Shown here: positions 1 to 64,000 of the stretch, piece by piece
Position numbering within the stretch: the stretch's first letter is position 1
Layout of the letters: the number at the start of each line of letters is the position of its first letter
Assembly: GCA_964019425.1 (NCBI GenBank)
Contig: OZ025785.1
Span: 744,001 to 808,000, forward strand
Length of the DNA stretch: 64,000 bases
Direction: 5' to 3'
DNA from: Flectonema sp. DT1601
Lineage: Eukaryota
Program-made: the position numbers and the translations under genes
Notes under the pieces: generated by a model
The model's database searches: none
What the model was told of the DNA's origin: nothing
The model's input: the letters and a program-made list of their open reading frames with translations, nothing else

Positions 1-380
1 CAACAAACAGCAGCTGAGAGGAATGAATTTCAGATGCAACACATACCACCTAATTACTAAAAGAGGGACAGTAATCGATTTTTAATACGTGTCCTGTAAC
101 TTGTTCGCCGGTTCCTTATAAGTTACGTTGTGTGGTTTAATTATTCAAATGCGTATTCGATGTTGAGAAGCCAGTCACATTTAAGCTTTAAACCACACGT
201 AGTAACCAATGAACTGTAAAATTTCGATTTTTTATTTATCCTTTTTTTTTTTTTTTTTTTTTTTTTATTCCCTTCTGTTAAGATTTTTTTTTTCCCGCTT
301 TTCTTATTCTTTTTTTGGGGGCGACCTCTCCTTTCAATAAGCGATTTTTTTTTGAAATTTTGGAAAAAACAAAACACATC

Positions 381-412
<32 letters not shown>

Positions 413-1320
413 AGAAGGGGAAAAAAAAAAAAATACAATGAATTAAAGTAAACTTTTAATGAGGAAAAGGAAACAGCTTTCTCCTTTCAAGTTAAGCTGC
501 GACATTCTTATTGTAAGTACGATACAAAGAAAGTAATCCGAGGAGTGCGACACCGCGAAGAATCAGTAAATCGTGTACAATGGAACTTGATATAAGTGGC
601 CGACGTATAACGGCATTACAAAACAATGTTCCCCAGGAGAGTAAAAAAAAAAAAAAAAAAAAAAGGTTCTTCGACATCATCGGGGGGCGTGCCGATGGTT
701 GGCAGGCTCACTTCATCCTTTTATCCTACCCCCCGTATATCTTCTGTTGTTCAGTTTTTTTCTTTTTAATATTTTTTTTATTCCTTCCTTCCCCTGCCTT
801 TCATTCATTTTTTTGTGTTCTGAAGAGAGTTTCCTGTTATTTTCATTGATCCTTGTTATCGTATTTTACTTTTTTTTACCTGACGCTATGCTTTTTTTTT
901 TTTTTTCACCGTCTAATTACTTATGGTGATTTAAAATAAAAGCGAATGGTAACATTATTACTGCATACGAACAAGTTAGAAATGAGGTACAGAGGCCTAG
1001 TTTGTCTCTATTTGAGTAAACATAGGTATCGGAATCAACTTAACTGTAAAAAATAAATGATCCTTGTTCTTTATCTGTGTGGTGCATACAATGCACAAAA
1101 ATAGAACTGTTGGGAAACTTTTATATACCGTCTCGAAAAATCTGAAAGTGTTTTTCTACTCTTTTTGATAATTGAGGACAACCATGAGTAGTTTAATGAA
1201 GGCATCTGCCGTTTACCAGCAGCAGGCTGGTTGGTTTCACGTGATGCATCTTCGGCTTTGTGTGGTTAAAAAGACAGAAGCCTTAAGTAAACAGCGAATA
1301 CGACAAAACAAAAAAAAAAC

Positions 1321-1397
1321 CCCCACTCCCCGCTCTTCCTTATCTGTTTAAGTTCGTTTTTCTGTTTGGCAAATCTACATCGACATTTCTTTCACAG
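1321..1397 (+). promoter_or_regulatory. Pyrimidine-rich tract ending in CAG, candidate (trans-)splice acceptor upstream of the 1420 gene
   Basis: ccccactccccgctcttcctt...catttctttcacAG (AG at 1396-1397), 22 nt before the ATG. Confidence 0.35.
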
Positions 1398-1419
1398 CAA
1401 TTAGCACCAAAATATAAAA

Positions 1420-2571
1420 ATGAAATCACAAATTCTAGCTATCGCTATGTTGGCTACCGCTGCATTAGCAATGGACTGCGGTGGCCACGGTACGTTCGCA
1501 GAGAACTGTTGCAAGTGTGATGCTGGATACGCAGGCAGCACTTGCATGGAGTGTGCTCCAGGATACGCGAAGGGGATGGTCAACGGAGAGATGATGTGTG
1601 GAAATGGAAGAGACGGAACTGCGTGTACTGACGATGGAATGTTCCCATTCTTTGGATGTGGTTCAGTTGGTACATGTAAAGATAGCAACACGTCGAGCAA
1701 AACCTTTCCTTGTGTTTGCAGGGACTTGCAGGGAACCGTCGTTTCGTGTGCCACCAAGTACGTTGAGAAGCAAACGACCTGCTCCCCACGTGGAGCGAGA
1801 ATGTACACCGCGTTCCCGAACGAGCCTCGTTTGGACCTTCCATTCAGTCTGACAGTCGTAACCTGTGGTGAGACTTCTCCTTCCCTGATGATGGTTCCAG
1901 CCTACAAGGAGGATGGAGTGACCATGAACAGCTGCAGCAACAGAACTGGTGAGACTGGAGGATTCGCCGCCGAGTGCGTGATGCCGAGCAACGGCGAAGG
2001 AAACGCGACTGTGAGCGTGAACTGCCGTGACGGAGTTGTGTTGACCAACTTGAACGCTGAATTGTCCACCCGGGACATGGCTGAGTTCACGTACTCTGGT
2101 ATGATTGTGACGAAGGACAACTTCTTCGTGAGCAGCCAGGAGAACCCTGCGAACAGAAACAAGTTCAAGGTGTGCGCGTCGAGAGTCGTTCCTGTCGCTG
2201 CTGGAAGCTCGCAGATGGAGACGATCTGGGTGCCTGTTGACGGACACAACGACGATGTGAGCCGCAGAGACGAGGATTTCACGATTGTCAGCGAAGACGA
2301 TGCCAACAAGAACCGTGCTGCGGGTAACCTTGAGGGAGTTGGAGGAGATGACTGCTGTGACGGTCTGAAGATTGGATTCTGTCTTCCACTTTGGGCGTTC
2401 CTTTTGTTGTGGCTCTTGATGGCTCTGTGTCTCGGATTCCTCGGATTCGCACTTCACAAGAACAAGAATGAGATTGAAGCGAAGAAGAACAACGAGAAGT
2501 ATGAGAAGTTCAACACCGATGCTGAGATGATTGAACACGCTGCTAAGGAAGCAGATGATGACGACATTTAG
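1420..2571 (+). CDS. Type I membrane/surface protein with N-terminal EGF/laminin-like Cys-rich region (383 aa)
   Basis: Signal peptide MKSQILAIAMLATAALA; CGGHG...CKCDAGYAGSTCMEC EGF-like motif; hydrophobic TM (LWAFLLLWLLMALCLGFLGFAL) and short acidic tail; coding-like composition against AT-rich flanks. Confidence 0.85.
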   Translation: MKSQILAIAMLATAALAMDCGGHGTFAENCCKCDAGYAGSTCMECAPGYAKGMVNGEMMCGNGRDGTACTDDGMFPFFGCGSVGTCKDSNTSSKTFPCVCRDLQGTVVSCATKYVEKQTTCSPRGARMYTAFPNEPRLDLPFSLTVVTCGETSPSLMMVPAYKEDGVTMNSCSNRTGETGGFAAECVMPSNGEGNATVSVNCRDGVVLTNLNAELSTRDMAEFTYSGMIVTKDNFFVSSQENPANRNKFKVCASRVVPVAAGSSQMETIWVPVDGHNDDVSRRDEDFTIVSEDDANKNRAAGNLEGVGGDDCCDGLKIGFCLPLWAFLLLWLLMALCLGFLGFALHKNKNEIEAKKNNEKYEKFNTDAEMIEHAAKEADDDDI

Positions 2572-3687
2572 AAATGTTGTAATCTAATTCAATAAAGGCA
2601 TCATCCTCTCACATCTCATATTCCTCTCCGTTTCTCTGTTCGTCTGAGGTTTACCTTCAAGATAACAATTTTATAACATTTAGTGCCTAAAATTTTCCAT
2701 TCTGATTGCTTGAGTTGCTTCATTGCATCGTTCAAGGATGAGAATAATTAAAAGAATAGTTCCCTCCCAATCCCACTTGTTGACTCGTTGAAGTAACTTA
2801 TGAATTTCAACTACAGAGTCTTTCAGTTCCCCTCTAACCGACGCCGTCTTTTGCTGAGCATGAGACGTTTTTTTATCCTACACAAACTTATTTAATAATC
2901 CTTGTGAAGCTCCTACAGAAACAGGTAGGAACTGCAACTTCCTTTTCAAGTTGAATTTGCTTCTGAGATGGAATTTGTACTTGACATTTCTTTTTATTCC
3001 CTTTTTTTTTTTTTTTGGCAGACATTTTTTAGTTTTTTTAGAACGAAGAAAAAAAAATTCCAAAAAAAAAAAAAAAAAAAAGAAAATCACACGAGAAGGT
3101 GTACCCCGCCCAGTATTGTATAAACTGTGAACGGTGTTTGTATCAACGTTTCCTCTCTTCGTGGAAGGTTGGCAATTGGAAAGCGCTATTCATGAATTCC
3201 TAATGGACAACTTCTTTTCTTACAGGATTGTTGTTGCAAAGTTTTTCCTGAACCCGCCCGAAACTGGCGATGAAGGATTCGTTACTTCTTTGAGTAACAC
3301 TGTGCAAATAGTGCTTTCCCTTGTGTGGTCCCACGTTCCCCATTCTAATTTACTGCCTCTTTTATAAGTCATGAATGTCTTTTTATAGTCGAACAGGAAT
3401 AATCTTTTTACCACCCCTGTCAGTGATAATCGAAGGAAGGAAGATGTTCATTTAATTTTGCTGGAGTTTGAAATATTAATTTAATGTCCTGTTTTTAGTA
3501 TCTCTCTACAGGCTCTTAATTCAAAAGAAAACAAAAATATCGACACAAAGAACAAAGTATTAGAATAGAGTTAGCATTTAATTCGCGTGCTGGGTACGGA
3601 AAACAATGGTTTTCTTCATTCTTGAATTGAAATTACGTATCCTTTGAATTAATTCTTCATCACCAGAAACTCATCCAGTTAAAAATA

Positions 3688-5250
3688 ATGGCAACTGTCG
3701 ATTCCCTGTCCTCTGTTTTGAGGAGCCATCAGAGGTTCATGGCGAAGCTGCTGGTGGAAGTGGTGAGTCGGAAGGAGGAGTCGGGGGCGCTGATGGACAG
3801 CTTTTCCGAAGTTCTCAGATCGTCGGAGGAGATCATGGTTGGAATGACGAATACTGAGGCTGCGACTGAATTGACGACGTACAAGGAAGTACACCGGGTG
3901 GCGAGGGAGAAGGAGTCGGCGAACTTGGTGGAAGGAAGCTCGCGATTACTGGGAACCCTTTCCTTGCATCCTGACATGAAGTGTGACGATATCGGGTTTG
4001 TTAAAGCTGATCTCAAGGGGGAGGGGAAGTTGGAGTTGGTCGAAGATGACCTGAGGAATGTATTCTCGTCCACCTGCTTCCCTCGGCTGCTGAACGAGGA
4101 TGAGTATTTCAACACATTTCAAACTGCTTACAAATGTATGGATGAAAGAGAAGAGGGTGTCCCAGCCCAACTCAGGAAGGAACTCTTCCTGCTGCTGGAC
4201 TGGCCGAGACTCTCCTCCTCGTCGAAGGAAGAAGTCAAATCCCAATTTGACAACACCTCATGGGGTGCCGAGATCCTCCGTGAGCTGGAAGATTCGAACA
4301 ACTGGGGTACTGTGAAAAGAACATACAAATGGCCTCGGTCTGAACGTGTTGTGACTGCGGAGGAGTTGAAGACTTCACATCTTCGTACTCGAATTGACAT
4401 TTTGTTCGGACTAAATCCCGACATGTTGTGTGTCCTCGATGCGTCGGAATATATCGACGATGAAGGCACCCTTTCTAGTGGTGGTGTTGATGTGCTTCCG
4501 CCTTCCATCCGTCGGTTGTCATTCACCAACTGCTCATTTATGCTTCGGTCTATTTCAGGTAGTTGTGAATTCTTAAGTAATTCAACATCTCTGACCAGCG
4601 TGGATTTATCTTCCTTGAATGAAGTGACGAGCATTGGCGATGACTTCATTAGTGACTGTGAGTCCCTCACCTCCATCAATGTTTCAGGTTTGAAGAAACT
4701 GACTACAATAGGAAACGGATTCTTGCGTAATTCAACGTCTCTGACCAGCGTGGATTTGTCTTCCTTTAGTGGAGTTATGAGTATTGCCGATGACTTTATT
4801 AGTGGCTGTAAGGCCCTCACCTTCATCGATGTTTCTGGATTTCAGAAGCTGACTACAATAGGGGAAGGATTCTTATATAAAGCAAAGTCTTTGATTAGCG
4901 TGGATTTGTCATCCTTTAGTGAAGTTACGAGTATTGACAATCACTTTATTAGTAACTGTGAGTCTCTCACCTCCATCGATGTTTCCGGTTTTCAGAGGCT
5001 GACTAGAATAGGAAGTGGGTTCTTATACAGAGCAAAGTCTCTGACTAGTGTGGATTTATCATCCTTGAGTGAAGTTATGAGTGTTGGCGATAACTTTATA
5101 AACTGTGAGTCTCTCACTTCTATTGATGTTTCCGGTTTGAAGAAGGTGACTGAAATAGGAGATAGATTCTTAAACAATACAAAACTAACTAAGAAAGATG
5201 TGAAGGGAATAGAAGAATGCAGTTATGTCGTTAGAAAGGGATTTGAATAA
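3688..5250 (+). CDS. Leucine-rich repeat protein (BspA-like, alternating ~24-aa repeats), possible BACK-like N-terminal region (520 aa)
   Basis: Repeats SLTSVDLSSxxxVTSIGDDFISxCESLTSIDVSGxxKLTTIGxGFL in the C-terminal half. Confidence 0.88.
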   Translation: MATVDSLSSVLRSHQRFMAKLLVEVVSRKEESGALMDSFSEVLRSSEEIMVGMTNTEAATELTTYKEVHRVAREKESANLVEGSSRLLGTLSLHPDMKCDDIGFVKADLKGEGKLELVEDDLRNVFSSTCFPRLLNEDEYFNTFQTAYKCMDEREEGVPAQLRKELFLLLDWPRLSSSSKEEVKSQFDNTSWGAEILRELEDSNNWGTVKRTYKWPRSERVVTAEELKTSHLRTRIDILFGLNPDMLCVLDASEYIDDEGTLSSGGVDVLPPSIRRLSFTNCSFMLRSISGSCEFLSNSTSLTSVDLSSLNEVTSIGDDFISDCESLTSINVSGLKKLTTIGNGFLRNSTSLTSVDLSSFSGVMSIADDFISGCKALTFIDVSGFQKLTTIGEGFLYKAKSLISVDLSSFSEVTSIDNHFISNCESLTSIDVSGFQRLTRIGSGFLYRAKSLTSVDLSSLSEVMSVGDNFINCESLTSIDVSGLKKVTEIGDRFLNNTKLTKKDVKGIEECSYVVRKGFE

Positions 5251-5281
5251 GAATTTGTGATAAATTGATATTATTATGAAT

Positions 5282-5360
5282 TGTGAGTCCCCTCATCCAT
5301 CTATCCTGTTTGAAGGAAATAACTACAGCAGGAGGATTTAAAACTGACTTCTTACCGACT
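5282..5360 (+). pseudogene. Degenerate extra LRR repeat remnant downstream of the LRR gene stop
   Basis: tgtgagtcccctcatccatc...gtttgaaggaaataactacagcagga resembles the coding repeat tgtgagtccctcacctccatc...gtttgaagaaactgactacaatagga (~4658-4713). Confidence 0.55.
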
Positions 5361-6299
5361 GAAACATCCTATGGCCTCAGTAGGACGATAGGATCGAAAG
5401 TATTCAACACGAACATGATCGAACTAGAACAGGCACTTCCACTAACAATGTCCGTGTTACTTATATAAAGAAGAGAATTGTAATACCAAACATTGATAAT
5501 ATTGTACTTTTGTATAGGTACTGTATTGTAATAACGCGATTGTTTTGCATGTAATCAGTTCACTTTCACATTTTAATTCCCCAAATGACCTTCCCGTCGC
5601 AAGATTTCTTTATTTTCTTTTTTTTTTATAATTTTTATAAGCATTATATGTTTGCTTTTGTAACGTTTGTATATTTTTCATTTTTTTAAACAGGAACTGA
5701 ACTTATGATGAGGTGAGCAGTGTTGTGTGTTGTTGTGCATGTGTGCATTACATGTATTTGTTGTTTGTGAAACTATTTCTTTTGCCTTCCTTGATTTTAC
5801 TGAACTTGTTCTTCGTGTTGTGTTTGTGTTGGAATTAAGTGTCGTGTTGTTTAACTCTGATGAGTTCTTATTGTGGTTTGAGTGCTTGTTGGTTTCGTTG
5901 GTGTTTCCTTTTTGAGTTCCCATGTTTTGTGCGTGTTACGATGGTACGCATGTCAGATGTGTGTGTGGAACTGTTTCTTATTGATTGTGGACCATAAATC
6001 TGCTTCTTATAATATAACGCGGTGCCTCCATGACCCTCAGGATTCTCAGTTGGAAATGTACTCTCTTTTGGTGGTAAAAGCAAAAGTTCAGATCTCTTGA
6101 TATTTTATTGCTGGATTGGCATACTGGCCATGTGAAGCTGCAACAACCAAAATGGAAAGGAGGGAAGGCGTCTCCCCACATGCCCAGCATCGGGAAACGG
6201 GAGAGGGTTCACGAAGTGACCAGCCGACCGGACCCTGCAAGTAACAACAGTACTCCCAAGACGAAGTTTAGAGTACAGGAATATGCAAGTATTAGAAAC

Positions 6300-7760
6300 A
6301 CCCATTAGCCCACAATCCCTTTCGCTAAGGGAAAAGGAGAAGTCTGTTCTGTTCGTGATGGCGACAGGTGTGGCAGTGCAAGGGCTTCCCCCTTTGTGCC
6401 AGTGATGGGGAGGATCGGAATAGAAAACGGACCTCTGTTGAGCTTAGCTGCAGCACTGGGGGCGAACGGAGCGGCAATACCACAGGCAACGCCAATGACA
6501 AGTTTTGACCTGGTGAATTAGCCTTCCTATACTGTATGCACCTGGGAAAGAGAAGTATACTTAATTGAATGAACATGCAGTTAACAAGTCTGAGGTCACT
6601 TAGAAGAATCTACACTGTGGTGCAGATTACTTCTGTGGGTTGTACAGGCCGTTTCGATTCGACGGGGCACCGACACCACCACAGATGCGATGGGGGAGTT
6701 CAAAAAACTACACCTGTGGGGCATGTTAAAATTAGTGAAAACGTTCCAGGATGAAAAGATACACTGCCCACCCAATAAAGAGAGGTCGTAGATCTTCAAC
6801 TGCTGAGGTCGGTAAGAAGTAAATCGCAACCGCATTGGCCTGCCGTAAGACAAGTCCCACAAGACCGACCACGTGTGGTCGCTCAAAGGCCCGAGGACCC
6901 TGACCGTTGAGGGGACGTCAGAAGAAATCAACACTACCATTTACCAGCTGCCCAACATTATGCGACCTGTTGGAAGTTCTGGTGTCGGACCAAGAGCAGC
7001 TGATAAGCAGGCTTGCCAAGCATGCAGGAGTGTTTGCTTTTCGGGGCGTAGCAGCGCAGTTCACACAGAACACAAGAGCACGTGTATAAGGATGTGGCCC
7101 CCCATTTATGTAATTTGCTACCATGTCCTAAAGCAGCGTATGATAAAGAAAACATAAACTACTGAAATTACTTTGTGTGTATTTTATTCCACTTCTCTTA
7201 CCTCGTGCATATATATTCGGCGTGAGTGGTGCTGTTTATCGTTATTATCGAACTTCTTCTGCAGTTCACAGCCACTCACCCACTTCCACTCTTCAATTCA
7301 AAAGATGAACACTCTGCACATCAACGACGGGACCTATGGATGTACCTTTTTTATTAAAGAGGATGCTACTAAGGTTAAGCGCTTTCAACATGTGTGGCCT
7401 TCCCAAGTCCGATTTCTACTACAGGTTCCGCAATATCAATTGAGAGGGCCCAGTCGAAGTTTAGCAGTAAGCATGCTTCGGAGTTGCAATGTGGTTGCAG
7501 TCCCCTTTCAAGTCTGCCCCAATCCCTCATAATGTACTTTACGAAGAGAGAGGGACTGGTAACAGGCAGAGGTTCATTCTTTGGACCAAGGCACAGAATA
7601 ACAAGTTGACCTCTGATATCTATGTACCTTTGAAACATGTGTCTCATAAAACTGGGTTCTATCAGATAAGTATTCCAGTGGAGTCTACCCTTCTTCGCTT
7701 TTTATGGTTCTTCTGGTAAGTCATATGCCCTTACTCGTTTACCGATGGGGCAAGTGGAAC
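6300..7760 (+). mobile_element. Decayed DIRS-order (TATE/VIPER-like) retrotransposon: frameshifted RT fragments and a possible upstream tyrosine recombinase remnant
   Basis: Fragments in different frames: RFQHVW (~7380), EERGTGNRQRFILWTKAQN...VPLKHVSH..GFYQISIP (7540-7680), FFAFYGSSGKSYALTRLPMG (~7690-7750). Weaker YR-like SHKT...GPRTLTV and ISRLAKH (6850-7025). Boundaries uncertain. Confidence 0.55.
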
Positions 7761-10700
7761 AAAGCCTTTCTTCTTTGACTGCTTCTCAATTGAATCTTTG
7801 GGGGTCGCCTTCTTCACCTTCGTCCCTGGTGTTTCCCCAGGGAGGTTTGAAATACTATTTGAAATACATTGAAATACCTCCGAAGAATTACAAACCTGAA
7901 CAGGGGGCAAAGAAGCGAGTACAGGATGTTTTGAAAATCCCACACTCTGTTGAGAAAGAGCTTATTTCTTCTGTTCAGATTGGGAGATAATCCCTAAAGA
8001 AAAGAAAGGAAAGACTGCAGATGTTTTTATGTCCTTAGTATCTGTTCTGCCAGTTGTGCGAACTGATTTCGTCTGGGATTTGACCTGAAAAAATAAAACA
8101 TTTGTATTTTACTCGAACAGTTAACCCCAAATGTGCAAAGACCTGCTGCAGCATAAATCTTTTCGTATCGTACCCAAGTCCCCCACCCCACGAAAAAACT
8201 CAAATACCGGGGCTTTGAAAATTTCACATTTTTTAAGTACTTTTGGGGGGGCGTTGGCGACGAAGGTGAGGCAATGGAGCGGTGGTGTGGCTGCCTCCAT
8301 GCGCGCAGCATCATCAGGAGGGGCAAGCTTGCCGTCGAAGGCGGAGGAACATTCGTCGCCTTTGCATGTGAGTGGCGTTGGGATGCTGACGGACTCAGAA
8401 GTAGGATGACTGATGTTGCGAGGGATAGGTTCGATCAGGTGTTCCAACCCCGCCCTGTACATCACAGCACGACTTTGTTACTCTGCTGTGGACTGGGTGC
8501 GGTAGCCACCTTAACCTACCTGGACCGCATCCTCCAACTGTGCCAACCTGGTGCTCCACTGGAATGGCCTGGGGACGGTATCCGTTTATTGCCATATCTT
8601 TTACTTGGCATTAGAAAATAAATTTGTATGGGATTGAAGGATTGATTGAAGATCCAGCCATAGGGATGCTATCTCCAAACGCCGGTCGTTAAGAGTCATC
8701 AGTCCAAAGGCAATTGAATCAAGATGCCGTTCTTCTTCTTCTGACAATTTCTTGAAGCACATGCTGGGCAGGTGTGGGACTGTGATGTGATTTAATAATG
8801 CGGTACCTTGACAGGCCCTTGAAGGAACAATGGAACTTCTCAACTTCAGCAACCGCCTCGATAGCGCGTGGATGTCCAAGTGTTAAGGACATCACTCTCT
8901 CTGCATTCAGGCAGTAGTCTGGGAGGGTGCATTAGAACCCCACCAACTGTGAGCTACGAATTCACTGTATCTAAAACTAATGCTAAATTATTTTATGTTT
9001 TTACCACACACAACACAGTTGTAATTTTTACAAAATCGAACATACGACGTAATCAGTGCAAGCTGATGGTTTGCGCCTACTCTCACATGCCAGTTCCAAC
9101 ACTGGACATGAAAGGTTAAATTAAAAAAACAAGAAGAACACCGGTGGCTTCCAGTAGCACCAGCATCAAACTTATTCGCGAATTGTAAAAGAGGACAAGC
9201 TGTCACTGTTGAAAACATAACTTTCAAAAATCATCTTGGTAGTTTCTTGGTAGTTTGCCACCAAAGTTGTGCACCTATAAGAAATCACTGTAAGTGGCAG
9301 AACTTTGTTCACCTGTTCATCCGCCGATTATTCCCACAATAAAGATACCTTTCGAGAGATAACAACAGAAAAATGGCATTTGTGGGGCAGCGAATGACTC
9401 ACGGGTTCACGATGAAGCGGAAGCAGTCCGGGAATTCCGGGAGGCAAGCCAGAGATAAGAGAAAATCAACACTGACACGGAGAGGTTGTTTGGCGAAGCA
9501 GCAGCGGTGTATCATAAATTTGCCTGGTCGGCACCTCGCAGTCAATTTCTTCTCCCAGATTACTTACCCATGCTGTAGCACAGACTGTATTCCTACTTCT
9601 GTTTAGTAGACGGTGCTCCTACCAAGTTGACCAACACCTTTAACAAGTCCTGCAGCTGGTTCTTGTTCTTCCTTTTCATTAGATTGTGTTGGGACTGAGG
9701 AGTGCAGGTAAATTGCTTTTTCATTGGGACGAATAATATAACAGTAACGATACAATAAAGTTTACCCCAAAAAAAGGGAGTTACATCTCTTCTTACACAC
9801 ATGATCTTCTCGCACAGTTTCCGAGAACGCCTTAATAACCTTTTCCTTACGATTTTGCAATCACCACCATGTTGGATCCAATTTCCCTGAAGAACTAACT
9901 CGCTTACTTCCTCAATGCTTGTTCCCTCACATTACGGTTTGTCACCTGAACTAAACAAAATAATGAACAAACAGTTAACTGTTAACCTTAACGTCATAGA
10001 ATCAGGTTCTCCTAATCGGCGAAAGGTACTTCCGTTTCAAGAAGTGGCATAGCACAAAACAGATGTACCAATTATATAATTCGAGTACGGATATGACAAA
10101 CCATAGACAGAACGGAACTGGAGCTCAGGGGGAAGAAGGGAAAGGAAAATAGGATTCACTCACTGAGGGAAGAGGTTCACACATATTCAGACAGCTTTAA
10201 AGGTTCCATCGTAAGCAGTCTTCAGACTACTGATCCCTTTTTCTATTTTGCCACATAATATGCTTCCCATAACGTGTTGTCTACTAATTCTCCTGTTGAT
10301 GTGTTGGGAGGAGAGTTCTTGCAGGTGTTGCGATTCTTTATCTTTTTTTTTTTTTTTTTTTTTTAAAAACTTCAGTAATTGCACCGAACACATCCGAGTA
10401 CATCCTCGCAAAATAAAAAAACACACTGGAATGCAATGTACTGCTGAAGTTTCTTCCTGCACGCTTGTTTCACACACTTCCGCGGAAAAAAGAAAAGGGG
10501 AAAAATGTCCAATTATGGTATACTACGAAATGATGGTTCGTTTCGGGATTGAATATGTGGTGAGTTTAGCTATTTCGAGAATTATTCGTCGTTGAGATTA
10601 ACGGCATTTCCTCGTATTTATAATAATGCCACTAATTAAACCCGAAATGGTTTCGTAATCGAAATCACCATCGAGTTGGGGGGGTTTTTATTATACATAA

Positions 10701-11099
10701 TTACTTTGAACTCACACAGCATTTCCTAACACTCAGAAACGAGAACTACGCAGCTTAACCTACTAGTTCAAGAAATACTATAAAAAAAGGGAGGGAACCG
10801 CAATTCCAAGCAATATCATTGAGATAACAATGCAATGCTTATTCTGTAAAAAAAAAGAGGAAAAAAAAAAAGAAAGTTTTCCAAGGGCACTGGTCCCTGA
10901 GCACGACTAACTCCAAAGAAAGTTGTTCAAAACACCACAAAGAGACACAATCAAGGTAATTTGCTGCTCCAAATTAAATTGATATCGAAATGTTGAAAAA
11001 AGGAAATAACATAAATCCTGAAGAATGAATTTGCAGGTAGCTAGGGAAGGAACAGGGAAATCCTGCGTCTACACTTCAGGCACCAGCAATTGACTGTCG

Positions 11100-11305
11100 T
11101 AACTTTAGGCTTATTCAGGTGTGCAATTCTAAAGAAATATAAGAATCCAGGCTTTCACTTAGTAGGGTGTGTCAACTTAGAAAAAACGTACCAATCTCGT
11201 AATTGATTCTTCCTAATAAGTTATAATAACAATCATCCCTGCAGTCCTGTAAACAGGTTCATGTATTTATTTAACAGGGTTCGCACTTTTGTATGTATTC
11301 ACTTT
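11100..11305. repeat. Diverged, internally deleted satellite-related copy; its end is homologous to 14967-15060
   Basis: gtgtgcaattctaaagaaatataagaatccagg at ~11119; ggttcatgtatttatttaacaggg shared between ~11256 and ~15011. Confidence 0.85.
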
Positions 11306-11495
11306 ATTTTCTTGAAGAAATCAAAAACAACAACAATAAAAAAAAAGAATAATAAATAAATAATTAAAGCGTAATACACACGATATATAAAAATATTTCG
11401 AATTACTACCGATCTTAGCCCCCCTTCTTATGTACAAAGTTCATTTTCTGTGACCGTTCCAACTTATGCCGCCAGTAAGGAAAGTCATAATTCAG

Positions 11496-14400
11496 GTGCG
11501 AAATTCTAAAGAAATATAAGAATTCAGGGTTCCTAACCAAGTCAGTAGCGTGATAGTTTGACGGTGTAGAAACAGTAATTAACTTTAAAATACCAAAAAT
11601 AAGTAATACGGTATTAAGGTTAAACTTGTTGAAAAATATGACAGAAGATTAAGGTTTCACTTTAGAAATATAGGAATACGACTAACCCGTCAGGAGGGGT
11701 CAACTTAGAAAAACGATACCAGTCTTACAATTGACTTTTCCTAATAAATGTTAATAATGCAATCATCCCCTTTCTTATACTAAAGTTCATTTTACCTGCG
11801 ACGGTTCCAACTTTTGCTGAGTAAGGACCGTCTATGCAGGCTAATTCAGGCAGGTGCGCAATTCTAAAGAAATATAAGAATCCAGGGTTCCTAACCAAGT
11901 CAGTAGCGTGATAGTTTGACGGTGTAGAAACAGTAATTAACTTTAAAATACCAAAAATAAGTAATACGGTATTAAGGTTAAACTTGTTGAAAAATATGAC
12001 AGAAGATTAAGGTTTCACTTTAGAAATATAGGAATACGACTAACCCGTCAGGAGGGGTCAACTTAGAAAAACGATACCAGTCTTACAATTGACTTTTCCT
12101 AATAAATGTTAATAATGCAATCATTCCCTTTCTTTTTCTAAAGTTCATTTTACCTGCGACGGTTCCAACTTTTGCTGCCAGTAAGGACCGTCTATGCAGG
12201 CTAATTCAGGCAGGTGCGCAATTCTAAAGAAATATAAGAATTCAGGGTTCCTAACCAAGTCAGTAGCGTGATAGTTTGACGGTGTAGAAACAGTAATTAA
12301 CTTTAAAATACCAAAAATAAGTAATACGGTATTAAGGTTAAACTTGTTGAAAAATATGACAGAAGATTAAGGTTTCACTTTAGAAATATAGGAATACGAC
12401 TAACCCGTCAGGAGGGGTCAACTTAGAAAAACGATACCAGTCTTACAATTGACTTTTCCTAATAAATGTTAATAATGCAATCATCCCCTTTCTTATACTA
12501 AAGTTCATTTTACCTGCGACGGTTCCAACTTTTGCTGAGTAAGGACCGTCTATGCAGGCTAATTCAGGCAGGTGCGCAATTCTAAAGAAATATAAGAATT
12601 CAGGGTTCCTAACCAAGTCAGTAGCGTGATAGTTTGACGGTGTAGAAACAGTAATTAACTTTAAAATACCAAAAATAAGTAATATAGTATTAAGGTTAAA
12701 CTTGTTGAAAAATATGACAGAAGATTAAGGTTTCACTTTAGAAATATAGGAATACGACTAACCCGTCAGGAGGGGTCAACTTAGAAAAACGATACCAGTC
12801 TTACAATTGACTTTTCCTAATAAATGTTAATAATGCAATCATCCCCTTTCTTATACTAAAGTTCATTTTACCTGCGACGGTTCCAACTTTTGCTGAGTAA
12901 GGACCGTCTATGCAGGCTAATTCAGGCAGGTGCGCAATTCTAAAGAAATATAAGAATTCAGGGTTCCTAACCAAGTCAGTAGCGTGATAGTTTGACGGTG
13001 TAGAAACAGTAATTAACTTTAAAATACCAAAAATAAGTAATATAGTATTAAGGTTAAACTTGTTGAAAAATATGACAGAAGATTAAGGTTTCACTTTAGA
13101 AATATAGGAATACGACTAACCCGTCAGGAGGGGTCAACTTAGAAAAACGATACCAGTCTTACAATTGACTTTTCCTAATAAATGTTAATAATGCAATCAT
13201 TCCCTTTCTTTTTCTAAAGTTCATTTTACCTGCGACGGTTCCAACTTTTGCTGCCAGTAAGGACCGTCTATGCAGGCTAATTCAGGCAGGTGCGCAATTC
13301 TAAAGAAATATAAGAATTCAGGGTTCCTAACCAAGTCAGTAGCGTGATAGTTTGACGGTGTAGAAACAGTAATTAACTTTAAAATACCAAAAATAAGTAA
13401 TACGGTATTAAGGTTAAACTTGTTGAAAAATATGACAGAAGATTAAGGTTTCACTTTAGAAATATAGGAATACGACTAACCCGTCAGGAGGGGTCAACTT
13501 AGAAAAACGATACCAGTCTTACAATTGACTTTTCCTAATAAATGTTAATAATGCAATCATCCCCTTTCTTATACTAAAGTTCATTTTACCTGCGACGGTT
13601 CCAACTTTTGCTGCCAGTAAGGACCGTCTATGCAGGCTAATTCAGGCAGGTGCGCAATTCTAAAGAAATATAAGAATTCAGGGTTCCTAACCAAGTCAGT
13701 AGCGTGATAGTTTGACGGTGTAGAAACAGTAATTAACTTTAAAATACCAAAAATAAGTAATACGGTATTAAGGTTAAACTTGTTGAAAAATATGACAGAA
13801 GATTAAGGTTTCACTTTAGAAATATAGGAATACGACTAACCCGTCAGGAGGGGTCAACTTAGAAAAACGATACCAGTCTTACAATTGACTTTTCCTAATA
13901 AATGTTAATAATGCAATCATCCCCTTTCTTATACTAAAGTTCATTTTACCTGCGACGGTTCCAACTTTTGCTGAGTAAGGACCGTCTATGCAGGCTAATT
14001 CAGGCAGGTGCGCAATTCTAAAGAAATATAAGAATTCAGGGTTCCTAACCAAGTCAGTAGCGTGATAGTTTGACGGTGTAGAAACAGTAATTAACTTTAA
14101 AATACCAAAAATAAGTAATACGGTATTAAGGTTAAACTTGTTGAAAAATATGACAGAAGATTAAGGTTTCACTTTAGAAATATAGGAATACGACTAACCC
14201 GTCAGGAGGGGTCAACTTAGAAAAACGATACCAGTCTTACAATTGACTTTTCCTAATAAATGTTAATAATGCAATCATTCCCTTTCTTTTTCTAAAGTTC
14301 ATTTTACCTGCGACGGTTCCAACTTTTGCTGCCAGTAAGGACCGTCTATGCAGGCTAATTCAGGCAGGTGCGCAATTCTAAAGAAATATAAGAATTCAGG

Positions 14401-14990
14401 GTTCCTAACCAAGTCAGTAGCGTGATAGTTTGACGGTGTAGAAACAGTAATTAACTTTAAAATACCAAAAATAAGTAATACGGTATTAAGGTTAAACTTG
14501 TTGAAAAATATGACAGAAGATTAAGGTTTCACTTTAGAAATATAGGAATACGACTAACCCGTCAGGAGGGGTCAACTTAGAAAAACGATACCAGTCTTAC
14601 AATTGACTTTTCCTAATAAATGTTAATAATGCAATCATCCCCTTTCTTATACTAAAGTTCATTTTACCTGCGACGGTTCCAACTTTTGCTGCCAGTAAGG
14701 ACCGTCTATGCAGGCTAATTCAGGCAGGTGCGCAATTCTAAAGAAATATAAGAATTCAGGGTTCCTAACCAAGTCAGTAGCGTGATAGTTTGAGGTGTAG
14801 AAACAGTAATTAACTTTAAAACACTAAAATAAGTATTTAAGGTTAAACTTGTTGAAAAATATGACAGAAGATTAAGTTTCACTTTAAAAATATAGGAATC
14901 TAGGGGTTCCTAACTAGTCAGCAGGTCAACTTAAGAACAAGTTACCAGTCTTCTACAACAGACTTTTTCCTAATAAATTATAATAACAAT
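11496..14990. repeat. Tandem satellite: nine near-identical 358/360-bp units plus a degenerate tenth
   Basis: Unit starts (gtgcg(c/a)aattctaaagaaatataagaa) at 11496, 11854, 12214, 12572, 12930, 13290, 13650, 14008, 14368, 14728; no ORF in the track. Confidence 0.98.
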
Positions 14991-17399
14991 CGTTCCTGCA
15001 GTCGCGCAAGGTTCATGTATTTATTTAACAGGGGTTCTCATTTTTGTTTGTGTTCACTTTTTTTTTTTTTTATAAAACATTAGGATGTTGAAAACGCCAC
15101 ACAATATCTTATATATACAATAATAACCTAGGTACAATTTAACAAGAATTTTGACCAGATTGAAAATAACTGACGGAATCGGCATCCCAATAACGCAGTT
15201 TCCTTGATGCTTTTCTCCATCAACTAAATATCACATAGAGAGAGACATTAAAGCAAACAACAATGATAAATAGCTTAGACGAAGGATGAGAAAAAAAAGA
15301 ATCGGCAAATTTCACTTTACTTTCTTACTCACACTTTTGTTTTGTTTGTGCGCAACCCGGTACAAAATCCTAATGAAGGAATAGGTTAGTTACGCTGACA
15401 CAATTCTCTTTCTACCGAACAATGGGTTTTGTAGGTACAAAAAGAAATTGAAGTCAGGAAAGTCAAAACCTCAGTAAGCAAAACAGGTGGGTACAGATAG
15501 TTCCAGTCGATTAACAGAACAGTCTACGAGATATGTCACAGCACAATATAGTAAATTACACTGCCGGGGTTGTACAAAAACCAACAGCAATTCACCCAGT
15601 TCTCATTCCCAGCAGTAAGTATTCCCTTTTTATTTTTTAAAAAATTTAAATTTCTTAAAAAAAAAACATTTTGAAAAACGTTTTGTTGTGTAAAAAAAAA
15701 AAAAAAAGAACGGTTAGGGTGCTATTATAAATCAATTCTCGTTCCGCAGAGTTCACACATTAGAAGTCAATCAGTCCCTAAGACAAATAAAAGAGACAGC
15801 AATAATTACTCCGTTTTTTTCTTCTTTTCGTGTTCTTTGTTCCCCGAAAAGGGATGCGGTTCGCGCTTCCAAGAAAAAAAAAAAAAAAAAAAAAAAAAAA
15901 AACGACGACAACAACATTAGACGGTGCGGACAGCAGGAACATAAAAAGGATTGGGAGAAGTTAGGCACGTCAAAACAGGATGGATAGATTTGACGATGTA
16001 GAAACAATAATGAACCGATGCAAGATAGGGGAGCTCACTCAGGGAGGAAAGATGCTTCTTCCTCTTTCCGAGTACTTTAAAACGGAAGCCAACTTAAGAT
16101 TCCGATGGGGAGTGACAGTTTCATTCAAACAGCAGCAAAACTAATTGCGTTAGTGTTGTTAACGAAAACCAAGCGGCATAATTGAGTCAGCATGTGACTT
16201 ATTGTAATGCCAGTTCCCAACTCAGTTCTTACACTTTGACAGCAATGTAAAAAACCGTAAGTAAAGTAAAAAAAGCAGAAGGGGAATCCTATTCAGTTCC
16301 CATAACTCAAATATAAATTTCTTCCCTGTCTAATTTTTAATAAATAGTAATTTCTGTCACCACAAAAATCAGTTTGGAGAGAGACACATCAAAATTGGAA
16401 GGAAGAAACGAAAAACAAAAACCATTCAAATAAACCTGATATTGTGTTGATCGCAGACAGTATTACTGGCGCACAGTGAAAATAGATAACATTTTGACAA
16501 TAATAAATAAACGGCTCTTAATCTGAATGGTTTTTTCTCCGACTTCGTCGGTGCAAAAAAAAAAAAAAAATAAGGGAGACTTCCCTCTCCCTTAAACTCA
16601 GAAACAACACATGAAAAACAGAAACTCCCTCTCGGGAATTGCCGCTCTAATTGGATGGCAAATACGTTTTTTTTTTTTTTTTTTTTTTTGATTGATTGAA
16701 AAGTATATAATTCAAGAGGGTCGAATTCCATAACACGCACACCTTAGTTGATATCACAGCCATGAGACTCTCACAAACAAGAGACGTTGACTTTGAAATA
16801 CGAAGTAGGTGAATTCGAAAGAAATTCAACGCAAAGGTCTTGTTGACCCAGTTAGATGCAGAAAAACCAAGACAACTACAAAAAAACATGTACCTTCAGC
16901 GGAATATTTTAAAGTCCAATGCAAAGCTCAGAAGGTCGAAGTTCCCATTAGTGGTAATGAATAAAGGAAATGAAGTGAGGGGCAATAATTGAGTTTTTTC
17001 TTTATTTTTTTCTTGTTCTGATTCTTTTGAAAAAAAAAAAAAATTATTTTTCCACATTAATTAAGCTCTATAACGTAACAAGAAAGATCTCACATTTTAA
17101 AAAAAAAAGAAAAAAAAAAAGGAAATTCAGAGTTCGCGTGTTTGAGTAATTCCTACACGAAAAAACACTCAGGGATCTCTCTCACTTAAAAAAAGGTACC
17201 GAAGATGAGACTTACCTTCAGCTTCTACGGTATAGGATGGGGGAAAAAAAGAAAAAAAGATAAATTTGTTATGAAGAAACAACATGAAACCTTACGGAAA
17301 AAATGATACAAAGAAGCTCACAACTAAGTGATTAGAATCCCTGCACGAGTTAAGACATTGGATAACTGGGGAAGATAGCGCAAATGCAAACAAACAAAT

Positions 17400-17440
<41 letters not shown>

Positions 17441-18038
17441 CAAGACAGACCCAATAACTAACCAAAACAAAACAAATTTAATCAAATTGAACCTCGAGAG
17501 GAAAGAACCACAAGAGGCTACCTAGCCTTTTGTTCTTTGTTCTTATTTTATTTTATTTTTTTTTTTTTTTTCGTTGTTTTTTTTTTCCCTTCTTGTTTAT
17601 TTCTACTTAAGAATCGTATGTCACGCTACAGGCAGTGAGCAACAAAGAGCAACTTGATAACTTTTAATTACAAGAGAAATACTAATTAATATAATAATTA
17701 ATTCGTCAGTATGTTACGACCGTCAGTCAACTTGGTTATCGAGGAAATCAGGGACTGACTTCGCGAGATTTTAAGAATCTCTCAAAGTAGTTAATTCCGC
17801 CGATGCCATTTTCGGATTATCCAAAAAATCTCCCTCGACAGATTAGTTTGGCTGGTAGTCTTTATGTGCCTGACGAATTAAATTATAAATCGAGATAAGT
17901 GAGCCTTTGGATTAACCCTCGGCGAGAGGTTCGCTCTGGAACATTATACTCCTCTTGCGCGTAGTTTCCCGCCCCTTAATTAATTAAGGCACACCATCCA
18001 TCTCAATCAATAAATAATAATTTCCCTACATATTCCTT

Positions 18039-18071
<33 letters not shown>

Positions 18072-18724
18072 GATTTTCGTTTTCGTTTCTTGCCATATCA
18101 GCAGAAACTCTCACTTTAAAAAAAAAGAAAAAGAAAAAGAAAAGAAATAATTGCATTATCGTAAAATTATACAAATTGACAGGGTAATCAGGTCAACAAT
18201 CTAAGAGGAACTCACAAACGGATTCTTTGTTTCCCATTTCTATTGTGTGTGATGTCCTTAACTCCTCGACTAGGATCAGATAGTTTAGCGATAGTACAAA
18301 AAAAAAAAAAAAAAAAATAAAGAAAATAAATAAATAATAAACAACAACAACAACAACAACAGCACAACTGAAAGTAACACCGATTTATTTTTGTTTGTTT
18401 ATGTACGAAATTCGTAATGACAAGCACTGTCAACCATTCCATCGTAAAAGGATTGTTCGGTATATTAAAAGGGAAAAAAAAAAAAAAAAAAGATTGTATA
18501 GTAATTACGAAACAGTAAAAATAGCAATGGATAGGCGAAAAACAAAACTTACCAACGTGAAGCCTCAGCGCTCGACGGGAACGAGGCAACAACTGAAGTC
18601 CAGAGATAAAAAAAACAAAAATACTATTTTAAAAAAAATAATAAAAAAAAAACGAAACCAAATATAAATCGCTCACGACCAGATAGGTCCTGGCTGCTGT
18701 TAATGTGAAGGCAGGAAGTTATTT

Positions 18725-21700
18725 CTATGGTTCGATCCCATCGAAATCAAAGTCATCCAACATAGCACTGTCAACATCTGGATCGATTGGCGCTAATTCT
18801 TCTAATTTAGAATCCGCAAAATCACCAGCCAGATAGATATCATTAGCGAGACTGTCTCCGTCACTACTACGGCTTCTGTTTTTTTTTATTTATTCCGTAG
18901 TCCCGTTTTTCGAAGAAACTATTCAGATTGAAAGCCGCTCTTATGGCCATGATTTATTTTCTCCCCCCGGGCCCCCCCCCCGTGCGACAGAAATCTGTAT
19001 TAAATCCTCTCCCCCCCCCCAAAAAAAAAACAATAATAAAACCTCTCAACATACCTACGGAAGAACATCACACCCAAAACAGTGCAAACGAGACCTCCAG
19101 TAACGATGCTGACTATAACAACAACAGTGTAGCTACTGCTGCTGTTAGGACTGTCAGTGTCAGGTTCGACTTCAGGTTCGATTACTGTGGGAGAGTCATT
19201 TACGACAGCCGTCATCTTACGAAGTTTAGTAGAAACTGGTAATAAGACTGACTTTGGAGCAGGGGATGTCTGTGGACGGTAACAAACCTGAAATGGTATT
19301 TGACTCACATTAAACGAAATTGTAATATTAGCCGACGACCGAATATCAGGATTTGGAGTATGCGAAATTGGGATACTACGAGCTAAGATATCTCCCTCAT
19401 CGGGATTCGAACATGATCCCGTCATCTTAACGATTGATGCTGTCCCGTCCATTACACATTTAGGAGAGCAGGTGTTCACAAACCCTCTTGGAGGGACACC
19501 CGTAATTTGAATAAACCCAGTACTACACTCAACATCACTACATGTTAGGTCCGCAAACTTCGGAACATATACCGGAGGTTCATATGGTGCTGGTACTGTA
19601 TGGTGGCTGGGATCTGGACTGAAACACTCCAAGTTGTATTCTTTCTGATCAACCCAACCAGAATTACAGTTACATACGTCGTCATGAGCTGGCACTGTTT
19701 GTAATTGTTAACAAGATAATATTCAATAATTATAATAAAACTATGATCCTAACACATACCAGTTTTACAAGTACCATGTCCAGTGCACGTCAGGATAGGA
19801 TGACAGAAGGTGTCGCAATCTGGTCCAAACCAGTCTTTTTCACATTTTTTGCATTTTCCCGTATTATCTTGAACAAAGTGACTGGAGCACTCTCGAGTGA
19901 TAGCAGTTGGAAGTTTTTCGGCAAATTCCAAAGGAGGAATGTAACATACAGTATACCAAGGAGTCGAATCAAGCATATTACTGTAGATAAATGATAGAGA
20001 AGTGCGAGTTGCATCCCCAACCATGTACACAGGAGCGTAATACAAAACGTTAGCCGAGTCGGAAAGAACTTCTTCAGGTACCAATTCACTACAACTCTTG
20101 TCTTGAGTAATAACAGCGACCCATCCATCACTGCATTCCTTTAAATCGCTGATGTCAATCTGAGTAACTGTTCGCGCAATGAAATCGACAACCAATTGAT
20201 TACATTCAGTTGGGAATACTTTCCTACTTGGGTACCCTTCAATATAAAACACTGCCTCATCTCCAACCTTAGCAGGTAAACAGGTCTCACCAGCAAGGCA
20301 ATTATAACCTACATAAACTGAAAGTGGGATGAAGGTTGTTGGACACTCAATGCCGATACAGGCCGGAGGGGATTGTTCTTCAGGCTTTGCGGTGACACAA
20401 GTATCCCAGGAAGTTTTATCAACTGACCAGTAGCAGCCGTCGGCGACACATTCTTCAAGAGAAGTGTATTCCCAACATTGAGCTTGCGATGACCTCGAGC
20501 AGAATAAGTTTTCAGTGCTCCAGACACACACTCCAATAGAACTACAATTTGCTTGAGAAACTTGATCAAGGCAAGCATGTGATGGATTCCCCAAGTCAGG
20601 TGGTAACATAAGACACTCGTCTCCAGCGTAGCCATAATCACACCAACAAAGTCCATTGGCATCACACTCACCGTGTCCATTACATGTTATACTTGCACTA
20701 CAAAATTGTGAACACTCTGCTGAATACCAATTAGCTTTACATTTTGTACATTCACCCGTTTCATAATCAATAGCTTTATGTGGTTTATCGCATGCGCATG
20801 ATTCTTCCATGTTTTGATCATCAAAGTCCATTGCGGCTTTGTAGTTATCTAAACAACTGTTGTCTGATCCAAGTGCGCATTCGTCCCAAATACATTGTTC
20901 GTAGGCATTTGGGGAGTTGCAACCCTTCAGTTTGATGCAGCAGTTTTCAGCTGTTTTATTTATTTATTTATTTTTATATTCCTCTCTTTGACTAATAAAA
21001 ACGAAATATCCAGAAAGAAAAAAACTTTTCTTCGAAAATAAAGATTATTTACAAGAACAACAAACCTTTTGTTTGAGACGAGGGTTCGTCACATCTCCAA
21101 AATGTGGTTGACGGTTCGACAGGGTCGGTTGGGCAAAAGCCGCAGTTTAATGCTCCCGGTAGGCAATTAGGCGCCATAGCAACTGCACAGGGAGGAGGTC
21201 CAGTGCGACACCATTCCCCAGTACAGTCTGATGCCTGGTTGTCCTTATAACATCCGACTTCTCCAGTTCCGGGTTTTCCAGAACCTGGCTCACCGAGACA
21301 TAGTCCAGTACTTACTTGTAGAGGATCTTCCCCGTAGTGTGTTATGTAGGCATCAACTGCATTGGAACGTGCAGCCAGTTGAATTTCGAATCTTTTTGTT
21401 CCGAATTCACGCACATCAAACACATAAGTGATTGCATTATCCCGACCCAAGACTGTTCTCTTGGCCGCAATGAGTCTCACAGGGTTTCCATTTGTGCAGT
21501 TCTGAGCTTCTTCAGGACAGTGTCTCGGTAGGACATCCCAGTGTCCAAATTGAAGCTTCGACAATAACTGTTCCTGAGTGTAAGTAGTACAATTGATTTT
21601 GATTTGACCGTCGAGGAGCATTTCAATAGACCCACCGCGCTCGTCCCAAATGGACACTCGCTTCATGCAAGTTGCGCGGTTATTACATTTCCAGTGTTTT

Positions 21701-24700
21701 GCGTAAACGTGAAGCATCTCTGTTGAGTAAAGATCATATTGTTTATCATCTCCAGGGGGTCCAAAGAAGTCATAACGCCTTCCAGAAAATGTTGTGTAGT
21801 GAGGATCTCCCCACACAGCGCAGGTATACTTGCCAACAGAGCAATCATTGCCACCCCAATTCTTTTTGCAGTTGCAGGTACCGTCCATAGCACACGAACC
21901 GTGCCCAGAACAAGTCGTGTCTGGGTTGCACTTCGCGGTACAAGTTGGTCCAAAGGAGCCTCTCTGGCATGCGGTGAGACAGAGTCCTGCATCCGCTGAC
22001 CATCTGCAAAGAGTTCCTCGACTCTTGCATGATGACTGTGTTGTTTGTTTCTGACAAATGTGAAGACAATATTTGTTATTTTCTTCATCAGAGTATCCGA
22101 ACCCTGCATCACACCAACAACCTCCTTGGGAATTACAAATCCCGCGCCCTGAACACATGACCTTCGGATCGCAGTATAGTTCGCAGTTGGATCCAAAGAA
22201 GTTTTCGCGACATCTTTCGCAAGACGGTCCTTCTCTATTGACCTGACAGATCGCTTCTCCGCAGACGTTTTGCTCCAATAAGACGTCTTCGAAACTACGA
22301 ACACAGTGAGAGGCTTCAGGGGTTCCTACCCACCCCATGTTGCAGTTTTCAAAAACACATTGTTCATACTGTTCTTGCCCACCACATGTTTTGTATTTTG
22401 AGCAACACTCAGAAGCCCATGAAAGAGAAAGTCTCGTACAAGGAGGGCTATCAACACTACAGGTTGTCTTACAGAACGGAATCATTTCGTCACTGACATC
22501 TGTTGCAAACTGACAGGTGAACTGAAATGTGGGAATACATTCATACTGGTTACCAAACGCCATCGTGCAATCATTAACAAATGAATCTGATTGGCTGTTG
22601 CAAGATCCCACACACAGTCCTGTCAATAAAGAGGTAGAACCAAAGTGATCAACGAATACATTTAACTGAGGTGCCTTCCAACTACTGTCTTGAGTAATCT
22701 TGACACGCGTATGAGTAGTATCAGATGTCTGTGCCTCAAACGTGTACGAGAAGTGTGTCGCTGACCCAACGTGAAAGTTAACAAGAGTTACTTGTGTGAA
22801 GGTAATTGGGAGTGTCAAAGTAGCAACTTCTGTAACATCTCCATTGACGTGAAATCTTCCGTACTCAGAAGGGTTGTGACCAACATCAATATTCACTTCA
22901 ATTGTTTCTTGTAGTGTTTCGATTTGAATTTGTTTCATACAAGCGACAGGATCACTGCTCGTACCACCACAACGATAGTGTTTAGCAACGATACGGAATG
23001 TTGATGTCGCATAGACAACGTACGTTGCGTCAACACCACGAAAATCAAACTTGTCTCCAGAAAATGAAGTGTAGTGTGTATCACCCCATGCAATGCACTG
23101 GTGCTTTGGCCACTTGCAGCGAGGGCCACCCCATTCGGTGTCACAGACACAGATACCTGTTTGTTTGTTTGTTTTCCAATGTGCTTGTTTTCAGATGTCG
23201 CATTTTGCGGAGCACGACGGAACTATATTATGGGCCCAGTGTGACTTAAATAATAATATTTAACATACCAGTCTCTCCACATCTTCCGTGGCTAGAGCAA
23301 GTATCCTCAGCCAGACAGTACACATTACAGTTATCTGTGTAGTAATTCTTTTCACAAGTTGGGAAGCATTCTTGAGTTTTAGCTGACCACGAGCAATCCT
23401 TTTCACGGATACAATAAGCTTCTTTCTTATGATTACAAGGACGAAGTACACATGCAGAGAGTTCGATAGTAATTGAACCAGAATGTACGGATTCACCATC
23501 CCATTCACAGATGTACCCTCCGATACTTGAATCAGCAACATGGAAATCATTCCAATCACCATCCAAGTACATGTGACCGAAATCCTCTAAACCCTGATCG
23601 TTTGGTTCGCCATTTCTCCAGTTGGCATACCCTCCGGGGGAGAGAACAAACCTATCACCACTTCGCCGACCCAGAATTCTACCCAAACCACCGTCTTCTT
23701 CTCCTTCAGGTCCAGTAATCCATCTCCAGGTTCCCTCTTCAGAAATATCACTGAGACCAATCCATCCCGTTCCTGTATTGTTATTGTTATTGTTGGTGTT
23801 GTGATGTCTCAGAGTCCAATACGTATCTATTGCACAAAGGAACTGTGCACTTGTTACGTTGAACTATAAAAACAAGTAAAGACATACCCAGCTGCAATTC
23901 TTCAAAGCAGCTCTCAACAACAGCGTTCTCAGCTGAGGAGGTGATGGTGGCGAGGTAGCCAGGAGCACCTCCAAAGAGGCGTTGGTTGCAGGCATTACGT
24001 GCTTCATACCAAGTAAGAGAACCTTCAAAGAATTGATAATAGTTTCCAGTTTCTGGACTGTAATTACTTGAACCAGAGTTCCAAGACACACTTCGAGGAG
24101 TTAGGATGGTGCTGGTAGTGAAGAACATGATCGACGGAATAATATAATTCCACTCCTCCATATCATAAACACCATCAATGAATAATCCATGATCCGTTAA
24201 ATACCACTCAGCAGAGTTAGGAATATATAAAACATCAAGGAAGTCACTCTCGTAATCGAGATCTGTCATGGTGACAGTCATTGAGCTTTCCTTCTTACCA
24301 GGCAGTCCCATAGGAAATACCGCAACTGGTACATTTGCTACAGAAACACTAACAGAATTCCTAAAAGAACTCGACGTTATGAATGAGTTGGGGTCCTGAA
24401 GGCTGGTCCAAATACATTGCGGGAAGGAATCACAATGATCCTTTGTTCCTACTGGAGAGGTTCCGTAGGAGTATGGGGCTTGGTACAAAACGGAGGTGTA
24501 GATTTCCATTTTCGCAATGTCTCCATGAAAATAGTAACCATTTCCACTCCCAAACTGTGAATCTGCCTGGGATCCTTCCCCAATCATTCCGAACCTTGTC
24601 TTCGTTGCTCCAATGCCACCATTATGACTTACTCCGATTCGGTAATTTTCAATTCCATCGATGTAAATTACTTTCTCTCTATCACTGTTTGAGTATGTGC

Positions 24701-25882
24701 ACATCACAGTGTGCCAAATCCCGTCATTGAGTGACTCAGAGCTGAACATATCGTGAGTGTGTCCACCACCTGTGTTTTGTTTATTGATAAGTAAAAGTAT
24801 TTTATAAATATTACGACAAAACAATTAATTTGATGATGTGTTCAGAACTGAGAACATAATAACAACATACCAGTCGTAGAGAATCCAAGCCTTCCGTTAT
24901 CTCCCCTGACGTAGATATTAAAAAATACTGAACGATCAAAGTCAATAAGCGCCCAGTTAGAGTTTGCTGCCTGCCCTCCATATGTCGTACGGAATGCTAT
25001 CACCACGGTGAGCTCCATAATATGATGGGAAGATTTAAAAAATAAGTCTTTCACGGGAAGCCAATCATTATTACCGTCGAAGTTAAAGTGAGCAGGGTTT
25101 TCAAGCGACGCTGACACGAATGTAGGTGCTGAAGAGTCGAGCTTTTGTGGATGGTGTGATAGGTAGGCAAAATGATTATTGCCACTTCGATCCATCCAAA
25201 TATCACCACTGATATATGAGCTGGCATCCAAATATAATAACAATCCATCGTGAGTACTACACTGACATTCTGCCTTCGGAGAAGCTGCCGTTAACCCAAA
25301 TGTTTCCGGAGTGCACAGTACCTCAGAATTGTAACCCGGATCCATGTGTACCCATTCTGAAGCGAATCCTATTTTTGATTAGTTCTGTATAGCATGCGTG
25401 AATGAAATAATTCAGCCAAACTTATATAATGATCTTTATAAATACATACCAAGTCTCACCTTCGTCGCACATGAACAAACTTCACCAATGCTGCCACAGT
25501 ATCCGTAGACGATGTCGTCAACACGTTTTATGAAAGCGGTGTTACCCTGAGTAGTTATCATATCATTGAATGAGATTCTGGAGTAGAACCGACAAACAGG
25601 AACTGAAAGTGATTCATCTGATATGTAATCATACTGAGAATATTCCAATCCAGCACAATCAAGATCTCTGTGACAGATGTCTTGACAATCAGTTGCTTCT
25701 ATTCCTTTTATTTCTGTTTGACCTCCATAACCAGTTTTTGGTGATAACCTCAGCAATCTCTTTCTACCTAACGCTGTTGTGTAAATCAATTCAAACTCTG
25801 AAGACCCCTCGTCATAACAAAGAGAACTCTCACTTAATCTCAAAGATATCAACAAGAGAAGTAACAGTAGTCCATTCATCAT
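18725..25882 (-). CDS. Large mosaic type I receptor/adhesin (2129 aa, 8 exons): signal peptide, PAN/apple, LamG-like, C-type lectin, EGF repeats, two vWD domains, TM, acidic tail
   Basis: Exons 25882-25450, 25368-24871, 24769-23888, 23772-23269, 23156-21066, 20950-19760, 19694-19055, 18875-18725 join in frame over seven GT-AG introns (6390 nt). Motifs WIGLSD/WRNGEPND/WND (lectin), CIAWGDTHY and CAVWGDPHY (vWD), repeated CSGHGxC (EGF). Confidence 0.88.
18905..19000 (+). repeat. Dispersed repeat family B, partial copy inside intron 7 of the mosaic gene
   Basis: gaagaaactattcagattgaaagccg and gtgcgacaga shared with 41055-41258 and with the reverse complement of 58866-58989. Confidence 0.75.
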
Positions 25883-26156
25883 CTCTCTGTGATTATCCTC
25901 TGTTGATTTTGAAAAAAAAAAATAGTTTAATAACGCTAACTTTGAACAAAAGGCACAACAACGCCATCCAAAGAGATGTTAGAACATCATAAGCAGCAGT
26001 AGAGTACCTGGTTGAAGAAAAAAATATGGCGACGTATTTTCACAAAACATAAATTTATTCAAATTCGATGACCTTAAAAGAATAATCTACAAAAGAAAGG
26101 ATAAATACAGGAACAGTATGCACAGCATCAAAGGGGAAAACAACTTTTTAGAACGG

Positions 26157-26205
<49 letters not shown>

Positions 26206-26219
26206 GTTTCGTAATCTCA

Positions 26220-27620
26220 CTAGCGATGCGGATTCCAAGATCCGATATCAGTCTTTCGATATGATAAAAGGGCTTCTTTATCTTCACCTTCCAATGGAAC
26301 GTATTCAATATGTTGGGCTCCTAATGAACATCTCGTTGACTGAATAGGCTGTGACGACGTTATTAACGGGGAACTACAACCAGCCTTCTCCATCATTTCT
26401 CGTAGTTCGAGCGCTGAAAGGTCAGACATGTAATTTATTGATTTACAATATGAAGGTACGACTGACGGTCCTATTCCAGATATTAAAACAACATGTGATT
26501 TAGTAACACCAGCTTGAACTGGATAAACGACTCCTCCATTGATATCAAATAAAATTGTTAGTTTTGTCATTGGAGGTAGTTCAGATATTATTGAAGTTAT
26601 TTCTTGAGATGTGATCTCACCAGTTGTGGTGTAGTCACACGGAAGAATACCTCCTGACTGTGATGTAGCACCACTATAACCAAAGAAGAATGAATCACCA
26701 GGTGATGCTCCTTGAACTAACCATTGCAATGATTTTACAATGTTCTGTCGGGTTGACGCCGCCCGTTCATTCTTTTCTGAGAGTAATACTTTCTCTCCTG
26801 TGAATCCAGAAGCACACAACAAGTCAGATATCATGTGTACATTTTGATTACTATCTTTCATTGTTGATGGACCAGAGTAAGTACACGCTGCTAATACAAC
26901 TCTCCTGGCACTTACAACTTTCGGTCTCTTATCTACCAAGTTACTAGACTGTTGTTGCACTGCGACATTCCCACCAACAGTAAATACTAATTGTTGAGCT
27001 GGTTGCTGTGGAATTTCTGATTGAGAAATTCGAACTTGATTTTCAACTGCCGGGAAACTCCTATTCGGAACAGGTGATAAACTTTGTCTTGATAAGACTT
27101 CTGTTAAAGTCTGCAAGGTATCCCCTCTAATTCTACCTTCGGGATGTCTCATTAATATGTTGTAATAAATAGATCGAAGAACAGCATCAGTAGAAAATAC
27201 ATTCAACTTACAACCAGCCATTGTATGAATTACTAGTGAGCCTCTGTTTTCAATGTGGTGGAGTTCCACGATGTCGTTTATTCCAAACTCGTCAACAACA
27301 ACGTTCGAAGGAGAGTACAATTTTATCTTGTCATATATTATAGTGAATGCTCCTCCAACTATTATATCTGATTCAGGAGCACTGTATTTCACGGATATTT
27401 CATCTCGGAATTCCAAACAGCAGATTGCCATCGCTTCCTCATTGCAAAGTCCAATTCTCTTCGCATATATCTTATCCAAGTAGCTGTTTGGTTCTCCATT
27501 TGCTACAACTTCTTTCAGTAAGATGGCGTGTTCTTGTGCAGCTCGTAGAAGAGCATTATAGTCACTTTGAGATATGACTTGTTCAATACCTCCTCCTGGG
27601 GGAACGATCCCGACGCTCAT
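26220..27620 (-). CDS. PH-like domain plus catalytically dead metacaspase-like domain (466 aa)
   Basis: TRQNIVKSLQWLVQGASPGDSFFFGYSGA..GILPCDY..GEI..KLTILFDING follows the metacaspase p20 pattern, but the His of SGHG and the Cys of DxCHS are replaced. Confidence 0.8.
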   Translation of the reverse strand: MSVGIVPPGGGIEQVISQSDYNALLRAAQEHAILLKEVVANGEPNSYLDKIYAKRIGLCNEEAMAICCLEFRDEISVKYSAPESDIIVGGAFTIIYDKIKLYSPSNVVVDEFGINDIVELHHIENRGSLVIHTMAGCKLNVFSTDAVLRSIYYNILMRHPEGRIRGDTLQTLTEVLSRQSLSPVPNRSFPAVENQVRISQSEIPQQPAQQLVFTVGGNVAVQQQSSNLVDKRPKVVSARRVVLAACTYSGPSTMKDSNQNVHMISDLLCASGFTGEKVLLSEKNERAASTRQNIVKSLQWLVQGASPGDSFFFGYSGATSQSGGILPCDYTTTGEITSQEITSIISELPPMTKLTILFDINGGVVYPVQAGVTKSHVVLISGIGPSVVPSYCKSINYMSDLSALELREMMEKAGCSSPLITSSQPIQSTRCSLGAQHIEYVPLEGEDKEALLSYRKTDIGSWNPHR

Positions 27621-28069
27621 AGTTGTTGTCTGTCTTCACTGATTGAATATAATTGGTTCAGATGACTTGTTTATGAAACTGTGAACAGAGTGCAGTTCAA
27701 ACAACTCTAACTATCTCCATTTTGATTGATGTTGAAAATGATGATGATTTCTGCCACTATGATATTCTTATTCAAACAAAAACATTCTATTAACGAGGAA
27801 GACGAAACAGAACAGACGAGACGCAATCAGCAAAAAAAGATCTACAAAAAAGGGGGAAAAAATAGTATGTGAGCGGCTGATTGCCTTGTTTGTCTTCTAT
27901 TTTATTTTTTTCCCCCTATTTTTTTTTTTTTTTTAATTATTCTATTTATTTCTTTTTTATTATTGATTTCTCTTTCACTCTTCGAAATACCCCGAAGCCA
28001 GTTGGGTGTAAAGAGTATCTAATATGGGATGACTACAACAATTAATGAACATTAAGATCAAACACCCCC

Positions 28070-28891
28070 TTAGGAAGTGAGTGTAGATTGAGATCTTAAA
28101 ATATTAGCCACAGACGGAGCATCAGGATCCGCTGGAATGTACGCAGAAACTTCCGGAGCTGGTTCGAACGCCAACCCCGAAAGATTTGTTGTTACTGGCG
28201 GCGGCGGTTCGTCTTCTATTTCAGGTCCCCAGGTAGCACCAGCTGTTCCTTCAAGGAGGCGAAATATTGGAGGAAGCGATTGACTTGATGCCCAAATAGG
28301 TCGATTGTACTCATCGTAAGTGATAGCATACGGTCCTGTAGTATAAGCTGTGAGGTAGGCTGTTCGTTGTTCTTCAGACATAGCGTTGACTGTCATGTTT
28401 TGAAGTTTCTTACTCATTCTCCACAAGTAGGTTCCCCAAACAGAGAGAAAACCAGATCCCGCAGTAATTAGTGTTACGAGGAATGAAGCACCTTGTAGAA
28501 TCTTCATCCATCCATAGTTGTACAGAATATGAAATTCGATGATAAATCTCGGAAACGTTGACAAGAAGCAAACCCAAATCCCGAGTACTGTGTGAAGTTT
28601 CCAGGCTCTTCTACCTTTCAGCCTCTGTTTGTTTGGTTTATTAACTTGTTTATCCCACTGTTTTAATCTGTGATGATATTGATGTGGATAGTACAACAAA
28701 GGAGACGCAACGACAAAAAACAACAACGCTCCTCCCAATGCAAATATCATATGAGCGTTTGCTGCTGCTGGTGCCTTATCTGAAAGCTCAGCAGAGAAAC
28801 AGTACCACCAATTCATTATAGCGATGAATGAATCAGTGGCGAACCAATACATTAAAACTAAGTTCATACTGGGGGGCTTTAGGTATAACAT
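28070..28891 (-). CDS. Multi-pass membrane protein of unknown function (273 aa)
   Basis: Open frame with about four hydrophobic segments and a Pro/acidic C-terminal tail. Confidence 0.72.
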   Translation of the reverse strand: MLYLKPPSMNLVLMYWFATDSFIAIMNWWYCFSAELSDKAPAAANAHMIFALGGALLFFVVASPLLYYPHQYHHRLKQWDKQVNKPNKQRLKGRRAWKLHTVLGIWVCFLSTFPRFIIEFHILYNYGWMKILQGASFLVTLITAGSGFLSVWGTYLWRMSKKLQNMTVNAMSEEQRTAYLTAYTTGPYAITYDEYNRPIWASSQSLPPIFRLLEGTAGATWGPEIEDEPPPPVTTNLSGLAFEPAPEVSAYIPADPDAPSVANILRSQSTLTS

Positions 28892-29145
28892 TTTCGTGTT
28901 GGGATGCCCCTGACTCCCTTCCCCCTCCTAACCATAAGAATAGTAAAATAATAAACAAAAACAACAACATCATCATCATTTCTTTTTATAAAAACATTAA
29001 TTCAATCTCTACGTATCGTCATTTCTGTGAATAAAAAGAGAAGAATTATGATAAAGAGTTCATAAAGTAAATATCTCAGTATAATACAATACAAATGAAG
29101 ACGTAAAAAAAAAACTCTTCAATAATAAATAATAAAGTGACTGAC

Positions 29146-30207
29146 CTAATTATCAGTAGCTTCATCCAATGCCCTTATTACCCTATAAAACACGTCTCTT
29201 GTACCAGACCTTTGGGATCCAGAACTTGCTAGGTGTGTACGCGCTAAATCCAAAGCCGATAAACCAGTATCAGTAAGTAGCGTTGCATCCGCGCCCGCAG
29301 AGAGAAGCAGCTGCACAGCAGATGCAGATAAGGAGAAGGCTGCAGCGTGTAATGCCGTCCACAACTTATCTGTTTGATGATTAATATTACAACGAGAGGC
29401 TAAGTCTGGAAGTAGATTGTTGATATTACTATCGCCTCTCGCAGCCGCAAAGTGTAAACAGGTCTTCTGAAATTGATCTGCGACGTCTCTTGATGCTCCC
29501 AACTGGAGTAACTTAACAATAACAGGAGCTGATCCTCGTTCACAAGCAAGAGTAAGAGGGGACTTACCATCAGGTCCACGGAGGTTAATAACGTCTCTAT
29601 TACAGATTTGAGGTATTAATTCAGAGTTGAATCCTGGATTTGATGCTGCGTAATGTAAAGCACAGCTACCTTCCGAATCAACATCAGTAACACAAGCACC
29701 ACCTTGAAGAGCTGTTTTAAACATATCACGACACTCATTGAGATCCTTCCAGTGACCGATTGCGAATAATATTAATATTCTTCTTGGGAGTTTGAATGGT
29801 TCAGCTGTTTTGGTGAGAAGTCGGAGTTTGCTGGATTGAGCTTTTGCGACAGCGTTTTGTATTATTAGTTTGCAAGCCAGTGCGCTGTTCTCTCGTTCTC
29901 CTTCAACTGCTTTAAAGGGAAAATCAATTTCTGGTCTGTCGAACATTACCTCAGCAACGATTTCTGGCCACAACATTCTTCCGTCTCGTTGTCCGAGTGT
30001 AATAAGAGTTGATTGAGTGACTTCCCTTTTATCAACTTTACATCGTAGTGTGTGAACAGGTCCTCTCAGAATACCAGTACCACCTTGGTCTTCACCACAC
30101 CTGAAACAGCAAGCCGCACAATGGTGAGCTCGCGGCTTTATTCCACTTCCAACTTGACTCCATTCTTTCATGCTACAGTACGGTCGAGTGTGATTCCATG
30201 ATTCCAT
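29146..30207 (-). CDS. Ankyrin repeat protein (353 aa)
   Basis: GSCALHYAA, GKSPLTLAC, KTCLHFAA, WTALHAAA, GLSALDLA repeats. Confidence 0.9.
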   Translation of the reverse strand: MESWNHTRPYCSMKEWSQVGSGIKPRAHHCAACCFRCGEDQGGTGILRGPVHTLRCKVDKREVTQSTLITLGQRDGRMLWPEIVAEVMFDRPEIDFPFKAVEGERENSALACKLIIQNAVAKAQSSKLRLLTKTAEPFKLPRRILILFAIGHWKDLNECRDMFKTALQGGACVTDVDSEGSCALHYAASNPGFNSELIPQICNRDVINLRGPDGKSPLTLACERGSAPVIVKLLQLGASRDVADQFQKTCLHFAAARGDSNINNLLPDLASRCNINHQTDKLWTALHAAAFSLSASAVQLLLSAGADATLLTDTGLSALDLARTHLASSGSQRSGTRDVFYRVIRALDEATDN

Positions 30208-31036
30208 TGTGAGAAACTGATTTTATAAAAAAAAATAAAAATGTTATAAAAGCTCACAACTATTGCTGTAGTATGTGCCCTGAGAAACAAAAGAAGATTA
30301 TAAGAAAGATTCATTTTTCAGAAATAAAGAGAACTCGCCGATTAACTACTTTACAAACAATTATGAAAAAAAAAAAAAATATAAAAAGGAATGGGAACAA
30401 AGCTAAGAAAAAAAAAAAAGAAATAAAGAAACAAAAACAACTGCAAAAATTCCTCTTTGAACTCGTAAAAAAAAGGATAAAAACAGCAAGGAATACATTT
30501 TTCTACATTTTACGTTTTTTCATTAGTTCACACTCTGAAAATAACAGGCAACCAAAAATTTGAGATATCTGCCGAAGGTAGTGGTCGGCAATGGCAAGAC
30601 TCTATTGTTTATTTCAACATAAACTAAAATACAATAACAAAAAAATAATTGAATACTAGAAAACACACACGGTGTGTTTTCTTTACCTTCCTGATCTTGA
30701 AATGTACCACGAGTTCCAATTATAAATAATTCAGAGACACGAGTAAGATACAATCAGAATAGTCACATCATTTAATACAATATTGGTTTTACCAGCTGTT
30801 CCTGGTGGATGTTCTATTCAGTTCCTAGTGATACTTCAATACTTTTATTTAATTTCTTTCAGTTTTCTTTATTTTTTAAAAAGAAAAAAAAAAAATCTAG
30901 ACTTTTCGGGGATTTGGGAGTGGGGAGTACAGAACAATAATTTCCGAAAAATATCAGATCTTTGAAGAAGCTCCCTAACGAGTCAGGAATCAACTTCTAT
31001 ATATCAAACAGCCAGCAGGTGTTTACTTAACTGATG

Positions 31037-31084
31037 CAAAGCAACGATACAAAGCAAAGATACAAAGCAACGATACAAAGCAAA
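31037..31084. repeat. 13-bp minisatellite (caaagcaacgata) x3.7
   Basis: Read directly from the sequence. Confidence 0.9.
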
Positions 31085-31134
31085 CGTGCGCTAACACCTG
31101 ACTTTGAATCACTCAGAAAGGTTGTCTTTCGTCA

Positions 31135-33039
31135 TCAGACTCTCCCACCACAAGAATGACAAAAAGCTCCAAAAGCATGCGCATGACAGATGCGGCAAAC
31201 CTGAGGGGTTGGTGTGTTAACTTGTTGAGTAGTGACCTGTGGTACAGGATTTTGAAATGTCGGTGTATGCTGTTGCTGAGAAACAGGTAACGGTGTAGTT
31301 GCAATATGATACATTTGAGGTGACACATTATGTGCACCACTCGGACTTTGTGTTGGATAAGAGTGCAATCCACTCGAATGCATTACTACTGGTTGAGGCT
31401 CTCGGAAATTAGGAGTCGGTGATCCTGCAGCAAAAACATTACCACCACCAGTGTTATTGTCATGGTGAGTATTATTATTTTGAAGGTGACTATTCGTATT
31501 AAATGATTGGGGTGCCGTCTCAACGTAGGCATTTGCTGGGTTTTGAGGATGCCCATGCCATTGTTGCTGATACTGATGTTGGTGTTGTTGTTGTTGCTGC
31601 TGCTGTTGTTGTGGTGGCTCATATCCCCCGAATGTTATTGCACCAGTTGGAGGATGAGTAGGTTGTGGTTGAGGTTGAGATTGAATCCTAAAAGTTGGTC
31701 TACTCGGACTTCCCTCAAAGCTACCAGAGTCACTACCAGTAGCATTATGATTAACTTCGACACTAGAGTCCATTGTTGTTAATAAACTCCACAACAGGTC
31801 TTCTGTTTTCGATTGTCTGTTTACTAAATTTTGAACCGCCTCCATCATCACTCCAAAGTCTTCCTCTTCATCATCGTCTTGTTGTCTGACGACTACCAGT
31901 TCATTTTTAGGTTTGCGTTTTTGTTGGTGTTGTTGAGGTTTTTGGAAGGAACGTATCTCCTGATGAGTTCCAACATTCTGATGACTACTAACAGAACTCG
32001 CACTAGTGTGTGACATCGGGAGGTGTTGTGGAGTAGATTCCGGAGTAGGTTGCTTTTTAGGAGTTTCGACTGTTTTCATTTCTTTGATCCTCGTCGAGAC
32101 GATTGGAGGTCTATCTCTAACTGGAGGTTGGTCGCTGACCTTTGAGAGGAGAGGTTCGAGTGATGTAACCGGAGGGAGCTCTTTTTCTTCAACAATCATG
32201 TGAGACTCTTCAGAAGGCTGATCACGAAAACTGTGAGATTCAGAAGCTCCGATTGGAATAGCTTCTGGAGATCCTGCTTGAGGAGTTGGAGCATCTACAG
32301 CAAACTTTAAAATAACATGAGTTCCATAACTATGCGTAACCATGAAGTGAGCTTCTTCAATACTATTGACTGGTCTTCCATCGATGTGTGATAATATTCT
32401 ACCTAAAAACTGTTTAACACTTTCATTATCACATGGACTATTAGGAATACTTCTTATGAATGACATGTGATCTGAAAGGCTGAGTCCTATTGACCCCTCT
32501 TCGTCCTTCCTGACGAGTACTTCATCTGACATTGGATCAGGTTGAGGAAGACTCGATAGTATTCTCGACTTCACTGCAGTCAGCGGCTCTGTCTTTCCAA
32601 TTTGCTTTCGTTCAATTGTCATTTGAGGAACTGCTGCAGCAGGCAAACCTTTACCTTGAAAATACCGAGCACGTAAATTACTTATTACTAATAATATCTG
32701 CATTGGGTTACTCCCTTTAATCCCTTCAGTTGTTCTCCATTTAACGACATTATTTGAAAACATCGTTAAAACTATTATTAGTTCAGCTCCGTATTGTCCA
32801 TATATCGCTTCTTTAATATCCTTGTATGGTATCGCCTTTGATACTTTTACCTTATTCGTTGATATAAATAACATGTGTGAAGTGCATACTGCTGTTTGTG
32901 ATTTCCATTTTCCCCCACTCGTGAATCGTTTAATTGCTCCAACATAGTAGACGGCAACGTTTGGATATTCTTGTGATGCGAGCGACTGAATTCTATCCTT
33001 CCCTTTAAGGGGTTCTAGCACGGGCTGTGCTTGCGTCAT
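31135..33039 (-). CDS. PH-like plus PDZ-domain protein with Q/P-rich linker and C-terminal zinc ribbon (634 aa)
   Basis: EVLVRK..GSIGLSL..SPC..GRILSHIDGRPV..HVILKF (PDZ-like); terminal CRIC..FCHSCG. Confidence 0.8.
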   Translation of the reverse strand: MTQAQPVLEPLKGKDRIQSLASQEYPNVAVYYVGAIKRFTSGGKWKSQTAVCTSHMLFISTNKVKVSKAIPYKDIKEAIYGQYGAELIIVLTMFSNNVVKWRTTEGIKGSNPMQILLVISNLRARYFQGKGLPAAAVPQMTIERKQIGKTEPLTAVKSRILSSLPQPDPMSDEVLVRKDEEGSIGLSLSDHMSFIRSIPNSPCDNESVKQFLGRILSHIDGRPVNSIEEAHFMVTHSYGTHVILKFAVDAPTPQAGSPEAIPIGASESHSFRDQPSEESHMIVEEKELPPVTSLEPLLSKVSDQPPVRDRPPIVSTRIKEMKTVETPKKQPTPESTPQHLPMSHTSASSVSSHQNVGTHQEIRSFQKPQQHQQKRKPKNELVVVRQQDDDEEEDFGVMMEAVQNLVNRQSKTEDLLWSLLTTMDSSVEVNHNATGSDSGSFEGSPSRPTFRIQSQPQPQPTHPPTGAITFGGYEPPQQQQQQQQQHQHQYQQQWHGHPQNPANAYVETAPQSFNTNSHLQNNNTHHDNNTGGGNVFAAGSPTPNFREPQPVVMHSSGLHSYPTQSPSGAHNVSPQMYHIATTPLPVSQQQHTPTFQNPVPQVTTQQVNTPTPQVCRICHAHAFGAFCHSCGGRV

Positions 33040-33274
33040 TTCTTGTTGCTAAACAACTGCAAAAAAAAATATGCAATAAACACAATGAACGTAATAATTG
33101 TTTTGATTTTTTTTTTTTTTTTTTTTTTTTTTCTTTTTTGTAAAATACCTACCACGAACCGTAGTAATAGTTAGTTAGTATCATTAATTTTAGAACAGAA
33201 AAGTGAGAATAAGAAAAGTAGAGATCAATAAAAGAAAAGTATTCATTTCTGCAGTTTCCTAACATCAAAGGGTA

Positions 33275-33361
33275 ATAGAATATGTAGTTTCAGGCCTTAA
33301 TCTTATACTACTTGTCCCTTTTTAGGCCTTCATCAGTAAGTTCTAAGGGACTTCATTCTAT
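33275..33361 (-). ncRNA. Hammerhead ribozyme candidate with non-standard strand order
   Basis: Minus strand: AUAGAAUG-AA-GUCCCUU-AGAA-CUUA-CUGAUGA-AGGCCU-AAA-AAGGGAC-AA-GUAGU-A-UAAG-AUUA-AGGCCU-GAA-ACUAC-A-UAUUCUAU. All core nucleotides and stems I, II and III can be assigned. Confidence 0.7.
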
Positions 33362-33440
33362 GTTGAAGTTGCTATCGTTCAAAGATAAAAATCCATCGGA
33401 GCTCGCCAGGATAGGGCTAGCAATGTTTATTTGCTTTTGC

Positions 33441-35050
33441 TCAATTTGAATTTTTGACGTCTGGTCGTTTCACTATTACAGTCGAGTTAATGGATGAGTC
33501 GTCATCCAATTTCCGTTTTATTTTATCTTCGCATATCATCAAAGGTCCTATATTCGCAGGTGTCATTGTAACATCCATATCAGTCTGAGCTTTTAATGGT
33601 ATCATATGGAAACTATACTCTGTAGTTCGGTACATCTTGTCAAAATGATCGAAAGGGAGTCTTAAATCTTTTGTGCCTTTAAGAATGTCTCGGATGATCA
33701 TGGACTCAAATGAGACTAGCGCAACAATAAAGTGAGTCATCCTTGTTTTCGCTTTATGTAGAATAAGTGCTGCGGCTGCTTCAGGATAATCGAAATCTGC
33801 TGGGTTAACGAAGTACTCGATTCTCCTGTTGAATTTAGTCATGCAAGCCATGTTAAGTACTTGTAGCGAGAACCAACCATCTGGTGATGGTTTATGCTCT
33901 GAGTTGTTCGGTTCTACTTTAAGAGATTCTTCATAAAATCGCTGTTGGTAGTTTTGCAGAAAACTGAAGTTAATTCTATCGATATATAAATGATCTGCAA
34001 TGAAGTTGAGCGTTGCCCATCCGCATTCTCCACCGAGAAGACCTTCTCCTGATGTTTGATGTAGGGATGGTGGAAATCGTTTATCCAAGGAATGGCTTGT
34101 AGAGCCTGTGTGGTTAATTGTATCCTTTTCGATGCTTAATGGGACTTTGTGACTAAACTTCTCAAAAGTAAGGTTGAGACGTCGACGCATTGCAGCTGCT
34201 GTATTACCATCATCAATGTGAGAGCTAATGAAGCGGAGGCATGCTGCTCTGATATTGTCAGATTTATAGCCCCGGTTGAGTAATCTATAAGTTACCGCTT
34301 CAAGTTCCTGTAAAAAGTCTGCCTGGTTGTTGCAGATTTTTAGAGCTCGTAAGATCATGGTGGTAAAGATACCTGAACCCATTGATTCTTGAGCTGCGGA
34401 ATGCTGATGGGTAAACCTTGTTGGCGTAATATGCCAACCCCTGGCTTTGTCATTAACACTTAAACGAATCCATCGTTTATTTGTGTTAGTGATCTCTATT
34501 CGGATACGAATTCCTATATAAGAGACATCATCAATGTTATTCGAAGTATCAGTGTAATCCATTGAATATAGACTTGCTGGTGGAGGGTCGCAACTCCAGG
34601 TGAGGAAGTCGTCGATGTATCTACACGAGTGGTCATGTTGCCGAGCTAAGTCTAGATTTTTTGTTTCAATTAAAGAATCGATATATGCGGATTCAACTCT
34701 ATAGCAGTAGAGATTTGTTATATCGCTACTGGCGTTGCCACCCATTGGAATGCCTATTGTTTGTCTCCAAATATAACCTCTTAATGCAATAAAGGAGGAG
34801 TCAATACAGAATTCAAGTAATTTTTGACATTCTGCAAGCGCAAGAGAAGGGAATCGTGTAGGGTCACTCGATTCAAGACGTAAGATATTTTTGAAACTAA
34901 AGGCTTCTTGCAGTGCTTCACTTACTTTAGTTTTAATAGCGTTGTGTGGTAGGCGGGTGTACATTGTTGTAAAATCAAAAGTCTTAGGGGATAATTTTTT
35001 CAAAACCATCAAATTCTGTTTAATCGAACTAGAGACTTCATCATCTGATT
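33441..35050 (-). CDS. PLE reverse transcriptase (N-truncated) with thumb domain and C-terminal Josephin-like cysteine protease domain
   Basis: FDFTTMYTRLPH, RQTIGIPMGGNAS, RYIDD, thumb LRALKICN..DF..LLNRGY; then ECGWATLN, DGWFSLQVLNMA, THFIV, IRD. The ORF-track start codon lies in the flanking duplication and is not a real start. Confidence 0.85.
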
Positions 35051-35067
35051 CCACGAACCGTAGTAAT

Positions 35068-35270
35068 AGTTAGTTAGTTAGTTAGTTATTTAATCCAACG
35101 TTACTGTATATTATGAGTGCTAGGTAACTCGCAGTAACAGAGGACCCAATCCGTAGCCATATCCGAAGATTTCGCATGGATTGTTGAAGTAGCATCGACT
35201 GAAGATTAATAAATACCAATCTCCAGCTTTCCGCCTCGCCTAGCTTATTAAACTATCGAACTAAAATAAA
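35068..35270 (-). mobile_element. Short non-autonomous element family A, copy 1 (related to the PLE 3' UTR)
   Basis: Closely matches 59920-60134; begins with (tagt)n; tgttgaagtagcatcg..aagat..cgcc..ctagc resembles PLE 3' UTR 33361-33421. Confidence 0.75.
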
Positions 35271-36211
35271 ATAAAAAATAAAAAAAATATAAAATAAAAT
35301 AAAATAAAATAAAAAAAAATAATGATATCCATAAGTACCTTCACTATAATTAAATATATAGCAAACTTGAAACTGGTTGACTTATCTAGTTACAATGAAA
35401 TGACACCAACAGTTGGTATCGATAAAATCCTATTTATGCTGACCACGTACTAGTTACAGCTTAGGGGGCGTTGAAATCTTTGAATATATCTATGAAGAAA
35501 TAAATAACCGCATTGAATCAGAGTTAACTAAACAAACGTTAATTGTGATACATATCAACTACAGGTAATGTTAGTATTGGTAGGCACTCTGCAGATGACA
35601 TAGAAGACTTTACATTATAATAAACGTTTCTAACTTTGGCTGCTTACACATATCTTAGTTTAGAGGGGGATCTATGGAGGGGGTGAAGATTTATTTAAAT
35701 TAGCAAAAAAACACTCAAAAAGCTTCTCTGAGAATAGAGTCACAAAAAGTGCTGCCTGTAAAGGTCATGATACTCTGTTGAGCTCACAACAGGCATGTAA
35801 GTTAGAAATAGAGAGGAACAAAACACATTCAACAAAATGTAAAACGGGCTGTGACCATTGCAATCACTCGCCTCTACAGTGTATATTTAAATAGCAGTTC
35901 ACTTCCTCTTCACTTGTCTTCGAATAGAATTAGTGTTGAGAGTCATTTTCAGTTCAAAAATACAATAATCGATTCATAAATTAAAAAAAAAAGAATTTAA
36001 AATAAAAAAAAAACGCAGTTAGAATATGAGTTTGTTATGTAAACATCATAAAAAAAAATAAAATCTCTTTCTAAAGTAAAGAATAGAAAGGGAAATTCGG
36101 ATGACTTTCAGAAACAAGCTTCCCTTTTAATATTTTAAAAAGGATTATACTTGTTGTCATGAAACATAAGTTTATCACCCGATGTTAAAGAATCATCACT
36201 GAACATCACTC

Positions 36212-37207
36212 TCAACAATCATTGTCTACTAGTAGAGATGCAGTGGCTTTCTTGTTTCTGTCTTCAAGTTCAGTATTTAAAGTTGCTGGTGCTTCAGCAT
36301 CACGGATACCACTTTTCTGCTTTCTAAAACAACAGCAGTAGACAACAGCAATCACAATACAGATCAGGAGGACAAGGCAAATACTTCCAATAATAATAAA
36401 CACGTATTTCTCGTCGTCATCATGATGATGTTCTTCGTGATGTTCCTCATGAAGAGAACCGGCAGCCACAACACCAGTTCCTGTGAATACATTGGAGGTG
36501 TTGGCGAGTGCCGCGACGTCAGATTCAATGATTTCAACAGCGTTGCTGAAGCTCGCTCCCTGTTCCATCGTCAATTGGTATTCAACATATGATGAACCAG
36601 ACTCACTAATAGAAACTTCTCTTCCGCTTTCACTCCCTTCAACGCATCCGGCAGCGGCTCTCAACACCACCGTCCAAGGACAGGCAAGATAAACACACGC
36701 GGAACTCGGACACGCAAACAGAATAGCAACCTCCTTGACGAGAACACCGTTCTTATTTGCTGACTTCAAAACAGTATCCTTCAACTGAGTGAATGATATC
36801 TGAGATGGTGACTTTTGTACTTCAAGGAAGGTATGCAATCTGGAGTGTTCATGGTCACTTTCATGGTCACCTTCGTGGTCACTTTCGTGGCTTTCTTCAA
36901 CTCCTCCTTTGCGTCCTTCATGCTTCTCACCGTCACGGTCTTCTCCGTCGTGTTCGTGCTTCTCATCATTATGATCTTTGCTGTCATTTTCTTCATCAAC
37001 ACGTCCTTTGCTCTTTTTTCCATTAGCGGACATCATTTCATCAGTTGAATTCATCGATGAGTTAGATGAGGATGCGTCAATATCATGTTTAATAGTTGGT
37101 ATCCCTCCGTCTCCATCATTCGTACCACTCACGACGCTCGGATTCATATCTTCTGAAGAAAGACAAACCGCGATCAGCGACACAAATAATATCATGCGAG
37201 AACACAT
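36212..37207 (-). CDS. Type I surface protein, short His/acidic-rich paralog (331 aa from MCSRM)
   Basis: Signal peptide, FACPSSACV..CP..LRAAAGCV domain, TM followed by YCCCFRK; near-identical blocks shared with 38183-40537. Confidence 0.85.
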   Translation of the reverse strand: MCSRMILFVSLIAVCLSSEDMNPSVVSGTNDGDGGIPTIKHDIDASSSNSSMNSTDEMMSANGKKSKGRVDEENDSKDHNDEKHEHDGEDRDGEKHEGRKGGVEESHESDHEGDHESDHEHSRLHTFLEVQKSPSQISFTQLKDTVLKSANKNGVLVKEVAILFACPSSACVYLACPWTVVLRAAAGCVEGSESGREVSISESGSSYVEYQLTMEQGASFSNAVEIIESDVAALANTSNVFTGTGVVAAGSLHEEHHEEHHHDDDEKYVFIIIGSICLVLLICIVIAVVYCCCFRKQKSGIRDAEAPATLNTELEDRNKKATASLLVDNDC

Positions 37208-38182
37208 TTTGTAAATTTGGAAACTAGAAGTGAATGGTAATCCAAACAATCAAATCACCTCCAACTAAAGAATCATCATCTTCATAAGAATGTTTTGATT
37301 GATAAGACTCTACTTTGAGAAGCTCACTAGAGTCAAGTCTCTTATTATTTGATGTGATGAAGACCTGTTGAAATACCAATCTACTTAATAACCACATCAA
37401 CAATACAAAAAACAATTACCAATATCTTCGAGTACCGAGACACAGAGTCAAAGTACTAAGTTATCCCTGAGGTACAATAGGAAACAAACAGAGAGGAAGA
37501 ACAATTGAAATAAGTGGGCGGTGACAATGCTGCTACAGCAGCACCTGTTACGTCACTACCTCTACACATGAGTGGGTAGGTGCAACATGCTGATGAGAGT
37601 GAAAGTTTCTTCTCAGTAACCCAATCAGCATGTGCAGTGTTGTTGTTTTCTGAGCTTGCGCTCAATGACCAGCAATATCAATGCTGTTCACATGTCGTTT
37701 GTTTCTCTTTCCTCCTTTCCTTCAGATCAGAAATCTTTCTGGAGTGTGGAGAGATGCTTCGGTTCATTTAAAAAATTACGATTCCTAATCAGTGCGCTAC
37801 CAGGTAACGCAAACAGGTGGATAGATACTTTTCTAAGAAACAAAAAATAAATAGGAGAGGAAGGGTTTGAATAAATTGAAGAAAATCAATTTCATTAAAG
37901 AATATTATCAAATAAGTTAACTACAGCAGAAATCTGCCGAAATGTTAATAAAATTATCGACGGCTTGCGTTTGTAGTTTGGACAAAACAGCAACCTAACT
38001 AAAAATTAAAACAACCGCAGACGGTAAGTTTTTAAATTACAAATAATAATACTAAAAAAAGTTGAGGGCAAGCAACTTCCTCGCAAATCAATGTTCATCC
38101 TTTGCAAACATGCAGAAAGCTAAGAAGTTTCTACGAGTATATAACAAAAAGGATATCACCCTCTAGTTAAGGAAAGTGTACA

Positions 38183-40537
38183 TCAGACCCGACAAACTGG
38201 CTTTGGGGACTCAATCAAGACTTCTTCCATTACTTCAACGTCATTGATGGAAGATAGAGAAGAACTTGTTGATTCGATGTCGTTCATTCTATGTTTCCTT
38301 TTTCTAAAACAACAGCAGTAGACAACAGCAATCACAATACTGGTCAGGAAGACAAGGCAAATACTTCCAATAATAATTAACACGTAATTCTTGTCATCAT
38401 CATCACCACCCTCTCCGTGATCCCCCTCTGGGATAGAACTGGCAGCCACAACATTAGTTCCTGTGAATACATTGGAAGTTTTGGCGACTGCCGCGACGTC
38501 AGATTCAATTATTTCAACAGCGTTGCTGAAGCTCGCTCCCTGTTCCATCGTCAATTGGTATTCAACATATGATGAACCAGACTCACTAATAGAAACTTCT
38601 CTTTCGCTTTCACTCCCTTCCACGCATCCGGCAGCGGCTCTCAACACCACCGTCCCAGGACAGGCAAGAGAAACACACGCGGAACTCGGACACGCAAACA
38701 GAATAGCAACCTCCTTGACGAGAACACCGTTCTTGTTGGCTGACTTCAAAACAGCATCCTTCAACTGAGTGAATGATATCTGAGATGGTGACTTCTGTAT
38801 CTCAAGAAACGTCCTTAATGACCGTCTGGAGAGTTCATTGCTTACTTCGCGCCCTTCGGCTCCTTTCTCACCATCACGTCCTTCTCCTTTCTCGCCATCA
38901 CGGTCTTCTCCGTTGCGTCCTTCAGGCTTCTCACCGTCACGGTCTTCTCCGTTGCGCCCTTCAGGTTTTTCTCCGTTACGGTCCTCAGGTTTTTCACCGT
39001 CACGGTCTTCTCCGTTGCGTCCTTCAGGCTTCTCACCGTCACGGTCTTCTCCGTTGCGCCCTTCAGGTTTTTCTCCGTCACGGTCCTCTCCGTTGCGTCC
39101 TTCAGGTTTTTCACCGTCACGGTCTTCTCCGTTGCGCCCTTCAGGTTTTTCTCCGTCACGGTCCTCTCCGTTGCGTCCTTCAGGTTTTTCACCGTCACGG
39201 TCTTCTCCGTTGCGCCCTTCAGGTTTTTCTCCGTTACGGTCTTCTCCGTTGAGCCCTTCACGTTTTTCACCGTCACGCTTTTCGCCTGTTTCTCCGTCAC
39301 GGTCTTCTCCGTTGCGTCCTTCAGGTTTTTCTCCGTTACGGTCTTCTCCGTTGCGCCCTTCAGGTTTTTCTCCGTCACGGTCCTCTCCGTTGCGTCCTTC
39401 AGGTTTTTCACCGTCACGGTCTTCTCCGTTGCGTCCTTCAGGTTTTTCACCGTCACGGTCTTCTCCGTTGCGCCCTTCAGGTTTTTCTCCGTTACGGTCT
39501 TCTCCGTTGCGCCCTTCAGGTTTTTCTCCGTTACGGTCTTCTCCGTTGAGCCCTTCACGTTTTTCACCGTCACGCTTTTCGCCTGTTTCTCCGTCACGGT
39601 CTTCTCCGTTGCGTCCTTCAGGTTTTTCTCCGTTACGGTCTTCTCCGTTGAGCCCTTCACGTTTTTCACCGTCACGCTTTTCGCCTGTTTCTCCGTCACG
39701 GTCTTCTCCGTTGCGCCCTTCAGGTTTTTCTCCGTTACGGTCTTCTCCGTTGCGCCCTTCAGGTTTTTCTCCGTTACGGTCTTCTCCGTTGAGCCCTTCA
39801 CGTTTTTCACCGTCACGCTTTTCGCCTGTTTCTCCGTCACGGTCTTCTCCGTTGCGTCCTTCAGGCTTTTCTCCGTTACGGTCTTCTCCGTTGAGCCCTT
39901 CACGTTTTTCACCGTCACGCTTTTCGCCTGTTTCTCCGTCACGGTCTTCTCCGTTGCGCCCTTCAGGTTTTTCACCGTCACGGTCTTCTCCGTTGAGCCC
40001 TTCACGTTTTTCACCGTCACGCTTTTCGCCTGTTTCTCCGTCACGGTCTTCTCCGTTGCGCCCTTCAGGTTTTTCTCCGTTACGGTCTTCTCCGTTGCGT
40101 TCTTCAGGTTTTTCACCGTTACGCTTTTCGCCTTTTTCTCCGTCACGGTCCTCCCCGCTGCGCCCTTCAGGCTTCTCACCGTCACGGTCTTCTCCGTTGC
40201 GCCCTTCAGGCTTCTCACCGTCACGGTCTTCTCCGTTGCGCCCTTCAGGTTTTTCTCCGTTACGGTCTTCTCCGTTGCGTCCTTCAGGCTTCTCACCGTC
40301 ACGGTTTTCTCCGTTGAGCCCTTCACGTTTTTCTCCGTCACGCTTTTTTCCCTTGTCAGTAAACATGTCATCAGTTGAACTCATCGATGAGTTAGATGAG
40401 GATGAGTTGATATCATCTTTGACAGTTGGCAACAACTTGTCTCCATCATTCGTACCAGTCACGACGCTCGGATTCATATCTTCTGAAGAAAGACAAACCG
40501 CGATCAGCGACACAAATAATATCATGCGAGAACACAT
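38183..40537 (-). CDS. Type I surface protein, long paralog with ~500-aa charged tandem repeat (784 aa)
   Basis: Same signal peptide, Cys domain and TM as 36212-37207; repeats GEDRNGEKPEGRN and GEDRDGETGEKRDGEKREGLN. Confidence 0.88.
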   Translation of the reverse strand: MCSRMILFVSLIAVCLSSEDMNPSVVTGTNDGDKLLPTVKDDINSSSSNSSMSSTDDMFTDKGKKRDGEKREGLNGENRDGEKPEGRNGEDRNGEKPEGRNGEDRDGEKPEGRNGEDRDGEKPEGRSGEDRDGEKGEKRNGEKPEERNGEDRNGEKPEGRNGEDRDGETGEKRDGEKREGLNGEDRDGEKPEGRNGEDRDGETGEKRDGEKREGLNGEDRNGEKPEGRNGEDRDGETGEKRDGEKREGLNGEDRNGEKPEGRNGEDRNGEKPEGRNGEDRDGETGEKRDGEKREGLNGEDRNGEKPEGRNGEDRDGETGEKRDGEKREGLNGEDRNGEKPEGRNGEDRNGEKPEGRNGEDRDGEKPEGRNGEDRDGEKPEGRNGEDRDGEKPEGRNGEDRNGEKPEGRNGEDRDGETGEKRDGEKREGLNGEDRNGEKPEGRNGEDRDGEKPEGRNGEDRDGEKPEGRNGEDRDGEKPEGRNGEDRDGEKPEGRNGEDRDGEKPEGRNGEDRDGEKPEDRNGEKPEGRNGEDRDGEKPEGRNGEDRDGEKGEGRDGEKGAEGREVSNELSRRSLRTFLEIQKSPSQISFTQLKDAVLKSANKNGVLVKEVAILFACPSSACVSLACPGTVVLRAAAGCVEGSESEREVSISESGSSYVEYQLTMEQGASFSNAVEIIESDVAAVAKTSNVFTGTNVVAASSIPEGDHGEGGDDDDKNYVLIIIGSICLVFLTSIVIAVVYCCCFRKRKHRMNDIESTSSSLSSINDVEVMEEVLIESPKPVCRV
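38850..40345. repeat. Coding minisatellite of 39-bp and 63-bp units
   Basis: Repeated cacggtcttctccgttgcgcccttcaggtttttctccgt and variants. Confidence 0.95.
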
Positions 40538-41054
40538 TTTGTATTTGAATAGAAACTGTTGGTTATAAATATAAAATAAATAATTTTATCAAAAGGATAC
40601 CACAGTAACTGAGTCTGGGGAATAGCAATGATAAGCTGAACATACTGCGAGTTAGTAGCTGACCCTCCGCCTTTGTAATCACAAATGACGTTCATCTGTT
40701 GCATATCTGGAAAAAGAATAAATAACTACCAACAGAAACAATCATCACAAGTAGGTATTCGATAACAGGGATACTACAGGAATACAACTCAGTAGTACCT
40801 CCTTGTTTACAGCGTCGTACTCGATGGTCACTTCTGTTTCAGCTCTCAGATGTAACAGCACAAGGGAAGGGATACAACACAAACTAAGGGAAGACAACGT
40901 GAACCATACAAAGTACTCAGACAATTATCAACAACGATTTCAAACAATCACTCTCTGTTGCTGGAGTAGCAGTAGAACCTTATTTACTAAAATTAATAAA
41001 TTAATGAGAGATATAGATTCTCTCACGTATTGGTTTCGTTATTCTTTTTTTGTT

Positions 41055-41258
41055 CCGACGTAGTCGGAGAAGAAACTATTCAGATTGAAAGCCGTTACTT
41101 TTTATAGTCGTGATACAGTTCACAGTGCGACAGATTCTGTCTGCGTTCAATAAAACAATGTCTGGAGTTAACCCCAACAAACTTCATCTGTCGTTTGGAG
41201 CAGGACTGCAAGCCCCTACAGTCTGCGTTCAACGAAATATAAGGCTAATCAGAATGTG
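41055..41258 (+). repeat. Dispersed repeat family B copy carrying a 70-bp secondary insertion
   Basis: Terminal hairpin ccgac-gta-gtcgg; insert 41151-41220 between two gtctgcgttcaa copies. Confidence 0.78.
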
Positions 41259-42234
41259 CTTTTTTTTTTTTTTTTTTTTTTTTCTTCTTAAAAATGAAAA
41301 CAAATCAAATAGAAACAGATTCACAACTAAAAATAATAACGACACGGGGGTTGGGAAGAATCTGCTTAACGTTGGCTTCCCCTACTTCACGCAAAGACTA
41401 ATAAAGAAGAACTTGAGAAAATAGAACACTCGGAAGCTTTAAACGAAAACTAAAACGACGAGGGGGCGTCTCCTTACTGTCTAAAAAAAAAAAAAATCAA
41501 AGGGGGAAAAAAAAGGGGAAAATGTCTTTTTCCCCATTCGTATCACGCATTAAAATATCGGGTTCGGTTAGGCACTCCGACAAAAGGACCAACAACAACA
41601 ATCAAAAAAAAAAAAAAAAAAAAATGACGAATTTAAAGAAAATCACTCGAAATCAACTGTTGTTGGGGGAAAGGGAAATAATGCGCCGTATCCACAGCTG
41701 AGTACTGCAGGTAACTCGCATTACGTAGAGTCTCATCGTTTAAGGCAACCCTGTAGAACAAATCATTCACATAGGATGAACGACTAATAATATACGGAAG
41801 GAACAAGAAAACCATTCAGATTGAGGGAGGAACCGATTCTGTTCTGGTTTTAAATAAAAGGACTGGCTGTGAAGACAATCTCGCAAAGCAACAAGTGAAA
41901 TTTTAAAACCCCCACTTTGTCAGGCATCTTCTGCCACGGAAACGTATGAAAGGAATTTACTCTTTTCACAAACAAAAACAAAATAATAATAATAATTATA
42001 ATTACAGAGATGGGGAACACGTTTTCCACAAACCCATTCAATAAATACCACAATAGGAATACACACTTATGAGACTGCCATAGTAAGTATAGACGTAAAG
42101 GAAAAACATAACAGATAAATACGGTCATCATGATGCCCTCGTAACCATCGAGAAGGTTTAGAAATAACGGAGTAGGTAAGGTTGGTAATGTTCAGTTCTA
42201 CCACCTGAACAGAATCTTTAGTAGTTTCACAGTC

Positions 42235-44085
42235 TCAGCATATCATAATTGCGTTGATTTCGTCTTCTAGCGCCTGGCTCTTCCTCGCTGCGATATTCTT
42301 CAGGCGAGCATGTAGAGAATTTAGTACCGACATGTACGTCTGGTGTTCCTTCCCTTGCAAGAGTATCAAATCATTCATAGTGTAGACATCAGGTTCTGAT
42401 AGTATGTAGTCGTGTTGATCATTCATTAAAGCATCAGGAACGACTTCCCTCAACACTGTCAGTGCACGGTTTAGTCTCGTACGCATTTCACGAGATTTTT
42501 GCAATCGCGGAACCTTTTGATAAAGAGCTGGATTAAGTGCATGGATATGCAAAACCGGTTCGTTGCTAAGAGACCTCAAATAGTCCCTACCGGCATTACA
42601 GATTTTATATTGCTTGAAATCCCATCTGTGAACTATTTTCGAAGGTAAATAAAATTCCTTATTAGTATGACACTTGTGACAATAAAGTTTTCCTGAGTAG
42701 TGACATCGACGAGGTTTCTTAAGAATTGATAATGAATATTGTTTGAATTCAGTACTACATCCAATACATTTGAAACCTTGGATGGCTAGTTGACCGTCGC
42801 GTTCGACTTCAAGAAGTTCATTTGTTTGAAGACCTGTTAAGAAGAGTTCACCAGCATTACTACCGGAAGCTTCAGTTGGAATTGATGCAACATCAATACA
42901 AACACCTGACGACGCTGTTGATCCTTCCTTATCAGATTCTAGACCTCTTTCTCTTTCTGGAGAACTCAAGTCTACATTACTGAACCCTTTGAGTGATGTA
43001 CTCGTCGCTCTGTGAAGCTGTGGTATCGCTGGAACTACTTCTTTGTGTTCTCCTATTTCTGTGTCACGTGTTGCTGCCTGTACGACGTCTGTTATTTTTT
43101 GAATCACATCAGAAGGGAGTGATGTGTTTGTTCCTTTTGCTTTTATTGCTTTTGTTTGTAGTTGAGCTAATTGAGTAATTAAGTCTCGCAGCTTTGACTG
43201 ATCGAGAACTCTGAGGGATTCAAGCTCTTGTTCTACGTCCTTTGCCGCCCGCTCACGTCTTTGCAATTCTCGTTCAGCGGCTTCCAATTTGTGGGTTTTT
43301 TCTTTTAGTAGCTCTTCGCGATCTGATAGTTGCTTTAGTTCTTGTTCTGTCACACGCTTAATATCATCACCGTCATCTTCTATTGGTAGGGTCTGGACTT
43401 CCATATCTACGAATTGTTTTAATGATGTTTTTTCAGCTTTCTTAACCCTCCTGACAGTCTTCTTCTTCAACTGTTCTCCCTCAGGAGTTGGAAGCAACAT
43501 CGGAGTCATTGCATTGTCACTTGTTGGTGTGAGTGTTGTTAAATTATCAGTGGTTGGTGTGAATGGTTTTAAACGAATTTCATACTGCGGTAGATCAGCA
43601 GTTTCAAGGTGTATTTTTAAATCAGTAAGACGGAACAAGACTCTTAAAAATTCCTTCTGAAGAATTTCGTTAGTCGCAATTGAATCATCAGTGTAGTAAG
43701 CTTTTGTTATATCTCCCATTGTGAATACTTCTTGTAAAGTATCGTGAAGATCAGCGACGTTGTTTAACATTTGTAATAACCACAGTCTCGATATATCCAA
43801 TTCACTCAGTTTTGAATAGAACCAAGGCTGAGAATTACTCTTCTTGTCTTTTGCTACCTGAAACTTGTCACCTAAAGCATCGATAACCTGACCCATGCAA
43901 TCCCACCAAATACTACCTTCGTATAAACCACAATCTAAACATCCTTCCACCAGTTGTAGTAAATAAGGGCACAGCCGCTCAGTTCCTTTTACTGGTTCAC
44001 TTCCTTTCTTGTATCCATCTCTAAACAGATAATCAATTACAGAGTTCAGTGTTGCGATGCATTCTTCTGATGAACTTGGTATCAT
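42235..44085 (-). CDS. RUN-like, coiled-coil and Rubicon-homology domain protein (PLEKHM1/DEF8/Rubicon family, 616 aa)
   Basis: CIGC..RRCHYSGKLYCHKCH..LPSKIVHRWDFKQYKIC..LNPALY is the Rubicon homology signature. Confidence 0.85.
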   Translation of the reverse strand: MIPSSSEECIATLNSVIDYLFRDGYKKGSEPVKGTERLCPYLLQLVEGCLDCGLYEGSIWWDCMGQVIDALGDKFQVAKDKKSNSQPWFYSKLSELDISRLWLLQMLNNVADLHDTLQEVFTMGDITKAYYTDDSIATNEILQKEFLRVLFRLTDLKIHLETADLPQYEIRLKPFTPTTDNLTTLTPTSDNAMTPMLLPTPEGEQLKKKTVRRVKKAEKTSLKQFVDMEVQTLPIEDDGDDIKRVTEQELKQLSDREELLKEKTHKLEAAERELQRRERAAKDVEQELESLRVLDQSKLRDLITQLAQLQTKAIKAKGTNTSLPSDVIQKITDVVQAATRDTEIGEHKEVVPAIPQLHRATSTSLKGFSNVDLSSPERERGLESDKEGSTASSGVCIDVASIPTEASGSNAGELFLTGLQTNELLEVERDGQLAIQGFKCIGCSTEFKQYSLSILKKPRRCHYSGKLYCHKCHTNKEFYLPSKIVHRWDFKQYKICNAGRDYLRSLSNEPVLHIHALNPALYQKVPRLQKSREMRTRLNRALTVLREVVPDALMNDQHDYILSEPDVYTMNDLILLQGKEHQTYMSVLNSLHARLKNIAARKSQALEDEINAIMIC

Positions 44086-45544
44086 TGGGATGGGAGGAGG
44101 GGGAAACTCCCAATTATCGGACCTGTTTTTTGATAATTAAATTTACTTCACTTCAACAAACAAAACAGAACAGATCACTACCATCGCCTCGAAGACGGTT
44201 AAATCCGACATGTTTTTTTTTGAGCATCAGTGTTATGTTATGTTGTAGAAAAGTGTGAAGCAGAGGTACAAGTTCATCTCAAGCAACAATGAAGATAACA
44301 ATAAATTGGTGGTTGAGGGAAAGGGGTGGGAGGGGGAACAACGGGAATAGGGGGAAGGGGAAACGCATGACTTGGCCCATTACGACTATTACCAACGTTT
44401 TCTTGACTCTTTCGCAAGCACTGAGCGCGTTTACACAATCAGCTGAATGAGGGGGGGCAACCCGGCTTGTAGTGAAGTGAGTATTGATCAAGTAGTCTGC
44501 AAACACTTAACTTTTCGTAGTGCTAACACACACCTACCTGAGTGATGCAGTCTTGACATGTACAAAGTGTACCAAACATGCTTTTTAATGAACCGCATCC
44601 TGTGATTCTGTTTTTTTTTTCTTTTTTTTTTTCACGAACAGGGGGTCTGGGAGATTCCTAAGGAACTTTCGGTGGACTAATTTCACTTTTTTTTTTTTTT
44701 TTTTTAAAAGGGTTTTTCATCGAACACAGTAAAGAACGATTACCCACACCGAGGAGGTCAGATACAAACCAATACAGGTCACCCACATGATGCCGTGATA
44801 CTTTTATTGGTTCATTGCCGAAGTTTTAAAAAAAAGAAAATTAGTACATTGAACCTTATGGAGCCAAGCAAACAGCAGCAATATTCCGCTGGCATTCTAC
44901 TGAGACAGGAAGACTAAAAATCAAGGATTCAACATTAGAAACAAACAAAAATATTTTTTTCGAAAACAAATATTTCATATTCAAAAAAAATAATTCAATC
45001 CATCTCAATTCAAACCCATCGGATTATAGTCCAGAGATCTCTCCTCGTCTTTTGTTTTTTTTTTTTTGTTTATTTTTTTGGGACACCACGAAGATTAGGA
45101 AAACAGGTGGGATTCGAGGAAAGAGAGCGTAACAAACCCTGACGACAGAGCTACACTGACAACACGAATACAGGGGTGGGCAGAGAAAAGAAAAGAAAAG
45201 AAATTCAAAAAAAAAAGAAGAAGTAGAAGTAATAACGCAAAGCAAACGGGGGGAGGGAATACACTTATCGGAGTTTTTTTTTTTTTTTTTTTTTGGTGGT
45301 CTCATGCTGAATGAACACCGAGCAGCGCGGTCTCGCAAATGCTACCGTGGGGAAGGCAACATCGTATACGTGGGTGTCGAGTAAGCAGTCGCTGTGATTT
45401 TTGTGCATAAATTGTAATGCAGCCCCACTCCCCCCTTTCTTTTCTTTGAATGAAAAAAAAAAAACAAAAAAAAAAAAAAATCACAAATGTGATTGAGGGG
45501 TAACGTAGGGAATTTTTCGTAGCATAGGAAATCGCAAAATAATT

Positions 45545-45575
<31 letters not shown>

Positions 45576-46035
45576 CCCTTTAATCGTCATCTATCTAGCT
45601 GCTTAATAAGACTACTTGCTCCAAAGCCTTTTTTTTCCCCCCATCCTCCTCCTACTGATATATACGATAAATACGTCTTGGTAACGGGACAGGACTAACA
45701 ATTCGTTTGTTGAAGTCAGGTGCGCTTAAAATGTCAGTAAATTAAATTCAATCCACCGTAAGACGTACCAGAGTGATACTTGTTTGTCACCACCCTCGGC
45801 TATCTATTTTTTTTTTTTTTTTGGAAGATTTTTTCGCTGTAAAACAGAACTCCCAAGAATAGTTTGATAGACCCTCCAAAAAAAAAAAAAAAAGATGACG
45901 AACTAACACCCTTTTTAAAAGGGACTGGCGGGAAAATGTAATTAATGAAAAAATGAAGTTGAGAAAAAACTCACGTATTGAAACAGTAACTTGGGGATGT
46001 GATGACGGGAGAAAACATATCGGCTACCAATTTTT

Positions 46036-46118
46036 CTATTTATTCTTGATAGCGAGAGTGTCAACCAAGACGTAGATAACGTAAAGAATGTAGATTACTA
46101 AGAAGCACATTCCAACCT

Positions 46119-46150
<32 letters not shown>

Positions 46151-47980
46151 TCGTTGACTTTAATTAAAAAAAGCAAGAAAGAATGAGGAAAAAAAATTCA
46201 GATAAAAAATACCTTTCCGTACAGCTTCATCTTGAAGAAAGCGAGGACAGCGATAAACATGAATAACACGGCGAACAATATGATTGTTGGGATTAAAATC
46301 TCTCCCTTTGGTACGGCGAAGCAACGTCCCTGTTGTTTTTTGTGAAAATTAATTCCGACATTGCACTGGGGTAATAATAAAAGTAACTTCCATAATAAAA
46401 CATACCTTAGATAGAGAAAAGATAAACCATGGCACTCCAAGACCAATACAAATATCAAACACGTTGGATCCGAGAGCGTTCGATACGGCAGCGTCAGCGT
46501 TACCGTGCTTAGCTTCGTTGTAAGAACCCAAAGCATCAGGAACTGAAGTACCAGCAGCAAGTACAATAAGACCCATAGCAACTGGGTCAAATTGAATAAT
46601 TACTCCAATCCAGGAGACAATCTTAACCATCATCGCTGATAAGAATCCAATCCAAAGAATGTTCATAAAGAATGAAATGACGTAATGTTGTTCCATTGCA
46701 GGTCTGCTAACATCTGGGATAGTTAGCTTAAACAGAAACTTGAATGGAATTGTAAAGATTCCAGCAACGTTACAGCAGACTCCAAGTGGGGTGTTCCACT
46801 CATCTTCAAACCCGATAATACCATCGAATAGTCCTTGTTCTTCATCATCATCACTGTCGTCATCACTTGAGGTTTGCATTGACGAGACTGACTTGGCTGC
46901 AGATTGCTCAAGTTTCTCCTTTTCCTTTAGTTCTTGAGCAGCGTTAGATACGTCTAATGGACCCTGTGGCTTGTCGTTGATGTCCTGGTGCTTTGGTTTT
47001 CTGTTGCTGTCATCGTGATCTTTGCAACATTCACAAAGAAGCTTCTCCTTTAGAGTCTCAGCATATGGTCTAAGTTCAGCTGACTTCATCATGTACGCAA
47101 TGTAGAGACAGTAAATTAGAATGTAGACAAGTGATTCGTACCACTTAATACATCCTTCAGTGATGTGTGGCTTCTTGTCTTCCTTGTCAGGTTCATCAGT
47201 GGCGAAGGAAGTCACTAACAAGATAATTGAAATTGAGTAGAAGACGGTATCTCTAAGAAGTGGATACCAATCAATTGGTAAATATGATCCTTCTTCTTCT
47301 AACTTCTTCATTTTGTTCTCCCATGCTCTTAAGCGGGACTTGTACTTCTTCTCAACAAGTTCTGCATCCTGACCTTCAAGAACTTCAAGGACAGGTTTGT
47401 TGTTTTCAAGTTCACTGGCTGCGGACATCGTTGGGATGGTTGAAAGCGCAACGATGATTAGAACGTTGAAAATCGCGGATCCGACAATTGTTCCGACTCC
47501 AAAACCTTCACCTCCCTCATCAGACACTAAGAAAGTATCAGCAAATGATGTAAAGAATTCCGGGGCAGATGACGCAGCAGCAAGAAAAGTCGCACCTCTA
47601 ACATCAGCGGTCAGGTCAAGAGCGTCAGAAATGCTTTCTAAAGCCGGCTGAAAATATTCATCAGCGGCAATGGCAACACCACCAAAAATCCAAATCACCA
47701 TCGGAACCCACAAGAAGATACCGGCCCATCCTAAAGGTCCTGCGTACTCAGTTGCGGTATGGACTGGATTCCAATCTTCAGCACCTCCATTCTTTGATGC
47801 TAACAAACTTCTTCCAACTCTCGACTGTTCCATCGCCTCCTGTTGTTCAACACCTTGCTTGAAGTTCTTAACTGCTGAGAACCCGAGCACCAGAGCGAAC
47901 ACCGCAGTCCACCAGGCAAATGCCACATTGGTGACGAGCTTTCTTTTCCTCCGTTCCTTTCTAACAACTTGCGCCTTCAT
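46036..47980 (-). CDS. K+-dependent Na+/Ca2+ exchanger (NCKX/SLC24 family), 3 exons, 590 aa
   Basis: Alpha repeats GATFLAAASSAPE..GTIVGSAIFN and LAAGTSVPD..SNALGSNVFD; introns 46405-46330 and 46212-46117 restore the last two TM helices. Confidence 0.93.
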
Positions 47981-48433
47981 TGTTGTCTTTGAGGGCTGGG
48001 GAAGGAAGATGATTAAAAATATAACAAGACAATCAACTTGGGAAGAAATGAAAAAGGAAGAGCAAAAGAAAAGTTCAAAACAAAAAATTGAGATACCAAA
48101 CCATAAAAATTACTTTCAAGGCAACTGCATTGCCACTCACAATACAATAATACCGATTGTAGCTGTGTCGCATACATTAATGCTTCACTACCTATTATAT
48201 TGTCAGTATTCATTCAGTATTTGACTTATTTCATCCACCAGTCATATTTAATCTTAGACAGTACTAAGCAAAACAATCAGTGTTAAAAAGATAAAACAAA
48301 ACAAATTGCTGCAGCACCAACTCCCAGTTTGACGCAGGAGATGGCTATCTCCTGTGTGAGATTACAATCACAAAGAATGAGACAGAGAGCATACTGTTCT
48401 TAGTCTACATTCTAACACGGAGGCAGCACTTAC

Positions 48434-51400
48434 TTAAACACTTCTAGGGTCTACATATCCAACTCCTCCCTTTGCTTCTCCCGGAGACATAACATCACCC
48501 ACACCCATACCTTCTAATATACGTTTAGCGATATTTGTTGCAATATCTTTTGCGAGTTTTTCAAAAGCCTCCTCTGATACTCCGGGTTTTTCAGATGTGT
48601 TGAAGTCAAGAAGAGTATACTTACCGCCGGTGTCTTTCGCAATTTTTTGGAAATCATTATACGGTTCTTTCAGAGCATTAATCTTATGCAGAGCATTAGT
48701 GTGGACGGGGATATTGCGGCTCACCAGTTTTTGGACTTCAGCTTCAAAATCGGTACAATATCTCATGAACGATCGTTCTTTTTTCCAGTATGCTTCACCC
48801 ATATTTTTCTCACGCATATCCTTCACTTTATGCTTTGGGAGGGGGGGAGCATCACCAATAATCATAACAGCACCACAAGAATCTTTTTCTTTTTCAAATT
48901 CTTCATTCGCATAGGCAAGAGCAACTTCGATTGCCTCTTCACCTTGACGGTACCTGCGAAAGTCTGGATTACCGCTTTCAATACGAATACCTTTTAAGAA
49001 ATCTTTTAGTTTGTCTGAATCGCTAGAATCTTTCCATCCTGAGATTGTAATTAAATGATCAGCATCTTTATCATAGTTACGATAGCCGACGATGTTTATT
49101 TCGAATCCCCTTTCGATACCTTGCATTTCAAGAATCAGTCCTATACCACAGATTAACTGATCGAGAGTTTCTCTTACAGCATCAAATACAGGTCTCATTG
49201 ATTCCGTGGCGTCTATGCACAGCATTAATCGAAATGGTTTTTTGTTAGCGTTTGTCTTGATTATACATTTATTCATATTCAGAATGTAGTCTTGAATTTT
49301 TTCCACTTGAGCTGTGTGTTGTTCACTGTCAGGTGGAATTTTCTCAAGTTCTTTAAGGTTTTTTATAAAGTTCTTTCCCTTATCGTGATGGCTTGTAGTT
49401 CTTTCCACGTCCTTGATTGCGTCACTGAACTTCTTATCGTGGTGTGTGTCTCTTATCGTTTTTATAGCTTTGCGAACTTCGTTTATACGACTTTCGTCAT
49501 TAGATGTCTTACCAGCTGCTTTCAATTGATTAATTTCATCCTCAGACATGTTGAAGTGATTACCTTTACGCAAGGAGTTCACATCAAATATGAGAGCCCA
49601 GCTACCTGGTTCTCCTTGGCGACCTACTCGACCTCTGGCTTGTGCCTCATCAGCCTCTGTGGGACTTAAGTATGTTTGGATTAGTAAGACTCCGTTGACT
49701 CTGGGTACTCTGACATCAGTTGTTTTTGGATCAATTCCTCTGGAGAATGGGTGAGTCATTGTTGATAATGTATTCATTTTAGGAATCTTATTAATCCCAG
49801 GATGTTGTGAATTAATCTCACTATTCTGTGAGTCACCAATTGTTGAATTATCGTTTAGAGTATTGTGATCAAACTTTCTAGAATTCAATTCATCAATTCG
49901 ACTGCAATTTTGGAAATCTCTTCGGTCCGAGTCCTTATCAAATAAAATACAGATTGGTCTTTTAGGATCCTCACTCGTTGTCTGTTGTAATATGAAGTCA
50001 ATGATTGCGCCGTGAAATTCCATTTTGTTTGCATCACCGCCAGTGTCTGTAACTTGCACTGTGGGCACGTTAATTTGTTTGTGCTCGTTACGGAAAGCAG
50101 AAGGCATGAAAGACTTGTGCACATCTTTAAGGGTTTCTTCAATCAAGCCGATTTCACTCTTGTGCATAGAGCTCAGAGTTCCCGTGAGCGCCAAGACAAC
50201 ATCGTATGCTTCAACTATGCGTGCATATGCGATCTTAGCCCCAATAATATTTAGTACGATGTAGTGATTTCTTTCTTCTGTGGAAATGCTGCCTTCACTG
50301 TGAGCTGCAAAGGCGTGCCACATGGTCTTGTAGCTGTGTCGCTTCGTGTAAGACTTTCCGTGATTGTCTTCGTAGCAAATCCTCTTTTCCCCGCTTTCTG
50401 GATCAATACCAAAGAAGTAGGATTCTTCTTTATATGTGAGTACATCCTTTAGCATGAGTCTCACGCAGCTCATCATTAATTTCTCCCAACGAGGATTATA
50501 TTTGCTAATTTCCCCAACACACTTCTTATACTCATCTGCTTCAAATATCATTGTTTGATAATCAAATAAAGATTCTTGTGAACGAGATTCCTTCCATATC
50601 AGTTCGGCTAATGCCGTTAGTGACTCAAGTTTGAGAGTTTCCAGAGCAACGTACTCATTGGCGTAGTTTTCAAAATTCCAAAGTGTGTCCATTTCATCAA
50701 TAATTGCGATGGTCTTACCGGAAGTTATCCTATCACCTGTTTTGAGTTTATAATATTCTTTTAAACTTCGGCTCCCTCACTACTGAAGTATGGTCATGGT
50801 GAGCAGCAAAAGATAATTTTAGTTTCCGTTGAAAAAGTACATACCTGAAACTGACTCTGGAGCAGCTCCCTTGGTAATAGCACAGGCGAGCCTCATTCGC
50901 ATGCAGCTTGAACCAGAGAGTATCCGTTCGCAGTGGTTTTCGTAGGTGTCCCAAGTGATCCTTGCACCTATACAAAGCTCATCAAAAAGACGACGAAATT
51001 CCTCGTAATCACGTTTACAGAGATAATCTGAATAACACATGCAGTGAACAGTGTTTCCAAGAATAGCAAGCACTGCAGCAGCTATGGCTATAACAATAGA
51101 CTTCCCTTCACCAGTTAAAATTTCTAGGAAATGGTGTTTTAAGTTATCAATATTATACTCATGTGAGAGGTATGTTTCCGGATCAGATGTCTTAATATCG
51201 AACCCCAGCATTCTGAAAACTGCGAGAACTTGAAGGACATTAGGAGTGACAATAGCTGATTCTCTTCCACTTCCTTTAAGTACGGCTGTGTCTGTTGATC
51301 GAATAGACCATAAGGTGAATAGAGAAGTACATAGTTTCAGTACATTCTCGTTTGTTACTTTAATCTCATCATCTTGCACTTTTTTCACAAAATCTTTCAG

Positions 51401-54400
51401 ATCATCAACCTTTCCACTTTCCACCTTAACGCTTTTCACTCCTTGTTTCCAATTAACCTCAAATGTTGTGTACATTTTTTCGAGAAGTTGCTTATTAACG
51501 GGGGAATTCTTTGTGTCTTCGAATAACAAATTTAGTGCCTTTTCAATTGTCATGTGCTTCGTTTTATTATTTCGATCCTGAGTGAGAACTGCTTGGAAGA
51601 CACTTCCATGGTCATTTTGTAATCCCTTAACATAGCTGGCTAAAGTATCATCTGTGTTGATATCAGTAAGGTAGTCCCTTACCATTGATAAACTAGAGAG
51701 TGTAGATGTTGTTGATGATTCTGTTGATTGACGTAGTTCTGAGAACACGCCTGCAATGCTCTCCGTAACTGATATCTGATCTCCAAGCACTTGTAGTGTC
51801 AACAATCTGAGTGCAAGTGTCTTAGCAGCACTCTCCCTTTCTTTACATTTATCAAACGTTTTTACCCATTCAGAAGTCTGCTTAACAATCCCATCAGATA
51901 AGGTTTTCAGACATTCTCGTTTACCAGCTGCGATGACTGCGATGATGGTTTTCATATTGTCATCTATTTGAACGTCGCTAGGCACAGCGTCATCATGGAA
52001 TTTCAATAATGTACCGAGGGGTGCAAAAGTGGAGATCAGTTTTTTTTGATTTTCCTCATCTCCTACCACTACATGGTTCTCTGAAACCTCTTTAACAATC
52101 CCAGTGATGACTAGATTTGTTGTGTTTTTCAATTCCTTAAAATAAGATTTGATGGCTGATGTCTTCCCCGTGAGTGTGTCGTTGTTGGAATCGACGACGC
52201 AACGAATGCTGGTCAGAGAATTCCACACATCAATATAATACTCGTGTCCTCCCTTGTTAGTTTCTGTCCACCTTTTCTTGATTTTCAGAAGAGCAGAGTC
52301 TATACCGTCACCAAGTCCCTTGACGGTTTCCTTAAGTTGCTGCGTGGCATTGCTATGTGGAAGCCACGCAAAATCGCTCATTCTGTCGCGTAGACGACTA
52401 CCATAAAACACTTTAATAGATTTATCATTATTCTGAATGGCATTAATTGATTCTAATAATGTTTTATCCGGAAGCTTTTGACACGCGGTCACGCAGGCTT
52501 CGTTCAACTTCTTAAATTTCAACAAAGCTGTATCCAACTCCTCTTCTACTCTTGACACCGTATCCAGCCCCCCAGACAATAAGTAATCTTTTAAAAATGG
52601 AATAAGTTCATGGACAGCATTGCAATCAGACTCCGAAATATCAGATGGCCCATTGTTATAAGATTGTAACTTTTTGGATAGATTCCCGGAATGTATTTTA
52701 AAATGTTTATCCGCAGTCGTTACCCAGCTGCTAATGATTTTTTTAACTTCATCTTGCTGTTTTTTGGGGGCATCAAAGCCCTCGACAACGGGCATAAAAT
52801 CGTTCCAAGATTTCTTAAAACTGACTAAGGCAGAAACACTGCTGGATGGGTGTTCAATCCAATTTTTTAAAAACTGTTCTGCGCTATTCCCAAGTTTCGG
52901 AAATATGTCTAAGAGGTACTGCTTGAGTACATCACCAGTGAAAGCTTCCTTTGCGGGTTCGCTACTACTTCCCAATTCGTGTTCTGTATATGTTTCTAAG
53001 AATTTTTTTACATTTTCCTTTCGCTCCGATTCACATTGGGTCACATCTTCAAACGAAGGGTCAAAAACCCACCCGAGTGAAATACTAAATTTTTTATATG
53101 TGTTCAAATCTTCAGCCTTTTTGGTTGTTATCTTTTTTGTCATGTGAGATTTCACACGGGATCTTATGGAACTTTTCAAAGTTTTATTCAAGTTTTCGAT
53201 CCTCTTTAGAACTTTATGAAACTCAACTTTATGAAACTTGCTACTCTTTAGTATTTCATCAACGATCTTCTTAATGTTCTCAATCTGGCTGTACTGCTTT
53301 ATAACATCTGTGGGACCTTGTTCGGCCACATCTTCAATTTTAGTTAAAAACATATTTTTTAGCTTTTCAACACACGAAATACTGTGTGCTAACAATTTCT
53401 TATAAAGTTCCGAGTTGTGTGATTCTGAGGGAACGCAATTCAAAATTCCTTCAAGTACAAATAAGTCTGCAGGATACGTATCGGGCACTTCCTTCTGAGG
53501 TTCAGATAAAATGTTGGAACTTACGTATGTAAAACTATCGTCACATAATTGCTTTAGTAAGTCGGGTGCGTTACTGATCTTTGTGGGATTACACAATTGT
53601 TGGATTAGCTTGTGTAAGTTATCTATATTGCGATTCTTTTTTATGTCTTCCAACTGCTTCCTGAATTCACTTGCTGCATAGATACCGTCGTTATTCATTG
53701 TAGTTGTAGCTTTCACCAGTAACCCCTCGGCCATCTCAATGAATTCCTTTAAGTTTTCTTCCGATTGAGAAGGTAGATCCCAGTTTTTAGGATTGCAGGA
53801 TTCACAATCGTAATTCTTCATCGCTTCTTCAATTCTCAAACGGAGTTTTCGTTCCAAATGAGGACGTATGATATCTATGTATTGGGATAGGGTCGGGTCA
53901 GTAACAGCTTTTTTAAAACTTTTATAATTTATTTCACCGTTGATAAACAACTGAACTGCCTGTTCACGTTTGGTGTGTGCCTTCTCCACATCGTTGAACG
54001 TCAGGTCCACTAAATTATGCTGCTCTGATATAATTTTCAAGCGATTTAATTTCGAAATGTCATCATCGGTGGTTCGATATTCAATGCAGTGTTTCAGATA
54101 TGGTTTGATACGATTACTGAACATGGTTTTCGTGGTATTTAAGAGATTCTTTGCAGGACTATTTTTTGCAAAAAGTTTGCCGAAAATGGTATACCACTTG
54201 CCCGATTCATTTTCTTCTTTACATATATTCCCAACGATGCCAAGGATGCTCTCGTAAGAGTTACATGCTTCAAAAAGATTATTTCCCTCAATATTTTCCA
54301 ACTCTTTTTCAATCGTCGTTTTAATCTCTTCAAAGTAATCAGCGAAAACCTTTATCACCGTGCCATCCAAGTCATCCAAACGTTTGACAGCTCTCTTAGT

Positions 54401-56218
54401 TTTGACATAACGACTTGACAAGGCATCGATCTTGTCAAATCCTATTCTCTCCTTGGGGAAGAGAGCTTTCATGAAGCTTACTAGAAGGTTTGACTGTCCC
54501 AAAGAGATAGTTTTCAAGAACCTAATTATTTCAGAGTATTGGTCATGATTATCATTATCACTAATCTGATTAATCATTTCATTGAACTGTTTTATGTTAT
54601 TTGATTTCGCACTAAAACTGTTCTCTGAATCAGCTGATTGTTGTTGTTGAACTTCAGCTACTGATTCTAAACATTTTTCAGTAATCAGAGGATCACTGAA
54701 TGTCTCAAAGGGAGTGTTGTTTTCAATTTCATTTCCCAGTACCTCAGATTGACTTCCATTAACATAGTTGTCAGTAATAGAGGTAACAGATATATTGTTG
54801 ATTAGAGATTCTGACTTGTCTTCCTTGAGATCGCAAGCAGTGATGGCTTCATCATTTGCGACAACTTCATTGTCCATCTCTTGCTCATCGTCAGCTGGTT
54901 GTTGTTGCTGTTCAACAGGTTCAGGCGCGCTACCATCCTCGTTACCTTCCTTGTGATGGGAGTCGTCAGCAAGACCAATCACAGATTCTGACTTGTCTTC
55001 TTTGAGATCGCAAGCAGTGATGGCTTCATTTGCGACAACTTTATTGTCCATCTCTTGCTCATCGTCAGCTGGCTGTTGTTGCTGTTGTTGTTCAACAGGT
55101 TCAGGCGCGCTACCATCCTCGTTACCTTCCTTGTGATGGGAGTCGTCAGCAAGACCAATCACAGATTCTGACTTGTCTTCTTTGAGATCGCAAGCAGTGA
55201 TGGCTTCATTTGCGACAACTTTATTGTCCATCTCTTGCTCATCGTCAGCTGGCTGTTGTTGCTGTTGTTGTTCAACAGGTTCAGGCGCGCTACCATCCTC
55301 GTTACCTTCCTTGTGATGGGAGTCGTCAGCAAAACCAATCACAGATTCCGATTTGTCTTCTTTGGGTGCGACAACTTCATTGTCCATCTCTTGCTCATCG
55401 TCAGCTGGCTGTTGTTGTTGTTGTTGTTCAACAGGTTCAAGAGCGCTACCATCCTCGTTACCTTCCTTGTGATGGGAGTCGTCAGCAAGACCAATCACAG
55501 ATTCTGACTTGTCTTCTTTGAGATCGCAAGCAGTGATGGCTTCATTTGCGACAACTTTATTGTCCATCTCTTGCTCATCGTCAGCTGGCTGTTGTTGCTG
55601 TTGTTGTTCAACAGGTTCAGGCGCGCTACCATCCTCGTTACCTTCCTTGTGATGGGAGTCGTCAGCAAAACCAATCACAGATTCCGATTTGTCTTCTTTG
55701 GGTGCGACAACTTCATTGTCCATCTCTTGCTCATCGTCAGCTGGCTGTTGTTGTTGTTGTTGTTCAACAGGTTCAAGAGCGCTACCATCCTCGTTACCTT
55801 CCTTGTGATGGGAGTCGTCAGCAAGACCAATCACAGATTCTGACTTGTCTTCTTTGAGATCGCAAGCAGTGATGGCTTCATCATTTGCGACAACTTCATT
55901 GCCCATCTCTTGCTCATTGTCAGCTGCTGTTGCTTTGCTGACAACAGGTTCGGGTTTGCTACTTTTCGCATCCAACTTGTTATTTCCATCAAGATTAACG
56001 CCACCAATGTCGACATCAATATTCGTATCATTTCCCAAAGCTGCAGATTCGTCTTCTTCTTGACCATCAGAAGGTAGGACAGCAGATTCCTCATCATGTG
56101 CAGAACTAGCAGTACTTTGAGTTACAACTTTCTCATTCTTCTTCTTCCTCTTTTTATTCAGAACAATTACGTCACCATCTTCTTGCATTTGTATGTCACT
56201 GTCACAATCAGTACTCAT
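48434..56218 (-). CDS. Giant SecA-like SF2 ATPase with acidic N-terminal repeats and C-terminal vWA domain (2 exons, 2558 aa)
   Basis: Intron 50844-50737 joins the two ORFs in frame and brings in IIDEMD. Motifs EILTGEGKS, YSDYLCKRD, LTGT, SRGID, QARGRVGRQGEPGS; vWA IDATESM..IIGDAPP. Confidence 0.88.
54810..55905. repeat. Coding tandem repeat of 156- and 180-bp units with a 336-bp higher-order duplication
   Basis: KEDKSESVIGxADDSHHKEGNEDGSAxEPVEQQQ..PADDEQEMDN occurs six times. Confidence 0.93.
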
Positions 56219-58069
56219 GATATTATCTTGGTTACTGTTGGACGCAGTTAACTGATGAAGAGAGAGAGAAACTTATCGACTAACAAATATTTCGATCACG
56301 TTGTTTTGTAAGAAGTGTTGCTTGTCTCTCTTCACGCCCGCTCATTTTCCTTTGTTTTTGTCATGAAAATAAGAAGTTATTCACAGTCACATTAAAGTAT
56401 AACATTCCCGCATTAGCATATCAATCGATTTTCTTTTTTTTCCTTCTTTTTGAACTTCGGAAGATTGTTTTTTTTTTTTTTTCCAATCATTTCTTTTTGT
56501 TCTTTTTTTTTTCCATCACAAAAAAAAAAAACGGGGAAAGGTGGGGGGGACCATTGGCGGAAATTCTTTTTTTATCAAAGGAGTCGATGGGGACAGCCAG
56601 CTAGACACATGAACTGCTTCAACTGTGTACCATAAGAAGTATTCTTTCCCTGATTGTTCTTGCAGCTCTACTGTACCAGTTTTAGAAAACCTAACAAAAA
56701 TGTACAATAAAACAGAAGCAGTTGAGACGTCCGTCCATATCTCAGCTTATTCCATCCACGCGAGTTCGCACAGCAGGGAATTGGGTGGTTTGGAGGTTGG
56801 CTCAAACGGGTTAACCAAAAACACGAATCGAGCAACCTCAAGATAATTATATCGGTGCTAACTATCAGTGCGCAGCAGCAGTATCTGAATGGGGTTCAAA
56901 GGAGAGTTTGGGGCCAGAATTTCTTTTTTTTTTCAAAAAAAAAAAGAGAGGGGGGGGAAAAAAAGAAGAGTTTCGCAGTCTCCGCGGAAAAAGGAAAAAT
57001 AAAAGAAAAGGAAAAGGGAAATATTCCCAACACAAGGATTTTCGAAAAAATCTCCGATACTTGGTTAGAAATAGTAATCATTCCCTATGAGAAAAAGGAA
57101 AGGGAAGAAAAGTTCGACTAAAAATAAAATCGTGTACAAATATGCTGCCATCTACCCGCTACATGTTCAACTTCAGTACAACAAGAAGAGGATGAAATTT
57201 ATAAATTAGTGGGATTTCAGAAGCCAGATTACCAAGGCCCCCGGCTGTCCTTTCTAAAAAGACAGCCATGTTAAACGCAGTTGTAGGGGGTTTAGGTGTT
57301 TATAAAAACAAATATTTGTTTTGATGTTCGTTCATTATTATTTTTTTTTTTTTTTTTTACCAAGCAACTTTCTTAACCCGGAGGCTGGTTTGCAAAGAAA
57401 TCGTATTGAGTTGTACCTTACCACGCTTGTTATGAAAAGGATGTTCAGTAAAAAGAAAATATTAAAAAGAAATTCTCAAAAATATCTTCTCCCGACAAAC
57501 AGTAATCTCCATCGATGAAAATATTTTCGGTTCGTATTGAGGTGGCAAGAATACACACATTCAAGTAAAAAGTAAAACAATTGGCCTCAAACAAACCCCT
57601 GTCCGAATAAAGTCAACCTGTTTCGGTTTTTGTTTACGGCACTGTCTGCTTGTTTAGTGAACTGACTTAGCTACGAGTCAATAACCCAAATCGGATGCAA
57701 GCAGCCACCGGCCTCGTGATTATTTGCTAGAAATAATAAGCATAAAAGAAAAAAGCCCTTCATCCAAGCAAATTACTTCCGTCCATAGCCACACAGGGGA
57801 GTGATAGTTCGACAAAGTACTAAGGTTTTACTGAGAAGTTTGGGTGAAAATTCAATTTTTTTTTTTTTTTTTTTTTTTTTCATTTAGCCACACGGGTATA
57901 TCTCTTTGACTTTCCAAATGGACAATGTGATTAGCTTCGATACATCACCTTACATAGTACACATCTCACACAAGCATAAGACTCACAAAGCAGGCGAATC
58001 CAGAACATTTGTGTAAGCCTCCCTCCTAACATTGTTACTCAGGTGATCACAACACATCTTGCATTCGCC

Positions 58070-58100
<31 letters not shown>

Positions 58101-58865
58101 CATACTACTAACTAAGGCAGCGAAACAGTTAGTTAAAATAGATAATGGAACAGTGTGAGGAATACTCTGTCACCAATAAACAATTGAATAAAATAAAATA
58201 AAAAGAAAGACTTGGTACACCTCCAATAAAGGTGCGAGACTTCTTTCCGAATGTAACCACGGATGGCTGTTTTGGAAACTTAAGAAACGAATAGTACGAA
58301 TAGGATAGACCAAACAGATGAGGCAAAGAGTTTTCGATTTAAGGGGGGGGATTTTTAAAGGAAAAAAGGCCAGATAAAAAGAAGAGAAAAAAAAAAAAAA
58401 TCTCTTTTGCTCAAAAAAAAAAAAAAAAAAAAAAAAAAAAACATGACGAAAAATAATCATCAGAAGCCCAGAACAAGAAAAAATCACTCTCCTGGAGCTT
58501 CAAATTACAAAAAAAAAAATTGTCTTTTTTCTCTTCTTGCTGAATTACGGACCCCTGTGCATTTTTCCACTTGACTAATAACTCTCAACCTCATGACTGA
58601 AGGCCGCTAGTCACAATGAACGCCACAGTTTAGTTGAAAAAAAGATACTTAAAAAAAGGAAGAAAGCTACTCTACGAAAACGCTTCTCTTTAAATAACAC
58701 CAGATGAAGTAATTTTTTTTATTTAAAATTACTTACTTTTGGTCTTTTTTTTTTTTTTTTTTTTATATTATTATTATCATTTATATTCAGAAGATAAAGA
58801 AACTAACTAAACAACCACACCACTCCAATAGCAAAGATGGAAAGAAGAAAAAGAAAGAGAAAAAA

Positions 58866-58989
58866 ACCATTCAGATTAGCCTTTTATTTCGTTGAACGCA
58901 GAAAATCCTGTCGCAAGGAGGAAAATAAATCATGATCATAAGAAATAACGGCTTTCAATCTGAATAGTTTCTTCTCCGACCACAGTCGG
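58866..58989 (-). repeat. Dispersed repeat family B, uninterrupted copy
   Basis: Reverse complement matches 41055-41258 minus the insert; hairpin ccgac-caca-gtcgg at 58976-58989. Confidence 0.78.
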
Positions 58990-59919
58990 TACAACAAAAA
59001 AAAAAGAAAAAAAGAAGAAAAAAAAAAGAAACGAAGATGATCTCAGTTTACATGGTATCAGAATCCAAATGCCATACATTTTGTTCTGCATAAGAATTGA
59101 AAGAGGGAACAGGGTTAAGTAATGAAAGGAAAAAATAAAAAAACAAATCAATGTATGATTGTTTTGCAGCTTGCGCTTGACTTCCTTTTTTTCCCTCAAG
59201 TTAAACAAGAGGATACCTAAAGCATAGGAAAAAGAGTTACCATAAGATCACAGCGCAAATGTTTTAAGTGCTCAGCCAAACGACACTCTTTGCCTGCAGA
59301 AACAAAGTGATCTATTACAAAGCACCCGATAGCGAGATTCGGGTGTACAGTAAAAAACCATCTTTTGTTCGAGCAACGTAAAGATTTTTCTTTTTTCTAC
59401 ATGTCGACGCTTTCTTTAGGAAGTAAGAAACTTGACTACACAAATCACATCGCACAAGTAAAAGGGGACTGGTTAACATAAGACTGAGGTTTCTTTTTTC
59501 TTTTTTTTTTTCCTTGTTGTAGTTTTTTTTTGTTTCCCTCTTCCTCACCATGTTTAGTTAGCAAAATACAATGTTTTATCGTACTGCAAACAAACAAACT
59601 AACAAAAAAAAAATTAGAAACAAAAAAAATAATTTTCCGAAAAAATAATTTTTTTAAAAAAAATAAAAAAAAATTTTGGACTAGGGGAAGGGAAGGTCCA
59701 ATTATTTATAATTCACCCATCAGTCATCCAACCTGAAAGTGAAGCTCTCGGAAAAATCAAATTTGAAAAAAAAAAAAAAAAAAACCATTATTAGAGCATG
59801 GAAATGAATAAGCCGTCTGCTGCTTTCTCTCGCACTTATTAAGACGGCAATTATTATTTCCCACTCTATGTCTTTGATGTACCAACAAAGACTAACAACG
59901 GCAAAGTATACACATATAC

Positions 59920-60134
59920 TAGTTAGTTTAGTTTGACAGTTATATAATCCAACGTTGCCGTATATTATGAGTGCTCTAGGGAGGGTAACTCACAGTAACA
60001 AGGACCCAATCCGTAGCCATATCCGAAGATTCCTTCGCATGGATTGTTGAAGTAGCATCGACTTATAGACTAATGAATACCTATCTCCAGCTTTCCGCCT
60101 CTCCTAGCTTATTAAACTATCGAACTAAAATAAA
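59920..60134 (-). mobile_element. Short non-autonomous element family A, copy 2
   Basis: taatccaacgtt..tatattatgagtgct..gacccaatccgtagccatatccgaagatt..agcttattaaactatcgaactaaaataaaa shared with copy 1. Confidence 0.75.
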
Positions 60135-60368
60135 ACAAAAAAAAAAAAAAAAAATTAAAAATCAACAAAAATTAAAATGGGATACACTGATAATATACTA
60201 TCACGACAACAGCAACAAAAAAAAAAAAAAAAAAAAAAATTGGAATACAAAGAATCCCTGAAACAGAATGTTTGGTTGCAGAAATAAGCAGGTCTACAAA
60301 AAAAAAGAAAATGGAGAAAAAAAAAGGGGAGGGGGAAGGGTATTCAAGGCAATGTATTCGCGCCAAGC

Positions 60369-60401
<33 letters not shown>

Positions 60402-60581
60402 TTTTGATTTTGTAAAATACAACTATATTGTATAATAACATAACAATAAACTCAACATCTACTAAGGATACAATGACTACTTTCTTAACTTAGCCTTTTG
60501 AAGAAACTACTAGGTTTCGAGAAGAAAAAGAAGGGGAGGATGGGGTTATGTTATATCAGACTACAGAAATCAGTATTCATA

Positions 60582-61871
60582 TTATACCATATCAGGTGAT
60601 CCTTCAGCAAGTTCATCATCTCTTGCAGCAGGGGTTGGTGTCTCTGCTATTGGAGGAGGTGTTTCTGGTGTTTCTGGTGTTGGCGTAGGTGTTTCTGGTG
60701 TTGGCGTAGGTGTTTCTGGTGTTGCCGCAGGACCAACGGTTTCGCTAAGAGAAGCTCTGCAGACTGGGCAAGTCATCGGATGTTTCTTTGTTAGCCTTTG
60801 AACAAGCCACTGTTTCAAACAATCGTGATGCATATTATGATTACACGGAGTACTAATCCAAGTATCTTCTGCATCAGGTGAACTTGTTGTTGTTTCTAAA
60901 CAAACACAACACGCCTGACCATCTGGAGAAGCCTGACCTCCTGAAAGCTGTTCCATTAAACTTGTTGCAGTTGTTTCAATCTCAGCCTGTGTCTGTGGAT
61001 AAGTTTCATTGTGTCTGGTCTGTTCTTGACGACGGGTTTCAACAGTAGCAGCCGCTTTCGATCGAGTTTTCCAGTAGTAGAAAGAACAACACCCAACAAT
61101 ACAACCGACAACAATAATTACTGAGATCGCTACAATTCTTGTTGCGAGTTCACCGTCAGAACTAGCTCTTTGCTGTGGTTGTTGTTGCGTACATGAACAC
61201 GGCAGTCTAATACGTGATAATGCTTCAGTGCATTCAAGCATTGGATAATCTTCTGTTCCGTAGCATAACAATTCACATGGACTGCGTAGAGGAGAAGTGA
61301 TGCAGGTACTTCTCGCACCTTGATACCGGACATCGAATGTATCACCAAATTGAACATTACTATTCTCTTTGTAGTATAACGACCATCTAACGTGATCTAT
61401 GTCCCTACTCATGAACCTACCTCTGACGATCCAGGCTATGAAGTTGTCGGCATTAGCTATTAGTGGATACACAGCGAATCCACAAGTTTCACCGTTCCTT
61501 TTTAGACAGTAGCCTCCAATATATATTTGAGTTTTAGAAGCAGAGAAAAGGTTGACTCGGACAAAATGAGATCTCACGAACAACGGAGTTAATTCGATGA
61601 ACTTTTCCGGTCCTTTATTTACATCGATTTCTTCAAATACTGCCATACCACTTCCTGATTGAGTCACGACTCCAAACTCCCGCAGTTCATTTGTTACTGG
61701 TGTAGTCTGCGCGCGATACCTCGCAGCGTTCAGTGTATTGGGTCCGACCAATAATATGTCTTCTAGCTCTGTTGGAATAGGTGTTGGGACCTTCGTGATC
61801 GCATCATTGTGTCCAATATTATGCCCACCACAAACAAGTCCAATCAAGCTGACAAATAAAATCGACTTCAT
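60582..61871 (-). CDS. Membrane-anchored RING-H2 E3 ubiquitin ligase-like protein (429 aa)
   Basis: Signal peptide, TM, CCVCLE..TPCNHNMHHDCLKQWL..CPVCR; Pro/Thr repeat tail. Confidence 0.88.
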   Translation of the reverse strand: MKSILFVSLIGLVCGGHNIGHNDAITKVPTPIPTELEDILLVGPNTLNAARYRAQTTPVTNELREFGVVTQSGSGMAVFEEIDVNKGPEKFIELTPLFVRSHFVRVNLFSASKTQIYIGGYCLKRNGETCGFAVYPLIANADNFIAWIVRGRFMSRDIDHVRWSLYYKENSNVQFGDTFDVRYQGARSTCITSPLRSPCELLCYGTEDYPMLECTEALSRIRLPCSCTQQQPQQRASSDGELATRIVAISVIIVVGCIVGCCSFYYWKTRSKAAATVETRRQEQTRHNETYPQTQAEIETTATSLMEQLSGGQASPDGQACCVCLETTTSSPDAEDTWISTPCNHNMHHDCLKQWLVQRLTKKHPMTCPVCRASLSETVGPAATPETPTPTPETPTPTPETPETPPPIAETPTPAARDDELAEGSPDMV

Positions 61872-61971
61872 TTTTTTTTCTTTTCTTTTTCTGTCTTTGT
61901 TTTTAGTGAGGAGAAATACCTATTTAACAAAAAAAAAAATGATAAAAATATATAAAAACGAATTCAAACAC

Positions 61972-62100
61972 TAGTTAGTTAGTATCATTATTTTTTTAGT
62001 AGAAACGTTAGTATCAAAGTTCTTACATAATTCAACGTTGCTGTATATTATGAGTGCTAGGTAACTCACAGTAACAGAGGACCGGATTGTTTAAGTAGAT
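61972..62100 (-). mobile_element. Short non-autonomous element family A, copy 3 (internally deleted; terminus identical to the PLE terminus)
   Basis: tagttagttagtatcatta is identical to 33168-33186; body matches copies 1 and 2. Confidence 0.7.
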
Positions 62101-62174
62101 TTACTAACACCAAAAAAAAGAGCTTTTCCTACCGTCCAGTAATATAATAATCTAACGATAATATAAAAAAAAAA

Positions 62175-62322
62175 GGGAAAACTCCTAATCCGAACACAAA
62201 AAGTTTCCGAAACCGCCAAACTCAAAACAAAATATTTTTTTTTGTCATGGGATGGAGATGGGCAGGCCACAAGGCACTTTTTTTGGTTTCGGAAACATTT
62301 GTGTCCGGATTAGAGGTTTCCC
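62175..62322. mobile_element. MITE-like foldback element with ~40-bp imperfect terminal inverted repeats
   Basis: gggaaaactcctaatccgaacacaaaaagtttccgaaacc (62175-62214) against ggtttcggaaacatttgtgtccggattagaggtttccc (62285-62322). Confidence 0.65.
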
Positions 62323-62962
62323 AAAAAAACAAAAAGGGCAAATTGGTTGATTATTTTTGTTTATAACGCACGTCTACTAAAAAAACATGGAACCCGATCA
62401 ACTATCAATATTTCAGTCAAATGCTAAAAAAAGATTCAAAAAGAAATTGGGATAAGCTGAATGAATGACGTATATCACATCGTGACATTTTCACTGGTGA
62501 CGTACACTAAGACATCACTCAGATATTTATCATTTAACCAGAAAACTGAAGTAACCAACATTCTCACGGGATTATACTCTCTGGTGAGAAAATTTGAGAT
62601 CAACGCAAAACCAATCAGTATCGAAGCTGATTGACTTCCACAACTCAAGAGAGGTTATTTAATCGATATTCTGTAGTGTCATCTGATGTACTTTGTGGTC
62701 ATCTTAATAATTAGATGTAAACACCACTAATAAAGAAAACAAACAAAAAAAAAAAAAAAAAAAATACTACGTCTAAACAAAAAATCGGAATCTACAAAAA
62801 TATACAACATTAGATAGGTAATGTTTGTACAAATATGATTGATATCCTACGTATGCATCATATAGTTATTGTGGTACAATGTAAGTCTACATCCTGAAAG
62901 TCAATTCTGAGAGATTAGGTCGAGCGCAGGAGAGTTCTCTATAAGAGAGTAGGTTTACCTCA

Positions 62963-64000
62963 CTAGACCGATCCGCTGTCACTATCTGGAGCACCCTTTT
63001 CACTGTAATTCTCGTCATACTCGATATTTAAATGTCTCTTAACTTGTCTTTCGAAAACAGCCTGTCTGTATGCGAGGTCATCAACTGCTGCTTTAGTTTC
63101 GACTGCAGCCTCAAGTATCATCTGGTCGGGAAGAGCAATTGTTTCATTTGATTTTCTAATATCCATTACACCTAATTTTTCAAGAACGGTTCGACCAATC
63201 CAAAGGCTGACAACCAAAGCACAAACACAAGCAAATATTATAAACAACCCAGACATGTGTCTGATTCCAACGACGGCCTCTTCTCCTTCGTCAACGAATT
63301 CTGGGCACTCTGGAGGATGAAACTGAGTGAATAATTCCGAGTACCGCCCGCTGAATTTAGTTTTAACAACAGCAGCATTGGTCCTGCGAATGAAATCTGA
63401 TTCAGAGGAAACAGCTGCCAGTGATATCATAGTCGGATTAAATGAAATGCCACTGAGTTTGACTTTCCCGCAATTATTTGCTAAAAGAGCTGTCAGTGTT
63501 AAGGAATCAGCCATGATACCATTTACACCATTCGACAGCAATTCATTAGTACACCACTCGATACCTCGTTGATTTCCTATAAACTCCGTTGGTGGTTGAA
63601 TCCATTTTTCATGTTGGCATGCAGCTTCAACTTTCCCAAAGGGGCAGCATATAAGTGTATTCTGTGCTTCTGCGAAAGTACCAGGACCATCAGCTTTTAT
63701 TGTCTTCGCAGTTAGTATCGATGCTAAATTAGCAGTGTAGGTACTTTGAATTATTAAAACATAAAATAAAGTACCAATTCGAAGAACACGTCCAAGCCAT
63801 GTAACAACTTCGTATCCCTCACCACCAATCATTAAAGTTGTTAAAGCAAAGTACAGAGCACCGAATCCTCCAGATGGAGTACGTGTCATTTTACTAGCGT
63901 AACGGCTTTCTACTAACCAGAATACAAATGCAGAAGCTAAGATACCTCCGCATATAAGAAGCCATAACTCGGTTGTGTATGGGTCGAAGATACCCCACAT
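62963..64000 (-). CDS. Ionotropic glutamate receptor-like channel, C-terminal part (5' end outside the window)
   Basis: FDPYTTELW-M1, re-entrant loop, M3 motif STYTANLASILT, S2 lobe, M4 GLFIIF. Confidence 0.9.
   Translation of the reverse strand: MWGIFDPYTTELWLLICGGILASAFVFWLVESRYASKMTRTPSGGFGALYFALTTLMIGGEGYEVVTWLGRVLRIGTLFYVLIIQSTYTANLASILTAKTIKADGPGTFAEAQNTLICCPFGKVEAACQHEKWIQPPTEFIGNQRGIEWCTNELLSNGVNGIMADSLTLTALLANNCGKVKLSGISFNPTMISLAAVSSESDFIRRTNAAVVKTKFSGRYSELFTQFHPPECPEFVDEGEEAVVGIRHMSGLFIIFACVCALVVSLWIGRTVLEKLGVMDIRKSNETIALPDQMILEAAVETKAAVDDLAYRQAVFERQVKRHLNIEYDENYSEKGAPDSDSGSV

Follow-up and report, generated by a model that had tools for sequence, protein, structure and literature searches.

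The 64-kb stretch of DNA analyzed here, called the window below, holds a single, truncated copy of a retrotransposon on its minus strand, with a compact RNA motif in the 3' untranslated region (UTR). The element comprises the following features.

33441 to 35054, minus strand: 5'-truncated open reading frame (ORF) of the element, read as a frame from 35069 to 33441, encoding a reverse transcriptase (RT) and a probably Josephin-like C-terminal domain.
33180 to 33440, minus strand: 3' UTR of the element; contigs from runs X1 and X2 reach 33169 and 33175, respectively.
33275 to 33361, minus strand: type CSG hammerhead motif, 87 nt with five helices.
33152 to 33179: 3' copy of a 28-nt direct repeat, a target duplication that is partly the element's own (ACTA)n end.
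35051 to 35078: 5' copy of the 28-nt direct repeat, at the truncation point.

The ORF gave no Pfam match. It corresponds to residues 814 to 1350 of P0019, a member of the family, from which it differs at 6 of 537 amino acids, and is 66% identical to a cluster of 24 proteins and 98% identical to a cluster of 59; these matches indicate that the element family is repeated and young. The full-length members P0019 and P0023 have an N-terminal GIY-YIG domain, with weak Pfam matches (E values of 0.15 and 0.0073, respectively) and a visible motif, and this domain is missing from the window copy through truncation. Full-length members contain a CxC motif in addition to the RT, and their endonuclease lacks the Naiad-type CxxC zinc finger. 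In fold, the modeled RT matched telomerase best (E value of 7.3e-5), followed closely by group II intron RTs. An RT tree was built from 89 of 94 RT regions, five being dropped for short or overlong matches, and it placed the window family in a clade of eight (support of 0.998) that contains none of the 47 CxxC-type sequences. The nearest named relative in the RT comparison was from the diplonemid Flectonema neradi. By the features given in the available parts of Craig et al. 2021 (PMC8557442), the element is a Chlamys-type Penelope-like element (PLE): the Naiad and Chlamys elements described there share the N-terminal GIY-YIG domain, the CxC motif, and the RT, and Chlamys-1_cBra also has a Josephin-like tail. 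The C-terminal domain in the window had no direct Pfam match and no PDB sequence match. Its C, H, and D residues align with those of a relative that is Josephin positive in Pfam, and a fold search returned Josephin and C39 peptidases at E values of 0.06 to 0.5; on this weak evidence, the domain is probably Josephin-like. The relatives P0038, P0040, P0080, P0081, P0084, and P0105 carry deubiquitinase-type domains (UCH or Josephin), which suggests that such proteases were captured repeatedly by this PLE group.

Several other sequences lie near the element or elsewhere in the window. An A-run at 33107 to 33140 (minus strand) was considered as a poly(A) tail of the element and was rejected, because it falls beyond the direct repeat and the window has many runs of this kind. 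A noncoding repeat of about 250 nt (35079 to 35320) adjoins the 5' end of the truncated element and recurs twice, at 59917 to 60177 and 62028 to 62083, with 86% and 95% likeness. Its minus strand terminates in (ACTA)n, its fold consists of two hairpins (z of -1.33), it has no match in Rfam, and run X2 contains a relative; the stretch from 61972 to 62014 resembles the element's own 3' end (81%). This repeat may be a nonautonomous partner of the element. Just downstream of the insertion begins a frame of 637 codons (31135 to 33048, minus strand) without a Pfam match, and a cut in read-through RNA of the element could shield that frame. Farther away, a tandem array at 11462 to 14793 consists of about nine units of 358 to 360 bp that are 98 to 100% alike, and CUGAnGA occurs on neither strand of the unit. 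A long array of a 39-nt unit (38790 to 40580) shows open frames on both strands and a strong base skew. Two pairs of inverted sequences (41060 to 41284 and 58840 to 58983), 55 and 63 nt in length, 84 to 89% complementary, and about 17.6 kb apart, are possibly another dispersed repeat.

The motif starts 79 nt past the stop codon and ends 95 nt short of the flanking repeat, a position that bears out its earlier placement in a Penelope-like 3' UTR. Eckert et al. 2023 (PMC10085705) treat the hammerhead as three blocks, C, S, and G, and name its types by their order, and the motif is laid out below in those terms.

33324 to 33340, minus strand: block C, composed of CUUA (33340 to 33337; 5' strand of stem I), CUGAUGA (33336 to 33330), and AGGCCU (33329 to 33324; 5' strand of stem II).
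33302 to 33311, minus strand: block S, composed of GUAGU (33311 to 33307; 5' strand of stem III), A17 (the A at 33306), and UAAG (33305 to 33302; 3' strand of stem I).
33284 to 33297, minus strand: block G, composed of AGGCCU (33297 to 33292; 3' strand of stem II), GAA (33291 to 33289), and ACUAC (33288 to 33284; 3' strand of stem III).
33314 to 33351, minus strand: 7-bp helix (33351 to 33345 with 33320 to 33314) around block C, linking stems I and II.
33354 to 33361, minus strand: 5' strand of the outer 8-bp helix, with its partner at 33282 to 33275 and pair probabilities of 0.64 to 0.99.

Rereading the sequence confirmed the core, the GUA site, and all five helices at the minus-strand coordinates that the preliminary description had assigned to them. 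Stems I, II, and III have 4, 6, and 5 bp, respectively, and every pair is Watson-Crick, as in the 7-bp helix. The outer helix has one terminal G-U pair and completes a three-way junction whose linkers are 2, 2, and 1 nt long. All of the hammerhead core bases (CUGAnGA, GAAA, and NUH) are present, the stems directly adjoin CUGAUGA, GAA, and the GUA triplet without insertions, and the core halves are 38 nt apart. The block order is C-S-G, which is nonnested and thus lies outside the nested order of hammerhead types I to III, as had been claimed. That this order might be undescribed did not hold, as it is already type CSG of Eckert et al., of which two natural sequences cleave. By analogy with those sequences (PMC10085705), the cut is predicted between 33306 and 33305, after GUA. 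Stem I, with 4 bp, is weak, at +0.3 kcal/mol as a lone duplex, and stem II begins with an A-U pair and has a palindromic strand, AGGCCU. The first pair of stem II in hammerheads is usually G-C.

Standard models do miss the motif, as had been anticipated: Rfam returned no hammerhead at the gathering score in the whole window and none at E values up to 10 in 33100 to 35400. We also looked for a conventional hammerhead fold of type I or III that would draw on a remote substrate strand, and rejected it. The best alternative S block within 400 nt on either side offers 3 plus 3 bp, and no better strand was found in that range or elsewhere in 33150 to 35320. A loose CSG descriptor (stems of at least 4 bp, G-U permitted) matched the 64-kb window once, at this motif, and matched none of 60 locally shuffled windows, both strands being searched. 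A pattern with the core and stem I fixed, scanned against viral and metagenome collections, gave 11 viral and 49 metagenome matches; stems II and III both reached at least 4 bp in none of the 60, compared with 6 and 5 bp in the window. The motif scans of those collections thus gave chance matches or none and no relative, and a protein scan found no related loci in metagenome or viral contigs. In the minimum-energy fold (z of -2.95), the outer helix, the 7-bp helix, and stem III form a nested scaffold, and 2 of 200 shuffles were equally stable. Stems I and II are absent from this nested fold model because they are pseudoknots between the two hairpin loops, and the earlier proposal that the loops pair through these stems is supported. 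The nested prediction also contains local folds within the loops that compete.

Conservation was examined in assembled contigs, and the comparison with RNA run X2, which covers a small share of the 64-kb stretch, rests on these contigs. A relative's contig in run X2, over 33247 to 33949, has 40 other letters and 8 gaps relative to the window. Only 3 differences in 192 positions fall in 33247 to 33439 (33362 and 33381 among those listed), and none of the listed differences is within 33268 to 33361, making the motif invariant in this one diverged copy. Zero changes in 87 nt would be expected with a probability of 0.25 if the UTR rate is assumed and of 0.0014 if the coding rate is. The invariance fits constraint but is not specific to the motif, since the entire UTR is conserved. 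In run X1, one contig departs from the window sequence at 33278 and retains five of the eight bases of the 3' strand of the outer helix, so that some copies may have a shorter version of this helix.

We think it probable that the locus carries a type CSG hammerhead in a Chlamys-type Penelope-like 3' UTR, predicted to cut the element RNA in cis after the GUA ending at 33306. Folding would begin with two hairpins, that of the 7-bp helix and that of stem III; pairing between their loops, by way of stems I and II, would then assemble the standard core. Hammerhead products end in a 2',3'-cyclic phosphate and a 5'-OH, and cleavage after A33306 would leave these ends. As the cut falls within the central block, pairing over 23 bp in four helices (I, II, III, and outer) would keep the products together, whereas the products of a type I hammerhead are held by stem I alone. 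This pairing may amount to a clamped, possibly reversible nick that holds together the ends of a unit RNA, and the role of the ribozyme would be the processing of read-through or tandem transcripts into unit RNAs. This reading as a whole is favored by the presence of every core base and all five helices, by the lack of chance matches, by a block order and joining helix like those of CSG-1 and CSG-2, which come from soil and cleave, by the domains of the family members (GIY-YIG, CxC, and telomerase-like RT), by the nematode Naiad motifs described below, and by the run X2 contig with no listed difference in the motif. Against it are the weak stem I, the A-U first pair of stem II, the five of eight outer-helix bases in the run X1 contig, a Chara Chlamys record in which no core was seen by eye, and an anole element for which hammerhead cleavage was reported to be dispensable for insertion in vitro (PMC11167929).

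The main rival, unlikely although worth weighing, is that the same core forms chiefly between two RNAs or tandem copies; the 7-bp hairpin loop of one copy would then pair with the other copy's stem III loop, and cleavage would depend on tandem insertion or concentration. Both strands of stem II are the same palindrome, so that pairing between molecules costs nothing extra (-9.1 kcal/mol), but stem II is nonpalindromic in the Naiad and soil CSG motifs. Linkers of 1 to 2 nt in the junction connect two helices at their far ends, a geometry that Eckert et al. (PMC10085705) did not regard as clearly compatible with the crystal structure; a rough length estimate, however, would permit a path in cis, with about 39 Å to span and up to about 60 Å available. 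Dimer activity has also been proposed for many PLE hammerheads, often with a short stem III (Cervera and de la Pena 2014, PMC4209133), while stem III in the window motif is stable within one molecule.

We regard as quite improbable a real hammerhead-derived fold with little or no cleavage, whose role near the 3' end of the element would be that of a structural signal or of one bound by protein. The weak stem I, the A-U first pair of stem II, and the competing local folds in the loops agree with such a signal, as do the slow published rates of CSG cleavage and the anole element that needs no cleavage in vitro (PMC11167929). Yet all catalytic bases are intact, the ORF of the same copy is intact over 537 amino acids, and the Naiad cores, inspected by eye, are kept despite different stems. 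A chance arrangement of motifs within an AT-rich UTR is scarcely credible: a single full copy is readable and the viral and metagenome collections hold no relative, but none of the 60 shuffles or 60 look-alike matches attains the motif, and related elements have the same architecture at the same position.

The hammerhead predicted to cut in cis differs from those of canonical PLEs, in which type I or minimal hammerheads have the nested C-G-S order and likewise place the core in the terminal region of the element (PMC4209133). The Naiad and Chlamys clades were reported to be without canonical hammerheads except in two plant and algal subclades, some Chara and spike-moss elements carrying canonical type I motifs (PMC8557442). 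The same source lists eight "HHR_half_core" families with core halves 35 to 50 nt apart in the 3' UTR, a range that includes the 38 nt of the window motif; in its available parts, these half-cores were not interpreted as permuted ribozymes. We inspected consensus sequences in the supplement of that paper by eye rather than by computation, and word searches of it miss cores of other sequence or cores split across lines. An intact CSG motif with a joining helix was seen in all seven nematode Naiad 3' regions inspected (one record preceding Naiad_Parc, then Parc, 1_Nbra, 2_Nbra, 3_Nbra, Hcon, and Hpol). These are not seven independent origins, as two Pristionchus records are near identical and all are nematodes. 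Read by eye, their stems have 5 to 6 bp (I), 4 to 5 bp (II), and 6 to 12 bp (III), with a joining helix of 9 to 16 bp; the cores are CUGAUGA, CUGACGA, or CUGAGGA, and the sites are GUC or GUU. Stem II is GUCC/GGAC, GCCUC/GAGGC, or GCCAC/GUGGC, nonpalindromic in contrast to AGGCCU/AGGCCU in the window, and the stems vary in sequence and length among themselves and relative to the window, with pairing kept. By the same inspection, three of the eight half-core families (Parc, 3_Nbra, and Hpol) have an intact CSG motif, and Ovul is apparently a split form. The Josephin-bearing Chara Chlamys record showed no hammerhead core in its 3' region, and no CSG motif was seen in any Chlamys passage inspected (PMC8557442). 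In several nonnematode Naiad 3' regions, likewise read by eye, hammerhead blocks showed an S-G-C order, in which the 5' strand of stem II is upstream instead of after CUGAnGA; such records adjoin coral, cubozoan, and octopus entries, among others, in the supplement.

The strand order itself is therefore not new, being type CSG of Eckert et al. 2023; what is new is its setting in a Chlamys-type PLE. Two features are variants: the outer helix closing the three-way junction, and a stem II that is palindromic and starts with an A-U pair. A literature search, which covered few subscription journals, found no published link of type CSG to PLEs, and none appears in the available parts of PMC13725137 and bioRxiv 10.64898/2026.07.22.740005. 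Type CSG, so far two orphan soil sequences, is now placed in a eukaryotic genome and a defined retrotransposon, and the nematode Naiad reading points to many natural examples. This offers a direct answer to the apparent absence of hammerheads from Naiad and Chlamys and bears on whether PLEs need self-cleavage, and the three-way junction places limits on the geometry of permuted hammerheads, which is unsolved. As a tentative and somewhat doubtful extension, much of the Naiad/Chlamys clade might use non-circularly permuted hammerheads as its standard ribozyme, in hosts ranging from protists to nematodes, corals, and molluscs, with the junction in the window acting as a clamp for religation or circularization of the element RNA. 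If true, the orphan soil CSG sequences and the "missing" Naiad/Chlamys ribozymes would both be explained.

The known type CSG comprises two unique sequences, five in all, from soil metagenome DNA (PMC10085705). CSG-1 and CSG-2 cut where predicted, with rates of 0.004 and 0.026 per min, have no known host or element in the available text, and had their biological relevance graded as resting on weaker evidence by Eckert et al. Like the window motif, they have the C-S-G order and were found in DNA, and a helix runs from upstream of stem I to just past stem II, equivalent to the 7-bp helix; the joining helix has 8 bp with 2 nt to stem III in CSG-1 and CSG-2 and 7 bp with a 2-nt link in the window. 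They differ from it in a 6-bp stem I, a G-C first pair of stem II, and a nonpalindromic stem II, compared with 4 bp, A-U, and a palindrome in the window. The published alignment, which does not display the flanks, has no outer helix, and there is no sequence likeness to the window beyond the core. The one CSG search descriptor file available requires stem II to start with a G-C pair and allows no more than 10 nt from stem II to stem III (PMC10085705). With an A-U pair and 12 nt, the window motif would escape this descriptor, and the mismatch explains a miss, not a different class. Type SGC, represented by HRIMA-1 and its variants, differs in having a different open end and in occurring in metatranscriptomes beside hairpin ribozymes, in proposed circular RNA agents (PMC10085705). 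It shares the strand connectivity of the window motif up to a circular permutation, and its cleavage depends on a joining helix.
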